Below, piece after piece: positions 1-64,000 of a DNA stretch of 64,000 nt; the stretch's first letter is position 1, and each line of letters begins with the position of its first letter. The notes beneath the pieces are model-generated. The model had not been told where the DNA came from and did not search any database. It saw nothing but the letters and a program-made list of their open reading frames with translations. A program made the translations under genes and the position numbers. Where the stretch lies: NCBI RefSeq assembly GCF_963921235.1, contig NC_086108.1, positions 79,300,001 to 79,364,000 on the forward strand. Reading direction: 5' to 3'. Source of the DNA: Mobula hypostoma. Lineage: Eukaryota.

Positions 1-462
1 ACAACAGCGCCTCTTTCACCTTGAACAGTTGAAGAAGTTTGATATGGGCCCCCAAATCCTAAGAACTTTCTACAGGGGCACAATTGAGAGCATCCTGACT
101 AGCTGCATTACTGCCTGGTATGGGAACTGTATTTCCTCAATCGCAGGACTCTGCAGAGAGTGGTGCAGACAGCCCAGTGCATTTGTAGACGTGAATTTCC
201 CACTATTTAGGACATTAACAAAGACAGGTGTATAAAAAGGGCCCGAAGGATCATTGGAGACCCTTGTCACCCCAACCACAAACTGTTCCAGCTGCTACCA
301 TCTGGGAAATGGTACCACTGCATAAAAGTCAGCACCAACAGGTTCCAGGACAGCTTCTTCCACCAGGCCTTCAGACTGCTTAATTCATGCTGACGCATGT
401 AACATAAAGATTTTTACTCCACATGTATATAAAGGATGTAAGTAATAAAGTCAATTCAATTC
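1..462 (+). mobile_element. Rex1/Babar-type LINE, 3' fragment
   Basis: Translation KKFDMGPQILRTFYRGTIESILTSCITAWYGNC is the typical Rex1/Babar RT C-terminal region; ends AATAAAGTCAATTCAATTC. Confidence 0.8.
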
Positions 463-469
463 AGAAGAT

Positions 470-1660
470 CTATCAGTAAACAAAGATTAGGAATAAATGG
501 ATCTTTATTTGGTTGGTAAGATGTAATGGTTGATGTGTTACAGATATCAGTGTTAGGGTCTCAACATTTTACAATTTATACAAAATACTGCTCCAATTCT
601 TTTTAGGAAAAATTGAAGAAGAATCATATGGTAGAAATGGCAAGAAACTGATGCGCTCTGAGATAGGTAATCTGGATGTCTTTGTAGAGGATTCATATCA
701 GGCTACTGAGCGGGTACAGCAAATAGTTACGAAAGCTAACATAGTTATTATTTATTGCTTGGGGGAATTCAATAAAAATAAAAAAGTTAATGCTTCAGAA
801 ATACCGCAAGTCATTGGTGAGACCACATCTGAACTACACTGTCTAGAATTGATCTCAATATTGGAATCAGAATCAGGTTTGTTATCACTGTCTTATATGA
901 CATAAATGTTGTTTTGCGGCAGCAGTACAGTGCAAAAACATAAAATTACTATAAATTACAAAATAATTAAATAGTGCAAATAAAAGGAAGAACGAGGTTG
1001 TGTTCATGGATTTGTGAACTGTTCAGAAATCTGATGACGAAGGGCAAGAAGCCATTCCTGAATCACTATGTGTGGGTCTTCAGGTTCCTGAAAGTAGTAC
1101 CAAGAAAACAGATAGTGAGCGATCTTAATGATGGATGCTACCATCTTGATGAAATACCTCTTGAAGATGCCCTCAATGGTGGGGACGGTTGTGCCTATGA
1201 AGGAGCGGGCTAAGTCTATAATCTTCTGCAAACATTTCTGATCCCATGAAGCAATCAGACAGAATGTTCTCCACTGCACATCAATGGAAATTTGCAAGAA
1301 ATACCAAATCTCCTCAATCTTCTAATGAAATAGAGTCACTAGCATGTCTTCTTTATTTTATTTTCTCATCTAAGGATTTATATGTACTGGGAGAAGTTCA
1401 AAGACAACTCAGAGAATGGGCATATTGTCTCATTAGGAAAGATGGACACACTGATGGAGTTTAGAATAATGTGGGGTGCCTGTTTGAGACCTATAAGACC
1501 TCAAAGGATTTTGATATCATGGTTATGGAAAGAATGCTGTGGTAGAACCTAGAACTAGAGATCGCTGTTTAAACATAAAGTATTATCTATTTTTAGGCAA
1601 AGAAAGCATGATTTTTTTTTCTCTATGGAAGTATCATGAATCTTTAAGACTGTCTTATAA
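470..1660 (+). mobile_element. Old decayed CR1 LINE RT/3' fragment, interrupted by younger insertions; continues about 4218-4390
   Basis: Degenerate CR1 RT-region sequence (GINGSLFGW-like, cagtgttagggtctcaacattttacaatttata, ggtgagaccacatctg). Confidence 0.55.
862..1345 (-). mobile_element. Rex1/Babar-type LINE 3' fragment
   Basis: Minus-strand ORF QKIIDLARSFIGTTVPTIEGIFKRYFIKMVASIIK; tail ...gataacaaacctgattctgattcc. Confidence 0.7.
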
Positions 1661-1662
1661 AA

Positions 1663-4217
1663 AGAAACATAGAAACATAGAAAACCTACAGCACAATACA
1701 GGCCCCTCGGCCCACAAAGTTGTGCCGAACATGTCCCTAACTTAGAAATTACTAGGCTTACCTAAAGCCCTCTAAGCTCCATGTACCTATCCAAAAGTCT
1801 CTTAAAAGACCCTATCGTATCCGCCTCCACCATTGTTGCCGGCAGCCCATTCCACACACTCACCACTCTCTGAGCAAAAAACTTACCCCTGACATCTCCT
1901 CTGTACCTACTCCCTAGCACCTTAAACCTGTGTCCTTCGTAGCAACCATTTCAGCCCTGGGAAAAAGCCTCTGACTATCCACACAATCAATGCCCTCATC
2001 ATCCTATACACCTCTATCAGGTCACCTCTCATCCTCTGTCGCTCCAAGGAGAAAAGGTCGAGTTCATTCAACCTATTCTCATAAGACATGATCCCCAATC
2101 CAGGCAATATTCTTGTAAATCTCCTCTGCACCCTTTCTATGGCTTCCATATCCTTCCTGTAGTGAGGCAACCAGATATGAGCACAGTACTCCAAGTGGGG
2201 TCTGACCAGGGTCTTATACAGCTGCAACATTACCTCTCGGCTCCTAAGTTCAATTCCATGATTGATGAAGGCCAATACACCATACGCCTTCTTAACCACA
2301 GAGTCAACCTGAGCAGCTCCTTTGAGTGTCCTATGGACTCGGACCCCAACATCCCTCTGATCTTCCACACTGCCAACAGTCTTACCATTAATACTATATT
2401 CTGTCATCATATTTGACCTACCAAAATGAACCACTTCACACTTACCTGGGTTGAACTCCATCTGCCACTTCTCAGCCCAGTTTTGCATCCTATCAATGTC
2501 CCGCTGTAACCTCTGACAGTTCTCCACACTATTCACAACACTTCCAACCTTTGTGTCATCAGCAAACTTACTAACCCATCCCTCCACTTCCTCATCCAGG
2601 TCATTTATAAAAATCACGAAGAGTAAGGGTCCCAGAACAGATCCCTGAGGCACTCCACTGGTGACTGACCTCCATGCAGAATATGACCTGTCTACAACCA
2701 CTCTTTGCCTTCTGTGGGCAAGCCAGTTCTGGATCCACAAAGCAATGTCCCCTTGGATCCCATGCCTCCTTGCTTTCTCAATAAGCCTTGCATGGGATAC
2801 CTCATCAAATGTCTTGCTGAAATCCATATACACTACATCTACTGCTCTTCCTCCATCAATGTGTTCAGTCACGTCCTCAAAAAATTCAATCAGGCTCGCA
2901 AGGCACGACCTGCTCTTGACAAAGCCACGCTGACTATTCCTAATCATATTATATCTCTCCAAGTGTTCATAAATCCTGCCTCTCAGGATCTTCTTCATCA
3001 ACTTACCAACTACTGAGGTAAGACTCACTGGTCTATAATTTTCTGGGCTATCTCTACTCCCTTTTTTAAACAAAGGAACAACATCTGCAACCCTTCAATC
3101 CTCCGGAACCTCTCCCGTCCCCATTGATGATGCAAAGATCATCACCAGAGGCTCAGAAATCTCCTCCCTTGCCTCCCACAGTAGCCTGGGGTACATCTCA
3201 TCCGGTCCCAGCGACTTATCCAACTTGATGCTTTCCAAAAGCTCCAGCACATCCTCTTTCTTAATACTTACATGCTCAAGCTTTTCAGTCTGCTGCAAGT
3301 CATCACTATAATCACCAAGATCCTTTTCCATAGTGAATACTGAAGTAAAGTATCCATTAAGTACCTCTGCTATTTCCTCCAGTTCCATACATACTTTCCC
3401 ACTGTCACACTTGATAGTTCCTATTCTTTCACACCCTATCCTCTTGCTCTTCACATACCTGTAGAATGCCTTGGTGTTTTCCTTAATCCTGCCCGCCAAG
3501 GCCTTCTCATGGCTCTTTCTGGCTCTCCTAATTTCCTTCTTAAGCTCCTTCCTATTAGCCTTATAATCTTCTAGATCTCTAACATTACCTAGCTTTCTGA
3601 ACCTTTTGTAAGCTTTTCTTTTCTTCTTGACTAGATTTAATATAGCCTTTGTACACCACAGTTCCTGTACCCTACCATAATTTCCCTGTCTCATTGGAAC
3701 GTACCTATGCAGAACTCCACACAAATTTCCCCTGAACATTTGCCACATTTCTTCTGTACTTTTCCCTGAGAACATCTGTTTCCAATATAAGCCTCCAATT
3801 TCCTGCCTGACAGCCTCATAATTCCCCTTACTCCAATTAAGCACTTTTCTAACTTGTCTGTTCCTATCTTTCTCCAATGCTATTGTAAAGGAGATAGAAT
3901 TGTGATCACTATCTCCAAAATGCTCTCCCACTGAGAGATCTGACACCTGACCAGTTTCACTTCCCAATACCATATCAAGTACAGCCTCTCCTCTTGTAGG
4001 ATTATCTACATATTGTGTCAAGAAACCTTCCTGAACGCACCTAACAAACTCCAACCCATCTAAACCCCTTGCTCTAGGGAGATGCCAATCAAAATTTGGG
4101 AAATTAAAAGCTCCCATCACAACAATTCTGTTATTATTACACCTTTCCAGGATCTGTTTCCCTATCTACTCATCACTATCCCTGTTCCTATTGGGCAGCC
4201 TATAAAAAACACCTCAA
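1663..4217 (-). mobile_element. CR1 LINE, 5'-truncated; ORF2 (part of APE endonuclease plus RT) disrupted near 3075-3095
   Basis: ORFs 3095-4120 and 1922-3073 contain NYRPVSLTS, QRGF, DFSKTFD, GVPQGSVLGP, KFADDTK, RPHLEYC; (TTTCTATG)n tail at about 1663-1682. Confidence 0.92.
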
Positions 4218-4394
4218 AGTATGGTGGAAGAGAATACTTTGAATCATTTTATGGTGCAGGTAGATTATTTTCCAAAGCAAGAGGCTGAAAGGTTACCAAA
4301 AGAAGACAGTAGTGCAGAGTTAGGTTTTAATTGGATGAGCCATGATTTTCTTAAAGGCTACTTGGCTCATGGACCAAGTATCCTACTTCTAATT

Positions 4395-4830
4395 ATCAGA
4401 ATCGGGTTTATTATCACTGACATACACCATGAAATTTGTTGTTTTGTGGCAGCTGTGCAGTGCAAGAGATAAAAAAAGTACTGTTAGTTACAATCAAATA
4501 ACCAATGCAAAAGAGGAATAGTGAGATAGTGTTCATGGGTTCGCAGACTGTTCAGAAATCTGATGGTGGAGGGAAAGAAACTGATCTTAAACTTTGAGTA
4601 TGTGCCTTTAGTCTCCTGTACCTCCTCCCTGATAGCGGTAATGAGAAGAGGGCATGTCCTGGATGGTGAGGGTCCTTAGTGATGGCTGCTGCTTGCGCAA
4701 GGCATCACCTTTTGAAGATGTCATTGGTGGTAGGGAGGCTGGTACCTATGACGGAGCCGGCTAAGTCTATACCCCTCTGCAGCCTCTACCAATCCTGAGT
4801 ATTGGAACCCCAACACCAGGCAGAATGCTG
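4395..4830 (-). mobile_element. Rex1/Babar-type LINE 3' fragment
   Basis: Same 3' family sequence as 862-1345 (gtttattatcactgacat...gagaagagggcatgtcctggatggtg). Confidence 0.7.
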
Positions 4831-5149
4831 TCCACAGCACTTCTGGAGACACTTTCTGGAGATCTGTAAAGTTCTGCTCTAATTCATACACTGTGGATTC
4901 CCATAACATAGAGACACACGAGAAGGATTTCCTCATTGTGAATGCCATGTTCCCAGCACCACACCAGTTATACTCACCTACAATGAGATTCATGCAAGGG
5001 CCAAAACCACAGTGGAAAGTGCCAGGGCTCTCCTGAAGATGAGATTTTTTTGGCCACATTTTTCCAGAAGCAGCTTGCATGCATCAATTTCATTGCAGTC
5101 TGAGTGAGTCTTCAACTGTTGGGGCCCATTGTGAACCGATGGGTCAAAG

Positions 5150-5903
5150 TGAAAGATTCGAAGTACATTTATTATCAAAGTATGTATACGGAATACAAGT
5201 CTGGGGTTCATCCTCCTGCAGGCAGCCTCAAAACAAAGAAACACCATGGAGCCAGTTCAAAGAAAAACATCAGACACCCAACACGCAAAAAAAGAACAAA
5301 TTGAGCCAGCAGCAAAATACGAGCGAATAACACATAGAATATCAACATCAAACCAGGAGCCCAGCAGTCCAATCAAACCTGCAGAAACAGCAGAAAAATG
5401 AGTAACCAGAATCCCGAGACAAATGCAGCATGAATCTCAAAAGTCCCACAAAACGTGTCCACAGCCACGAGCCTCACCAATCAGTCCTTGCAACGTGGAT
5501 GCCAAGAATCCTGCACTTTCCTCTGACAGTAGCTAGTGAGAGGGGGAGGAAAGACCAGCCAAACGCAGGCAGTAAGCACCAAACTCCCGCCCGTGCTCTG
5601 CTCTTGAATTCGGCGACTTCAACCTTGTTCAATGCCTCAATCAAAGAGAAGCAATGGAGTCAATCATGGGCTCGCACCTGGGATCTAGGCTTCCAGGACT
5701 CCAGGCCGTACACTCCGCTTCCAACCTCACCAAACTCCCTCTGAGAGAGCAAAGTGCCAGCTCACTCAATCGAACCAAAAATGCACCATCAAAATGTAAA
5801 TCACGCAGTTTAGTAGTAGAGTCATATTTGAAAGATGTAAAAGATGTAGTTTTGTGAACTGCAGTACGCTGCTCTTAGTCATGTTATTCATTGGCGCCAT
5901 CTG
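5150..5903 (-). mobile_element. Non-coding, non-autonomous retroelement with AGATGGCG 5' end and Rex-like 3' tail
   Basis: 5' end cagatggcgccaa (about 5891-5903); 3' end gtatacatactttgataataaatgtac, shared with 57565-58657. Confidence 0.55.
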
Positions 5904-7448
5904 AAGATTCAATTGTTTTAATGGCTCTATTGTAGGATTACTTCAAGCCATTTAAATCACTCCTTGGTATTTCTCACTGTTACTTGATTATGGATTATAT
6001 TAGTTGCATCTCGGTACCCACTCTGATCAAGGTACTATGACGCACATTACTGTCAGACAGACCGACTGCAATGCTGACGGTCACAGTTGATTCTGATCAG
6101 CAGTCCAAATGGCTCAGAAGCTCATCTAATGTGTACTTCGTGAAAAGATCATATTTCTTCAGCAAGGCTTTTCTTATCAGTGGATACAGAGAATTTATAT
6201 CAAACCATTGATGTTGTAGGGGGTTAAAGAATCATTCGCTGAAATGTGACATTGAGTGCAAAGCAGAATATGACAGAATGTTATATGTTATGTGGGCTCT
6301 CCTGGCACATTACTGATATAATATGATGTTAATGATCATAGTTTGGAGGGGATGATTTGGGTTTTCCTTGCATGAGATCACAAAGGATTAAGTGGCGTTA
6401 TCTAGGATACAGGCCATTGAAAAGATCATTCAGCCCAACCAGTTTATGTAAGGATTTACACTCCACCCGAGTTCCCTCACATCTTTACTAAGCATTAGCA
6501 TCTATTCAATTCTGCCTCATATGTTTGTCCAGTCTCCTCTTAAATGCCTCCATACGATTTACTTTAACCAGGCTCAGTAATCACAAGTTCCACATTCTCA
6601 TGGTGAAAGAATTCTTAATTTTACAGTGTAAACATTATCTCTGCATCTACTCTAACAAAATCTTTCATCTTAATGACATCTACTAAGTCACCTCCCAGCC
6701 TACCTTGCTCAATGGAAAAGAGATGCTGGTGTTCATCCTTTCCAGATATATACACCTATAGGTTTCTGGTATTACCTTTATAAATTTCTCTCTGGACTCT
6801 CCCTTAGAGTCCTTGAGTCATAGAACAGTACAGCACAGAAACAGCTCCTTCGACCCATCTAGCCTGTGCTGAACCCGTTTAAACTGTCTACTCCTATTGA
6901 TCTGTACCAGGACCATGGGCCTCCATATCCCACCCATCCATGTCCTTATCTAAACTTCTGTTAAACATAGAAATTGAGCTCACATGCACAACTCTCACAA
7001 CCCTCAGAGTGAATAAGTTTCCCTTCATGTTGCCCTTAAACTTTTCAGCTTTCACCATTAACCCATGACCTCTGGTTGTAGTCCCACCCAACCTTAATGG
7101 AAGTAGCCTGCTTGCATTTACACAATCTATGAACCTCATAATTCTCTATACCTCTATCATATCTTCTCTAAGTCTTCTATGTTCTAAGGAATAATGTCCT
7201 AACCTAGTCAATGTTTCCTTATAACTCAGGTCCTCCAGACCCGGCAACATCATTTAAATTTCCTCTCAACTCTTTCAACCTTGTTTACATATTTCCTGTA
7301 GGTAGGTGACCAAAACTGCACATATTACTTCAAATTAGGCCTCACCAGCATCGTATACAACTTCAACATAACATCTTATCTTCTGACAACACACATCAAA
7401 GTTGCTGGTGAACGCAGCAGGCCAGGCAGCATCTGTAGGAAGAGGTGC

Positions 7449-7484
7449 AGTCGACGTTTCAGGCCGAGACCCTTCGTCAGGACT
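7449..7484 (-). ncRNA. Minimal type I hammerhead ribozyme motif (PLE-associated)
   Basis: AGUC-CUGACGA-AGG-GUCUCGG-CCU-GAAA-CG-UC-GACU: intact CUGANGA and GAAA core, stem I AGUC/GACU, stem II AGG/CCU, palindromic ACGU stem III. Confidence 0.8.
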
Positions 7485-7782
7485 AACTGAAGGAAGAGTG
7501 AGTAAGGGATTTGAAAGTTGGAGGGGGAGGGGGAGATCCAAAATGATAGGAGAAGACAGGAGGGGGAGGGATAGAGCTGAGAGCTGGACAGGTGATAGGC
7601 AAAAGGGGATACGAGAGGATCATGGGACAGGAGGTCCGGGAAGAAAGACAAGGAGGGGGTGGGGGACTCAGAGGATGGGCAAGAGGTATATTCAGAGGGA
7701 CAGAGGGAGAAAAAAGAGAGTGAGAGAAAGAATGTGTGCATAAAAATAAGTAACAGATGGGGTATGAGGGGGAGGTGGGGCC

Positions 7783-8055
7783 TTAGCAGAAGTTAGAGAA
7801 GTCGATGTTCATGCCATCAGGTTGGAGGCTACCCAGACAGAATATAAGGTGTTGTTCCTCCAACCTGAGTGTGGCTTCATCTTTACAGTAGAGGAGGCCA
7901 TGGATAGACATGTCAGAATGGGAATGGGATGTGGAATTAAAATGTGTGGCCACTGGGAGATCCTGCTTTCTCTGGCGGACAGAGCGTAGATGTTCAGCAA
8001 AGCGGTCTCCCAGTCTGCGTTGGGTCTCGCCAATATATAAAAGGCCACATCGGGA
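7783..8055 (-). pseudogene. PLE GIY-YIG endonuclease C-terminal fragment
   Basis: Hand translation SRCGLLYIGETQRRLGDRFAEHLRSVRQRKQDLPVATHFN...LEEQHLIFCLGSLQPDGMNIDFSNFC*. Confidence 0.88.
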
Positions 8056-8198
8056 GAACTTTGATGTGTGTTGCTTGAATTTCCAGCATCTGCAGAATTC
8101 CTGTTGTTTGCGTTTAAAATCTTATCTTCTGAATTCAGTACATTGATTTATGAAGGTCAATGTCCCAAAAGCTTTCTTTACAACCCTTTCTACCTGTG

Positions 8199-8753
8199 TA
8201 TGGGGTGTCAGGGAGGGGTAGCAGGTCTGGTGGGGAACATGTCGCGTCCTTTTCAAGGCGGTTAGTCCACCTTTGGTCCCCATCTGGCACTCAGCTCTCA
8301 CCTGTGGCTCCCCGTAGCTGTTTGCATGTGACAACGGCCACAACCCGGGCAACGGCTTCAACAAGCCAGTTAAACCAGTTGAGGGTAGCCGAGGGGTCTC
8401 AAACGCTCAGTGAGATAGGGAGTTGTCTATCTCAGCATGTGAAGACAGACTCTGGTGGATTGAGCGGACGAGACCAATGGAAGGTCCAACGGTTGAGAAG
8501 GCAGTCTCTGCAAGCGTCGTGGAACGTGTAGAGCAGGACAAGACACAGAAGACGTCCTGGTCATTCACTGCGCCTAGTCCCATCTCCAGCCGTCTCGACT
8601 CTGTCTTGCCACTGGATCCAGATGGGAATTGGGAAGAGAGAGTGAGGCTGACGCTGCGCAACTCTCCCTCACTTAAATCCAAATCACGCGCTAGTCTCGA
8701 CACCACCATAACAGTGTCGAGGTCCTCATCACCGTCAATGATGGATGAACACA
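8199..8753 (+). mobile_element. Non-autonomous retroelement, probably derived from an RTE-clade LINE 5' UTR plus short 3' end
   Basis: 10-bp TSD TCTACCTGTG (8189-8198 / 8754-8763); CpG-rich; homologous to 31430-31790; RTE assignment is from recalled family motifs. Confidence 0.7.
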
Positions 8754-10743
8754 TCTACCTGTGATGCCACATTCATCGAATTATGTGCCTGTATTTCCAG
8801 GTCCCTTTGTTCTACCACACTCCTCAGTGCCCTACCATTCACTGTGTAAGACCTACCCTGGTTGGCCCTACCAAAGTGCAAAACCTCGTATTTGTCTGCA
8901 TTAAATTCCATCCGCTATTTTTCAGCCCATTTTTCCAACTGATCAGATCCCCCTTAAGCTTTGAATGCCTTCCTTGCTGTCCACTAGGCCTGAAAGCTTG
9001 GTGTCATTCTCAAATTTGCTGATCCAGTCATTAATATATATGACAAACAACAACGGACCCAGCACCAATCCTTGTGGCACACCACTAGTTACAAGCCTCC
9101 AGTTGAGAAAGGCAACTAGCTACCAGCACTCTCTGGCATCTCCCACGAAACCAATGTTGAATCCAATTTACTACCTAATCCTGAATGACAAGCAACTTAA
9201 CCTTTTTGACCAATCTCCCATATGAGACTTTGCCAAAGGCCTTGCTAAAGTCCATGTAGGCAACATTCACTGCCTTTCCTTCATCAACTTTCCTGGTAAC
9301 CGCTTCAAAAAGTTGTATTAATTATCTTTGATTCTCATTTTATGAGTGAGAAATATTGTACCATTTAGAACATTGTGACTCAGAACCTTACAAGATTACA
9401 TAAAAATATAACAGACAAACGCCAAGGGGGACAATGAATTTGATCCTTTTTGTGCAAGGTGGAAGGACCATAAATAAGATCAGGATGTGAGACTCTGTTT
9501 AAAGCACACATTGATCATCGTCAAATACCAGCAGTTCATTTATTTCGAGGGTTTGGTGCGGCTTAAAATAAGGTAGATATGTTTTAGGTTATTCATATTT
9601 CCTTCTGTAAGAGGCAGAAATCTTAGGACTCACTCATGCACATACTTAAATACAGCTGCATCGAAGACCCAGAAAGGAGCTTGCCAGGTGATCTTCTGAC
9701 TTTCCTTCAAAAATATTCTCGTCAAGGAGTCCATAGGCAGCAAACGAACATGCCTTTATTTTCCAGCAGTTAGACTGACCCAGATTCATTGTTTCTAGTT
9801 ACTGTATTTCAAAAGTGCAGAAAAACTTCAAGGGAGTTTGGTGAACAGTGCATCATTTTTAATAATTGAGTTAATGTAAGTGAATGTTATGTGTTTTTAT
9901 ACGTTTTAGTTATAAATTAATTTTAATTTTTAAACTGATTTTAATTGTCTTCAAATTCCTCGAAGTGCTAGAAATATTCATGAACTCTTTATAGTCTGGG
10001 CATGGTTTAACTGACTGATGAAGCATTTCTGCATGCAAGACATAATTACATCTTACCATGTGATCGCATTTACTGCAGAAGGCCTCATTGACCAGAGTGG
10101 ATCTGTCTTCAATCAAGAGGTTGCTGCCTGAAGATCTATTAAGGTGAGAGCTGATGCAGCAGTTAAGGGAACAGTAGGCGTGGGTGTCTCACTGCTGTTA
10201 CGAAATTCGGTGGCCACTGGTTTAAGTGTCTTGTGTCTGCAAGCACGCTCTATCATCATACTTCCTGTGCCAAAATTTTCTTGGCACATCATATCTTTAT
10301 CATGTTTGAGTAATGTTTGCTCAATCACTTTTAAATGTTATCTCTCCCTTATCATTAGACTTAATTCTCCCAATATTAGGACTCCCTCACTTTCCCTTTC
10401 TGACTTACTTAGTTTCCTGTTCTCGCATTTGCTCCATTCTTTACCAGAAGACTGACAATGACTTTCATCTCATCTCTCATTATCAATGATGTACTTGATG
10501 TTCTCCCAAGTTTACCATCATAACTCACTACCAAAAGCAGATGTCATACCCCCACGATCAGAAATACATTCTTATTACCGATGGATTGATCCAGTGATTG
10601 TAACAGTGAAATAAATCCCTCTTTGTCCTTGACCTTGCTGTAACCTCTATGTGTTTATCCAGTCTTCTGAAAGGCTCATGATGAAGAATGCAGTAAGGCA
10701 AATTTAATTTGTGTTTTGTATGAAACATGCTGCATTCAGAATA

Positions 10744-11403
10744 CAATGCATTCTGGTTAATTGGGACACATTGGGATGAGTACATTTTGGCCCAGTTAAG
10801 TGGCTGCCCCAATCAGCCGAAGTTCTATGAAAATAGTTAAACAGATATAACAAAGACAAACTCCCTTTAACTGAGAAACAAATTGTGCATTTAAATTAAA
10901 TACAGAACAAATTTGAACACTACCAGTACTACTATAGTACTATAAAACTGTATAATAGTTCCTAATAGTTATTGATGGAGGAATTCATCTAGTGTGTGTG
11001 CTGCTATGTGCTTTTGATTGACTGAAAAATGAACTAAATCAGCGCAGACATTTAGTGCCAATAATGGACTGCCTTCATTGCCTTCCTGCATAAAGTCAAA
11101 ATAAAAAACAATATTATCAAAAATCACTGCTTTTTGAATCGGTGTCCATCGAAAATATAACACAATTGACGCTATTTTAAAACTGTTCAATTCGTAGTGT
11201 CTCTCGGCTACACAAGTGTGCACAACAGATGCCAGTTAGAAACTGTTCAGCAACAGTCTTCTGTCCCAGGTAAGTGGTATAGTGTTCCAAATAAACAAAG
11301 AGAATCCTGGCTATTTGCTCAATTAGTTTTTGTTCTTTGAGAGTTGTCCCAAATAAGTGGCAGTCTCCAATTAACTGATGGTCCAATTAACCAGAATCCA
11401 CTG
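10744..11403 (+). mobile_element. Tc1/pogo (Tigger-like) non-autonomous DNA transposon
   Basis: Terminal inverted repeats caatgcattctggttaattgg / ccaattaaccagaatccactg; TA on the left flank; subterminal inverted similarity. Confidence 0.75.
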
Positions 11404-14186
11404 AATTATTACTTGAGTGTGATTTGCTGATCTCTCCACACTCGTTATGCACTGAGAAAACTAAGTAATGCAGACATTGCCCGTAATAGTTGCTATCTCA
11501 TTTCTTTGTGTCATTAATCAATAATTGCTTAGTAAAGGAGCTTTGGCCACTTTCTGTTATGCATTGGTATCATATTTATCTCAAAATGACACCAATTTAA
11601 TCAGAGAAGAACTAGCAACTAAAACACCACCCATCCCCAGGTTTTGCTGGGGATTGGTTCAATAAGCAGCCAATCAAAACTGCCAGAAATTGTCCCTGTT
11701 TAGCCACCTGGTGTGTCGAATGAATGAACACAATATGGACAATTTCTGTCCTTTCTTTTGGGTGAGAATGGGAAAAATAGTAGTGTACTGCTTACCATCA
11801 CTTCAGACCAGCAGCAGAGAAATTATTGTTTCCTGACTGATTCCTTAAAAAATAAATAATTAATGCCGTCCTCTCTGCTGCAGCTGTATGATTAATAAGC
11901 TAACACAGCTGCATAATTCAGAATAAGAGTTGTTTTCAAATTCTCAGCATAATAAAGCTTTAAATTTCAAATCTCTTTCTTTTACCGAGTTGGTCATATT
12001 CTGAGTTTATCTCAGCTTTTTGGGAAAATTTATCTCAAGCTTTTAAAATTTCCTTGCAGATTTTTGAAATAATTCAGAATAATTCATAACTTTTGAAGGC
12101 CCTTTTGCACTAGCAAAATGCATTGTTCTGTAATGATTATGAAAGGAAAATATAGAAGTCTGAAATGAGAACACAAAATGCTGGAAGCACTCCACAAGCT
12201 TGACCTCCTGAGTACGACCGGTAATTTCTGTTTTTGTTCCTGCAGTGAATTACCATTTTCTTTGATTCTCAGTACAAACAAAATTAAGCAGAAGTCCAGT
12301 CGCCACCACTTTGCCAGCTTCTTTTTCCTGATTGCCCTTCTATAACTGCAGCAGCAGCCTCTGATGTAAAGTAGAAGTTTATTTTGGTGAACCTGAGTCT
12401 CAGAACTCCACCGGGAAAAGTCGGAAACAGAACATTACATCCTATTACAAGAACATCAGAGGATATACAGGAGTAGACCACCAGGCCTCTTAAGCCTGCC
12501 TTGCCATTCAATATGTTCATGGCTGATCTATACCAGCCTCAACCCTTCGTCTGTACCAGTTCCTCATTCCTTCAATTCCTCACTCTTTTAAATACTTATC
12601 TACACCTTAATGATCTGACCTTCTTCATTACTGCTCAGAAGGACTCGTTTCTGCTCTGTTTCACTCTAAAGTTTATACTTGGCAAATATAAACACAATTG
12701 AAAAAAATGTCCTCTGGAAATTCCTTGGGGAGAATTCATAGTTCAGAAAGCCAGTGTCAACACGTTATGAGATTTGGTTGGCCCCCATCTTTGGGCTTCT
12801 TTTTTGTTCTGGATAGAAGTAGCTACTCCCCTGCTTCTGTTTTGGGACCTCCCTAGGATTAGGGATAAAGTAAACTGGATGTAAACCTACGGGTACTCTC
12901 CAAAAACCTGCTGCCATGCATACGATTAGTTCTCATCCTCCTTACCATGGACTTTATTCAATGCAAGTACTTAGCTCCGGAAAGATATAAAATGCCAAGT
13001 AACTGCAGCAAGAGCTGAACGTTATAGATGGAATGAATAGGTGACAAGGTTTGCTTTGTATTGCATCTCTTGATCTCCTGGTAGTTTTTGCTGTTGACTT
13101 CAGCTCTGTTGATCCAGTAACTTGCTTCTGCCTGTCACTGAAGACTATCTATCAGTGACTGCGGAGTGTGACTCACGGTGGGCCACAGCTGGCTGATGCT
13201 TTTATCAGTGGCTTGCCACTCTCTCTCAGGGCTGTTTGTTATTGTTTAACATTAAGCTCTCCATTGGATACACAGTCAGCTTGGATCACATTAAATTATG
13301 CCCTGTTTAAAGACATGAATCCCCATTTCTAGTCCCAGAGCCTGACTTAGTTCATTTCTACAAGAAAAGTGAAAAGAAGCCCATTTGGCTGAAATAATAG
13401 ACATGAATGTGACTATGCCTGAGTATTTTCTTGTTCTTTAAATTTATCTGTCATCTATGACTGCGAACATAGCAATATTGTAGCATCACATTTACAGTGA
13501 TATCTTTGCAAGAAAGTATCAACTGATTTATCTTCAATAGAAATACGTTTTCTGCATGTCTTAAAACTCTCCAGGCTCACCTTTAAACAAGAAATTATTG
13601 TCAATATAACATCCCTTTCTCCCTCCCATATTAGCTGATACTGTTAGTGGCTCTCTTCAAATTTCCTGTTATCATCTTTCTCCTCAGGAGCGCCCCCAAA
13701 TCTGAAATTTTGTCTTGTAAACTATAATCCCATTGTCATGTTCCCTTTCCTTCCCAAATATGTTCTCCCACCTAGATCTAAACTCATCAATCCAAGAATT
13801 CCATGTTCAAATTCCTTCAGCCACACTTCTGGCCATAGGTTTCATCAGTCACTAATTACCTGTATTTCATATGCAAATGTAATCTCTCTCCGCATCTTTC
13901 TCAGCTTTTAACATATTTGACCGCACCATCCACTTGAGTGGATTACATCCTTTTGATTTCATTCTTATCTCAAAGGTCAAAGTAAAATTTATTATCGAAG
14001 AACATATATGTCATCATATAATACCCTGATATTCAATTCTTTACAGGCAACCACAGAAGAACAAAGAAATACAACAGAATCAATAAAAAACTACACATAA
14101 AGACTGACAATTAACAAATGTGCAAAAGAATACAAGCAAATGCAAATAATAATACAAATACAAATAAAAATAATAATAATAATAAT

Positions 14187-15748
14187 CGACCTAACAATAG
14201 CACTGTAGAATTTATAGATACACTTAAACAAAAGCTTGATGCATACAAAGCCAGACTAAATAGGTACATGAAATGTGCCAGACGAAGAAAACAGAATTAT
14301 CAGTTCAGGGACAATAAAAAAGGTTTATACAGGACATTGAACCTAAATTTGATGCTTCAAAATGTCACCAACCCTAGCACAAAATTATGAAAAAACACAG
14401 AGATAATGAACTTTTGGTCTAATATGTGGTCAAACAGGGTGACACACAATCAAGAAGCAAGCTGAATTAGGAGGAAAAGAGCACACTCACACAATTGAAG
14501 ACACGCAAACACCTGAAGTTCAAATGGATACAGTATTCATAATTATTGGTAAAAAAATGAGTTGCTTTCATCTGTACATATTAATACATATAAACAATAT
14601 TTTTAAAAATCCTGAAAAAGTTCCCAAATTCTTATGAAGTTAAAATGTATCTCTTACCTAAAGGAGAAATCACAAATGACCCATCAAAATATTGTTCCAT
14701 TACTTGTTTACAAACCATATATATAATTGTAACATCATGCATCTTGCAGCTAACCACCACTCACTTAGATAACCACTTAGATTCTGTCCCACTCTCATGG
14801 TTAATAGAAACTCTTAACATATATAAACTACACCCAATACTTGTGAAATTCTTGCAACATCCGATGGAGCTTTGTCTTACTATAATCAGCCCATCTATTA
14901 AAAACCAAAAAAAAGAACAGTCACCATTATCAAAATAAATCGAGGCATTTTCCAGAGTGACTTTCTAAGCCAACTATGGTTTTACCTAGTTTAAATCCAC
15001 CCTTTAATTTACTGAATCAGATGAAAAAAGGGTATCAAGGGAAAAACAAGGACTGAAATGACGTATTTTAGAAAACACTACAAGGGGTGATTGATAAGTT
15101 CGTGGCCTAAGGTAGAAAGAGATGAGTTATACAGCTCTCATTACATGCATGTGTAGTTCAACTCTTTGAGTGAAATGCAGAAAGTTTGAAGTTAATAACT
15201 CATCTCCTTCTACCTTAGGCCACAAACTTATCATTCACCCCTCGTACATATACTTGAATGCATTCAGATTAACACTACCTAGGACAGAAGGAGGAAGAGA
15301 AATAACAGACATAAAGTACTTACACAACATCCAGAGAAAACTTCTAAGGAATTATTTTCATTAACGAAAATGGGATTCAGCACATGCAATGCTGGTAAGT
15401 ATACACCACTAAACTTAAATGAAACACACCCCAGAAAAATGAAGAAATTATCACTTCAGAAGAAGTTAACCAGAGGAAGAGCATGACCACCACGGAAGAC
15501 ATCCTCACGATCTGAGAAGACTAGATGTCGACAAGGAAGTATTGAATACCTGGCTCAGTGTTGGAGACTTCTTCCTAGAATCATCAGGGTTCGTTGTGGT
15601 CAACAAAACTGTGTGGTTAATACAAAAATTTATCAAAAACACAAAATAAAAGACCAACAAACTCAAGACGATAAATGCAGAAAATGTCAAGGGAAACCAG
15701 AAACAATCCAACACATTACAGGATCCAGCTTGAGTTGAGAAAAAAAAT
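14187..15748 (+). mobile_element. R4/Dong-clade non-LTR retrotransposon, internally deleted and decayed
   Basis: LKQKLDAYKARLNRY, YLLPKGEITNDPSKYCSITCL, DSVPLSWL, RGIFQSD, RLTLPRTEGGR, DDKCRKCQGKPETIQHITG; starts after (AAT)n. Confidence 0.8.
15081..15244. mobile_element. Mariner-type MITE (164 bp)
   Basis: 50-bp imperfect TIRs 15081-15130 / 15195-15244; TA duplication at 15079-15080 and 15245-15246. Confidence 0.9.
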
Positions 15749-15790
15749 AATAAGTAATTAAGTAAATAATACTGAGAACATGAGTTGTAG

Positions 15791-15893
15791 GGCAACACAA
15801 ACAAAATGCTGGAGGAACTCAGTAGGCCAGGTAGCATCTATGGAAAAGGGTAAATAGTCGATGTTTCGAGCCAAGACCCTTTTTCAGGACTGA
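15791..15893 (-). mobile_element. Short PLE terminal fragment with degenerate hammerhead (15856-15891)
   Basis: 8-bp TSD AGTTGTAG (15783-15790 / 15894-15901); AGUC-CUGAAAA-...-GAAA-CA-UC-GACU. Confidence 0.8.
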
Positions 15894-16120
15894 AGTTGTA
15901 GAGTCCTTGAAAGTGAGTCCATACGTTGTGGAGTCAGTTCAGTGTTGAGGTGGGTGAAGTTATCCATGGTGGTTCAGGAGCTTGATAGCTGAAAGATAAT
16001 AACTGTTTCTTCTGTTAGTTAGTTGTAATATAGTTGTAACCATAAAAGTCTCCTTGAATAGCTTCTCTTCCTTCAGTCAAATTGAGTAAAGCCAGCATGG
16101 AAGACAAATACGATTGTCAT

Positions 16121-19100
16121 CTGAGAAGATGGCAGCTCGACGGCAGCACGCGCGGCCACTTCGGTGGTGATGTCTGTTATCTGTCAAGTAGGGGACCGTG
16201 CACAATTCTGATTTGATGGAGACAGATGTGAGAGCATGGAGGAGCATCTGGAAAACTTCTGAAATGTCCTAGGGTGAGCATTTGTAACTGTTGTTCAGGA
16301 GGATTTAAACTAATGTGGCAAGGGGATGGGAACAAGTGCAGAGAGACAGAGGGGTGTAAAATGAGGGTAGAAGCAAAAAGTAGTAAGGTGAAAAGTAGAA
16401 GTGGCAGGCCGGCAAATCCAGGACAAAAATCAAAAAGGGCCACTTTTCAACATAATTATATAAGGGCTATGAGTGATGTAAAAGCAAGCCTGAAGGCTTT
16501 GTGTGTCAATGCAAGGAGCATTCGTAACAAGGTGGATGAATTAAAAGTGCAGATTGTTATTAATGAATATGATATGGTTGGGATCGCAGAGACATGGCTC
16601 CAGGGTGACCAAGGGTGGGAGCTCAACATTCAGGGATATTCAATATTCAGGAGGGATAGACATGAAAGAAAAGGAGGTGGGGTAGCATTGCTGGTTAGAG
16701 AGGAGATTAACGCAATAGAAAGGAAGGACATTAGCCGGGAGGATGTGGAATGGATATAGGTAGAGCTGCATAACACTAAGGGGCAGAAAACACTGGTGGG
16801 AGTTGTGTACAGGCCACCTAACAGTAGTAGTGAGGTTGGGGATGGCATTAAACAGGAAATTAGAAATGCGTGCAATAAAGGAACAGCAGTTATAATGGGT
16901 GACTTCAATCTACATATAGATTGGGTGAACCAAATTGGTAAGGGTGCTGAGGAAGAGGATTTCTTGGAATGTATGCGGAATGGTTTTCTGAGCCAAAATG
17001 TCGAGGAACCAATAAGAGAGCAGGCCATTCTAGACTGGGTATTGAGCAATGAGGAAGGGTTCATTAGCAATCTTGTCGTGAGAGGCCCCTTGGGTAAGAG
17101 TGACTATAATATGGTGGAATTCTTCATTAAGATGGAGAGTGACATAGTTAATTCAGAAACAAAGGTTCTGATCTTAAAGAAGGGTAACTCTAAAGGTATG
17201 AGACGTAAATTAGCTAAGATAGACTGGCAAATGATACCTAAAGGGTTGACGGTGGATATGCAATGGCAAGCATTTAAAGATCACATGGATGAACTACAAC
17301 AATTGTTCATCCCAGTTTGGCAAAAGAATAAACCAGGGAAGGTAGTGCACCCATGGCTGACAAGGGAAATTAGGGATAGTATCAATTCCAAAGAAGAAAC
17401 ATACAAATTAGCCAGAAAAAGCGGCTCACCTGAGGATTGGGAGAAATTCAGAGTCCAGCAGAGGAGGACAAAGGGCTTAATTAGGAAAGGGAAAAAAGAT
17501 TATGAGAGAAAACTGGCAGGGAACATAAAACCTGACTGTAAAAGCTTTTATAGATATATGAAAAGAAAAAGATTGGTTAAGGCAAATGTAGGTCCCTTAC
17601 AGTCAGAAACAGCTGAATTGATCATGGGGAACAAGGACATGGCAGACCAATTGAATAACTACTTAGGTTCTGTCTTCACTAAGGAGGACATAAATAATCT
17701 TCCGGAAATAGTAGGGGGCAGAGGGTCTAGTGAGATGGAGTAACTGAGGGAAATACATGTTAGTAGGGAAGTGGTGTTAGGTAAATTGAAGGGATTAAAG
17801 GTAAATAAATCCCCAGGGCCAGATGGTCTGCATCCCAGAGTGCTTAAGGAAGTAGCCCAAGAAATAGTGGGTGCATTGGTGATAACTTTTCAAAACTCTT
17901 TAGATTCTGGATTAGTTCCTGAGGATTGGAGAGTGGCTAATGTAACCCAGCTTTTTCAAAAAGGAGGGAGAGAGAAACCAGGAATTATAGACTGGTTAGC
18001 CTAACATTGGTGGTGGGGAAAATGCTAGAGTCAGTTATCAAAGATGTGATAACAGCACATTTGGAAAGTGGTGAAATCATCAGACAAAGTCAGCATAGAT
18101 TTGTGAAAGGAAAATCATGTCTGACGAATCTCATAGAATTTTTTGAGGATGTAACTAGTAGAGTGGATAGGGGAGAACCAGTGGATGTGGTATATTTGGA
18201 TTTTCAAAAGGCTTTTGACAAGGTCTCACACAGGAGATTAGTGTGCAAACTTAAAGCACACGGTACTGGGGGTATGGTATTGACGTGGATAGAGAAATGG
18301 TTGGCAGACAGGAAGCAAAGAGTGGGAATAAACAGGACCTTTTCAGAATGGCAGGCAGTAACTGGTGGGGTACTGCAAGGCTCAGTGCTGGGACCCCAGT
18401 TGTTTACAATATATATTAATGACTTAGATGAGGGAATTAAATGCAGCATCTCCAAGTTTGCTGATGACATGAAGCTGGGCAGCAGTGTTAGCTGTGAGGA
18501 GGATGCTAAGAGGATGCAGGGTGACTTGGATAGGTTAGGTGCGTGGGCAAATTCATGGCAGATGCAATTTAATGTGGATAAATGTAAGGTTATCCACTTT
18601 GGTGGCAAAAACAGGAAAACAGATTATTATCTGAATGGTGGCCAATTGGGAAAAGGGGAGGTGCAACGAGACCTGGGGAAAAGGAGAGGTACACCAGTCA
18701 TTAAAAGTGGGCATGCAGGTACAGCAGGCGGTGAAAAAGGCAAATGGTATGCTGGCATTCATAGCAAGAGGATTCGAGTACAGGAGCAGGGAGGTACTAC
18801 TGCAGTTGTACAAGGCCTTGGTGAGACTGCACCTGGAGCATTGTGTGCAGTTTTGGTCCCCTAATCTGAGGAAAGACATTCTAGCCATAGGGGGAGTACA
18901 AAGAAGGTTCATCAGATTGATTCCTGGCATGGCAGGGCTTTCATATGATGAAAGACTGGATTGACTAGGCTTATACTCGCTGGAATTTGCAAGATTGAGG
19001 GGGGATCTTATTGAAACGTATAAAATCCTAAAGGGAGTGGACAAGCTAGATGCAGGAAGATTGTTCCCAATGTTGGGGAAGTCCAGAACGAGGGGTCACA

Positions 19101-19935
19101 GTTTAAGGATAAAGGGGAAACCTTTCAGGACCAAGATGAGGAAAAACTTCTTCACACAGAAAGTGGTGAATCTGTGGAATTCTCTGCCACAGGAAACAGT
19201 TGAGGCCAGTTCATTGGCTATGTTTAAGAGGGAGTTAGATATGGCCCTTGTGGCTAGAGGGATCAGGGGTTATGGAGAGAAGGCAGGTAGAGGGTTCTGA
19301 GTTGGATGATCAGCCATGATCATACTGAATGGCGGTGCAGGCTCAAAGGGCCAAATGGCCTATTCCTGCACCTATTTTCTATGTTTCTATGTTTCTATGC
19401 CTGCTTTGCTGCCGCTGCTACTGTGTGGTAACCAGAATCTCCGGAGCAGAAGGCCCCGAAATCCTCAGCTTTGCATGTTTCAGTGGCCGGGGCGAGGTCG
19501 AAGGCGCTCGGCAGAGGATGGCGCTCGGGAGGCTGTATCAAAGAGGCTGGTCAGAAGCTCGAAGTTTTTGGACAGATGGACTCAGTGTTGGCTGTGGTCG
19601 GCTGCTTCCAAGGCATCGGCAAATTGATGGTGCCTGGAGGTTTATGGCAGGAAACTTCTCCCTTCTGCTGTCTGCTATCAGGGACTCGGGAGTCGATCGA
19701 CTTGGGGACTTTTGAGACTTTATTTACTGTGCCCATGGTTTGTTCTTCATCAAATTATGGTATTGCTCTGCTCTGCTGTAACTATATGTTATAATTATGT
19801 AGTTCTGTCAGTGTTAGTCTTTGGTTTGCCCTGTTTTCTGTGATATCACTCCAGAGAAACATTGTATCATTTCTTAATGCACGTATGCATTTCTAAATGA
19901 CAATAAAAAGAGGACTGAGTGTTCTCATGATCTAA
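16121..19935 (+). mobile_element. Non-coding non-autonomous retroelement (AAGATGGC 5' end, ATGACAATAAA tail), split by a CR1
   Basis: Starts gagaagatggcagctcg; GC/CpG-rich body resumes at 19399; ends ctaaatgacaataaaaagagg. Confidence 0.6.
16270..19398 (+). mobile_element. CR1 LINE: last codons of ORF1 plus complete but disrupted ORF2
   Basis: ORF pieces 16274-16759, 16796-17743, 17771-18004, 18007-18864, 18635-18964 and 18995-19300 are colinear with the intact ORF2 at 37378-40392; (TTTCTATG)3 tail. Confidence 0.95.
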
Positions 19936-20109
19936 CTCTGGGTTCTGCTGGTGTTATTTTATTGATTGTCTTTGTTATCGTGGTAGAGATCACCACATAG
20001 GAAATGTACATTCTCTTTAGGATGCATTGGAAAAACCTTAACAGAGATAAATAATAAAGCATAGAAATATAAATGGAATAAACCTTATTCTTCATTACTT
20101 TTAAGTCAA

Positions 20110-20660
20110 GGGGCTGGTCATGTCACGCCTTCCAGACAATCTTGACCCACTGCAATTCGCTTTCATAGAAAGCATCCAATCTGGATGCATGACGGCTTTG
20201 CATGGCAACTATTCTGACTGTGACCACAAAAAACTGCAAAGAGTTGTGGACGCAGCTCAGAACATCCTAGAAAACATCATAGTCTCCTCTGCAGACACTG
20301 TCTATACTTTTCACTGCCTCATTAAAGCAGCCAGTATAATCAAAGCCCCCAACCACGCTGAATATTTTCTCTTCTTCTTTTCATCAGGCAGAAGATGCAA
20401 AAGCATGAAAGCACAAACAACCAGGATGTCTCTTCTGCTATTATAAGAATATTGAATGGATTGCTAATACAATATGGTGGACTCTTAATTTCACAGCTTA
20501 AGTCATTGTGACCTTGTTCCTTACTGTCTACCTGCACTGCATTTTCTCTGTACTGAATACCCTTGCATTACCTCAGTGCATATTTGTAATGAATTGATCA
20601 GTATGGATGGTAGCAAGACATAATTTTCACTGTACCTCAGTACATTTGATAATAATAATA
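20110..20660 (+). mobile_element. Rex1/Babar LINE, internally deleted fragment
   Basis: LDPLQFA fused directly to IESIQSGCMTALHGN...LQRVVDAAQ...KAASIIK. Confidence 0.75.
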
Positions 20661-20674
20661 AACCAATAATAATA

Positions 20675-22835
20675 AGAATTTACTTCAAGGTTTAAGAAAA
20701 TCTGCCAAACGGAGTTCAAAAGTAAAAATATAACAAAGGCAATAAACACTTCTGGTATACCCATAGTAACATATTCTTTTGACATATTATCTTGGTCTGG
20801 AAGATCTAGAAAACTTACAAAGCAAAATATGAATTGAAATTACAAATTTTATAAAACACTATGTACACTATGGGTGCATTTAGATTAACACTACCTGGGA
20901 CAGAAGGAGGAAGAGGAATAACTGACATAAAGTACTGACACAACAGTCAGAGAAAACTTCTAAGGAATTATTTTCATTAATGAAAACAGGATTCAGCATA
21001 TGCAATTCTGATAAGAAGTACATCACACTAAATGTAAATGAAAGCACAACCCAGAAAAATGAAGGAATTATTACAACAGAGGAAAAAGTTAACCAATGGA
21101 AGAGCGTGACCCTCCAGGGAAGACATCCGCATGATCTGAGCAGACTAGATGTCGACAAGAGTGGAGACCTCTTCCAATACAGGCCCAGGTGCTTAACAAG
21201 AAAAATTATCAAAAAATACGTAATGAAAGACTAATAAATTCAAGATGATAAATTCAGAAAATGTCAAGAGAAACCAGAAACAATCCACACATTGCAAGAC
21301 CTGCAGCAGTTAATTTAATCTGATTACTTACAGAGACACAATCAAGAGGCAAATATCGTTCACCAAAATCTTGCTTTAAAATACAAACTCATAAAAAACA
21401 CCATACCTTACTATAAATACAAGCCTGATCCAGTTTTAGAGTCAGAGTCCTACAAATTATATTATGACTGGTCCATTATTACAGAAATTTGCCAAAACCT
21501 AATGAAATTGAAACTTTAATTCAAAAAGGGAAAATTAAAAAATGTATTTCTTGTATGTATAATTTGATTCAAAAACAGACAATTAAACAAGGAATTCATA
21601 AGTCAAAACAAAAATGGGAAACAGATCTGAATATTAATATTGATGAAACAAATTGGTCAAGACTCTGTCTTGACAGTATGACAAATACAATAAATGTTCG
21701 ACTTAGATTAGTACAATATAATTTTTTACATCAATTATATATTACACCACAAAAAATAAATAGATTAAATTCAAATCTATCCGATAAATGCTTTGGGTGT
21801 AATCAAGAAATTGGTACTTCCTTACATTCTACTTGGTCTTGTTTTAAAATTCAACCCTTCTGGATAAATTTAAGAGTCTTATTGGAACAAATTACTGGAA
21901 CTCAACTTCCACATAACCCTGTATTATTTCTATTAGGTGATATTGAAGGGATAAAGCCGAAACTTAAATTGAATAAATATCAGAAAGAATTTATAAAAAT
22001 TGCATTGGCAGTAGCTAAGAAGACTATAGCAGTTACTTGGAAATCTGATTCGTATTTAAGTATGAATCGTTGGAATAATGAAATGGCTAGTTCTATTCCA
22101 CTCGAAAAAATTACTTATAATTTAAGAGATAAATATGTAACATTTTTGAATATTTGGCGCCCTTATTTACAAAAGATAGGATGGCATATTTAAGTGCTCC
22201 GATAAAGATCTTGGTCCCTTGGGGAAAGTAACAAATAAGTATACCAAATTTATTTTGAATTCCATGGAGCATGTGGAAACCTTCCAATACCCAGGCAGCT
22301 CTTCTTTTTTTCTTCTTTTCTTTTTTAGGTAGGACTTTATATGGGGGGGGGAGGGTTAAGGGGAGGGGGGAGGGTAGATATTATCTTTTCATGTATTCTT
22401 TTTGAAAACTCAATAAAAATTATATTAAAAAAAAAGAAATCTATAGTAACCAACCAGATATAATAATACAGGATAAACATGCAAGAACAACTTACTTAAT
22501 AGATATCATATTCCAAACAAACATAACATACAAAAATCAATAAATGAAAAACACCAGAAATATTCTGAATTAAAAGAGGAAATTGAAAGACTATGGAATA
22601 TGAAGAGAGTGTATATTGTCCCGATAGTAATATCTACAACTGGTATCAACCCAAAGTCACTACACTATAGTATTAAACATTTAAGGCTACACAGCAATAT
22701 CTATGTAAATCTCCAGAAAGTTGCAATACTAAACACCACTAAATAGTCTGAAAGTTTCTAGCAATTGAGAAATGAGTGTGTTGGCTATGCCCGTACCTCA
22801 GGTTTTACCAGTTTGAGGTGAGAAAAAAGCAAAAA
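20675..22835 (+). mobile_element. R4/Dong-clade element, 3' part (CCHC finger and restriction-like endonuclease), interrupted by L1
   Basis: WKSVTLQGRHP, RKCQEKPETIH, RHNQEANIVHQNL, QPDIIIQDK...YLIDI, KYSELKEEIERLW, IVPIVISTTG; (TAA)n-like sequence at both ends. Confidence 0.82.
21489..22434 (+). mobile_element. L1-clade LINE, 5'-truncated; open ORF2 C-terminus 21489-22193, 3' UTR and poly(A)
   Basis: KWETDL, RLVQYNFLHQLYITP, CFGC...H..WSC zinc knuckle, LFLLG, TWKS, LEKITY, IWRPY; AATAAA plus A tail; TSD AGAAAT (21483-21488 / 22435-22440). Confidence 0.9.
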
Positions 22836-24389
22836 TAATAATTATTATCATAAACCAACCAATTTTTTCACTGAATTTTTATTGCCTAAGTTTAGATTTC
22901 AGACAAAAATGTCAGGTGACACACAGTTCACATATTCTGGTAAACCTGGTGTAAAAAAGCCAGAGTTCATGTGGAATGCTATATATTGCAGTACTTTTGT
23001 TTACTTACAGGTTTGTTAGATGATGGTTGACTTCAGGTCAGTGAAAATAGTTGATGTTAAACTAGTTGATGTTAATAGTTAAACACTCATAAAGTGTCTA
23101 CCATAAAACACAAAATGCTTAGAACTAATCCCTTTTACACTTCAGCTTGGAAAAAATATAAATGAAAATATCAGAGATTAATTTGTACCGGCATTACACT
23201 GTTCATTGCAGCAATATTAATGACCAATTGTAATAATTGCCGTTATTTCCTAATAATACGGTTTCCAATACCTCTGTGTGAATTTGAAAAATGTTGATAA
23301 GCAAGTTACATGTCGGGGATTCCCCACTTGCCAGTTATAACTTCAGAGGAAGAGTAGCAGAAATTCGGGCAGATAAGGGAAACATCCCTATCAAGTTTCA
23401 CATCCTATCTCAGAAGACTCATACTTACGTGACATGCAGTGACATTAGAATCATACCCCTGCAAGAAATCAATGTCTTCACAAGAAAGTAAGTTGGTATG
23501 ATATAAAAAAGTGCAGAATGTGTTCTTACAGAAACAAATGTAAACAAAATACATATTCCAGTTTTTAATGCAAGCAATTCCATAGATTTGTTGACTAAAG
23601 CCACTTACTCACAGACTGCTGTTCTATTTTTTCATACAACATCCAGTAAACTTTCACATCCAAGAGAAAATCTGCAGATGCTGGAAATCCAAACAACACA
23701 AAGTACTGGAGGAACTCAGTAAACTTTTCTCATTTGCTTCATAACCTCATGCTAACTAATTTGCATGTATCGACATTGAATTCTACCTGCCAGATTGTTT
23801 GCCCAGTTGTGAAAAGAAACTAACTCCTTTGAATCTAATGCATGGTTTCTCCACTTTCGTTGCCCATTCTTTTGTTGTTCTTTTTAAATTTGCTTGCGTT
23901 ATCTTCTTGTAAGTTATATGTCTGCATGTTGAAAAGAGCATCAGCCTTGGGACCTTGATACTCTTGAGTATTTTATTCTGTACTGAAAATCTAATGCAGC
24001 AAGTGGAAAGTAGATAAGAGAGTTACCCAGTCTCCAAGTAGAGCCACATATGAGAAAATTATACAAATAAAAGGAGCCATTGATAAAGCATGTCATCTCC
24101 TAGAATTGAAGGTTGTTATCAGCTATAAAATTGACAGTAACAATTAAATTTATTTAGGCTTTTCAGTAAATGGTAGGGATTATCTTGTGATCCACTGCTG
24201 CTTTACCAGTCGTAGGTTCCAGTAAAGTATCACAGGGAGCTGTAAAGTACCGTAGTTATATTGTTGCGTGAGTAATCCGAAGTACTGGCACGGGGGCTTG
24301 GGCGGGTGGGGCAAGGGCATACAGAATAAATTCATTGCTCAAGAATAGTAAGGCTCAAATCCTCTGAGGAATTTGCAATTCGAAGCCAC

Positions 24390-25170
24390 AGCTATAACAC
24401 AGAAAGATTTAAACAAGACTGCAGACTAGGTAGATAAACATCAAATCAAATACTGCAGAAAGTACAGTGATTCGTTTCTGTAATAGAAATGAGGACATAT
24501 ATTTAATAGAAGGTAAGTAACGAAAGGGAACAGGGGGACAGCAAGAAAAAAGCAGTCAGCAACACCATGGAGTTATTGGTACAGTATAAAGTGAACTGGA
24601 AAACTTGATCTCTTACTTCTTCCTTCATTTTATGAAGCCTTAGATCAAAGACATATCAATTACTGAAAGTCCCAATGTGCGGTGATAATATAAAGTATGC
24701 ACATCAGGATAATTTCTTGAGAAAGAATATCTTCACTTTGTGGAGACATGATATTTAATTCCCATTGAAGTTTTGTTTGGCCACACCTGGGGAACGTGCA
24801 TTTCTGCTCATACTGGAGGAAGAATATCAAAGCATCAGAGAATGATTCAATGGGATATTAACAGAATTGAGAGGATGCAGCTATCAGAAAATGATCAAGT
24901 ATCTGGTGCTCCTCTATCTAGTGAATAGATAGTGGAAGAAGAGGTGTTCAGAATTATAGAATGTTTTAGGAGGAACTTCTTTACAGAGAGTGGTTAGAAC
25001 ATGGCACTTCATCACAGAATGATTGAAGTTGATGAAATTTAATGGGGGGCTTGATGAATTTATAAAGAAGAAAGGAATGAAGGAAAATACACAAGTAAGA
25101 TAACTGGAGTACAAGAAGGCACATGTGGCCTACAAATACTTGCCCTGTATCATTGTTCTGCAGAGTCATT
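24390..25170 (+). mobile_element. Old decayed CR1 3' fragment
   Basis: Degenerate CR1 RT C-terminal and 3' sequence (ggccacacctgg, ggaggaacttctttacagagagtggttagaacatgg). Confidence 0.55.
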
Positions 25171-25334
25171 TTGTACTGCAGATACTGCTGAAATCAATGC
25201 AGTGTCAACTCACAGGAACTCATCGTAGCCAGAAGCATTCAGAAATCACATACTATCAAGGCACGTTCTGCAAGATGATATCACTACGAAATAATTTCTA
25301 TTTCCAAAATATGCTCAATGTTTCAGTTTTGAGA

Positions 25335-25955
25335 AACAAAACGCAGACTGGGTGATCACCTAATGGAGCACTTCCAATCTGTCCGCAGGAGTGACCCTGA
25401 AATATCAGTTGTCTGCACTTTAGTCTACCATCTTACTTCACTCAGACCTTTTTATCTTGGCATCCAGCAATGTTACAATAAGACATACCACGAGCTTGAG
25501 AAGCAACACTTCACGTTCTGTTGGGACACATTGCAACTTGCAGGACTCAGCACTGAATTCTCCATCTTTAGGTAATTCACTGTTCCTTTGTCTGTCTCTG
25601 AATTCACCACTTCTACCTCACAGATCCATGGAGTCATGTCTCTTCCTCACCTTAATGTAGTCTTTTTCATGTTCTATTTGTCCAGTGTGACCTGGTAGGC
25701 ACGTCCATTAGCATCACATTACAAAGACAAAGAAGCTAAATACGTTTGTATCCGCACCAAGTAATACATTTGGTCTCACGCAATCAGGGATTCCTCTTTT
25801 ATTGCATTTTTCTCTCCTCCACTTTCTGTCCTACTGAAAATCAACCTGTTTGGCTCTTTACCCCTGTTCTGATAAAATGTTAACTTTTTCTCTTTTTTAC
25901 AGATACTATCTGACCTGCTGAGTATTTCTAGCCTTTTCTGTTTTTTATTTCAGAA
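25335..25955 (+). mobile_element. Old Penelope-like element 3' fragment
   Basis: ETKRRLGDHLMEHFQSVRR...LEKQHFTFCWDTLQLAGLSTEFSIFR* (GIY-YIG C-terminus) followed by tail tctgacctgctgagtatttc. Confidence 0.75.
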
Positions 25956-26093
25956 TTTGTAATCTTAAAAAGAAACAGATCTTGTTTTTGATTTTCATAG
26001 CTAACTCAGCAAAATAGAAGCACAAATTTCTAACTTTATGGCTGATAAAATAAAGTTTTCCCAAAAGGGAGGTGACAGCTTTATCACAGGACT

Positions 26094-26389
26094 GGACTGG
26101 CACCCATTAGTCTTGCGAGATGCCTTCACTCTCCAGGGCGCAGGCCTGGGCAAGGTTGTATGGGAGACCAGCAGTTGCCCATGCTGCAAGTCTCCCCTCT
26201 CCATGACATCAATGTTATCCAAGGGAAGGGCATTAGGACCCATACAGCTTGGCACCAGTGTCGTCGCAGAGCAATGTGTGGTTAAGTGCCTTGCTCAAGG
26301 ACACAACACGTTCCCTCAGCTGGGGCTCGAACTCACGACCTTCAGGTAGCTAGTCCAATGCCCTAACCACTTGACCACGTGCTCACACA
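26094..26389 (-). mobile_element. tRNA-derived SINE with CORE-like segment and RTE-related 3' body
   Basis: A box TGGTCAAGTGG, B box GAGTTCGAGCC, then gtgtccttgagcaaggcacttaacc; TSD ATCACAGGACT / ATCACGGGACT (26083-26093 / 26390-26400). Confidence 0.85.
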
Positions 26390-26694
26390 ATCACGGGACT
26401 AAATAGTTAAATAATGAATCCCGTTTTGAAAAATTCATCCAAGCAACTTAAAATAATATCTCTGATTATTATTAAACAAACCAAACAAAAACCATTCATT
26501 TGATGTCTTCCTTGGGAATATTTTGAAATGGCTGGGTTGTTTGACCAGACAAATCAGGTGATTACAATTTAATATGAATAGATAAGGCAGCTTAATCTAT
26601 TTTTATCTTATGGGCATAAAATTGTCTATACCTGAAGAAGTTCCAAACTTAATTTATGTGTACCTCAATAGCTAAAGTTTAACAAAACAATTTT

Positions 26695-26830
26695 CTTCAT
26701 TGATGAAGGGTTTTGGCCCGAAACATTGTCTATTTATTCATTTTCATAAATGCTGCCTGACCTGCTGAGTTCCTCCAGCATTTTGTGTGTGTTGCTCTGG
26801 ATTTCCAGCATCTGCAACATCTCTTGTGTT
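26695..26830 (+). mobile_element. Short PLE terminal fragment with degenerate hammerhead (26700-26730)
   Basis: ttgatgaagggttttggcccgaaacattg followed by tgctgcctgacctgctgagttcctccagcattttgtg. Confidence 0.75.
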
Positions 26831-29800
26831 TATTATTTCTTCATTGACAGTTCCTTCACTGCTTGCACCACGATTCTAGCAATCTTTGTTTGCATATATG
26901 GCACTGTGATTTACCGGATCTTCATCTGCCTGAGACTAAGGCTCTGGAATTTCCTCTTTAAGCCTCTTTGTCCTTCTATTTCTCTCTGTTCCTGTCTATA
27001 TCCCTTTCCTCCTTTAAAGTGCTCATCAAGGTGTATTTCTGACCATGTCTTGTTATATATTTTTGTACATTGATTTTGCTGCATATATTGTTTTTGTTTC
27101 TTGAAACAGAAACAAATAGCAATTTATGGAATGATTACCTTCTATGGCGAATTTAGACAGCAGAATATTTTTTAACATCCTTTCTCATAGTTTGCATAAA
27201 TGAAAATAACTTAGCTGACAGAAATAATTTTTAACAGCTAAGTGAGTGAAGTATAATAGTGGATTATTTCTGTGAATAATTATAGGAAGACTTCAAATGT
27301 TTTCAAATGCTACCTGTCACGTTGTTTTTCCAGCATGTGCATCACTTTCTGTTCTGATGCATTTATAGCAGTTGACAACAATCTAGCCTCAGTATACAAA
27401 GCTCCTTAAGAACACTTGCCTGTCATCAGCTGCTTTCTGCATATATTGCAGCCCGACATTCCATGCAGTTGACTCCACATAAATCAGATTCCACTGATAG
27501 ATTGCCACTTTGCCGTGCTTTCTCACATTTCCCTACTCTCTGATAATATCCACACCTGCTCCAACTGCTGAGCCTTTCCCCCTTTCACCTCCACACTGTA
27601 GAAACCACTTTGCTGTGCCACCATGCTGCCTGGCAAAATCTTAAGATCTTGGTTTGCAAAGTTTACCTTGCCATCTCCTCTCATGATGGAAGCTGTAACT
27701 TCGCTGCCAGAATAACTGGCTATGTTTTGCTGTTGTGCCCTCTTTTACATCAGATATTACAAAATTTGTAATTCACTTTTGGCTTGTTTTCAGTGTTCCT
27801 GATTTGCCTCTTGAGCAATAGTACTCACTGAGATTAAACGTTGCTGAGGTCTGCCACCTATTGATGGGCCACAGAGATTGTGTAATGTAGCAACACGCTG
27901 TGTGGGTTCCCTCCTATTTCTGCTATTAGTAGTAACAACTGGCTGGCTGTTTTGTCAATAAGGTGTCTCTAGTGGAGTCTCAGATATTTTCCCCCTGCTA
28001 TTTGGAGTGCACAGATGTTATAACAGCTGAAATACTGTTTGTTTTGGGATTGCCTGTAGTTTTATAATATGTTCTCTGCTAGGTTCCAGGCTGGAGAGGC
28101 ATGTGTCAGTCCCAGGCTTTGTACAGTCCAAGGAAAGCTCTATATATGCTCAGATCTGCAATTGGCTCAGCTTGCAAATGACGTGCTGTTTCTGGTCATG
28201 TCCCCTTCGAAAGCTGTATTCAAAAACCCTTGCTGTTTCCTGGTCTTTCCTGGTTTGGAAGCTGCTCAGTCCTCATTTCCTGTTTTCATTTCAGTTTCTT
28301 TAGGATAATATCACACTCTGTTTTTTTTATATTGGAGAAGATTAACTGAATTCCCCACTGATATGTTCATTCCTCCAGGTCGCCCAGCTGCCGCTGTTGC
28401 TTTTCTCATGCTCTGCGGATGCTCAGAAATGATATTTATGTTGTCAACTGCAAGCTGAGAGCAAGCCTTAGGCCTCTTTTTATTGAAACATATTGACATA
28501 AATAAAGCAGGAGTGGAATGAATACTGACTTTTAGTAAACTCCCATTGTTGGGAATAAAAAATCTTGTGGATATTTCTGTGCCATTCTGACACCAATGTG
28601 CCCCAAAATGTGAATCTCATCAAATCAGTGAGGAGCATGTCAATCTCGGTTAGGAGATGGTACATCACAGTCCAAGTTTTTGACCCTTGCCAACAACTAT
28701 TTCTACATCCAGGAATATTGTCAAGGAGCATTCCTGATGAACTTGCTTTCATTATTGGGCCAAGTTACAATTGGCGCCTCTTTCTCCTGAACTTCACCTG
28801 ACCGAAGATAAAGCAGTCAAGCTACTCTCAAGCAGATGTTACAATTAATATCTGACGTGTCTTTGCAGCTGCTTTTCCAGGTAATTAAGCAGTCAATGAA
28901 TTCCTTATCATTCCTGCATATAACAGAAAATAATGAGTGCTTTGGACCAGCCACATACTGATGTTGATGTCTACTTGAGATTAAGAAAAAAATGCTAGAA
29001 AAGAAAGGTATCAGCATACAAATGCTCTGTGGATGATTATTCATTGGATACATTGAAGATAGAGATCAATAGATTCTTGGAGACTAAGAAATAATGAGAC
29101 ATATTGGTGTTGCTAAGAAGATCAGCCATGATACTCTCTGCTAGAGCAAGCCTGGGGCACAAATGTCTTTGTCATCCAATTTCTTATTTTCTTATGTCAA
29201 TAATGTCCTTCCCAAGTACTGCTTCTCAAAAGACAAAAATCATGTCAGCATTTTTATGGCAAAGGTCCCATGTCAAGACAATATAAGAATCACTAGAGCA
29301 CAAATGCATTTATGTATGAAAGCACTGGTAGTACCATATCATGTACCCACACCAGTTTGTGCAGACTGTATTGAGGAAGACTTTTGTTATCAACTCAGAG
29401 CAGGACAGGTGTTAGAGTGATTTTTGGGTTTAGGGCGTAAACATTTAGCAATTGACTTTGGCTACTAGTCTTCACATCTGACTATGTATTGTGCATTTAA
29501 TTTGGAATGCAGCTCTGAACAATGGGTTCCAAAAAGCTGTGAATCCCAGTCCAGATAACACTGATTAAAATTCATTTGGATGTCTGTGGTGGGGAGGTGA
29601 ATCAGGAGGTGTGGTTGTTTGTAGTTTCAAAGAAAGCATTGACCATACATCGTAAATATGAAATTATCCTTTTATGTTTGGCACATATAATATCGAGGCC
29701 CATGATGGGCCAGCAGACCTTTCCTCCGAAACCTGATGCCTGCTGTATCTTGTTTTGTTGAACAAAGAAGCTGCTTTATATCTACCAGTAATTTTGTCTG

Positions 29801-29902
29801 GTGACTTCATTCACGCAACAACATGGAGTGAACAAGCAGCTTTATTCCTGAGTGGTATAAAATAATATGCACACATCATTATGCTTTATTTAACTTAATG
29901 CT

Positions 29903-30175
29903 AGGTGGCATGGTAGTGTAGTAGTTAGCACAATGCTTTACTAGTGACCTGGGTTCAGTTCCTGCTGCAGCCTGTATGGAGTTTGTATGTTCTTCCCATG
30001 ACCGTGTGGGTTTTCTCTGGGTGCTCTGGTTTCCTCCCATGGTCCAAAGGCATGTCAGTTGTTAGGTTGATTGGTCATTGTAAATTGTCCCATGATTAGG
30101 CTAGGATTAGACTGGAGCTTGCTGAGCTCGAGGGGTCAGAAACACCTGTTCTGTGCTGTAGCTCAATAAAAAATA
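29903..30175 (+). mobile_element. V-SINE (HE1-like tRNA-derived SINE)
   Basis: tRNA head (tggtagtgtagtag, gggttcagttcc), V-domain tgtatggagtttgtatgttctt...ggtttcctccca, CR1-like tail and AATAAA. Confidence 0.85.
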
Positions 30176-31429
30176 AAACATATATAATGCAAAAAACTTT
30201 TAAAACAGAATTGCAGGTAAAAAAAACCAACTTGGTGAACATTGTTGTATAATGTAATATAATTAACAACAGCTGTTACTGGAGGTCCTGAGGTCAGAAG
30301 TGAAAAGACAGACAAGGAATTGTGCACCAAATGATGGCTTCAAAATGCCACTTACCTAACTTGACACCAGCAAGCAACAGACGTTGAAAATTTTTTTGTA
30401 TACTAAGGGATTCAAGGGATGGGGTAAGACCAGGAAAGTGGTGCTGAAGTAAAAGGTCATCATGATCTTGCTGCTTAGTGAGGCAGACGTAAGTGGCCAA
30501 ATGGCCCGTTCCTGCTTCTAGTTCTTGTGCTCACATGTGTTAGAAGTCAGATATGACCCAAATGGCCCACACCACAAAAAAAAAAGATGGTTCTCTTTTA
30601 TACCTTTTCTTGGATTTTGGCCTGGACCTCTCCGGGTAGAGAAAACCTGATCGTGACACACATCACTATATGTTTCAGATAGCTCAAATCAGACACTCTT
30701 TAAATGTATTAAAATTAAGTAAACTTACTTTAACCAACAAAATGCAAAACATTACACATAATACAAAATGAAATATTACAGGAAACTAAAATGATATAAA
30801 TATTACAAAATAATGTGCACTTTAACAATCTGTCTGAGCATAACTAACTGTGAATTAAACTCTCAGATATTTCAGTCAAATCCTGATTCTGAACTCAAGA
30901 CCCTTTTAAATTGTAGAAAACCCACAGCCGGGACAACTGTTTCCCACAGTGCCTTGCTCTCAATAGTATCACTTGTGACCAAACCAGCCTATCTATTTCT
31001 ATGAATTCCTTCACTTAATTAGTCCTTGTCATCATTTTTTCACAGCTATGTTGTTTTGACGGGGAAGAGCTTGTGGGTTTATCAGCATCATAAAAAGTCC
31101 TTGCCTTAGTAAACACTTAATTGTTGACATGGAAACTCTCTGACAGTCTGTCAATAGACACTCGGCAGAGAGTGGAATGAATAAATTGTGTCCTTGGTTT
31201 AGTTTGGTTTGTGTGTCTCTATGAATGGCTACTCTTGCAAACTCCACTACTTGCAGTCATTTTCAAATGTTTTTTTGAAACAGGAGGTCTTGTAGTTCCT
31301 TGTGGCATGCTGGGATTGAAATTTTGGCCAATGTTTGTTTTGGAGGTTAAACATGATTTTTGATAGAGTTTTGGTCACAGTGGTGCTTGTCGATTGTCCA
31401 TCGTGTCTAACAATGACAGGAACCTGTAT

Positions 31430-31790
31430 GGGAGAGTTTTTAAGTAGAAAATCTGTTGCACTGGGGCAGTTCTGCTCTCTCGCCCTCATAATTCTAGGTC
31501 CAGTGCTACAAGCAAGCATCACAAACTGGGTCTTCCATGGTTGCAAAGGACGATCATGACATTTTCTCTGCCTTGTCATGCCCTCCACAGAGCACTGCAG
31601 TACCATCTTCCTGGCCATTTGATCTCATCTGCCCTGTCCACCAGAGATGACTTCACATGCTAGGCAAGCATATTCCTATCTCACCAGGGTTTAGGCCGCC
31701 GCCTGCCCTCATCTTGTTTAGCCTGTCTGTCAAAGTGGTTCCGGGGTATACTAGGGATACTTCCCCTTCCTGGACACCCCGTACTCCCCA
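31430..31790 (-). mobile_element. RTE 5'UTR-like fragment related to 8199-8753
   Basis: Shared blocks ggggtgtc..ggaagggg, ggctaaacaagatgaggg, gtgagatagg...agcatgtgaag...ctctggtgga. Confidence 0.65.
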
Positions 31791-31810
31791 ATAGCTCACA
31801 TAGTCACAGT

Positions 31811-33134
31811 TGTTGTTTCGTATAGTCGGTGTTTTTCTCTTCACACTTCTAATTAGTTTCTGTCAAGCCGCTCCTCCAACTCATGGCCGCATCAATGGAC
31901 CGCGGCAAAGCCATCTCAGACCTTAGTGAGAGGGCATGTTTGGACCAGGTGGAGGACATCCTGAGTTGGGGCACCACAGGGGCAAGCTGGGATTGTCCGG
32001 CACCCCCTTTGGTGTAGTGTTTGCACTGTTTGGCATATCAACTTCTGAGTCTATTTGCGGCTGTCCAGTTCTTTTCTCGGTAGCTGTAGTAAAGCTTGGG
32101 AGGAGCGAGGTGGGGTCGTCGATCAGATCTCCACCAGAGGTCATGTTGGTGTGTCTGCATTTGTGCCATTCAGTGTGTTAGTCATAGGAGTTGAGGTGTT
32201 TCAAGTTGTAGAAAGGTGTTTGGGATTTGAGTCAGGAGGTTGGAGGAGAATTTTCGTTGAGTTTATAAACTGGAATGTGGTTGGGCATATTTTGGATACG
32301 TTTGTAGAATTTTACTGAAGCTGGTCTCCTATGGATCTCTGGGGATGCTATTCTGCTCATTGTTGGGAGCCATTGGACAGGTGTGGATTTCAGGGCTTCT
32401 GAGGTTATTCTCATAGAAGTATGGATTGTATTGATGATGTTTGTGTAACCACTTCCCTCCCAGGTGGCTGCACAATATTCAACAACTGAGAACCATAGTG
32501 CTATGTTAGATGTTCATAGGACTGACTGGTTAGCACTCCATTTGGTTCCTGCTAGCTTCCTGATCAATCAGCTGTTCTAGGTTTTAGTTTCTCAGCAACA
32601 TTTTGAAGGTGGGTCTTGTATGAGAGAGTTCAGTCTAGTGTGACTCCCAAGTACTTTGGGTGTGGATTGTTGGGTTGCTGGTTGTCATTAAGTTTGATAT
32701 TAAGTTTAAGCTTGGTTAGTCGGTTGTCCAGATGAAATATGGAAGTTACTGTCGTGTTGACATTCATATTTAGGTACCACTTTGAGAAGTAGTTGGATAG
32801 GGAGTTGATATCTTGGGTAAGGGTTTTTTCCAATGGATTTGACCTAGTTCGATTGGAAGGCATGGCCCAGTCATCAGCGTATCCAAATTTAGCAGATTTC
32901 CTTTTAGGGAGATCACTGAGGTACAGATTGAACAAGGAACTGGCACCAGTGGCATTATGAAGTTCCACAATGGCGTCCTCCAAGAGTCAGTTCTGACTCC
33001 AACCTTGTTCAATCTGTACCTCAGTGATCTCCCTGAAACCTAATCTGCTAAATTTGGATACGCTGATGACTGGGCCTTCGAATCAAACAATGTCAAATCC
33101 GTTGGAAAAAACTTACTCAAGAGATTAACTCCCT
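31811..33134 (-). mobile_element. Ingi/Vingi-like (I group) LINE, 5'-truncated, with inverted duplicated 5' end
   Basis: LFNLYLSDLP, KFGYADDWA, FHL, PKYLGVTLD, RITSEALKSTPVQWLP, WTAANRLRS, CPCGAPTQDVLHLVQTCP; tail TATACGAAACAACAA; 11-bp TSD ATAGTCACAGT (31800-31810 / 33135-33145). Confidence 0.8.
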
Positions 33135-34214
33135 ATAGTCACAGTACACATAACCCAAAAATTTATAATTTTAAATGTATGTTTCATTTGCTAAGCAGCA
33201 TGCTACTTCCTGTTGGGGTAAATGGTTTAAGATTTTAAGCACTTTTTAATATAGAGTTTAACGTGTGCCGTGTTTGGAAAAGTCATGGTGTAAAATTTTG
33301 AAGCACATGTGAGTATATTAAAAGAAATTCAACTCCCTAATGTGTCAGGAACAGCTTTATTGTGCTGATTTTGATCCACAGATAGAGACATGCATGGGAG
33401 ACCCAAAGCAGTGGGCAAATTTTCAAACCCATGTGAAATTTACCTTCAAGGACCTGAGAGCTTCCAATGGACCTTGCAAGCGAGATAGGAACAGGGATCA
33501 AGGCACTGGTTAGGATGCTGCAGCCTGAGATCCCATAACAAAGATTTTCCAGAACTCAGAGAGTAATGAGAGGTTCAGAACAGGGAAAGCTCGGGTTTTC
33601 TTTGCTGAGCCATGGAAATAGCTTTGGATTGCCAGTAGATGAAAATCAAAGCACTGCTGATGCAATAAGTCTGAAATAAATATTGAAAATGCTGTAACAC
33701 TCCACTGGTCAGGCAGTATCTGTGGAAGGAGAAATAGTCAATGTTTTTGGTTTACAACTGAGGGGGATAACTGCAACTGTGCAGGCTATTCTGACCTTAA
33801 ATAGCATTAATCAAGCCCGATTTATATGCTTACAAAAAGAACTCCTCTGTTTTCATTGTGTGTCTCTGTTACCTTCTCAGTGGCAGTGGTGGTTTACTCC
33901 TCTGATTCAACTGAACAGGCAAGATTAAAATTGGGTATGCTAAATTACCCAAAATTGCAACTGTTTCTCATAAAGTACGGAGTACTTCTAGGAAAGTAGC
34001 TCCCCCACCTGTTCCTCAACATCTCTTGACATCTCCCTTCCAATGGTGATGGCTGAATGCTCCAAAGGGAGGTGAATACTAGAGTCATTGCAACACAAAC
34101 AGGCCCTTCAGCCTAGTGTATTGAAAAGATTAAACTCAGAAAATACAAGCTTGATAGCTTCAGAGGGAGATTATTTTGTACAAAAGTCCATGTGAAATTA
34201 TAAGATAAAGTACA

Positions 34215-34670
34215 TAAATTACATTGAAGTGGAACAAGCACATTACACTTATCACCAGGAAAGCCCAGCAGAAAGTGTTTCTCCTGCACCAGCTGAGGAA
34301 ATTTAACATCTCTAGGCATATCCTGATAATTTTTTACTCAGCTATCATTGATAGTGTTGTGACCAGCTCGGTCGCTGTTTGTTTTTCTACCTCTTCTTCC
34401 CTCTCCAAGTCCAGGTGGCAGTGAGCGGTCCTCTCAGCTGAGGAGATTACTGGCTGTCAGCTACCAGCATTAAAAAACCTATTCTTTGCCAGAGCAAAGA
34501 AAAGAGCTGAAAAAAGTTACTGCTGACTCCACCTATCCTAGCCGTCACGTATTTGTTAACTTGTCATCAGGGAGGCACTACAAGTCCACTACCACCAGGT
34601 CATCTCTGAAGCTTTTTCCCAATGCTATACAGCTTCTCAACAAAACTCACTCAGGTGTGACATCCTAACT
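34215..34670 (+). mobile_element. Rex1/Babar LINE 3' fragment
   Basis: KWNKHITLITRKAQQKVFLLHQLRKFN...FYSAIIDSVVTSS; LSSGRHY. Confidence 0.8.
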
Positions 34671-34759
34671 GTCCCTACTCAACATTCGTTAAATGACCTT
34701 TCCTGCTCACCTTGTTCTGTTGATAATTATTGAGTCCATTCATCTGTTCACATTTATTT

Positions 34760-35035
34760 TAGTTTGCCCTTGCCTTCTTCTGGGCAGTGTCTTTACAAGA
34801 CAGGTGACTCCAGCCATTATCAATACTTTCAGAGATGGTACGCTTGGTATCGGTGGTCGCATAACGAGGACTTATGATATGCACCAGCTGCTCATACAAC
34901 CATCCGCCACCTGCTCCATTGCTTCACATGACCCTGACTGGGGAGGGGGCTAAGCAGATGCTACACTTTGCTCAAGGGGGACCTGCAGGCTTGTGAAGGA
35001 AGCCTCCTTTGGTAGAGATGCATCTCCACCCCAGC
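34760..35035 (-). mobile_element. Short RTE-related non-autonomous element (Bov-A / Sauria SINE-like motif)
   Basis: Minus strand ends cccagaagaaggcaagggcaaac, resembling the RTE/BovB GAAGAAGGCAATGGCAA motif. Confidence 0.55.
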
Positions 35036-35130
35036 TTGATACCCATTTTAGGGTTTACAAGATGTTCCTCCTGAGATGTAATAAAGAATTAGAACAAACA
35101 GATTGATTAAAGCATTCATAGAAGGTTCAT

Positions 35131-35317
35131 ACAAAATGCTGGAGGAACGCAGCAGGCCAGGTAGCATCTATGGAAAAGAGTGCAGTTGACACTTCCGACT
35201 GAGACCTGAACTGTCAACTGCACTCTTTTCCATAGATACTGCCTGGCCTGCTGAGTTCCTCCAGCATTTTGTGTGTGTTGCTTGGATTTCCAGCATCTGC
35301 AGTTTTTCTCTTGTTTG
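35131..35317. mobile_element. Palindromic PLE terminal insertion (61-bp inverted arms)
   Basis: Arms 35131-35191 / 35212-35272 with 20-nt spacer; 15-bp TSD TCATAGAAGGTTCAT (35116-35130 / 35318-35332). Confidence 0.9.
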
Positions 35318-36214
35318 TCATAGAAGGTTCATGACAGCTACATTTATACAGTATATGACATTTAATATCTTTATTCTTTCCATAAGATCAACTGACAAGA
35401 CCAACTTTTTTTGTCTAACCAGAGTAACATCTCTCTAATGTTGAGTGTACAACATCACTTGTGCCCAGAGACACCAAGTATGGCCCACATGTTTGAGGCA
35501 GCCCATAACCTTTCAATCGGAAAGCAGCATCAACCAATTCAGCAGGCCTAGTTATTTTAAAGTGTTGAACCATTCTTTCCCATACCTTCTCTGATTTAAT
35601 GAACAATGCCATATTTGTCCTGCCAGTCATCCTTCCAGAGGGACCAATAATTGAAAGAAGACTTATAGAGGGCCATAGATGATCTTGAGAAAAAGCCAAA
35701 CAGGTGAGAGAAACCCTGAGGATGAAAGAGGCAGATGGGTAGGCAAAAATGAAAAAGTGAAAAGATAAATTAAGAATAAGAGTAGGGAAAGAAGACAGTC
35801 AAAACCGGTAGCATTTAAGATCCAAATGGAGCTTGACAGGGTAGATGTTAGTGGGTGTGTCATGAAAAAAGGACCAGACATTTAAAACTGAGATGCATTG
35901 AAGTTTCTTCTCTCAGAAGGTAATGAATCTCTGGAACTCTCTGCCCCGGGGATGCTGGAGGCTGGATCTATGATGCAGATAAACAATTTATCCACTGCCA
36001 CACCAAGTTAAGAGCAGATGTGATTTCTCTGGCTCTTCACTCTACTCTGGACTATCCGGACAAAATGAGCTTGTATGGTAGGCTGCTGTTCATTGGCTAC
36101 ACATCAGCATTCAACATACAATCCCATACAAGCTCATCATGAAGCTTCATGACAGATCCCTGAACTTCCCTCTGCAACTGGATACTTCACTTCCTCATTG
36201 GCAGACCTCAATGA

Positions 36215-36505
36215 GAATCAGGTCTATCATCACAGACATATGTTGTGAAATAGGTTGTTTTGCAATAGCAGTACAGTGCAATATATAACAATTACTGTAA
36301 ATTACAATAAGAATGAATAAATAAATAGTGCAAAAGGAGAACAATATAGTGGGATAGTGTTCATAGGTTCATGGACCGTTCAGGAATATGAAAGCAGAGA
36401 AGAAGCAACTGTTCCTAAGATGTTGAGTGTGTGTCTTCAGGCTGCTGTACATCCTCCCTGATGGCACCAATGAGAAGACATGTCCTGGATGGTGGGGATC
36501 CTTAA
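36215..36505 (-). mobile_element. Rex1/Babar 3' fragment
   Basis: Same family as 862-1345 and 4395-4830. Confidence 0.65.
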
Positions 36506-36509
36506 TAAT

Positions 36510-36965
36510 ATAACAATATAACCATATATAACCATATAACAATTACAGCATGGAAACAGGCCATCTCGGCCCTTCTAGTCCGTGCCAAACTCTTACTCTC
36601 ACCTAGCCCCACCGACCTGCAGTCAGCCCATAACCCTCCATTCCTTTCCTGTCCATATAGCTGTCCAGTTTAACCTTAAACGACAACATCGAACCTGCTT
36701 CAACCACTTCTGCCGGAAGCTCGTTCCACACAGCCACCACTCTCTAAGTAAAGAAGTTCCCCTTCATGTTACCCCTAAACTTTTGCCCTTTAACTCTCAA
36801 CTCATGTCCTCTTGTTTGAATCTCCCCCAGCCTCAATGGAAAAAGCCTATCCACGTCAACTCTATCTATCCCTCTCATAATTTTAAATACCTCTATCAAG
36901 TCCCCCCTCAACCTTCTACGTTCCAAAAAATAAAGACCCAGCTTGTTCAACCTTTCTCTGTAACT
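36510..36965 (-). mobile_element. CR1 3' fragment with (GGTTATAT)n-like tail
   Basis: LERRRLRGDLIEVFKIMRGIDRV...TRGHEL...NFFT. Confidence 0.88.
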
Positions 36966-37377
36966 TATGGATGGATTTAATGGATGGATATCTATAGATG
37001 TGTGTGGAGAGTGTATTGACTAGTAGCATCATGGCCTGGTATGGAAACACCAACGCTCTTGAATGGAAAATCCTACAAAAAGTTGTGGCTACCACCCAGT
37101 CCATTACAGATGAAACCGTCCCTACCATTGAGCACATCTACGTGGAGCACTGTTGCCAGAAAGTAGCATCCATCATCAAGGACTCTCACCACCCAGGGCA
37201 TGCTCTCTTCTTGCTTCTGCCATTAAGAAGAAGGTACAGGAGCTGTAGGACCCACACCACCAGGTTCAGGAATAGAAACATAGAAACATAGAAACATAGA
37301 AAATAGGTGCAGGAGTAGGCCATTCGGCCCTTCGAGCCTGCACCGCCATTTATTATGATCATGGCTGATCATCCAAC

Positions 37378-40300
37378 TCAGAACCCAGCCTTCCCTCCAT
37401 ACCCCCTGACCCCTGTAGCCACAAGGGCCATATCTAACTTCCTTTTAAACATAGCTAATGAACTGGCCTCAACAGTTTGCTGTGGCAGAGAATTCCACAG
37501 ATTCACCACTCTCTGTGTGAAGAAGTTTTTCCTAACCTCGGTCCTAAAAGGCTTCCCCTCTATCCTCAAACTGTGACCCCTCGTTCTAGACCTCCCCAAC
37601 ATCGGGAACAATCTTCCTGCATCTAGCCTGTCCAATCCCTTTAGGATCTTATACGTTTCAATCAGATCCCCCCTCAATCTTCTAAATTCCAACGAGTACA
37701 AGCCCAGTTCATCCAGTCTTTCTTCATATGAAAGACCTGCCATCCCAGGAATCAATCTGGTGAACCTTCTTTGTACTCCCTCTATGGCAAAGATGTCTTT
37801 CCTCAGATTAGGGGACCAAAACTGCACACAATACTCCAGGTGTGGTCTCACCAAGGCCTTGTACAACTGCAGTAGTACCTCCCTGCTCCTGTACTCGAAT
37901 CCTCTCGCTATAAATGCCAGCATACCGTTCGCCTTTTTCACCGCCTGCTGTACCTGCATGCCCACTTTCAATGACTGGTGTATAATGACACCCAGGTCTC
38001 GTTGCACCTCCCCTTTTCCTAATCGGCCACCATTCAGATAATAATCTGTTTTCCTATTTTTGCCACCAAAGTGGATAACTTCACATTTATCCACATTAAA
38101 TTGCATCTGCCATGAGTTTGCCCACTCACCCAACCTATCCAAGTCACCCTGCATCCTCTTAGCATCCTCCTCACTGCTAACACTGCCACCCAGCTTCGTG
38201 TCATCCGCAAACTTGGAGATGCTGCATTTAATTCCCTCATCCAAGTCATTAATATATATTGTAAACAACTGGGGTCCCAGCACTGAGCCTTGCGGTACCC
38301 CACTAGTCACCGCCTGCCATTCTGAAAAGGTCCCGTTTATTCCCACTCTTTGCTTCCTGTCTGCTAACCAATTCTCCACCCACACCAATACCTTACCCCC
38401 AATACCGTGTGCTTTAAGTTTGCACACTAATCTCCTATGTGGGACCTTGTCAAAAGCCTTTTGAAAATCCAAATATACCACATCCACTGGTTCTCCCCTA
38501 TCCACTCTACTAGTTACATCCTCAAAAAATTCTATGAGATTCGTCAGACATGATTTTCCTTTCACAAATCCATGCTGACTTTGTCCGATCATTTCACCGC
38601 TTTCCAAATGTGCTGTTATCACATCCTTGATAACTGACTCCAGCAGTTTCCCCACCACCGACGTTAGGCTAACCGGCCTATAATTCCCCGGTTTCTCTCT
38701 CCCTCCTTTTTTAAAAAGTGGGGTTACATTAGCCACCCTCCAATCCTCAGGAACTAGTCCAGAATCTAACGAGTTTTGAAAAATTATCACTAATGCATCC
38801 ACTATTTCTTGGGCCACTTCCTTAAGCACTCTGGGATGCAGACCATCTGGCCCTGGGGATTTATCTGCCTTCAATCCCTTCAATTTACCTAACACCACTT
38901 CCCTACTAACATGTATTTCGCTCAGTTCCTCCATCTCACTGGACCCTCTGTCCCTTACTATTTCTGGAAGATTATTTATGTCCTCCTTAGTGAAGACAGA
39001 ACCAAAGTAATTATTCAATTGGTCTGCCATGTCCTTGCTCCCCATAATCAATTCACCTGTTTCTGTTTGCAGGGGACCTACATTTGTCTTTATCAGTCTT
39101 TTCCTTTTTACATATCTATAAAAGCTTTTACAGTCCGTTTTTATGTTCTCTGCCAGTTTTCTCTCATAATCTTTTTTCCCCTTCCTAATTAAGCCCTTTG
39201 TCCTCCTCTGCTGAACTCTGAATTTCTCCCAGTCCTCAGGTGAGCCACTTTCTCTGGCTAATTTGTATGCTACTTCTTTGGAATTGATACTATCCCTAAT
39301 TTCTCTTGTCAGCCACGGGTGCACTACCTTCCTTGATTTATTCTTTTGCCAAACTGGGATGAACAATTGTTGTAGTTCATCCATGCAACCTTTAAATGCC
39401 TGCCATTGCATATCCACCGTCAATCCTTGAAGTGTCATTTGCCAGTCTATCTTAGCTAATTCATGTCTCATACCTTCAAAGTTACCCCTCTTTAAGTTCA
39501 GAACCTTTGTTTCTGAATTAACTACGTCACTCTCCATGTTAATGAAGAATTCCACCATATTATGGTCACTCTTACCCAAGGGGCCTCTCACGACAAGATC
39601 GCTAATTAACCCTTCCTCATTGCTCAAAACCCAGTCCAGAATAGCCTGCTCTCTAGTCGGTTCCTCGACATGTTGGTTCAAAAAACCATCCCGCATACAT
39701 TCCAAGAAATCCTCTTCCTCAGCACCTTTACCAATTTGGTTCACCCAGTCTACATGTAGATTGAAGTCACCCATTATAACTGCTGTTCCTTTATTGCACA
39801 CATTTCTAATTTCCTGTTTAATACCATCTCCGACCTCACTACTACTGTTAGGTGGCCTGTACACAACTCCCACCAGCGTCTTCTGCCCCTTAGTGTTACG
39901 CAGCTCTACCCATATCGATTCCACATCTTCCCGGCTTATGTCCTTCCTTTCTATTGCGTTAATCTCTTTTTTAACCAGCAACGCCACCCCACCTCCCCTT
40001 CCTTCGTGTCTATCCCTCCTGAATATTGAATATCCCTGAACGTTGAGCTCCCATCCCTGGTCACCCTGGAGCCATGTCTCTGTGATCCCAACTATATCAT
40101 AATCATTAATAACAATCTGCACTTTCAATTCATCCACCTTATTACGAATGCTCCTTGCATTGACACATAAAGCCTTCAGGCACTCTTTTACAACTCTCTT
40201 AGCCCTTTTTAATGCTTGCCCTGGATTTGTCGGCCTGCCACTTTTACTTTTCCCCTTTGTACTTTTTGCTTCTACGCTCACTTTACACCCCTCTGTCTCT

Positions 40301-40392
40301 CTGCACTGGTTCCCATCCCTCTGTTGTGAACTAACCCCCTCACACCTAGCCGCTTTAATTTGATTCCCACCCCCCAACCATTCTAGTTTAAA
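37378..40392 (-). CDS. CR1 ORF2: APE endonuclease plus reverse transcriptase; no upstream in-frame ATG
   Basis: NARS, ITETW, YRPP, GDFN, LDWVL, SDHN; SPGPDG, YRPVSLTS, QHGF, DFQKAFD, GVPQGSVLGP, FADD, DLGV; frame is open from the TGA at 40401-40399. Confidence 0.95.
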   Translation of the reverse strand, partial: FKLEWLGGGNQIKAARCEGVSSQQRDGNQCRETEGCKVSVEAKSTKGKSKSGRPTNPGQALKRAKRVVKECLKALCVNARSIRNKVDELKVQIVINDYDIVGITETWLQGDQGWELNVQGYSIFRRDRHEGRGGGVALLVKKEINAIERKDISREDVESIWVELRNTKGQKTLVGVVYRPPNSSSEVGDGIKQEIRNVCNKGTAVIMGDFNLHVDWVNQIGKGAEEEDFLECMRDGFLNQHVEEPTREQAILDWVLSNEEGLISDLVVRGPLGKSDHNMVEFFINMESDVVNSETKVLNLKRGNFEGMRHELAKIDWQMTLQGLTVDMQWQAFKGCMDELQQLFIPVWQKNKSRKVVHPWLTREIRDSINSKEVAYKLARESGSPEDWEKFRVQQRRTKGLIRKGKKDYERKLAENIKTDCKSFYRYVKRKRLIKTNVGPLQTETGELIMGSKDMADQLNNYFGSVFTKEDINNLPEIVRDRGSSEMEELSEIHVSREVVLGKLKGLKADKSPGPDGLHPRVLKEVAQEIVDALVIIFQNSLDSGLVPEDWRVANVTPLFKKGGREKPGNYRPVSLTSVVGKLLESVIKDVITAHLESGEMIGQSQHGFVKGKSCLTNLIEFFEDVTSRVDRGEPVDVVYLDFQKAFDKVPHRRLVCKLKAHGIGGKVLVWVENWLADRKQRVGINGTFSEWQAVTSGVPQGSVLGPQLFTIYINDLDEGIKCSISKFADDTKLGGSVSSEEDAKRMQGDLDRLGEWANSWQMQFNVDKCEVIHFGGKNRKTDYYLNGGRLGKGEVQRDLGVIIHQSLKVGMQVQQAVKKANGMLAFIARGFEYRSREVLLQLYKALVRPHLEYCVQFWSPNLRKDIFAIEGVQRRFTRLIPGMAGLSYEERLDELGLYSLEFRRLRGDLIETYKILKGLDRLDAGRLFPMLGRSRTRGHSLRIEGKPFRTEVRKNFFTQRVVNLWNSLPQQTVEASSLAMFKRKLDMALVATGVRGYGGKAGF

Positions 40393-41318
40393 GTCACCTC
40401 AGTAGCCCCCGCTAATCTCCCTGCCAGGATATTGGTCCCCCGAGGATTTAAGTGTAACCCGTCCTTTTTGTACAGGTCACACCTGCGCCAAAAGAGGTCC
40501 CAATGATCCAAAAACTTGAATCCCTGCCCCCTGCTCCAATCCCTCAGCCACGCATTTATCCTCCACCTCATCGCATTCCTACTCTCACTGTCGCGTGGCA
40601 CAGGCAGTAATCCCGAGATTACTACCTTTGCGGTCCTTTTTCTCAACTCCCTTCCTAGCTCCCTATATTCTTCTTTCAGGACCTCATCCCTTTTCCTACC
40701 TATGTCATTGGTACCTATATGTACCAGGACCTCTGGCTCTTCACCCTCCCACTTCAGGATATCTTGGACACGATCAGAAATATCCCGGACCCTGGCACCA
40801 GGGAGGCAAACTACCATCCGAGTCTCTGGACTGCGTCCACAGAATCGCCTATCTGACCCCCTTACTATCGAGTCCCCTATCACAACTGCCCTCCTCTTCC
40901 TTGCCCTACCCTTCTGAGCTACAGGGCCAGACTCTGTGCCGGAGGCAGGGCCACTGTCGCTTCCCCCGGGTAAGCTGTCCCCCCCAACAGTACTCAAACA
41001 GGAGTACCTGTTGTTAAGGGGCACAGCCGCCGGGGTACTCCCCATCACCTTCCTTTTCCCCTTCCCCCTCCTAACCGTGACCCACTTGTCTGCCTCCCGT
41101 GGCCCCGGCGTGACCACCTGCCTTCCACTCCTCTCTATCACCTCCTCACTCTCCCTGACCAGACGAAGGTCATCGAGCTGCAGCTCCAGTTCCGTAACGC
41201 GGTCCCTTAGGAGCTGCATCTCGATGCACTTGGCGCAGATGTAGACGTCCGGGAGGCTTGGAGACTCCAGGGCCTCCCACATCCGACACCGAGAACAGCA
41301 AACTGCCCTCACAGTCAT
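40383..41318 (-). CDS. CR1 ORF1 (311 aa from ATG 41318): zinc finger, coiled coil, SGNH esterase domain
   Basis: CCSRC...YICAKC; LRDRVTELELQLDDL; GDSIVR, CLPGA, HIGTND, DGLHLN motifs. Confidence 0.93.
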   Translation of the reverse strand: MTVRAVCCSRCRMWEALESPSLPDVYICAKCIEMQLLRDRVTELELQLDDLRLVRESEEVIERSGRQVVTPGPREADKWVTVRRGKGKRKVMGSTPAAVPLNNRYSCLSTVGGDSLPGGSDSGPASGTESGPVAQKGRARKRRAVVIGDSIVRGSDRRFCGRSPETRMVVCLPGARVRDISDRVQDILKWEGEEPEVLVHIGTNDIGRKRDEVLKEEYRELGRELRKRTAKVVISGLLPVPRDSESRNAMRWRINAWLRDWSRGQGFKFLDHWDLFWRRCDLYKKDGLHLNPRGTNILAGRLAGATEVTLN

Positions 41319-41759
41319 AATGCCCCTCTCCTCAAATAGCAACAGAAAATGAATGTCAAACCTTCCTCGCCTCGCCCGCTTCCGCCTAATTGATATTATC
41401 CTCAATCATCAGGCTCTTGAACCAAAGTAGATAACTTCACTCAACTTCACTCGCCTCATCACTGAACTAGTCCACAATCTACGGACTCGCTTTCAAGGAC
41501 TCATAATCTCATGTTCTTGATAGTTATTGTTTGTTTATTTATTTATTTATGTTTTATTTGTATTTACACAGTTTGTTGTTTCTTGCACATTGGTTGTTTG
41601 TCCTATTGGGTGTGGTTTTTCATTGATTCCATTATGTTTTTTGGAAGTTCCTGTGTATGACCACAAGCAAACAAATCTCAGGGTTGTGTATGATGACATT
41701 TATGCATTTTGATAAGAAATTTACTTTGTACTTTGAAGCATTGCCTTTTGAAGATATCC

Positions 41760-42800
41760 TCATGAATGAGGATTGGTAACATCTCCTCCTCACTGACGAT
41801 CAACACATGTGCATTCAAGGTTGTGCTCTTCTCCCCCTCCAATGCTCTCTATACAACATAATTGTGCAGTTAAACTCAGCTGAAAGGCCTTCTTCAAATT
41901 TGCTGACAACACTATTGTTGTTGGATGAGTTAGTTTACTGGAGTGAGATAGGTCACCTGATTAAGTGATGCTACAAAATAAAACTCTAGCTCAATGTCAG
42001 TAAAAATAAAGAGTTGATTGTTGACTTCAGGAAGGGGAAGGAAGGTGAAGATGCATCAGTTTACATTGGCGATCAGCAGAGGAGTGAGTTGGCAGCTTTA
42101 AATTCCTGGGCATTTAGATATTGATGACCTGTTCTAGACACAGCACATAGACACAATCATAAGGAAAATGTGCCAGCATTTTAAGCATTTAAGCATCTGA
42201 AGGAGTTTCAGCTTATCATTGAACACTAACAAAGTTCTACAGGCGTACTGCTGAAAATATCCTGACTGGATGCAACGTGGTCTGGAGCGGCTATTTAAAT
42301 GCACAAGAATATAAGAGAGTGCAGTGGACTCTGCCCAATACATCAAGGGCACACCCCTCCACAACAAAGCTATTAGCTAAAGGACGTACTGCCTCAAGAA
42401 GGCAAAATCTGTCGTCAAATATCCCCACCACTTGGGCCATGCCATCTTTTCACGGCTACCAATGGGCAGGAGATACTAAAGCCTGAAGTTCCACACCACC
42501 AGGTTCAAGAACATTTACTCCTCTTCAACCATTCACATATCGAACCAACAGGCAGAACTTGAATCACTACAGTTCAAAAGTACATTGGAAACTTTGATCA
42601 TCTTCCACTAAAATAGACATTGATTTTTTTTTGTTGTATTTTCTTGTAAAAATTGTGCATAATTTATGTTTAATTTATAGTTTTCTTGTGAATGCTGTTT
42701 ATGTGATTCTCTGTGGCTGTGATACTGCTTCAAGTAAGTTTTTCTTTACATCTGTGCATGCACGTAATTGTGGATATGACAATGAACTTGATTTAATGAC
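41760..42800 (+). mobile_element. Decayed Rex1/Babar RT and 3' fragment
   Basis: QGCALL, KFADNTIVVG, LNVSKNKELIVDFRK, SFKFLG, TTRFKN remnants. Confidence 0.78.
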
Positions 42801-43166
42801 ATTATAAATGTTTGAAAGATCGAGGAATTGAAGGTTCTGGGAAACTTAGCACAGAAGAGGCCAGTGTAGATCAACTATGATCACACCGAAAGGCAGGGCA
42901 GAATTGAAGGTCCTACTTGCTCTTATTAGTAATAAAATTACTTAATAGTATTTGCTCCTATTTTCTTATGAAGGACAGGATGAGTGAGGAAAAAATGTAA
43001 GGTGCAGAGGCAGGTTTCGAGAAAAGAATTGGCATATCAGAGAGCAGAGAGAGACTTATGACCTTGCAGGGTTTTGCCCTTTTGATTATGAGACATGCCT
43101 TGCTTTATTTTTTAAGTGACATCATTGTGGAATAATTTTGCCCTTTTCATTTATTTTAATATGTAG

Positions 43167-43194
43167 GTTCAGCAACCAACTGCAAAAGTATGTT
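43167..43194 (+). other. Candidate micro-exon (21 or 28 nt)
   Basis: T-rich tract ending TGTAG; donors GTATGT (43188) and GTAAGT (43195). Confidence 0.25.
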
Positions 43195-44719
43195 GTAAGT
43201 CCAGAAGCTGTCAGCTGGCTGCACATTGTAGGGGGAGCATTAGTCCTGTATGATCCTTGTTCAGGCTTATTTAATTAGCTTTCACTTAGGGCAGGCAGAG
43301 AGATTCAGTTGCACTTCAAGCAGTAAATTCATAGACTAGTGATCTATTAGATATAGATTAATTGTAAACGTAGAGAATATTTTTCCTCAGTAGTAGTTGC
43401 CCAACGAAATAAAAATATTCAGAAAAAAAGCCAATAGAACAAGAGAAAGAATTGTTTTTAAATTATTCACGGTTCTGTGATCAGATGTTTAAAAAGGAGT
43501 GTCATGGTGAAACTCTTTCTATGCAGTCTGTGAATATCTATCTGCCTTTTTCTGCTTCAGACATCAGCTGTGGTGTCGGAGCAAAGTGCAGATGCAGACT
43601 GAAGGCCAGGTGCTTCTCCACATGGAGGGAGAAGAAATCACCCCCAGGGTAAAAACCCTCTCAGCACCTTTTTGCAGCATGTTCAAGAACAACATTGCTG
43701 GAGGCAAGGGGCTGGATCACCTACCTATTCTTTCAACCAAGAAACAGTATTGAGAGCAGCTGCAAGAGGAAGGGACCTAAGAGATGAATTTTTATTTGGG
43801 GAGTAAAAACAAGGCAAATAAAGTGATTTGGAAATTAGTGAATTAACAGGAAAAAATGATGAGATGTGTGATTATTTGTGGGCTTACAACATTTAATTCA
43901 CAGTTCTGACAGGTCACAAACAACATCAAATCAGATATTGAATTGTTTTCATATTCAATAAACCTGCAGCATTATTTTGTTAGGGACTAACCGGCTAAAT
44001 ACAGCAGCCAGTATTTCAATGTAAATGATAACACACCGACTATTGATGTTCAACTGAGCAATGTTTGGTGTCAAGCAATTTCTTCTTCAATACCAACAAT
44101 ATCTCAGAATAGATTTTTAAGAATTTAAGAAAATATACCTCAAGAAAAAGCACAGATCTTCTGTAGAGAACACCTTCAAGCTTTCTTTGTAATCCCTTGG
44201 GGTCCTCAGCTCAAAAAGTTGAAAATGATTTGGGGAACAAAGTAATATCGATATACATATATATATGTCAGAGCTTTGTAACATGTCACCTTGATGCAAT
44301 GGTTGGCAGCCTCACACCCATGATTTACCACAAAGCAAATTGCTGGTTCCACCCCTGATAATAGCAGAAGGCTTTGAGTTGAGGGGCAGGCATTGCTTCA
44401 GTAGGAGTGTGACAACAGTAATGATGAATCACACCAATTGAACCCACCTAATCAATCCAGTGCAAATGATAAATTGACAGAAATGTATGTTTGTTCCTTT
44501 CTGCCTCTTGTTCTCAAATGGGGAAAAGAATGTACTGCCAAAAGTGAAAAGAAATCCCAAAGTACAGTACCAACAGAAATATATGCAAACTATTAAAATA
44601 TGAATGTCCTTATTGAGATTTTACTTCCATGATAAGAAATATTTACTGACTGTGTAACATTCCAAGATGAATAAAATATTAATGATAAAAGTCAGATATT
44701 AATTTACCATTGTAGGTCT

Positions 44720-45305
44720 GGTTCCTTAAGTTGTTATAGCTGAAGGTGGTAATGGAGACAAGCTCTTCCCACCTATTGAATGCTCCCAATGGCATGCGTC
44801 TCAGATAGCCCCTGACAACCATGTCCAGTTCCTGGCCTTCATCTGTGGCTTAGCTGCTAAGCCAGGCAGAACCGTTTCTACTAACAGAGGAAGGGGCAAA
44901 GGCACTGATACCTTAAAACCAGTCACTTCAGCAGATGGGGCTTGTGACCCGTGGTCAGCAGCTCATCTAGGAGAAGGAAAACTCTAATCTCAAACCCCTA
45001 CTGCCATGCCACTATACCTGCTCACGGGGAGGGCTTTGGGAGTAAACTCTGAGGGAAAAATCCAGAGCTGGAGTCCCCAAGGCAGTATGACCTTGAGTTC
45101 AATGCTGACTGGCAACTCCTGTGACCTGCTGCTGCCAAACTATATTAGTCTCAGCTGTTCCTTTGGGTTCATCAGGTGCATGGAGAAGGGGAGCTTGCTA
45201 TATGGGCAACAGCTTGCTCTCCATATTGTTCTGCCGAAGATTGTGTATCTAGACAGCGAGAATGCAACATCCATGGTCAACCCTGACCGATGCAGGCCTC
45301 ATCAT
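44720..45305 (+). mobile_element. Bipartite non-autonomous RTE-derived element (5'UTR plus short 3' end)
   Basis: RTE-type 5'UTR motif ctaggagaaggaaaactctaatctcaaacc; no credible ORF; 3' half homologous to the SINE body at 26094-26270. Confidence 0.65.
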
Positions 45306-45994
45306 TTGTAGATCCAAAACAGCTCTCTCGATGATTTAATTTTATTTCGTCATGGGATGTGGATAGTATTGGAAGAGCCAACATTTATCATCCATTCCTA
45401 ATTGCCTTTGGGAAAGTTATTCAGGTTCAAATTCATTTATTTATCACAGGATACATTAAAACATACAGAGAATGTGTCATTTGTGTTAACAACCAACACA
45501 ACCTAAGACCTGTAAAAGTGATTCCACACAGTCCCGTGCAAACAAAGCATGCCCACTATGTTTTTTTAAATTGTACTTTATTTAATTGTCCCAATCTGTG
45601 GGGTGAAGCTTCACTCTGTGCTATTCCCAATATCTTATGTCCAAGAAGAAATGGCAACTGTAATTATTTCAAAGTCAGGGTGATTGCCTCCTGTCCTAAT
45701 CCTTCTAGGTGGTAGAGTGTTTTGATAATACTGGTGAATAAAAATATGACAAATAATTAAAGGTCCGAGAAATTGATTCATTTCATAAACTTGTCCATTT
45801 TTTCCTATTGCCCATTGAATTTTTGCTCATCTCAAGTATTTGCCCTACCTAAAAGAAAAAAAATGAAAAACCTGCTTCCAGGTGTCCAATTATTGCTCTA
45901 TAATTGTTTCTCCTACATTTCTCTCGTCTTTCAAAATACCTCTATTTGATACTTCCTGATGTTATGCTGACAGAAACACTTGGAAAAGTTCTAT

Positions 45995-46123
45995 TACATG
46001 GAGCTTAGAAAAATAGAGGGCTATGGGTAAGCCTAGGTAGTTCTAAGGTAAGGACATGTTCAGCACAGCTTTGTGGGCCGAAGGGCCTATATTATGCTGT
46101 AGGTTCCTATGTTCTATGTTCTA
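45995..46123 (+). mobile_element. CR1 extreme 3' fragment, same subfamily as 1663-4217
   Basis: Matches the reverse complement of about 1670-1785; (TTCTATG)n tail. Confidence 0.85.
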
Positions 46124-46447
46124 AAATTTAGGTTTCAAGTCCACTTTGTTCTGCATTATAATTTCCATTGCCTGGATTTTAAATATTACCTACCTGAAAT
46201 CCTAATTTTGATTTTCTTTCGGAATTTTTTATACATTCTGACATTTATTTCAATAATAGCTCTATGATATAGCAACAAAGAATAATGTGAATTATTCTTA
46301 TAGTTTTTCACTATATGCCAAAATATAAGCTTCTCCACCATTATTTTCAATGTAGTGATTTGCCTCTCACAGCCATAGATGGCGGAGCATATCTTCTGGT
46401 GGTAGAAGACTCTTCAAAGGAGAAAGCTAAAGTAATACTTGTACATA

Positions 46448-47533
46448 TGTTAGTAGTTGGCTCCGAACTGACACTATGAGATTGCAGATAAAAGGCTAAT
46501 CGTTTCCTTTAGCCTGGTTGTATAGGCAGGTACTTAAGGATTATTATCAATGTTCCCTCTAATTTGTAATGACCAGTGTGCGCAAAAATCTTGTGCTGTG
46601 CAATTTTTTGCCCAGTGACGGCAACATGGGTGCACTGAATAATTTCTTCAATAAAAACAGTATAAATAAGGCAGTTATAAAATCTGCAGACTAATCATCT
46701 CTAACTCTATGTTGTAAGCACTGTCCGCATCAGAAATTGGAAAAGGAAATGCGATTGTGCACAATCGTGAAATATACTTAACATGCCAAGGAGGTAGTGG
46801 GTGACAACCTTTTGCGCGCAGTTTAAATTCCTTTGTGTGCCAGCAGCAAAAGATGTGTGTTCGCACACCTTAGAGGGAACACTGATTATTACGCTGTATT
46901 GGAGGGGTCGTGACTATCACGTGACAGTACTGCCCATTACCTGGTCGAAAGACACGCCACCTGCCAATCAAGGTTTGACCCCTCCTTGCCCACCAATGCA
47001 CACCTAACTATTGGCCCCTTTAATTAGCCTTGTACTTGGCCTCGGGCAATTGGGCTTCCTGTGAATTACCTGGGTGGGACCCTCCAGCCCTGCTGCACTA
47101 TAAAGGGTGCCACGTGTGCTGGACCCTTCCTCTTTGCTATCCGAGGGATCACTCTGCTTCACTCCAGGCTGAGAACCGTGGAACCGTGCTGGAGAAATTA
47201 TTGGTGAGTTGTGCATTGAATAGGGTTGGGACCGTTGGTTATTGTCCCTAAAAGCAGAGAGCTGTGCCTGCAGAGTCAAGGGGTGGCGGGTATCGTATTG
47301 ACTTTTCCCTTGGTCGTATGTGCGCGTGCATGTACTTTGTCCCCACGTGATTTTCCCGCGTTTGTTATTAATTGTCCGCGTGCGTTTTGTTGCCGATCCG
47401 ACTACTGTAAATTGTGCGTGTGTGCGTGTTGCTATTTTCCCACGTTTGCCTTCTGTAAATAAAATCCTTTACACCAAGACTGTGTCCAGAGTCCTCGCCT
47501 TTGAGACCTACTGAATCTGTTTCCTCACTTACA
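46448..47533 (+). mobile_element. Probable solo LTR (about 740 bp excluding the nested MITE)
   Basis: TGT...ACA termini with 5-bp TSD ACATA (46443-46447 / 47534-47538); CCAAT motifs, TATAAA at about 47099, GGTGAGT donor-like site, AATAAA 47458-47463; CpG-rich. Left boundary uncertain. Confidence 0.65.
46548..46884. mobile_element. hAT-type MITE (337 bp)
   Basis: 15-bp TIRs CAATGTTCCCTCTAA / TTAGAGGGAACACTG; 8-bp TSD ATTATTAT / ATTATTAC (46540-46547 / 46885-46892). Confidence 0.9.
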
Positions 47534-48876
47534 ACATATGTGCTATTGTACATCATGATGTTAAGTTAGATCGCAACAAATAATTCAGGACAAAAACGAA
47601 GTTTTACAAATTCAGTTTTTTGTGAATGTTTGAGCACCCCATAATGTAATGAATGTACTGTTAACTGGAAGGAATTAAGATAACTTAATAAGATTAATAG
47701 GTCTTGGGCCAGTCAACAGAGGGCATATACTAGCATGAAAAAAAAAATCTATTTAGAACATAGCATCGGAGATTATGACCATTGACATATGTCGTGAAAT
47801 TCGGTGTTTTTTTTGTGAAAGGGAGCAGAAGTTATTTCTGAAATAAAGGAACAGGTAAAGAATGACGTGAATTTTGTGCATCTTTAGAAAAGATGAGGTG
47901 GAAAATAAAAATGATTGCTGAAAGGTTAGACTGGCAATATCTGATCTAAGGGGGTGTTGAAAACTGTTCTTACCAGATATTTTTAAAATGCAGATTCCTT
48001 GTGCCATTTCACCAATTAAATCCATTTGAAATCACAAACTGATATTTTAAGGTGTACAATAGTTTGAAAAACATGTCAAAAATGAACCTGGATTAATAGT
48101 CAGAGAAAGAAAATAGATTTCCCATGAAAAGTAACCAACTGAGATGGTTGATGTGGTTTAGTAGTGTAAGATGCTGGATTAAACCTCCATGAAGACATGG
48201 GTTCAAATCCCTCAACTGCCATGTGAAAATAAGTTGTGGACAATTTTGAAAACCTTAGGAAATTTCTATCCAACAGTCCCGTGGAAAATAGATGAAATTT
48301 TCTTTAGGCCCACTTTTAGATCTGAAAAGGGCAAACATCTTTATGGATTTGGGAGAGCTAACAATGTGGTCTTCTGCTCCCTTGGCTATAGACCACTTGA
48401 GGCCAATCTCTAATAAGGTTAAAGCAGTCTCTGAAGACCCGATAGGTCTGGGTCTAAACAAGGCCTTAGTCAACTCTATTAACATATTGTGGTGAGCATT
48501 CGGATGATAGCAGATGAGAAGATCTTGTTCATCTCAACTGTTGGTCCTATTGCAACAAGCACAGTAACAGACAGAGCACCAGGGCTCAGTGAGAACCCAC
48601 TCAGTCACAGACAGGCGGGGAGGTGATTATTACACCCCCCCAGTTACATTCAGGGTGACCCACAAACACACAAGCAAACAACTGTATAACCTGAGTTAAA
48701 ATGTAACAATAAATGAACTTGAACATTTCACCATAATTCCACAAATGCATTTCAAAACAAGAACAGTGAGTAGTGCTGGCTGCTAGGAATGCTGGGGTGA
48801 GCTGTTGACCACAGCCCAAGAGAGCCACAACATATAACAATGCTCCTAACTCCTAAGCATGGTCATTATTATTAAC

Positions 48877-49399
48877 GCAAACAACAGGAATTCTGCAGAT
48901 GCTGGAAATTCAAGCAACATACATCAAAGTTGCTGGTGAACGCAGCAGGTCAGGCAGCATCTATAGGAAGAGGCGCAGTCGACGTTTCAGGCCGAGACCC
49001 TTCGTCAGGACTAACTGAAGGAAGAGTGAGTAAGGGATTTGAAAGCTGGAGGGGGAGGGGAAGATGCAAAATGATAGGAGAAGACAGGAGGGGGAGGGAT
49101 AGAGCCGAGAGCTGGACAGGTGATAGGCAAAAGGGGATACGAGAGGATCATGGGACAGGAGGTCAGGGAAGAAAGACGGGGGGGGGGTGACCCAGAGGAT
49201 GGGCAAGAGGTATATTCAGAGGGACAGAGGGAGAAAAAGGAGAGTGAGAGAAAGAATGTGTGCATAAAAATGAGTAACAGCTGGGGTACGAGGGGGAGGT
49301 GGGGCCTAGCGGAAGTTAGAGAAGTCAATGTTCATGCCATCAGGTTGGAGGCTACCCAGACGGAATATAAGGTGTTGTTCCTCCAACCTGAGTGTGGCT
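48877..49399 (-). mobile_element. Penelope-like element 3' fragment, same young family as 7387-8118
   Basis: Near-identical to 7387-7880; direct repeat TCATTATTATTAAC (48863-48876 / 49400-49413). Confidence 0.9.
48977..49012 (-). ncRNA. Minimal type I hammerhead ribozyme motif (PLE-associated)
   Basis: Identical 36-nt motif to 7449-7484. Confidence 0.8.
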
Positions 49400-51039
49400 T
49401 CATTATTATTAACCTCGTTTTACATTGATAAACCATGAATGAAATGAAGTTCAATTTCTGCTTCAATGATTTACATCACTTAATAGTTAGAGATTTGGAG
49501 CAACAATAATGGAGTGTAAATCTATGCTAATGTTTGTGATATTTGATGTCTTTACTGCATTCTAGATGCTGTCATCAGAATGCTTTCAGATTCAAAATGA
49601 ACATAGTTCAAAAGAAACCACTGCAATCCACTGTTTGGTTTAACTTTGCTGAACAATCATGCAGTATGTAGAAACCAAATTCTGGATACTGGAAGTTAAT
49701 TTTAGCACATCTTAGAATAACATTTAACATCTTTACACATTTGCATTCAATGAGTGAATATACAGACAAATTTAATCTCTACAAATGTCATTCCTCATTG
49801 AATTCATTTCAATGAGGGGAAAAAAACTAGCATAGGTTGTCTTTTAAAAAATTGGCAGCAACAGACAAGCTGTGCTTTCTAAAAAAAAAGTAATATGCAT
49901 AATCTGCCTGCAATGTCCAATATGAACACAGACCACATTTGGCAAAGCTTTCTGGTACTCCTTCTTACATGCAATATCATGTGGCTGCCCTGTTCATTCA
50001 ATTGCACGTGCACCTTACATTTGTATAATTTAAGATTTTGTGTGTGTATGCATTCACATCAAAAGTGTTATACATTCACGTCAAAATATGAAAATTAAAT
50101 ATGCACAAATCAATAATAAAAATCAAACCTGTTTTAAATCAATTTGTCCATTTCATACTTATGCTGCAATAATAAGAAAAGAGAATTGGACGATATACTT
50201 ATGACCTTCTGGGCCAATTTCTTTCATTTTAAAAGGTTTGTTTGATGGCTAATCTATTCAAAAAGTTCGATTATTAATATTTTTCACTGATCTTTGAGAC
50301 CAAAGTAAAATTGACATTTTTATTGGCAAAATCAGATCTAATCAAGACAAAAAAAAGCTAAGTTTGTAAGATTCCATAACAATATGTTATATACAAATTT
50401 TTTTGGTTGTTCTGCCATAATCATATTTACATAGAAAAGTTAACTATGCCATACTTAGGTAGACCTTTTCAATGGGAAGTGCATTAAGTTGATGTAATTT
50501 GGTTAACATACTGCAGTTTGAACAACAGCTGTAAATTTAGGCAATTCAATTTGGAGATAAGCTAATATGTTCCACGAAATTCCATGATGATTCAGGACTA
50601 AGCATATAACTTTTGACTTAACGTTAATGAAAATTTGGATGTTGACAGCGCTTGAGATTTTGTTTTATCTTTCGGAGTATTATGTGTCCAATCCCTGATT
50701 GCTTTGATTTGATTGTAACTGCTGGGACATCAGGTGGAATAACACAATTAGCCTCAGTAGTTCTGGGTCAAGAGGGAGCAGAAATCAATAATGGTCCTTA
50801 GCTGATCACTCTCCGATAACTACTCCTGGAAAGTCGCACTGCTGGAATGTGGACGATTGGCTGTCTGGTTCAACAAACAGTCTGCCAATGATACATTCTT
50901 ACAAGTAAAAGAGTTGTCATTCTGACATCATATTGAAGGAGTTGTCTGTCTGTAATCTTTATCCAGAATAAATGAAGTCCACTCTATATTAAACTTTACT
51001 GAACTAGTTAGGATTGTATTTTAATTTTAAGGAAAGAAA

Positions 51040-53790
51040 AGATAAAATAAGAAGGGAAGTTAGCCAGTAGTAAAAAAAGAGGATAATAGAAGAGTGTTCA
51101 GATATTTAGAGAGTAAAAAAGAGGTGAGAGTGGAATTTGGACTGCTGGAAAATGACACTGGAAAGGAAATAATGGGGGATAAAGAAATGGTGGATGAACT
51201 TAATAAGTATTTTACATCAGTCTTCACTGTGGAAGACACCAGCAATATGCCAGAAATTCGAGAGTGTCAAGGGGGCAGAAATGCATATAGTTGCTGTTGC
51301 TAAGAAGGCATTTGAGAAGCTGAAAGGTCTGAAAGTAGATAAGCTAGCTGGACCAGATGGGCTACATTTTTGAAAGAGTAGCTGAAGGGATTGTGGAGGC
51401 ATTGGTGGTGATCTTTCAAGAATCACTAGATTCTGGAATCATTCCAAAGGACTGGAAAAATTACAGATGTCAGTCAATTCTTTAAGAAGGGAGTGAACAA
51501 AAGCCAGGAATTTATACACCAGATAGCCTGACTTCAGTGGTTGGGGAGATATTGGAGTCCGTTACTAAGGGTAAGGTTTCAGGGGTCTTGGAGGAATATG
51601 ATAAAATAGGCCAAATTCAGCATGGCTTCCTTAAGAGGAAACCTTGCCTGATAAATCTGTTGTAATTCATTGAGGAAGTAACGGGCAGGACAGATAAAGG
51701 AGAGTTGGTGGATGTTGTTCACTTGGATTTTCAGAAGGCCGTTGACAAGGTGCCACACATGAGGCTGCGAAAGAGGATAAGGAGCCGTGGTGTTACAGGA
51801 AAGATACTTGATTGTCTAATAGGCAATAGCCAAAGAGTGGGAAAAAAGGTGCCTTTCCTGGTTGGCTGCCGGTAACTGGTGTTTTTTGACAGGGGTTGGG
51901 GTTGGGACTGCTTCTTTTCATGTTGTATCTCAATGATTTAGTTGACAGAATTGATAGCTTTGTGGCCAAGTTTGCGAACATTGCAGTGCGCATGCGCCGG
52001 TCGTGCATGCAGCCTGTTACAGCTGTTCCGACTAGTTTTCTTACATTTTTCTTCTTACTTTTTTAACTTACATTATTTGTTGTATTTTTTTCACAGTAAC
52101 ACGTTGAAGCTACACCCTCTCTGACATTCTGGTGGAGAGAGTTTTGTTTGGGTTTTTAGCGCTGGAAATAGTTACATTCGGACACGTCTCATTAGCGGGG
52201 CAGCAGTATGGTCGCGTTATTTATTCCAGGGAACAGCTGATTGTGCTTATGCCGGCCGGTTTAGCAAACAGAGCAGCGGACACCCCTGCTGAAATCTGGA
52301 GGAAAACACACAGAGGATGCAGAGGGGGATCAAAAAGGCGAGGAAAGAGGACCGGGTCGAGACAACAGAGACTTATGGAGAAGAGGAGTTTGGTGGGTAA
52401 TAAAATGGAAGAGTTGGTGGCGCTTGGCAGGATTCAGAGAACATTTCGGGAGAGCAGTGTTATGTGTTTTACTGAAACGTGGCTGCACGTGGACATACCC
52501 GACTAAAACTTTTCCATGGAGGGCTTCCAGACCGTTCAGGCTGACCGGAAGTGCACTGAGAGCGGTAAGCGTAAAGGAGTTGGGGGCTTGCTGTTCTGCT
52601 TAACAACGGATGGTGCAATCCTGGTCATATTATGACCGAGGAACGTGTTTGTAGCCCGGATATTGAACTTCTTGCTGTTGGATTCTGGCCATATTCCACC
52701 GAGATACAACACTGGGCGTCATGGGAGGCTGTTCCTGCCTGTGGCTATCGAACTTTTCAGCTCTTCCCATGGAGGGTCAGACACCCTGAGCCAATAGGCT
52801 GGTCCTGGACTTATTTCCATCTGGCATAGTTTGCATATTGTTGTTTGATTGTTTGTGGTTTTTGTATTGTTATATTTATGCTCTATTCTTGGTTGGTGCA
52901 GCTGTAACGAAACTCCATTTCCTTTGGGATCAGTAAAGTATGTCTATGTCTATGTCTATGTCTATGTCTCTGTCTATGTCTAAGATACAAAGATAGGTAG
53001 AGGAGCAGGAAGTGTTGGGGAAGCAAGGAGTCTGCTGAAGGACCTAAACAGATTGGGAGAATGGGCAAAGAAGTGGCAGAAAGGAATGTAGTGTAGGGAA
53101 ATGTATTGTCATGCGCCTTCTTGGAAGGACTGAAGGTGTAGACTATTTTCTAAATAAGGAGAAAATTCAGAAATCAGAGGTGCAAAGGACTTGGGAGTCC
53201 TTATGCAGGATTCCCTAAAAATTAACTTGCAGGTTCAGTTGATGGTGAGGAAAGTAACTGCAATGGTGGCATTCATTTTGAGAGGACTAGAATATTAAAA
53301 TGATGATATAATGCTGAAGCTTTAAAAGGCATTGGTCAGAACGCACTTGGAGCATTGTGAGCTCTCTTGGGCCCCTTATCTAAGAAAGGATCTGCTGGCA
53401 TTGGAGAAGTTCCCAAGGAGGTTCATGAGAATGATCTGGGAATCAAAGAGGATGAGTGCGCTTAGAAGAATGAATGGGGATCTTAATGAAAGCTATTAAA
53501 AGGCCTAGATAGGGTGGATGTGGAAAGACTATTTCCTAGGGCCAAAGGACACAGCCTAAGTTAGAAAATCATCCCTTTAGAACAGAGATAACAAGGAATT
53601 TCTTTAGATAGAGTGTAGTGAATCTGTGAATTCATTGCCACAGATGGCTGTGGAGGTCAAATTATTGGATATGTTTAAAACAGAGATTGATAACTTCTTG
53701 ATTAATAAGGGTGTCAAAGGTTATGCGGAGAAGGCAAGAGAATGGGGTTGATAAGGATAATAAATCAACCATGTGTAGCGGAGTAAGCTT
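51040..53790 (+). mobile_element. Decayed CR1 ORF2 and 3' end, interrupted at the KFA/DTK motif by a Rex element
   Basis: LNKYFTSVFTVED, GPDG, QHGF, DFQKAVDKVPH; gccaagtttgcga (about 51977) resumes as gatacaaagataggt (about 52984). Confidence 0.85.
51978..52981 (+). mobile_element. Internally deleted Rex1/Babar-type LINE: 5' end, endonuclease start, 3' UTR, (TCTATG)n tail
   Basis: YSREQL, RGCRGG, MCFTETWL, GFQTVQADR, NNGWC, CSPDIELLAV; tail 52924-52981. Confidence 0.8.
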
Positions 53791-53892
53791 GATGGGCTCT
53801 TACGTCTTGTTGACCTTAATTTACAATGTGTCATCAAAGGCTAGATACTGTTCAACATTTCCAGAGATTCCAAGAGCAATGCCATCTGACAC

Positions 53893-54215
53893 TTAGCTCT
53901 TGGTAGGGTCAGCCATGGTGGTAAGGTCAAGGGGGAGGTTCCAGACCAAGAACGATCCAACTAAGACCTCAACAGCAGAGCTGGTGGAAGGCGATGACAC
54001 ATCACAATGGCAGAGAAGGTGAAGAAATATTGCAGCAGTGAAAGATCCCCAATCATCTTGCGCTCCAGGCCAGCTGGACGCTGACCCTGATTGGTCAAGA
54101 CCATGTGGTGACTGCCAGTGCATCAGCAGCTCCACATTAAACAAAGTCCTGTACAGACATTCCCCATTGAGGGAGTCCTCCCTAACTTCTCGGATTAAGA
54201 CCCATGGCACCAGAA
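53893..54215 (+). mobile_element. RTE (Rex3/Expander-like) 5'UTR-derived fragment
   Basis: ggtagggtcagccatggtggtaaggtcaagggggaggttccagac resembles recalled RTE 5'UTR motif. Confidence 0.55.
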
Positions 54216-55734
54216 TATGTAGGTTTATGATCAGCCTCTACAGCCAAGACCAACCAATAGACAACCCCTTACAAGAAAACCATGCTTGACTCAAGCAATC
54301 GCACTTCTGCTGCTAGAAATTATTATCTTAAATTCTTGTTGTTGCTGACTGAAACATGCAATGTAGAGCTTACTTATTCTTTTACTCTAGATTAGAGCTT
54401 TTGGTAGCAATGGTCTTCTGGGCTGCACTACTGATGTTTGTTTGTCAGCATCTTGATAACTGACTATATAATCCCTTTTTCAAACTGCTCGAGCTAAGAA
54501 AATGCACGCTTGATACAGTTTCAGCACATGTAATTATTTCCTTTACATGCTTTGGTGACATGGAGATTTGCTGGAGCTAGGGAGAAAATTAAGACGAGTT
54601 TCCAATTTTCTTCTAATTTACAGAACTGTGTCACTAAATGTTTTTTAAACATAGGCCTTTGAGGGGTGTATTTTGAAACTTAACATTTACTTTTAGAGTG
54701 CTTTCTTTACATGAGGAAAAATAAATTGTATGTAAAACTTTATCGTATACCTATTATATTGTGTATTAAGGAATCCAAAATGACATCAGACACGTTTATC
54801 TTCAACAAGTCATGGAGCAATGTATTGCATAACATCAAGAATGGACCTGAGTCTGACCTAACCACAGCCAATCTGAACTCATTTGATGTAATTAAATTTT
54901 TTCCATATGTGACCTGACCCAAATAAAAGGTATCTACAGAAGCATGGAGAAAAGACTTGTTTGCACATTGTACTGATCAAGAACAGGAACACCAGCTAAC
55001 ATGCCAAGTCAAGCCGCTTGGCATATCCAAACTAAAGCCAAACGCCCACATTTTTATAATGGGTCCTCACCCTGAGCCAGGCCCAACATATTGTCAAGTC
55101 TTATCTAGGCTAAAAGTAACATAAATTCCTTGTTGGCACAATTGTCCCACTTTTGTTACTGACTTAACTCCTTTGCATTGATTACTTTCTTCTAGTGCAC
55201 CATGTTTTCCATACTGGCTTCCTTTCTCTGCTGAATTTTGTTGGGATCAGGCCTGATAGGCAAAGGATTTACCTGGCAACAACTATGAAGTGGAAAACAA
55301 TGATTTTTTTTCTCTGTGACCTTGCATCAGCACTGAAAAATCTTACAAATGTAAAAGGTTTTAAACAAACGTAGAGTCACGAAAGGGCCGAAGGAAGGAT
55401 AGAACAAAATGGAACGTTCTTAAAGTGGAAAGCAAACATGTTTTAAATAAAATATAAAGGATGAAAGTACTTAGAGCTGCAATTTGCAAGAACACAACTA
55501 TTTCCAGCCCCAGCTGCAGAAAACATGGAAGCCTGCAAAGTTGTTGATTTCATTGTGAGGTTTGTAAGGTGGTAAAATGAAAATGCTTCATTAAAAGATG
55601 AGGAGTAGCTCTCAAATTTTCATGGAGGTTTGAGACCAACAACAAAGAGGCTGGAGTGGGCTTACAAATGAAAATGGCCAGCCATCATAAGCTCTTTGTC
55701 TTATCTCTTGTCCCTTCATTGCTCTGGCTTCATG

Positions 55735-55905
55735 TCATATCCCCTGCCCTCTCATTACCTTGTTTGAAGTCATGTCTTCCCCCTCTCATTACCCTGCCAC
55801 AGGTCATACTCCTCATTAACCTGCCTTGGGAAGCCTCCCTATCTGCTCATTACCCTGCCTTTGGTCACACCCTCTGCTCTATCATTACCCTGCCGCAGGT
55901 CACAC
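55735..55905. repeat. Degenerate minisatellite, about 5 units of about 30-33 bp
   Basis: Recurring core ctcattaccctgcc...ggtca. Confidence 0.7.
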
Positions 55906-56374
55906 TGCATCTACCTCCATGTTTCCCTCCTTCTTTGCTTGTTCAAAATCTTTTATAGCCATAACAATTTCAAGTTCTGATCTCCATCATTAATAGTGCT
56001 TTGCCTTCTGTGGCCACTTCAGACTTTGCACAGCTTGACTGCTCAGCAAGGATAATTGGAGGTTCCTTTGAAAGATGAATTTTTAGCCCACTACAAAGCA
56101 ACTGCTTCAGGAGGGGACTAGAAGTTCTCCAACAAGTAAAGATAGGACTTCATATCATCAAATGCACCACATCGATTGAACCAAATTAATATCTTCAATG
56201 GTTAGCTCTGGATGCTGCCTTAAGGAATCGTAATTACTGCTGGAGAATTGTGCATCAGTCGCATTTGGCAGTGCTCAGATATGGTCGGTGTTCCCGTTGC
56301 AGTAGAACTCTATGTAAAATATCTCACTATAAGTTTTCTATTTTTTAAGTTCATTCCACATCTCATTTGGCACA

Positions 56375-56540
56375 TCAGGTGGCACTTTGCCGTCTCTTTA
56401 GCGTTTGTCTGTTTTACAAGGATGGGTTGCTAGTTTGATGGTCGATTTGTTACAGGTTTAACTCGTGCAAGAAATCGGCAGGATTTGAACCTGGGACCTC
56501 TTGCCCCGAAGTCCGGGTGCGGATGCCACTACACCACTGG
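56375..56540 (-). mobile_element. tRNA-derived SINE
   Basis: A box TGGTGTAGTGG and B box GGTTCAAATCC on the minus strand. Confidence 0.7.
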
Positions 56541-56594
56541 CACAGACTATGCTGTAAAGTGGGATACTGGTGTATGGCTGCCCAAATCGTGACC

Positions 56595-57350
56595 AGGCTG
56601 AATCTAAAAGCAAAACACTGGAAATCTGAGGTAAAAAAAATGGAAAATGTCAGCAGCACTAAAGAGATTGTGTAGCAGCAACGGAGAGAGCAAAACTGAG
56701 TTCATCTTACAGTTTGCATGGTAATTGGTCAACGGGGGTCAGCTGAAACAGTTGCATTCAATATTGAGTCCTGGTGGCTGCTATGACCGATGAAGTAATA
56801 GTCCATAACCACAGATGGTAAGAAATCTAAAGCAACACACACAAGATTCTGGCAAAACTCAGCAGGGTAGGTATGGAGAGAAATAAGCAGTTCGTGTTTA
56901 GGGTTAAGACCCTTCTTAAGGACCCTCCAACAGTATGTGTGTGTTGCTGAGGTAATATTTATTAACCTTCAATGGAATAGTGTGGAAAGCTAAAAGCAGA
57001 GAAGTCAGAGTGGAAGTAGGGTGGAGAATTAAAGTCCAGATATCTAAGCAACTCCCTTGTGGAGTGAATAATTTGTGTTCTACGAATTAGTTACCCAAGT
57101 CCAAAGTAAAGGAGACCACATTGTGAATGTCAAATACAGCACACCAAATCAGACGAAATGCAAGTGAATCACTGCCTCACGTGCAAAGGCTGTTCGGGCT
57201 TCTGGGTGCTGAGAAGGGAAGTGGTAAAAGACCATAAGCTGTGTTTCCTGCAGATTCATGGGGAAATGATAAGAGAAAGGGATTGGTTGTCACTGAGCTG
57301 AAAGTGACCCGAGGAGTTATGGAGGGAAGGATCCCTTAGAAAGTTGAAAA
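56595..57350 (-). mobile_element. Old PLE 3' region (GIY-YIG) with a nested short PLE terminus at about 56820-56950
   Basis: HVRQ*FTCISSDLVCCI*HSQCGLLYFG remnant; PLE tail sequence. Confidence 0.65.
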
Positions 57351-57564
57351 GGGAAGTGGAAGGAAAGATATGAATCTCTAGTATTTATGGAATATTACAT
57401 CATCTGTCATAGCAGCTAACAGGACTTAATATTGCATTTAACTGTTTCAGCTAACTAGTCTTTCTTCCATGTGAGAGAAATGAGCAACTTTCACACAAGG
57501 TTATCACCCTGTAGTACGAACTAAACTTTCTCTCTCCATAGATGTGGGAGATGGAATCTCAACA

Positions 57565-58657
57565 TTTCAAAGGTTCAAAGACTCAATTTATTAGCAAAGT
57601 ATGTATGCAGAATACAACTCTGAGATTTGTCTTCTCCAGATAGCCAGAAAACCATAGAAGTAGTTTAAAGAAAGACATCAATCACCCTGCACAAAAAGAA
57701 AAAGAAACAAAAACTCACAAACCCTAACCCCTCACTCGCACAAAAACTAATGGATTCCCAACATAGAGAAACAACAACAAGAACATCAAAGCCCAAAACC
57801 CCCAGCCCATCAATTGGCAACACGAAAGCATTGGTGAGAACAAGAAAAAAATCATAGAGTTGAAAGAGGCCAATATGAACTACAGTCCAACCCACAAATC
57901 TCTGAATTTTGGTGACATCTCTGAGAGCATCGGGACACTCCAAGGGCAGCGACTCAAACCAGTGGCCCTTCCAAGGAGAGGGCATGAACCAGCGGCCCCT
58001 CTGAGGATGGTGACACGAACCAGCTGGCCCTCCGAAGGCAGCGACTTGAACCAACAGCCTCTCTGAGGGCAGCGACTCAACCCAGCAGCCCTTCTGAGGG
58101 CAACGACTCAATTCAGTTGCCCCTCCGAGAGCAGCACCATGAACTAGCAGCCCCTCTGAGGGCAATGACTCAAACTAGTGGCCCCTCCGAGGGCAGCAAT
58201 GAACCAGTGGCCCCTCTGAGGACAGTGACACGAACCAGCAGCCTCCCCGAGGGCAGCGACACAAATGCAACAGCCCCTCTGAGGGCAATGACTCAAACTA
58301 GTGGCCCCTCTGAAAACAATGACATGAACTCGCTCTCCTCCAGATTTGCCTCAATCTTTCAGTCTTCCTCGATGCTTTAATTGGCAGGAAATGTAGCTGA
58401 TCATGACCCCTCATCTTGTCTTTGAGCTTCTCCTCATGATAGCTCGTGCTTGCATTTCTCTCCTGGCACCTTCTCAGGGACAGCAGAGTGCTAGCTCACC
58501 CGATTGAACGACAGACTGCAAGTCACAGGCTCCAACAGTTTCAAAAACAAAATTAAGATGAATAGAATAAGCCGACGACATAGGAAAACTGAAATGATTG
58601 ACCTTCTGGAAGATGTTGCCTGAGGAATCATTGTTTGCTGGCGCCATCTTGACCGGG
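57565..58657 (-). mobile_element. Non-coding non-autonomous retroelement (CAAGATGGCG 5' end) containing a minisatellite
   Basis: 5' cccggtcaagatggcgccag; 3' tail catacatactttgctaataaattgagtctttgaacctttg, related to 5150-5903. Confidence 0.6.
57942..58330. repeat. 31-bp minisatellite, about 12.5 units
   Basis: Consensus GAGGGCAGCGACTCAAACCAGTGGCCCCTCT. Confidence 0.9.
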
Positions 58658-59669
58658 TTCACGATTCATGATTCAAGTTTATTTATCATGTCTACATCAA
58701 AACCTACAGTGAAACGTGTCATTTGTGTTAAAGACCGACACATCTGAGGGTGAGCTAACAAGTATTGACATGCATACCAGCACCAACTTACTGTAGCATA
58801 CCCACAATGCTCAGTGTTCATTGAAGATTTTGAAGTCCTAAGGAATGTGGAGATTATTTGGGAGAAATCCCATTCATGTTCTGCATGGGAGAAGAAGGAG
58901 TGAGAGCAGAGTTGCAAGAGACAGAGGAAACAAGATTGAAAGCCCTGTCAACTATAGTCATGGAGAAACAACAGTTAGGAAAAAGAAAGACAGCTGAGAA
59001 GCACTGGTGTAGAAAGTCCGGTCATCACAGCAAATAGAATGGGGGTGGAAACACTGGGAGCTAGGAACAGAGACTTTATGGGATGCAGGGTATAGCCAAA
59101 ATTAGTTGTAGGGATTGCTGGAGGCGTAATGGATATTTGTTGCTGCAGTATATTGATGTGTGTGAATAATGTGCTTGTCTGCCTTTGGGTTGCCATTGTC
59201 CTGCCTTAGCAGCATTTACCATCTGTTGGAGTATGGTGGGAAAGGAGAATGAAGATGGGCCCATCCAGATTAATACTCAGGCTCAAGCTCCCTCTATATG
59301 ATAGAACGTAGAACAGTAGAGCCACAATGTTGTGCCAACCTTTTAACCTACTCCAAGATCAATGTAAGGTTCGCTCCCATATAGCCCTCCATTTTACTTT
59401 CATCCATGTGCCTGTCTGAGTCATTACTGTATAGCTAAAATGATTACAGTGACAACAAAGGGGTGCTTAAATTGAACAGGATACTGCCAGTGTCCCGTAC
59501 ATTGTTTAGAATGCATAATTAATTATAACAAAGTTTTGTTATTTCAATCAAATATCTACAGTTTTAAATAATCAGCAGGGCTGTAAAATGTCAACAACTG
59601 GATAAGGTTATCAACTACTTTATGGATGAAGTCCCATTTTCAACACAAAGGGAAGGAGTAAATCTGACA

Positions 59670-60335
59670 GATAGAACCATAGAACCATAGAACATTACAG
59701 CACAGAAACAGGCCTTTTGGCCCTTCTTGGCTGGGCCGAACCATTTTTCTGCCTAGTCCCACTGACTTGCACCTGGACCATATCCCTCCATACACCTCTC
59801 ATCCAAGTACCTGTCAAGTTTTTCTTAAATGTTAAAACTGAGCCGGCATTGACCACTTCATCTGACAGCTCATTCCACACTCCCACCGCTCTCTGTGTGA
59901 AGAAGTCCCCCCCCCCATGTTCCTTTTAATCTTTTCCCCCTTCTCCCTTAACCCATGTCCTCTGTTTTTTTTCTCCCCTAGCCTCAGTGGAAAAAGTCTG
60001 CTTGCATTCACTCTGTCTATACCCATCATAATTTTATATAGCTCTATCAAATCTCCCCTCATTCTTCTATGCTGCAGGGAATAAAGTCCTAAGCTATTCA
60101 ACCTTTCTCTGTAACTCAGCTTCTCAAGTCCTGGCAACATCCTTGTAAATCTTCTCTGCACTTGTTCAACATTATTGGTGACCAAAACTGCACACAATAC
60201 TCCAAATTCGGCCTCACCAATGCCTCATACAACCTCACCATAACATTCCAACACTTATACTCAATACTTTGATTTATAAAGGCCAATGTACCAAAAGCTC
60301 TCTTTACGACCCTATCTACCTGAGACGCCACTTTC
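59670..60335 (-). mobile_element. CR1 3' fragment
   Basis: QVDRVVKRAFG, RPNLEYCVQFWSP, QRRFTRMLPG, RGDLIE; (GGTTCTAT)n tail. Confidence 0.9.
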
Positions 60336-60339
60336 TCCA

Positions 60340-61180
60340 GAGAGATCTGGAGAAGGTCAAGTCCAGATTATAACAAAATGGATTCAGAATGAAGCTTGCA
60401 AAATGCAAATACCTGCAAAGGTCAGTGGAATACCTGTACGCTCAAACTTGATTGACCTGCATTCTGCTCTGTGTTACCTCACCAATAGAGCTTAGGTTAT
60501 TCTTGGATTTGTTGAGTTATTACGGCTATTTCCTCACTAACCTGTCGACCTTGCTACAGTCATTACATGACATGATGCAAGCATAGACAAGATATAATGG
60601 GACTCCTCCAGGTAAAGAGGCACTTCAGCATTGACTGTTAAATTGCAAGTGGCTAGTACACTACGATTCAGGTAAGCCTCTGAGATTTGTTTTTGATGCA
60701 TCACCATAAGGAGTGCGTGCAGTCAAATGACATGCAGTTCTTCAAGAGCAGAACATCTTTTCACTTTAATGTCCAGATCTGATACCAGATGAATGGAGTT
60801 ATGCTCAAAGTGAAAAAGAAGCATTTAGCTTGATTTTGGAGGGGTAGGGGTGAAGAAATTTCGTAATTATTTGTATGATCAATAATTTAGACTGCTGATG
60901 GATCACAAACTTTTCTTGACCAAACTTGTGCCAAAGTTAACAATATTGATTCCTGCAGCATAACAATGCAATTCTTAATTTTTATTTGCTGACAGCTATG
61001 AAAATGAAGGCCAAAGTTTTTGGGATTATGTTAATATTGATCTGCTATCTCATCCATGTAAATATCATACAAGAAGTGATTGTGATGGAGAATTATTTCA
61101 AGTATTGCAAACAAGGGGCCTATCTGCGCCATCATGTGAAAATACATGGGAAACAAGTTGGGATCCTGTCCTGATATGGA
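60340..61180 (+). pseudogene. Decayed Ty3/Gypsy pol fragment (RT end and RNase H)
   Basis: ELRLFLDLLSYYGYFLTNLSTLL, HYDSGKPLRFVFDASP*GV, YAQSEKEA, VKKFRNYLY, MDHK, read by hand across stops. Confidence 0.8.
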
Positions 61181-61199
61181 CAAGTGAAAGTGTGAATAG

Positions 61200-61760
61200 A
61201 ATGGAAATTGGGGGTTAAAATGATGAAATATGTGAGTGCAATGTGTGCATACAAAATGGAGCACCAATAGAGTCATCAATGCAAGGGGAAAGAGGTAAAA
61301 ACAAGGATCTCAATAGGACTGTTCCACATATCCCAAAACGAGCTTGGGCCTTGTGGGTTCCTGTTTCTACTGTATATTTGGAGAAGGCAAGTGGAGTTAC
61401 AGATGGAATTGTTCAATGTGGGAGTAAAGTCAGTCAAACAAATGTAGGTGTTGGTGTTGGAGGAAGAAGTCACAAGCTCTCAGGAATGGAGGTATAGAGT
61501 GATTAGATACTGAGGTTGAACAGGGCTTGGTTGTGACTTGGAAACTATCAAAGTAGTGGTTGGCATCGGGGGGAGGGGTTCATGTATGTAATTGGAAAGA
61601 GGCTGGAGAAGGAGAGACAATATGGTATCAAGGCAGGGAGAAGTAAGCAAGAACAAGTTGAAACAATGGGTCTATCAGGATACTGAAGAAGGAGTAGAAA
61701 CAGAATGTATGGGATTGTGAGGGAAGACCTCTCAAGCAAATGAAGTCAATGACTGTCTTG
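61200..61760 (-). pseudogene. Highly decayed PLE reverse transcriptase fragment
   Basis: PDRPIVSTCSC and SLYTSIP remnants on the minus strand. Confidence 0.6.
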
Positions 61761-63792
61761 GATCCAATGGTCTCACATTCAGTGATATTCAATGTTGAAA
61801 GTCATTCTCAGTGAGACAGAGCTACAACATTAATGAGAATGTTGGGGCTAGTCATAAATTAACAGACAACACAAGTGTGGAGGACGACACAGGACTGAGT
61901 AAGGCCAGCGGAAAAATTGAGTCAATCTTGCATCAGAAGTTAATAATCAATAGATCAAGTGAAAGTAAAGAGCGAGAAAGAGGGATCCAAGGAATTCTAA
62001 AAAATGGGAGAAAAGGTCTACAGTCTGCATTGAAGACTCCTGACCTAAAACTGGCCAGTGCGGTAAGGGCAGCAAAAGAAAAGTTCAAGTTTATCTCAGA
62101 CCTGGGATTAATTGAGCCAGGAACATAGGAGAAAGAAAGTGAGGCCTTTGCTGAGGATTGTTTCAAATCAGAGAATGGATACAGAAAACAAAGCAGGGTA
62201 AGACTGCAGGAACAGATAGAGGTCAAAGGAAAATGGAAATGAAAAAAGATCCAGAGCAAAATTATAATTCAAGAACTTTTGAGATTTGTAATCATTGATG
62301 CCTGAAGATGAGGAAATGTCCCTTGTTGAAGTATGAATATTTGATGAACAGAATATTTGGTGCTTAAGTGAAATTAATTTTGACATAACAAAAACATATT
62401 CATTGAATTTTCCTAATTGTCTTGCATCGTGAATTGGTCCAGTTTTGTCTCTGATTAAAACTGACAAGAGCACAAAATGCATTGCACACATGCAAATATG
62501 GCACTTTCTTTCAGATTCAGATGAACCTCAGTGGGAGATGGTTTATGCAGAAGAACAAACAATATATATTGAAAGTTATCTTGCATAGTATTTAGAAAAT
62601 AAATTACAAATCCATGTTGTATTCTTTCTTAACTTAATAATCTTTTACGTTTTATCATTATGGCTTCACTGATGCATAGTTATACCAGGAAAAGTTGCTT
62701 CTATTAGTCTGCCATATGAGTCACATTGATATACAAACAAAAACAATTGAATAATGCATCCTACAAGCTGTATAAAAATTTTAGAGATGAGGATAATATC
62801 CTTTACATAGAATCACGTAAAACTTCAAGCAGACTCTGTGAACCTGCCTGTAACTATGAAATGCACAATGAAAAATCAATTGCTATTTTCTGATAGATAC
62901 CATGTATTATGTCAAACTGTAAAGGCAATGAAATTCCATTTTGTTTATCTACAGAAGCTGCAGTGTTTCTGATCTCTATCCTGTCATGTGGATTTAAAAT
63001 CCCACATAAATAATGGGTTAGAATCATCAAAGTTTAAAGGAAAATTTTCAAGAATCCATGATATACCAAGAATAGAAAAGATAAGTAGACGCACAATAAT
63101 GTATAAGCTTGATTTTCTTCCCTATCACTCTCCTGAAGCCTCTGTACAACACCCTTTTTCACATCTCAGGTCAAGGGAATAGAGCTGGTTGATTGCTCTT
63201 AGGGTTCTTTGTAGCTGGCAAATTAAATTGTAGAATGGCACCACCTCTGTTTAAATCTGTCTTGTGTGCAACTATAATCTGCAGTCGGTAAGAACCTGGC
63301 ATGATACAACTTCAGTGCCTGAAAGTTTGAGTATTAAACATGGGATTTACTAGCGCTAGAATTTACAACCAAAATAATGAAGAGGCTAATCATGCTCACT
63401 GTTATGTAAGAGCAAATACCCAGTAACATAAAATGTGGATAGATGTCGAATTAAATGTGGAAATTCAAAAGATGCTGGCAGAGTTGCTCTGCTCTAACAT
63501 TGATAATGGCCAAACAGCTTCTCACCACTGAAGTATAGTGGATGGCATCAAATTTCTTTTGTGCAATGCACGGAAACTATAAACTCATTAAGAAGAGGAT
63601 TTGTCTTGTCTATTTCACTTCCACAGAAGAATTCTCATAGCAATATAACACAATTTAATTATGACAATCTTCTTGGTCCCTATTTTGATGTTTTAAGTAG
63701 ATTTTAAAAATTACAACAGTTTCTTTTACTTTTATTTTCTGTCACTTTTCTATGCCCCTCATTCTTAATCCACTTTTGTTTTTCTTTTTCAG

Positions 63793-63814
63793 ACTCAAAA
63801 AATATATGGATCTC
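63793..63814 (+). other. Candidate 22-nt micro-exon of an unidentified host transcript
   Basis: About 70-nt pyrimidine tract ending TTTTTCAG, followed 22 nt later by GTGAGT; lies in non-repetitive sequence. Confidence 0.4.
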
Positions 63815-64000
63815 GTGAGTTTCAGAATTTTTCAAAGTGGTTGTGTACAAAGAACTTCATGTACAAAGTGATTAGAATGTGAAACTCGCCACCACAAAGA
63901 TGTCTGGAGAATAGGAACGATGTATTTAAGGAGAAGCTAAATAAACATGTAAGGAGAAAGACATTGGATATTATGCTAAAAGGGGGAGGAGTTAAAGAAC

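Follow-up and report, generated by a model that had tools for sequence, protein, structure and literature searches.

The window analysed here, a stretch of 64,000 nucleotides, contains a CR1 LINE on the minus strand (41318-37272) with two open frames, and is otherwise composed of repeat-rich animal DNA. The features of this element are the following.

40383..41318, minus strand: ORF1, 311 aa from the ATG at 41318, an SGNH esterase with a Leu-Asn-stop end
40399..40401, minus strand: TGA closing the ORF2 frame, two codons upstream of the heptamer
40386..40392, minus strand: slippery heptamer T_TTA_AAC, in the X_XXY_YYZ register of ORF1
40383..40385, minus strand: ORF1 stop TAG, abutting the 3' end of the heptamer; other families have TAA or TGA
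40366..40375, minus strand: G-rich motif GGGGGRNGGG, +11 to +20 nt 3' of the heptamer, a candidate stimulator
40309..40323, minus strand: relic G-motif of another family's junction, matching 16318-16332 (plus strand) in a second copy
40279..40281, minus strand: in-frame GTG, a possible alternative ORF2 start; ATG in many relatives, 34 codons before the endonuclease
37378..40398, minus strand: ORF2 frame, 1006 codons, with a linker of ~75 residues, an APE endonuclease and a reverse transcriptase; first ATG at 39774
37272..37377, minus strand: 3' UTR, with a predicted terminal hairpin (37344-37306) and a TTTCTATG-repeat tail

The focal element and its junction

As an element, the focal CR1 is an ordinary canonical one. 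It shares with canonical vertebrate CR1 an esterase-type ORF1 (Pfam PF13472 Lipase_GDSL_2, E 3e-16), an ORF2 with APE endonuclease and reverse transcriptase (PF03372 and PF00078), and a 3' end formed by a hairpin and a short tandem-repeat tail without poly(A); its junction also matches rows labelled CR1 in the searchable part of the PMC13343379 supplement. ORF1 further contains N-terminal Cys motifs together with coiled-coil-like and basic stretches. The nearest ORF1 homologue (99%) is an entry named Mobula hypostoma, and further homologues are named from rays, sharks, coelacanth, frogs, turtles, squamates and birds. Protein P0021, listed as an SGNH hydrolase of Pseudomonas aeruginosa, is a close ORF1 homologue (60%), and host contamination of this record is likely. 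The first-pass annotation had described the element as intact, which holds for the two open ORFs and not for the 5' side, where only ~70 nt of apparent 5' UTR precede another repeat. The element appears to be inserted into a repeat recurring in the window (about 41500-41390 and 37270-37210, minus strand; 15900-16000, plus strand), and no clear target-site duplication was seen around the insertion. Elsewhere in the window, a third and older CR1 family at 1922-4165 (minus strand), 64% identical to the focal ORF2, is 5'-truncated within the endonuclease and so has no junction, and a 241-codon open frame at 21468-22193 (plus strand) resembles by eye the Cys-rich C terminus of an L1/Tx1-type ORF2.

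Inspection of the junction bears out the geometry that the first-pass annotation had described. ORF1 terminates as ACT TTA AAC TAG, which places T_TTA_AAC (40392-40386, minus strand) in exact X_XXY_YYZ register, and ORF2 lies in the -1 frame, opening two codons earlier after the TGA at 40401-40399 and running to 37378. The first ATG of this frame, placed by that annotation at about residue 202, is residue 209 of the stop-to-stop frame and residue 202 counted from the TTG at 40377; it sits beyond the NARS, ETW and YRPP motifs, deep inside the endonuclease. The G-rich run starts as claimed at 40379, after a 6-nt spacer. Within ORF1 and ORF2 this is the sole in-frame X_XXY_YYZ heptamer. As a word, TTTAAACTA has 4 matches in the window against 1.26 expected, a number reached in 5 of 100 shuffles; with so little enrichment, the case rests on register and conservation.

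The window harbours a second CR1, on the opposite strand.

16263..19399, plus strand: second CR1, 5'-truncated and decayed, with a different ORF1 end
16304-16310, plus strand: heptamer of the second copy, followed by TAATG (16311-16315) and a G-motif

Although its ORF1 end is different, the second copy carries the same signal, GAT TTA AAC TAA TG. From 40319 downstream the focal element is 91% identical to it, and since this identity begins at the G-motif of the second copy, the focal ORF1 plus junction was likely joined from another family. The focal subfamily is thus likely a recombinant, in which a foreign ORF1, bringing along its heptamer, stop and G-run, would have been joined to the ORF2 of the second family with the frame kept, and the relic G-motif at 40309..40323 is the likely recombination point. 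Compared with the second copy, the focal subfamily has 57 extra nt at the junction and misses 27 nt further on, both in frame; its two G-motifs lie 57 nt apart, and it has neither a TAATG nor a stop-proximal AUG. Although it has no stop-proximal AUG, the focal family is abundant in two runs, with the GTG form of the subfamily accounting for 83% of the depth in run X1, a point in favour of the frameshift reading.

Conservation of the heptamer among CR1 families

A metagenome scan gave 27 loci, 10 of which reach the junction, the remaining 17 ending early or being too decayed; we term them bird-type on account of their likeness to proteins whose cluster includes a turkey entry. Eight of the 10 bird-type junctions read TTTAAAC-stop, one reads TTTAAAC-AAG and one is decayed (TTTTAAAAAA). 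The endonuclease lies in the -1 frame of the heptamer in all seven loci with an endonuclease match, as well as in both window copies, and the -1 offset of ORF2 is constant even though the length of the linker differs among loci. The heptamer is invariant in 10 of 10 aligned junctions, a set picked as heptamer-bearing. Along the 19 codons upstream, identity at third positions is only 15-63% in eight sequences (including L020, which has an indel there), and the three wobble bases of the heptamer show no variation among the same loci. For comparison, third positions in the focal element are T in 24% of codons, TTA represents 17% of its Leu codons and AAC 36% of its Asn codons. This DNA sample is small, partly decayed and phylogenetically non-independent. 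Among 40 of 52 rows listed, from contigs of 4 of 24 runs and representing close-kin copies, no variant at 5% or above was found in 40353-40395, an interval chosen post hoc. No relatives turned up when prokaryote and viral collections were scanned, a single weak Prevotella SGNH match (L028) being left unused.

A broader set of families was available in the PMC13343379 supplement, whose searchable part consists of the first 400 nt of each consensus, here mostly selected on the heptamer. In this part, TTTAAACTA falls at CR1-type junctions in 16 of the 22 places listed (of 23), and one further junction with TGA brings the number to 17 consensuses under 12 species labels, which read as sharks, rays, chimaera, bowfin, a teleost, coelacanth, frog, crocodilians and a lizard; one more row has the heptamer without a clear stop. 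The codon before the heptamer varies among these consensuses (GCT, TCT, TTT, GAT, GGT, TGT or TAT) and always ends in T. When rows of the same supplement were found instead by an upstream anchor, as a control, the heptamer was present in 6 of 6 CR1 rows. By eye, none of the six synonymous heptamer variants lies at an ORF1 end among the 44 places listed (of 50) in this searchable part, and none of the 10 places with first-base variants does either. Two shark CR1 consensuses of the supplement, SquAca_CR1-3 and CR1-18, also contain GGTTTAAACTA in their 5' UTR.

The first-pass annotation had proposed comparing junctions across CR1 families and had regarded synonymous variation of the Leu-Asn codons as evidence against its reading. 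In the comparison TTTAAAC is conserved at the nucleotide level, divergent families keep ORF2 in the -1 frame and no synonymous variant was seen at an ORF1 end. On these alignments, the heptamer followed by a stop is a real, deeply conserved signal at the CR1 ORF1/ORF2 junction.

Proteins extend the pattern further. ORF1 ends in LN in 84 of the 120 homologues listed, and in 83 of the 92 with an intact C-terminal motif. A profile search produced 150 matches, 99 of them with a usable C-terminus and with relatives that are not independent; in 64 of the 99 the terminal pair is heptamer-compatible (LN 51, GN 10, KN 3), against 2-15 compatible pairs at eleven upstream offsets, and 35 have an incompatible terminal pair. 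Once LN is excluded, 13 of 48 terminal pairs are still compatible, against 1-6 at the upstream offsets. The residue preceding GN is Gln in 9 of 10 cases, as G_GGA_AAC would need, and the residue preceding LN allows a T-ending codon in 50 of 51. Endings in a distant clade are QGN, VGN, KGN and AGN, or GFLG and GFFR, with several members showing neither. The GN and KN endings fit a swap of the heptamer to G_GGA_AAC or A_AAA_AAC, as far as can be judged from proteins, among which QGN may be one clade. The distant esterase ORF1 proteins P0116 and P0121-P0147, together with the profile set, display xGN, xKN, GFLG or GFFR endings; in one distant clade KN is placed ~8-12 residues ahead of the stop codon, and no compatible ending is seen in others (ECRG, CVSR). 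Depletion of E, Q, K, M and W at residue -3 alone, a protein-only test, was dropped as non-discriminating, since these residues are just as scarce at positions -6 and -7.

This failure of the residue -3 test to discriminate, and the fact that LN closes an amphipathic helix, would suit an explanation in which the Leu-Asn pair is a protein constraint on the last helix of the esterase, the heptamer is its by-product and a separate or spliced RNA with a downstream start yields ORF2. We consider this improbable: synonymous variants were seen at no junction, the residue before LN varies widely while its codon is still T-ending, and Gly or Lys replaces Leu in distant clades. Furthermore, the stop may be TAG, TAA or TGA and there is thus no constant splice AG. 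A reading of the junction as a splice site was rejected, since the stop and the bases following it vary.

ORF2 start codons and the downstream G-run

The most serious rival to frameshifting is synthesis of ORF2 as a separate protein through termination-reinitiation, either on the ORF1 stop or immediately past it, using UAAUG, a stop-NN-AUG or a near-cognate codon such as the TTG at 40377 or the GTG at 40281; L1 and viruses with a UAAUG stop-start are described as using this route. An in-frame AUG is present at ORF2 codon 4-5 in 6 of the 11 junctions examined, which the first-pass annotation had not foreseen; a TAATG overlap occurs in the second window copy, in locus L017 and in 2 of the 17 consensuses from the searchable part of the PMC13343379 supplement. 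In the focal copy no AUG overlaps or adjoins the stop. The GTG at 40281-40279 is ATG in 17% (X1), 95% (X5) and 43% (X14) of contig depth, and the second window copy has ATG at the matching site, which in close relatives puts an AUG 102 nt downstream. The lack of an early AUG put forward by the first-pass annotation stands for the focal copy and is a trait of the focal subfamily. Reinitiation can also employ non-AUG codons, according to the available text of PMC3542737, and conservation of frame beside a stop would be expected under it as well. Nevertheless, reinitiation leaves the invariant wobble bases of the heptamer and the LN/GN/KN pattern unexplained, a proximal AUG is absent by eye in 15 of the 17 consensus junctions, and UGGGA (the TURBS motif) was not found at a conserved upstream distance, since 5 of 10 junctions lack it within 150 nt and the rest have it at 30-117 nt. 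We regard reinitiation as the general route to ORF2 as unlikely; given how often codon 4-5 is an AUG and the ATG at 40281 in relatives, it could serve some families or operate alongside frameshifting.

The frameshift reading directs attention to the sequence 3' of the heptamer. In the 10 aligned junctions the GGGG at +12 to +15 is invariant, so that four G columns of the motif do not vary, and three more are conserved at 90% or above. The ORF2 Gly codon within the motif is GGG in 10 of 10 junctions (GGG makes up 36% of the Gly codons of the focal element), and G is the last base of the preceding codon in 9 of 10, although that codon encodes L, Q, K, R or S. Local folding found no stable structure 3' of the focal heptamer (z +0.95); the 9 junctions folded gave z values from -3.0 to +1.3 with unlike structures and no shared nested fold, and no local pairing partner of the G-run was seen. 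A local stimulator fold, looked for 5-9 nt downstream as a nested structure, was rejected on the ground that nested folds are neither stable nor shared. Only 2 of the 9 junctions are predicted to form a two-tier quadruplex. The first-pass annotation had been right about the G-rich run and had not foreseen a conserved unpaired motif in place of a hairpin or pseudoknot.

Conservation of the G-run at wobble positions might also reflect another RNA role of heptamer and G-run, such as binding of ORF1p or ORF2p, packaging or 3'-end pairing, in place of a role in decoding. In the focal copy the 3' end is the best partner of the G-run among 75 windows (rank 1-2, about -13 kcal/mol), but in the second copy it ranks 6-9 of 75 and the pairing is rich in G-U pairs; 3'-end pairing is therefore unproven. 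Since RNA binding needs neither the exact X_XXY_YYZ register with ORF1 nor a constant -1 frame, we find a non-decoding role very improbable.

A proposed frameshift mechanism and its relatives

The exact register, the closed frame upstream and the conservation at nucleotide level lend comparative support to the frameshift interpretation of the first-pass annotation, and we propose that CR1 ORF2 is probably made by programmed -1 frameshifting on U_UUA_AAC, as an ORF1-ORF2 fusion. In this mechanism a minority of ribosomes would slip by -1, with tRNA-Leu and tRNA-Asn moving from UUA AAC to UUU AAA, and translation would continue at CUA to give T-L-N-L-E-W-L across the joint. The junction peptides expected by the first-pass annotation, TLKLEWL or TFKLEWL, are not those that standard tandem slippage would predict. 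In two database proteins, P0036 and P0177, the ORF1 frame continues into the linker and endonuclease of ORF2 with FKL at the joint; these are either single mutated copies or annotation artefacts. The predicted product would be a 1313-residue esterase-endonuclease-reverse transcriptase fusion, alongside the 311-residue ORF1 protein, and the ribosomes that do not slip would stop at once, resulting in a high ratio of ORF1p to fusion. The least certain step is the pause, which may be caused by the unpaired G-run 11-20 nt downstream, through a bound protein or a weak G-quadruplex, rather than by a local pseudoknot; the adjacent stop may perhaps aid pausing.

The heptamer U_UUA_AAC is among the most shift-prone for mammalian ribosomes (PMC5009743, available text). 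It is the heptamer that coronaviruses use, and as at the tandem-slippage sites of coronavirus ORF1a/1b and retroviral gag-pol, the polymerase ORF of CR1 lies downstream in the -1 frame. The CR1 junction differs from those sites in that no 3' pseudoknot or hairpin was found, its zero-frame stop follows the heptamer directly and its host is a non-LTR retrotransposon. In Rous sarcoma virus and barley yellow dwarf virus the zero-frame stop also comes directly after the heptamer. Regarding stimulators, the PRRSV nsp2 frameshift is trans-activated by nsp1beta/PCBP on CCCANCUCC, a short linear motif whose start lies 11 nt 3' of where slippage occurs (PMC5009743, in the same text). The CR1 motif starts likewise at +11, a likeness limited to position: it is G-rich whereas the PRRSV motif is C-rich, and it is not known to bind a protein.

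Among retrotransposons, ORF2 of Dictyostelium TRE5-A and TRE3-A is stated to require a -1 frameshift in the available text of PMC5911963, which gives neither heptamer nor experiment; these are APE-type LINEs like CR1, though of a different clade and with an unrelated ORF1. Mammalian L1, whose ORF2 synthesis is ascribed to reinitiation or an IRES, and zebrafish ZfL2-1 resemble CR1 in having a bicistronic LINE RNA that needs to yield little ORF2p, but as far as the accessible descriptions go L1 has a spacer and uses reinitiation, in place of the frameshifting proposed for CR1. Zebrafish ZfL2-1 is said, in work by Kajikawa of 2012, to read through its ORF1 stop in frame. ZfL2-1 has, as CR1 does, an esterase ORF1 (PMC3905857, available text).

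The junction signal is unmentioned in the accessible parts of the published CR1 descriptions checked, including PMC13343379 and PMC4255032. A literature search that covered accessible text including PMC5006619, PMC3592465 and PMC11303007, and left out Haas 1997, Kajikawa 1997 and Kapitonov & Jurka 2003, gave no account of CR1 frameshifting or of how CR1 ORF2 is translated; 'CR1' is absent from the searched text of PMC5009743, and 'frameshift' from the searched text and searchable supplement of PMC13343379. It is quite possible, if not what we expect, that the heptamer has already been mentioned in Haas 1997, Kajikawa 1997, Kapitonov & Jurka 2003, Repbase notes or supplements. What we put forward is a known mechanism proposed for a new host class, with an unusual candidate stimulator.

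CR1 ranks as the most abundant transposon family among birds, crocodilians and turtles as well as snakes (PMC4316615, available text). We offer more tentatively, and hold as somewhat doubtful, the wider proposal that CR1 of jawed vertebrates and its esterase-ORF1 relatives may have produced a Gag-Pol-like fusion for several hundred million years through the swappable heptamers U_UUA_AAC, G_GGA_AAC and A_AAA_AAC, driven by a G-run at position +11, to which a host protein or ORF1p would bind, and needing no pseudoknot. Were this true, it would provide a natural G-rich, trans-activated stimulator letting the host or the element tune retrotransposition. If CR1 ORF2 is indeed reached by frameshifting, the working enzyme would be, unlike that of L1, an esterase-endonuclease-reverse transcriptase fusion, annotations that start ORF2 at the first AUG would be wrong for such families, and vertebrate genomes would contain an instance of -1 recoding that is deeply conserved and whose stimulator differs from the classical folds.
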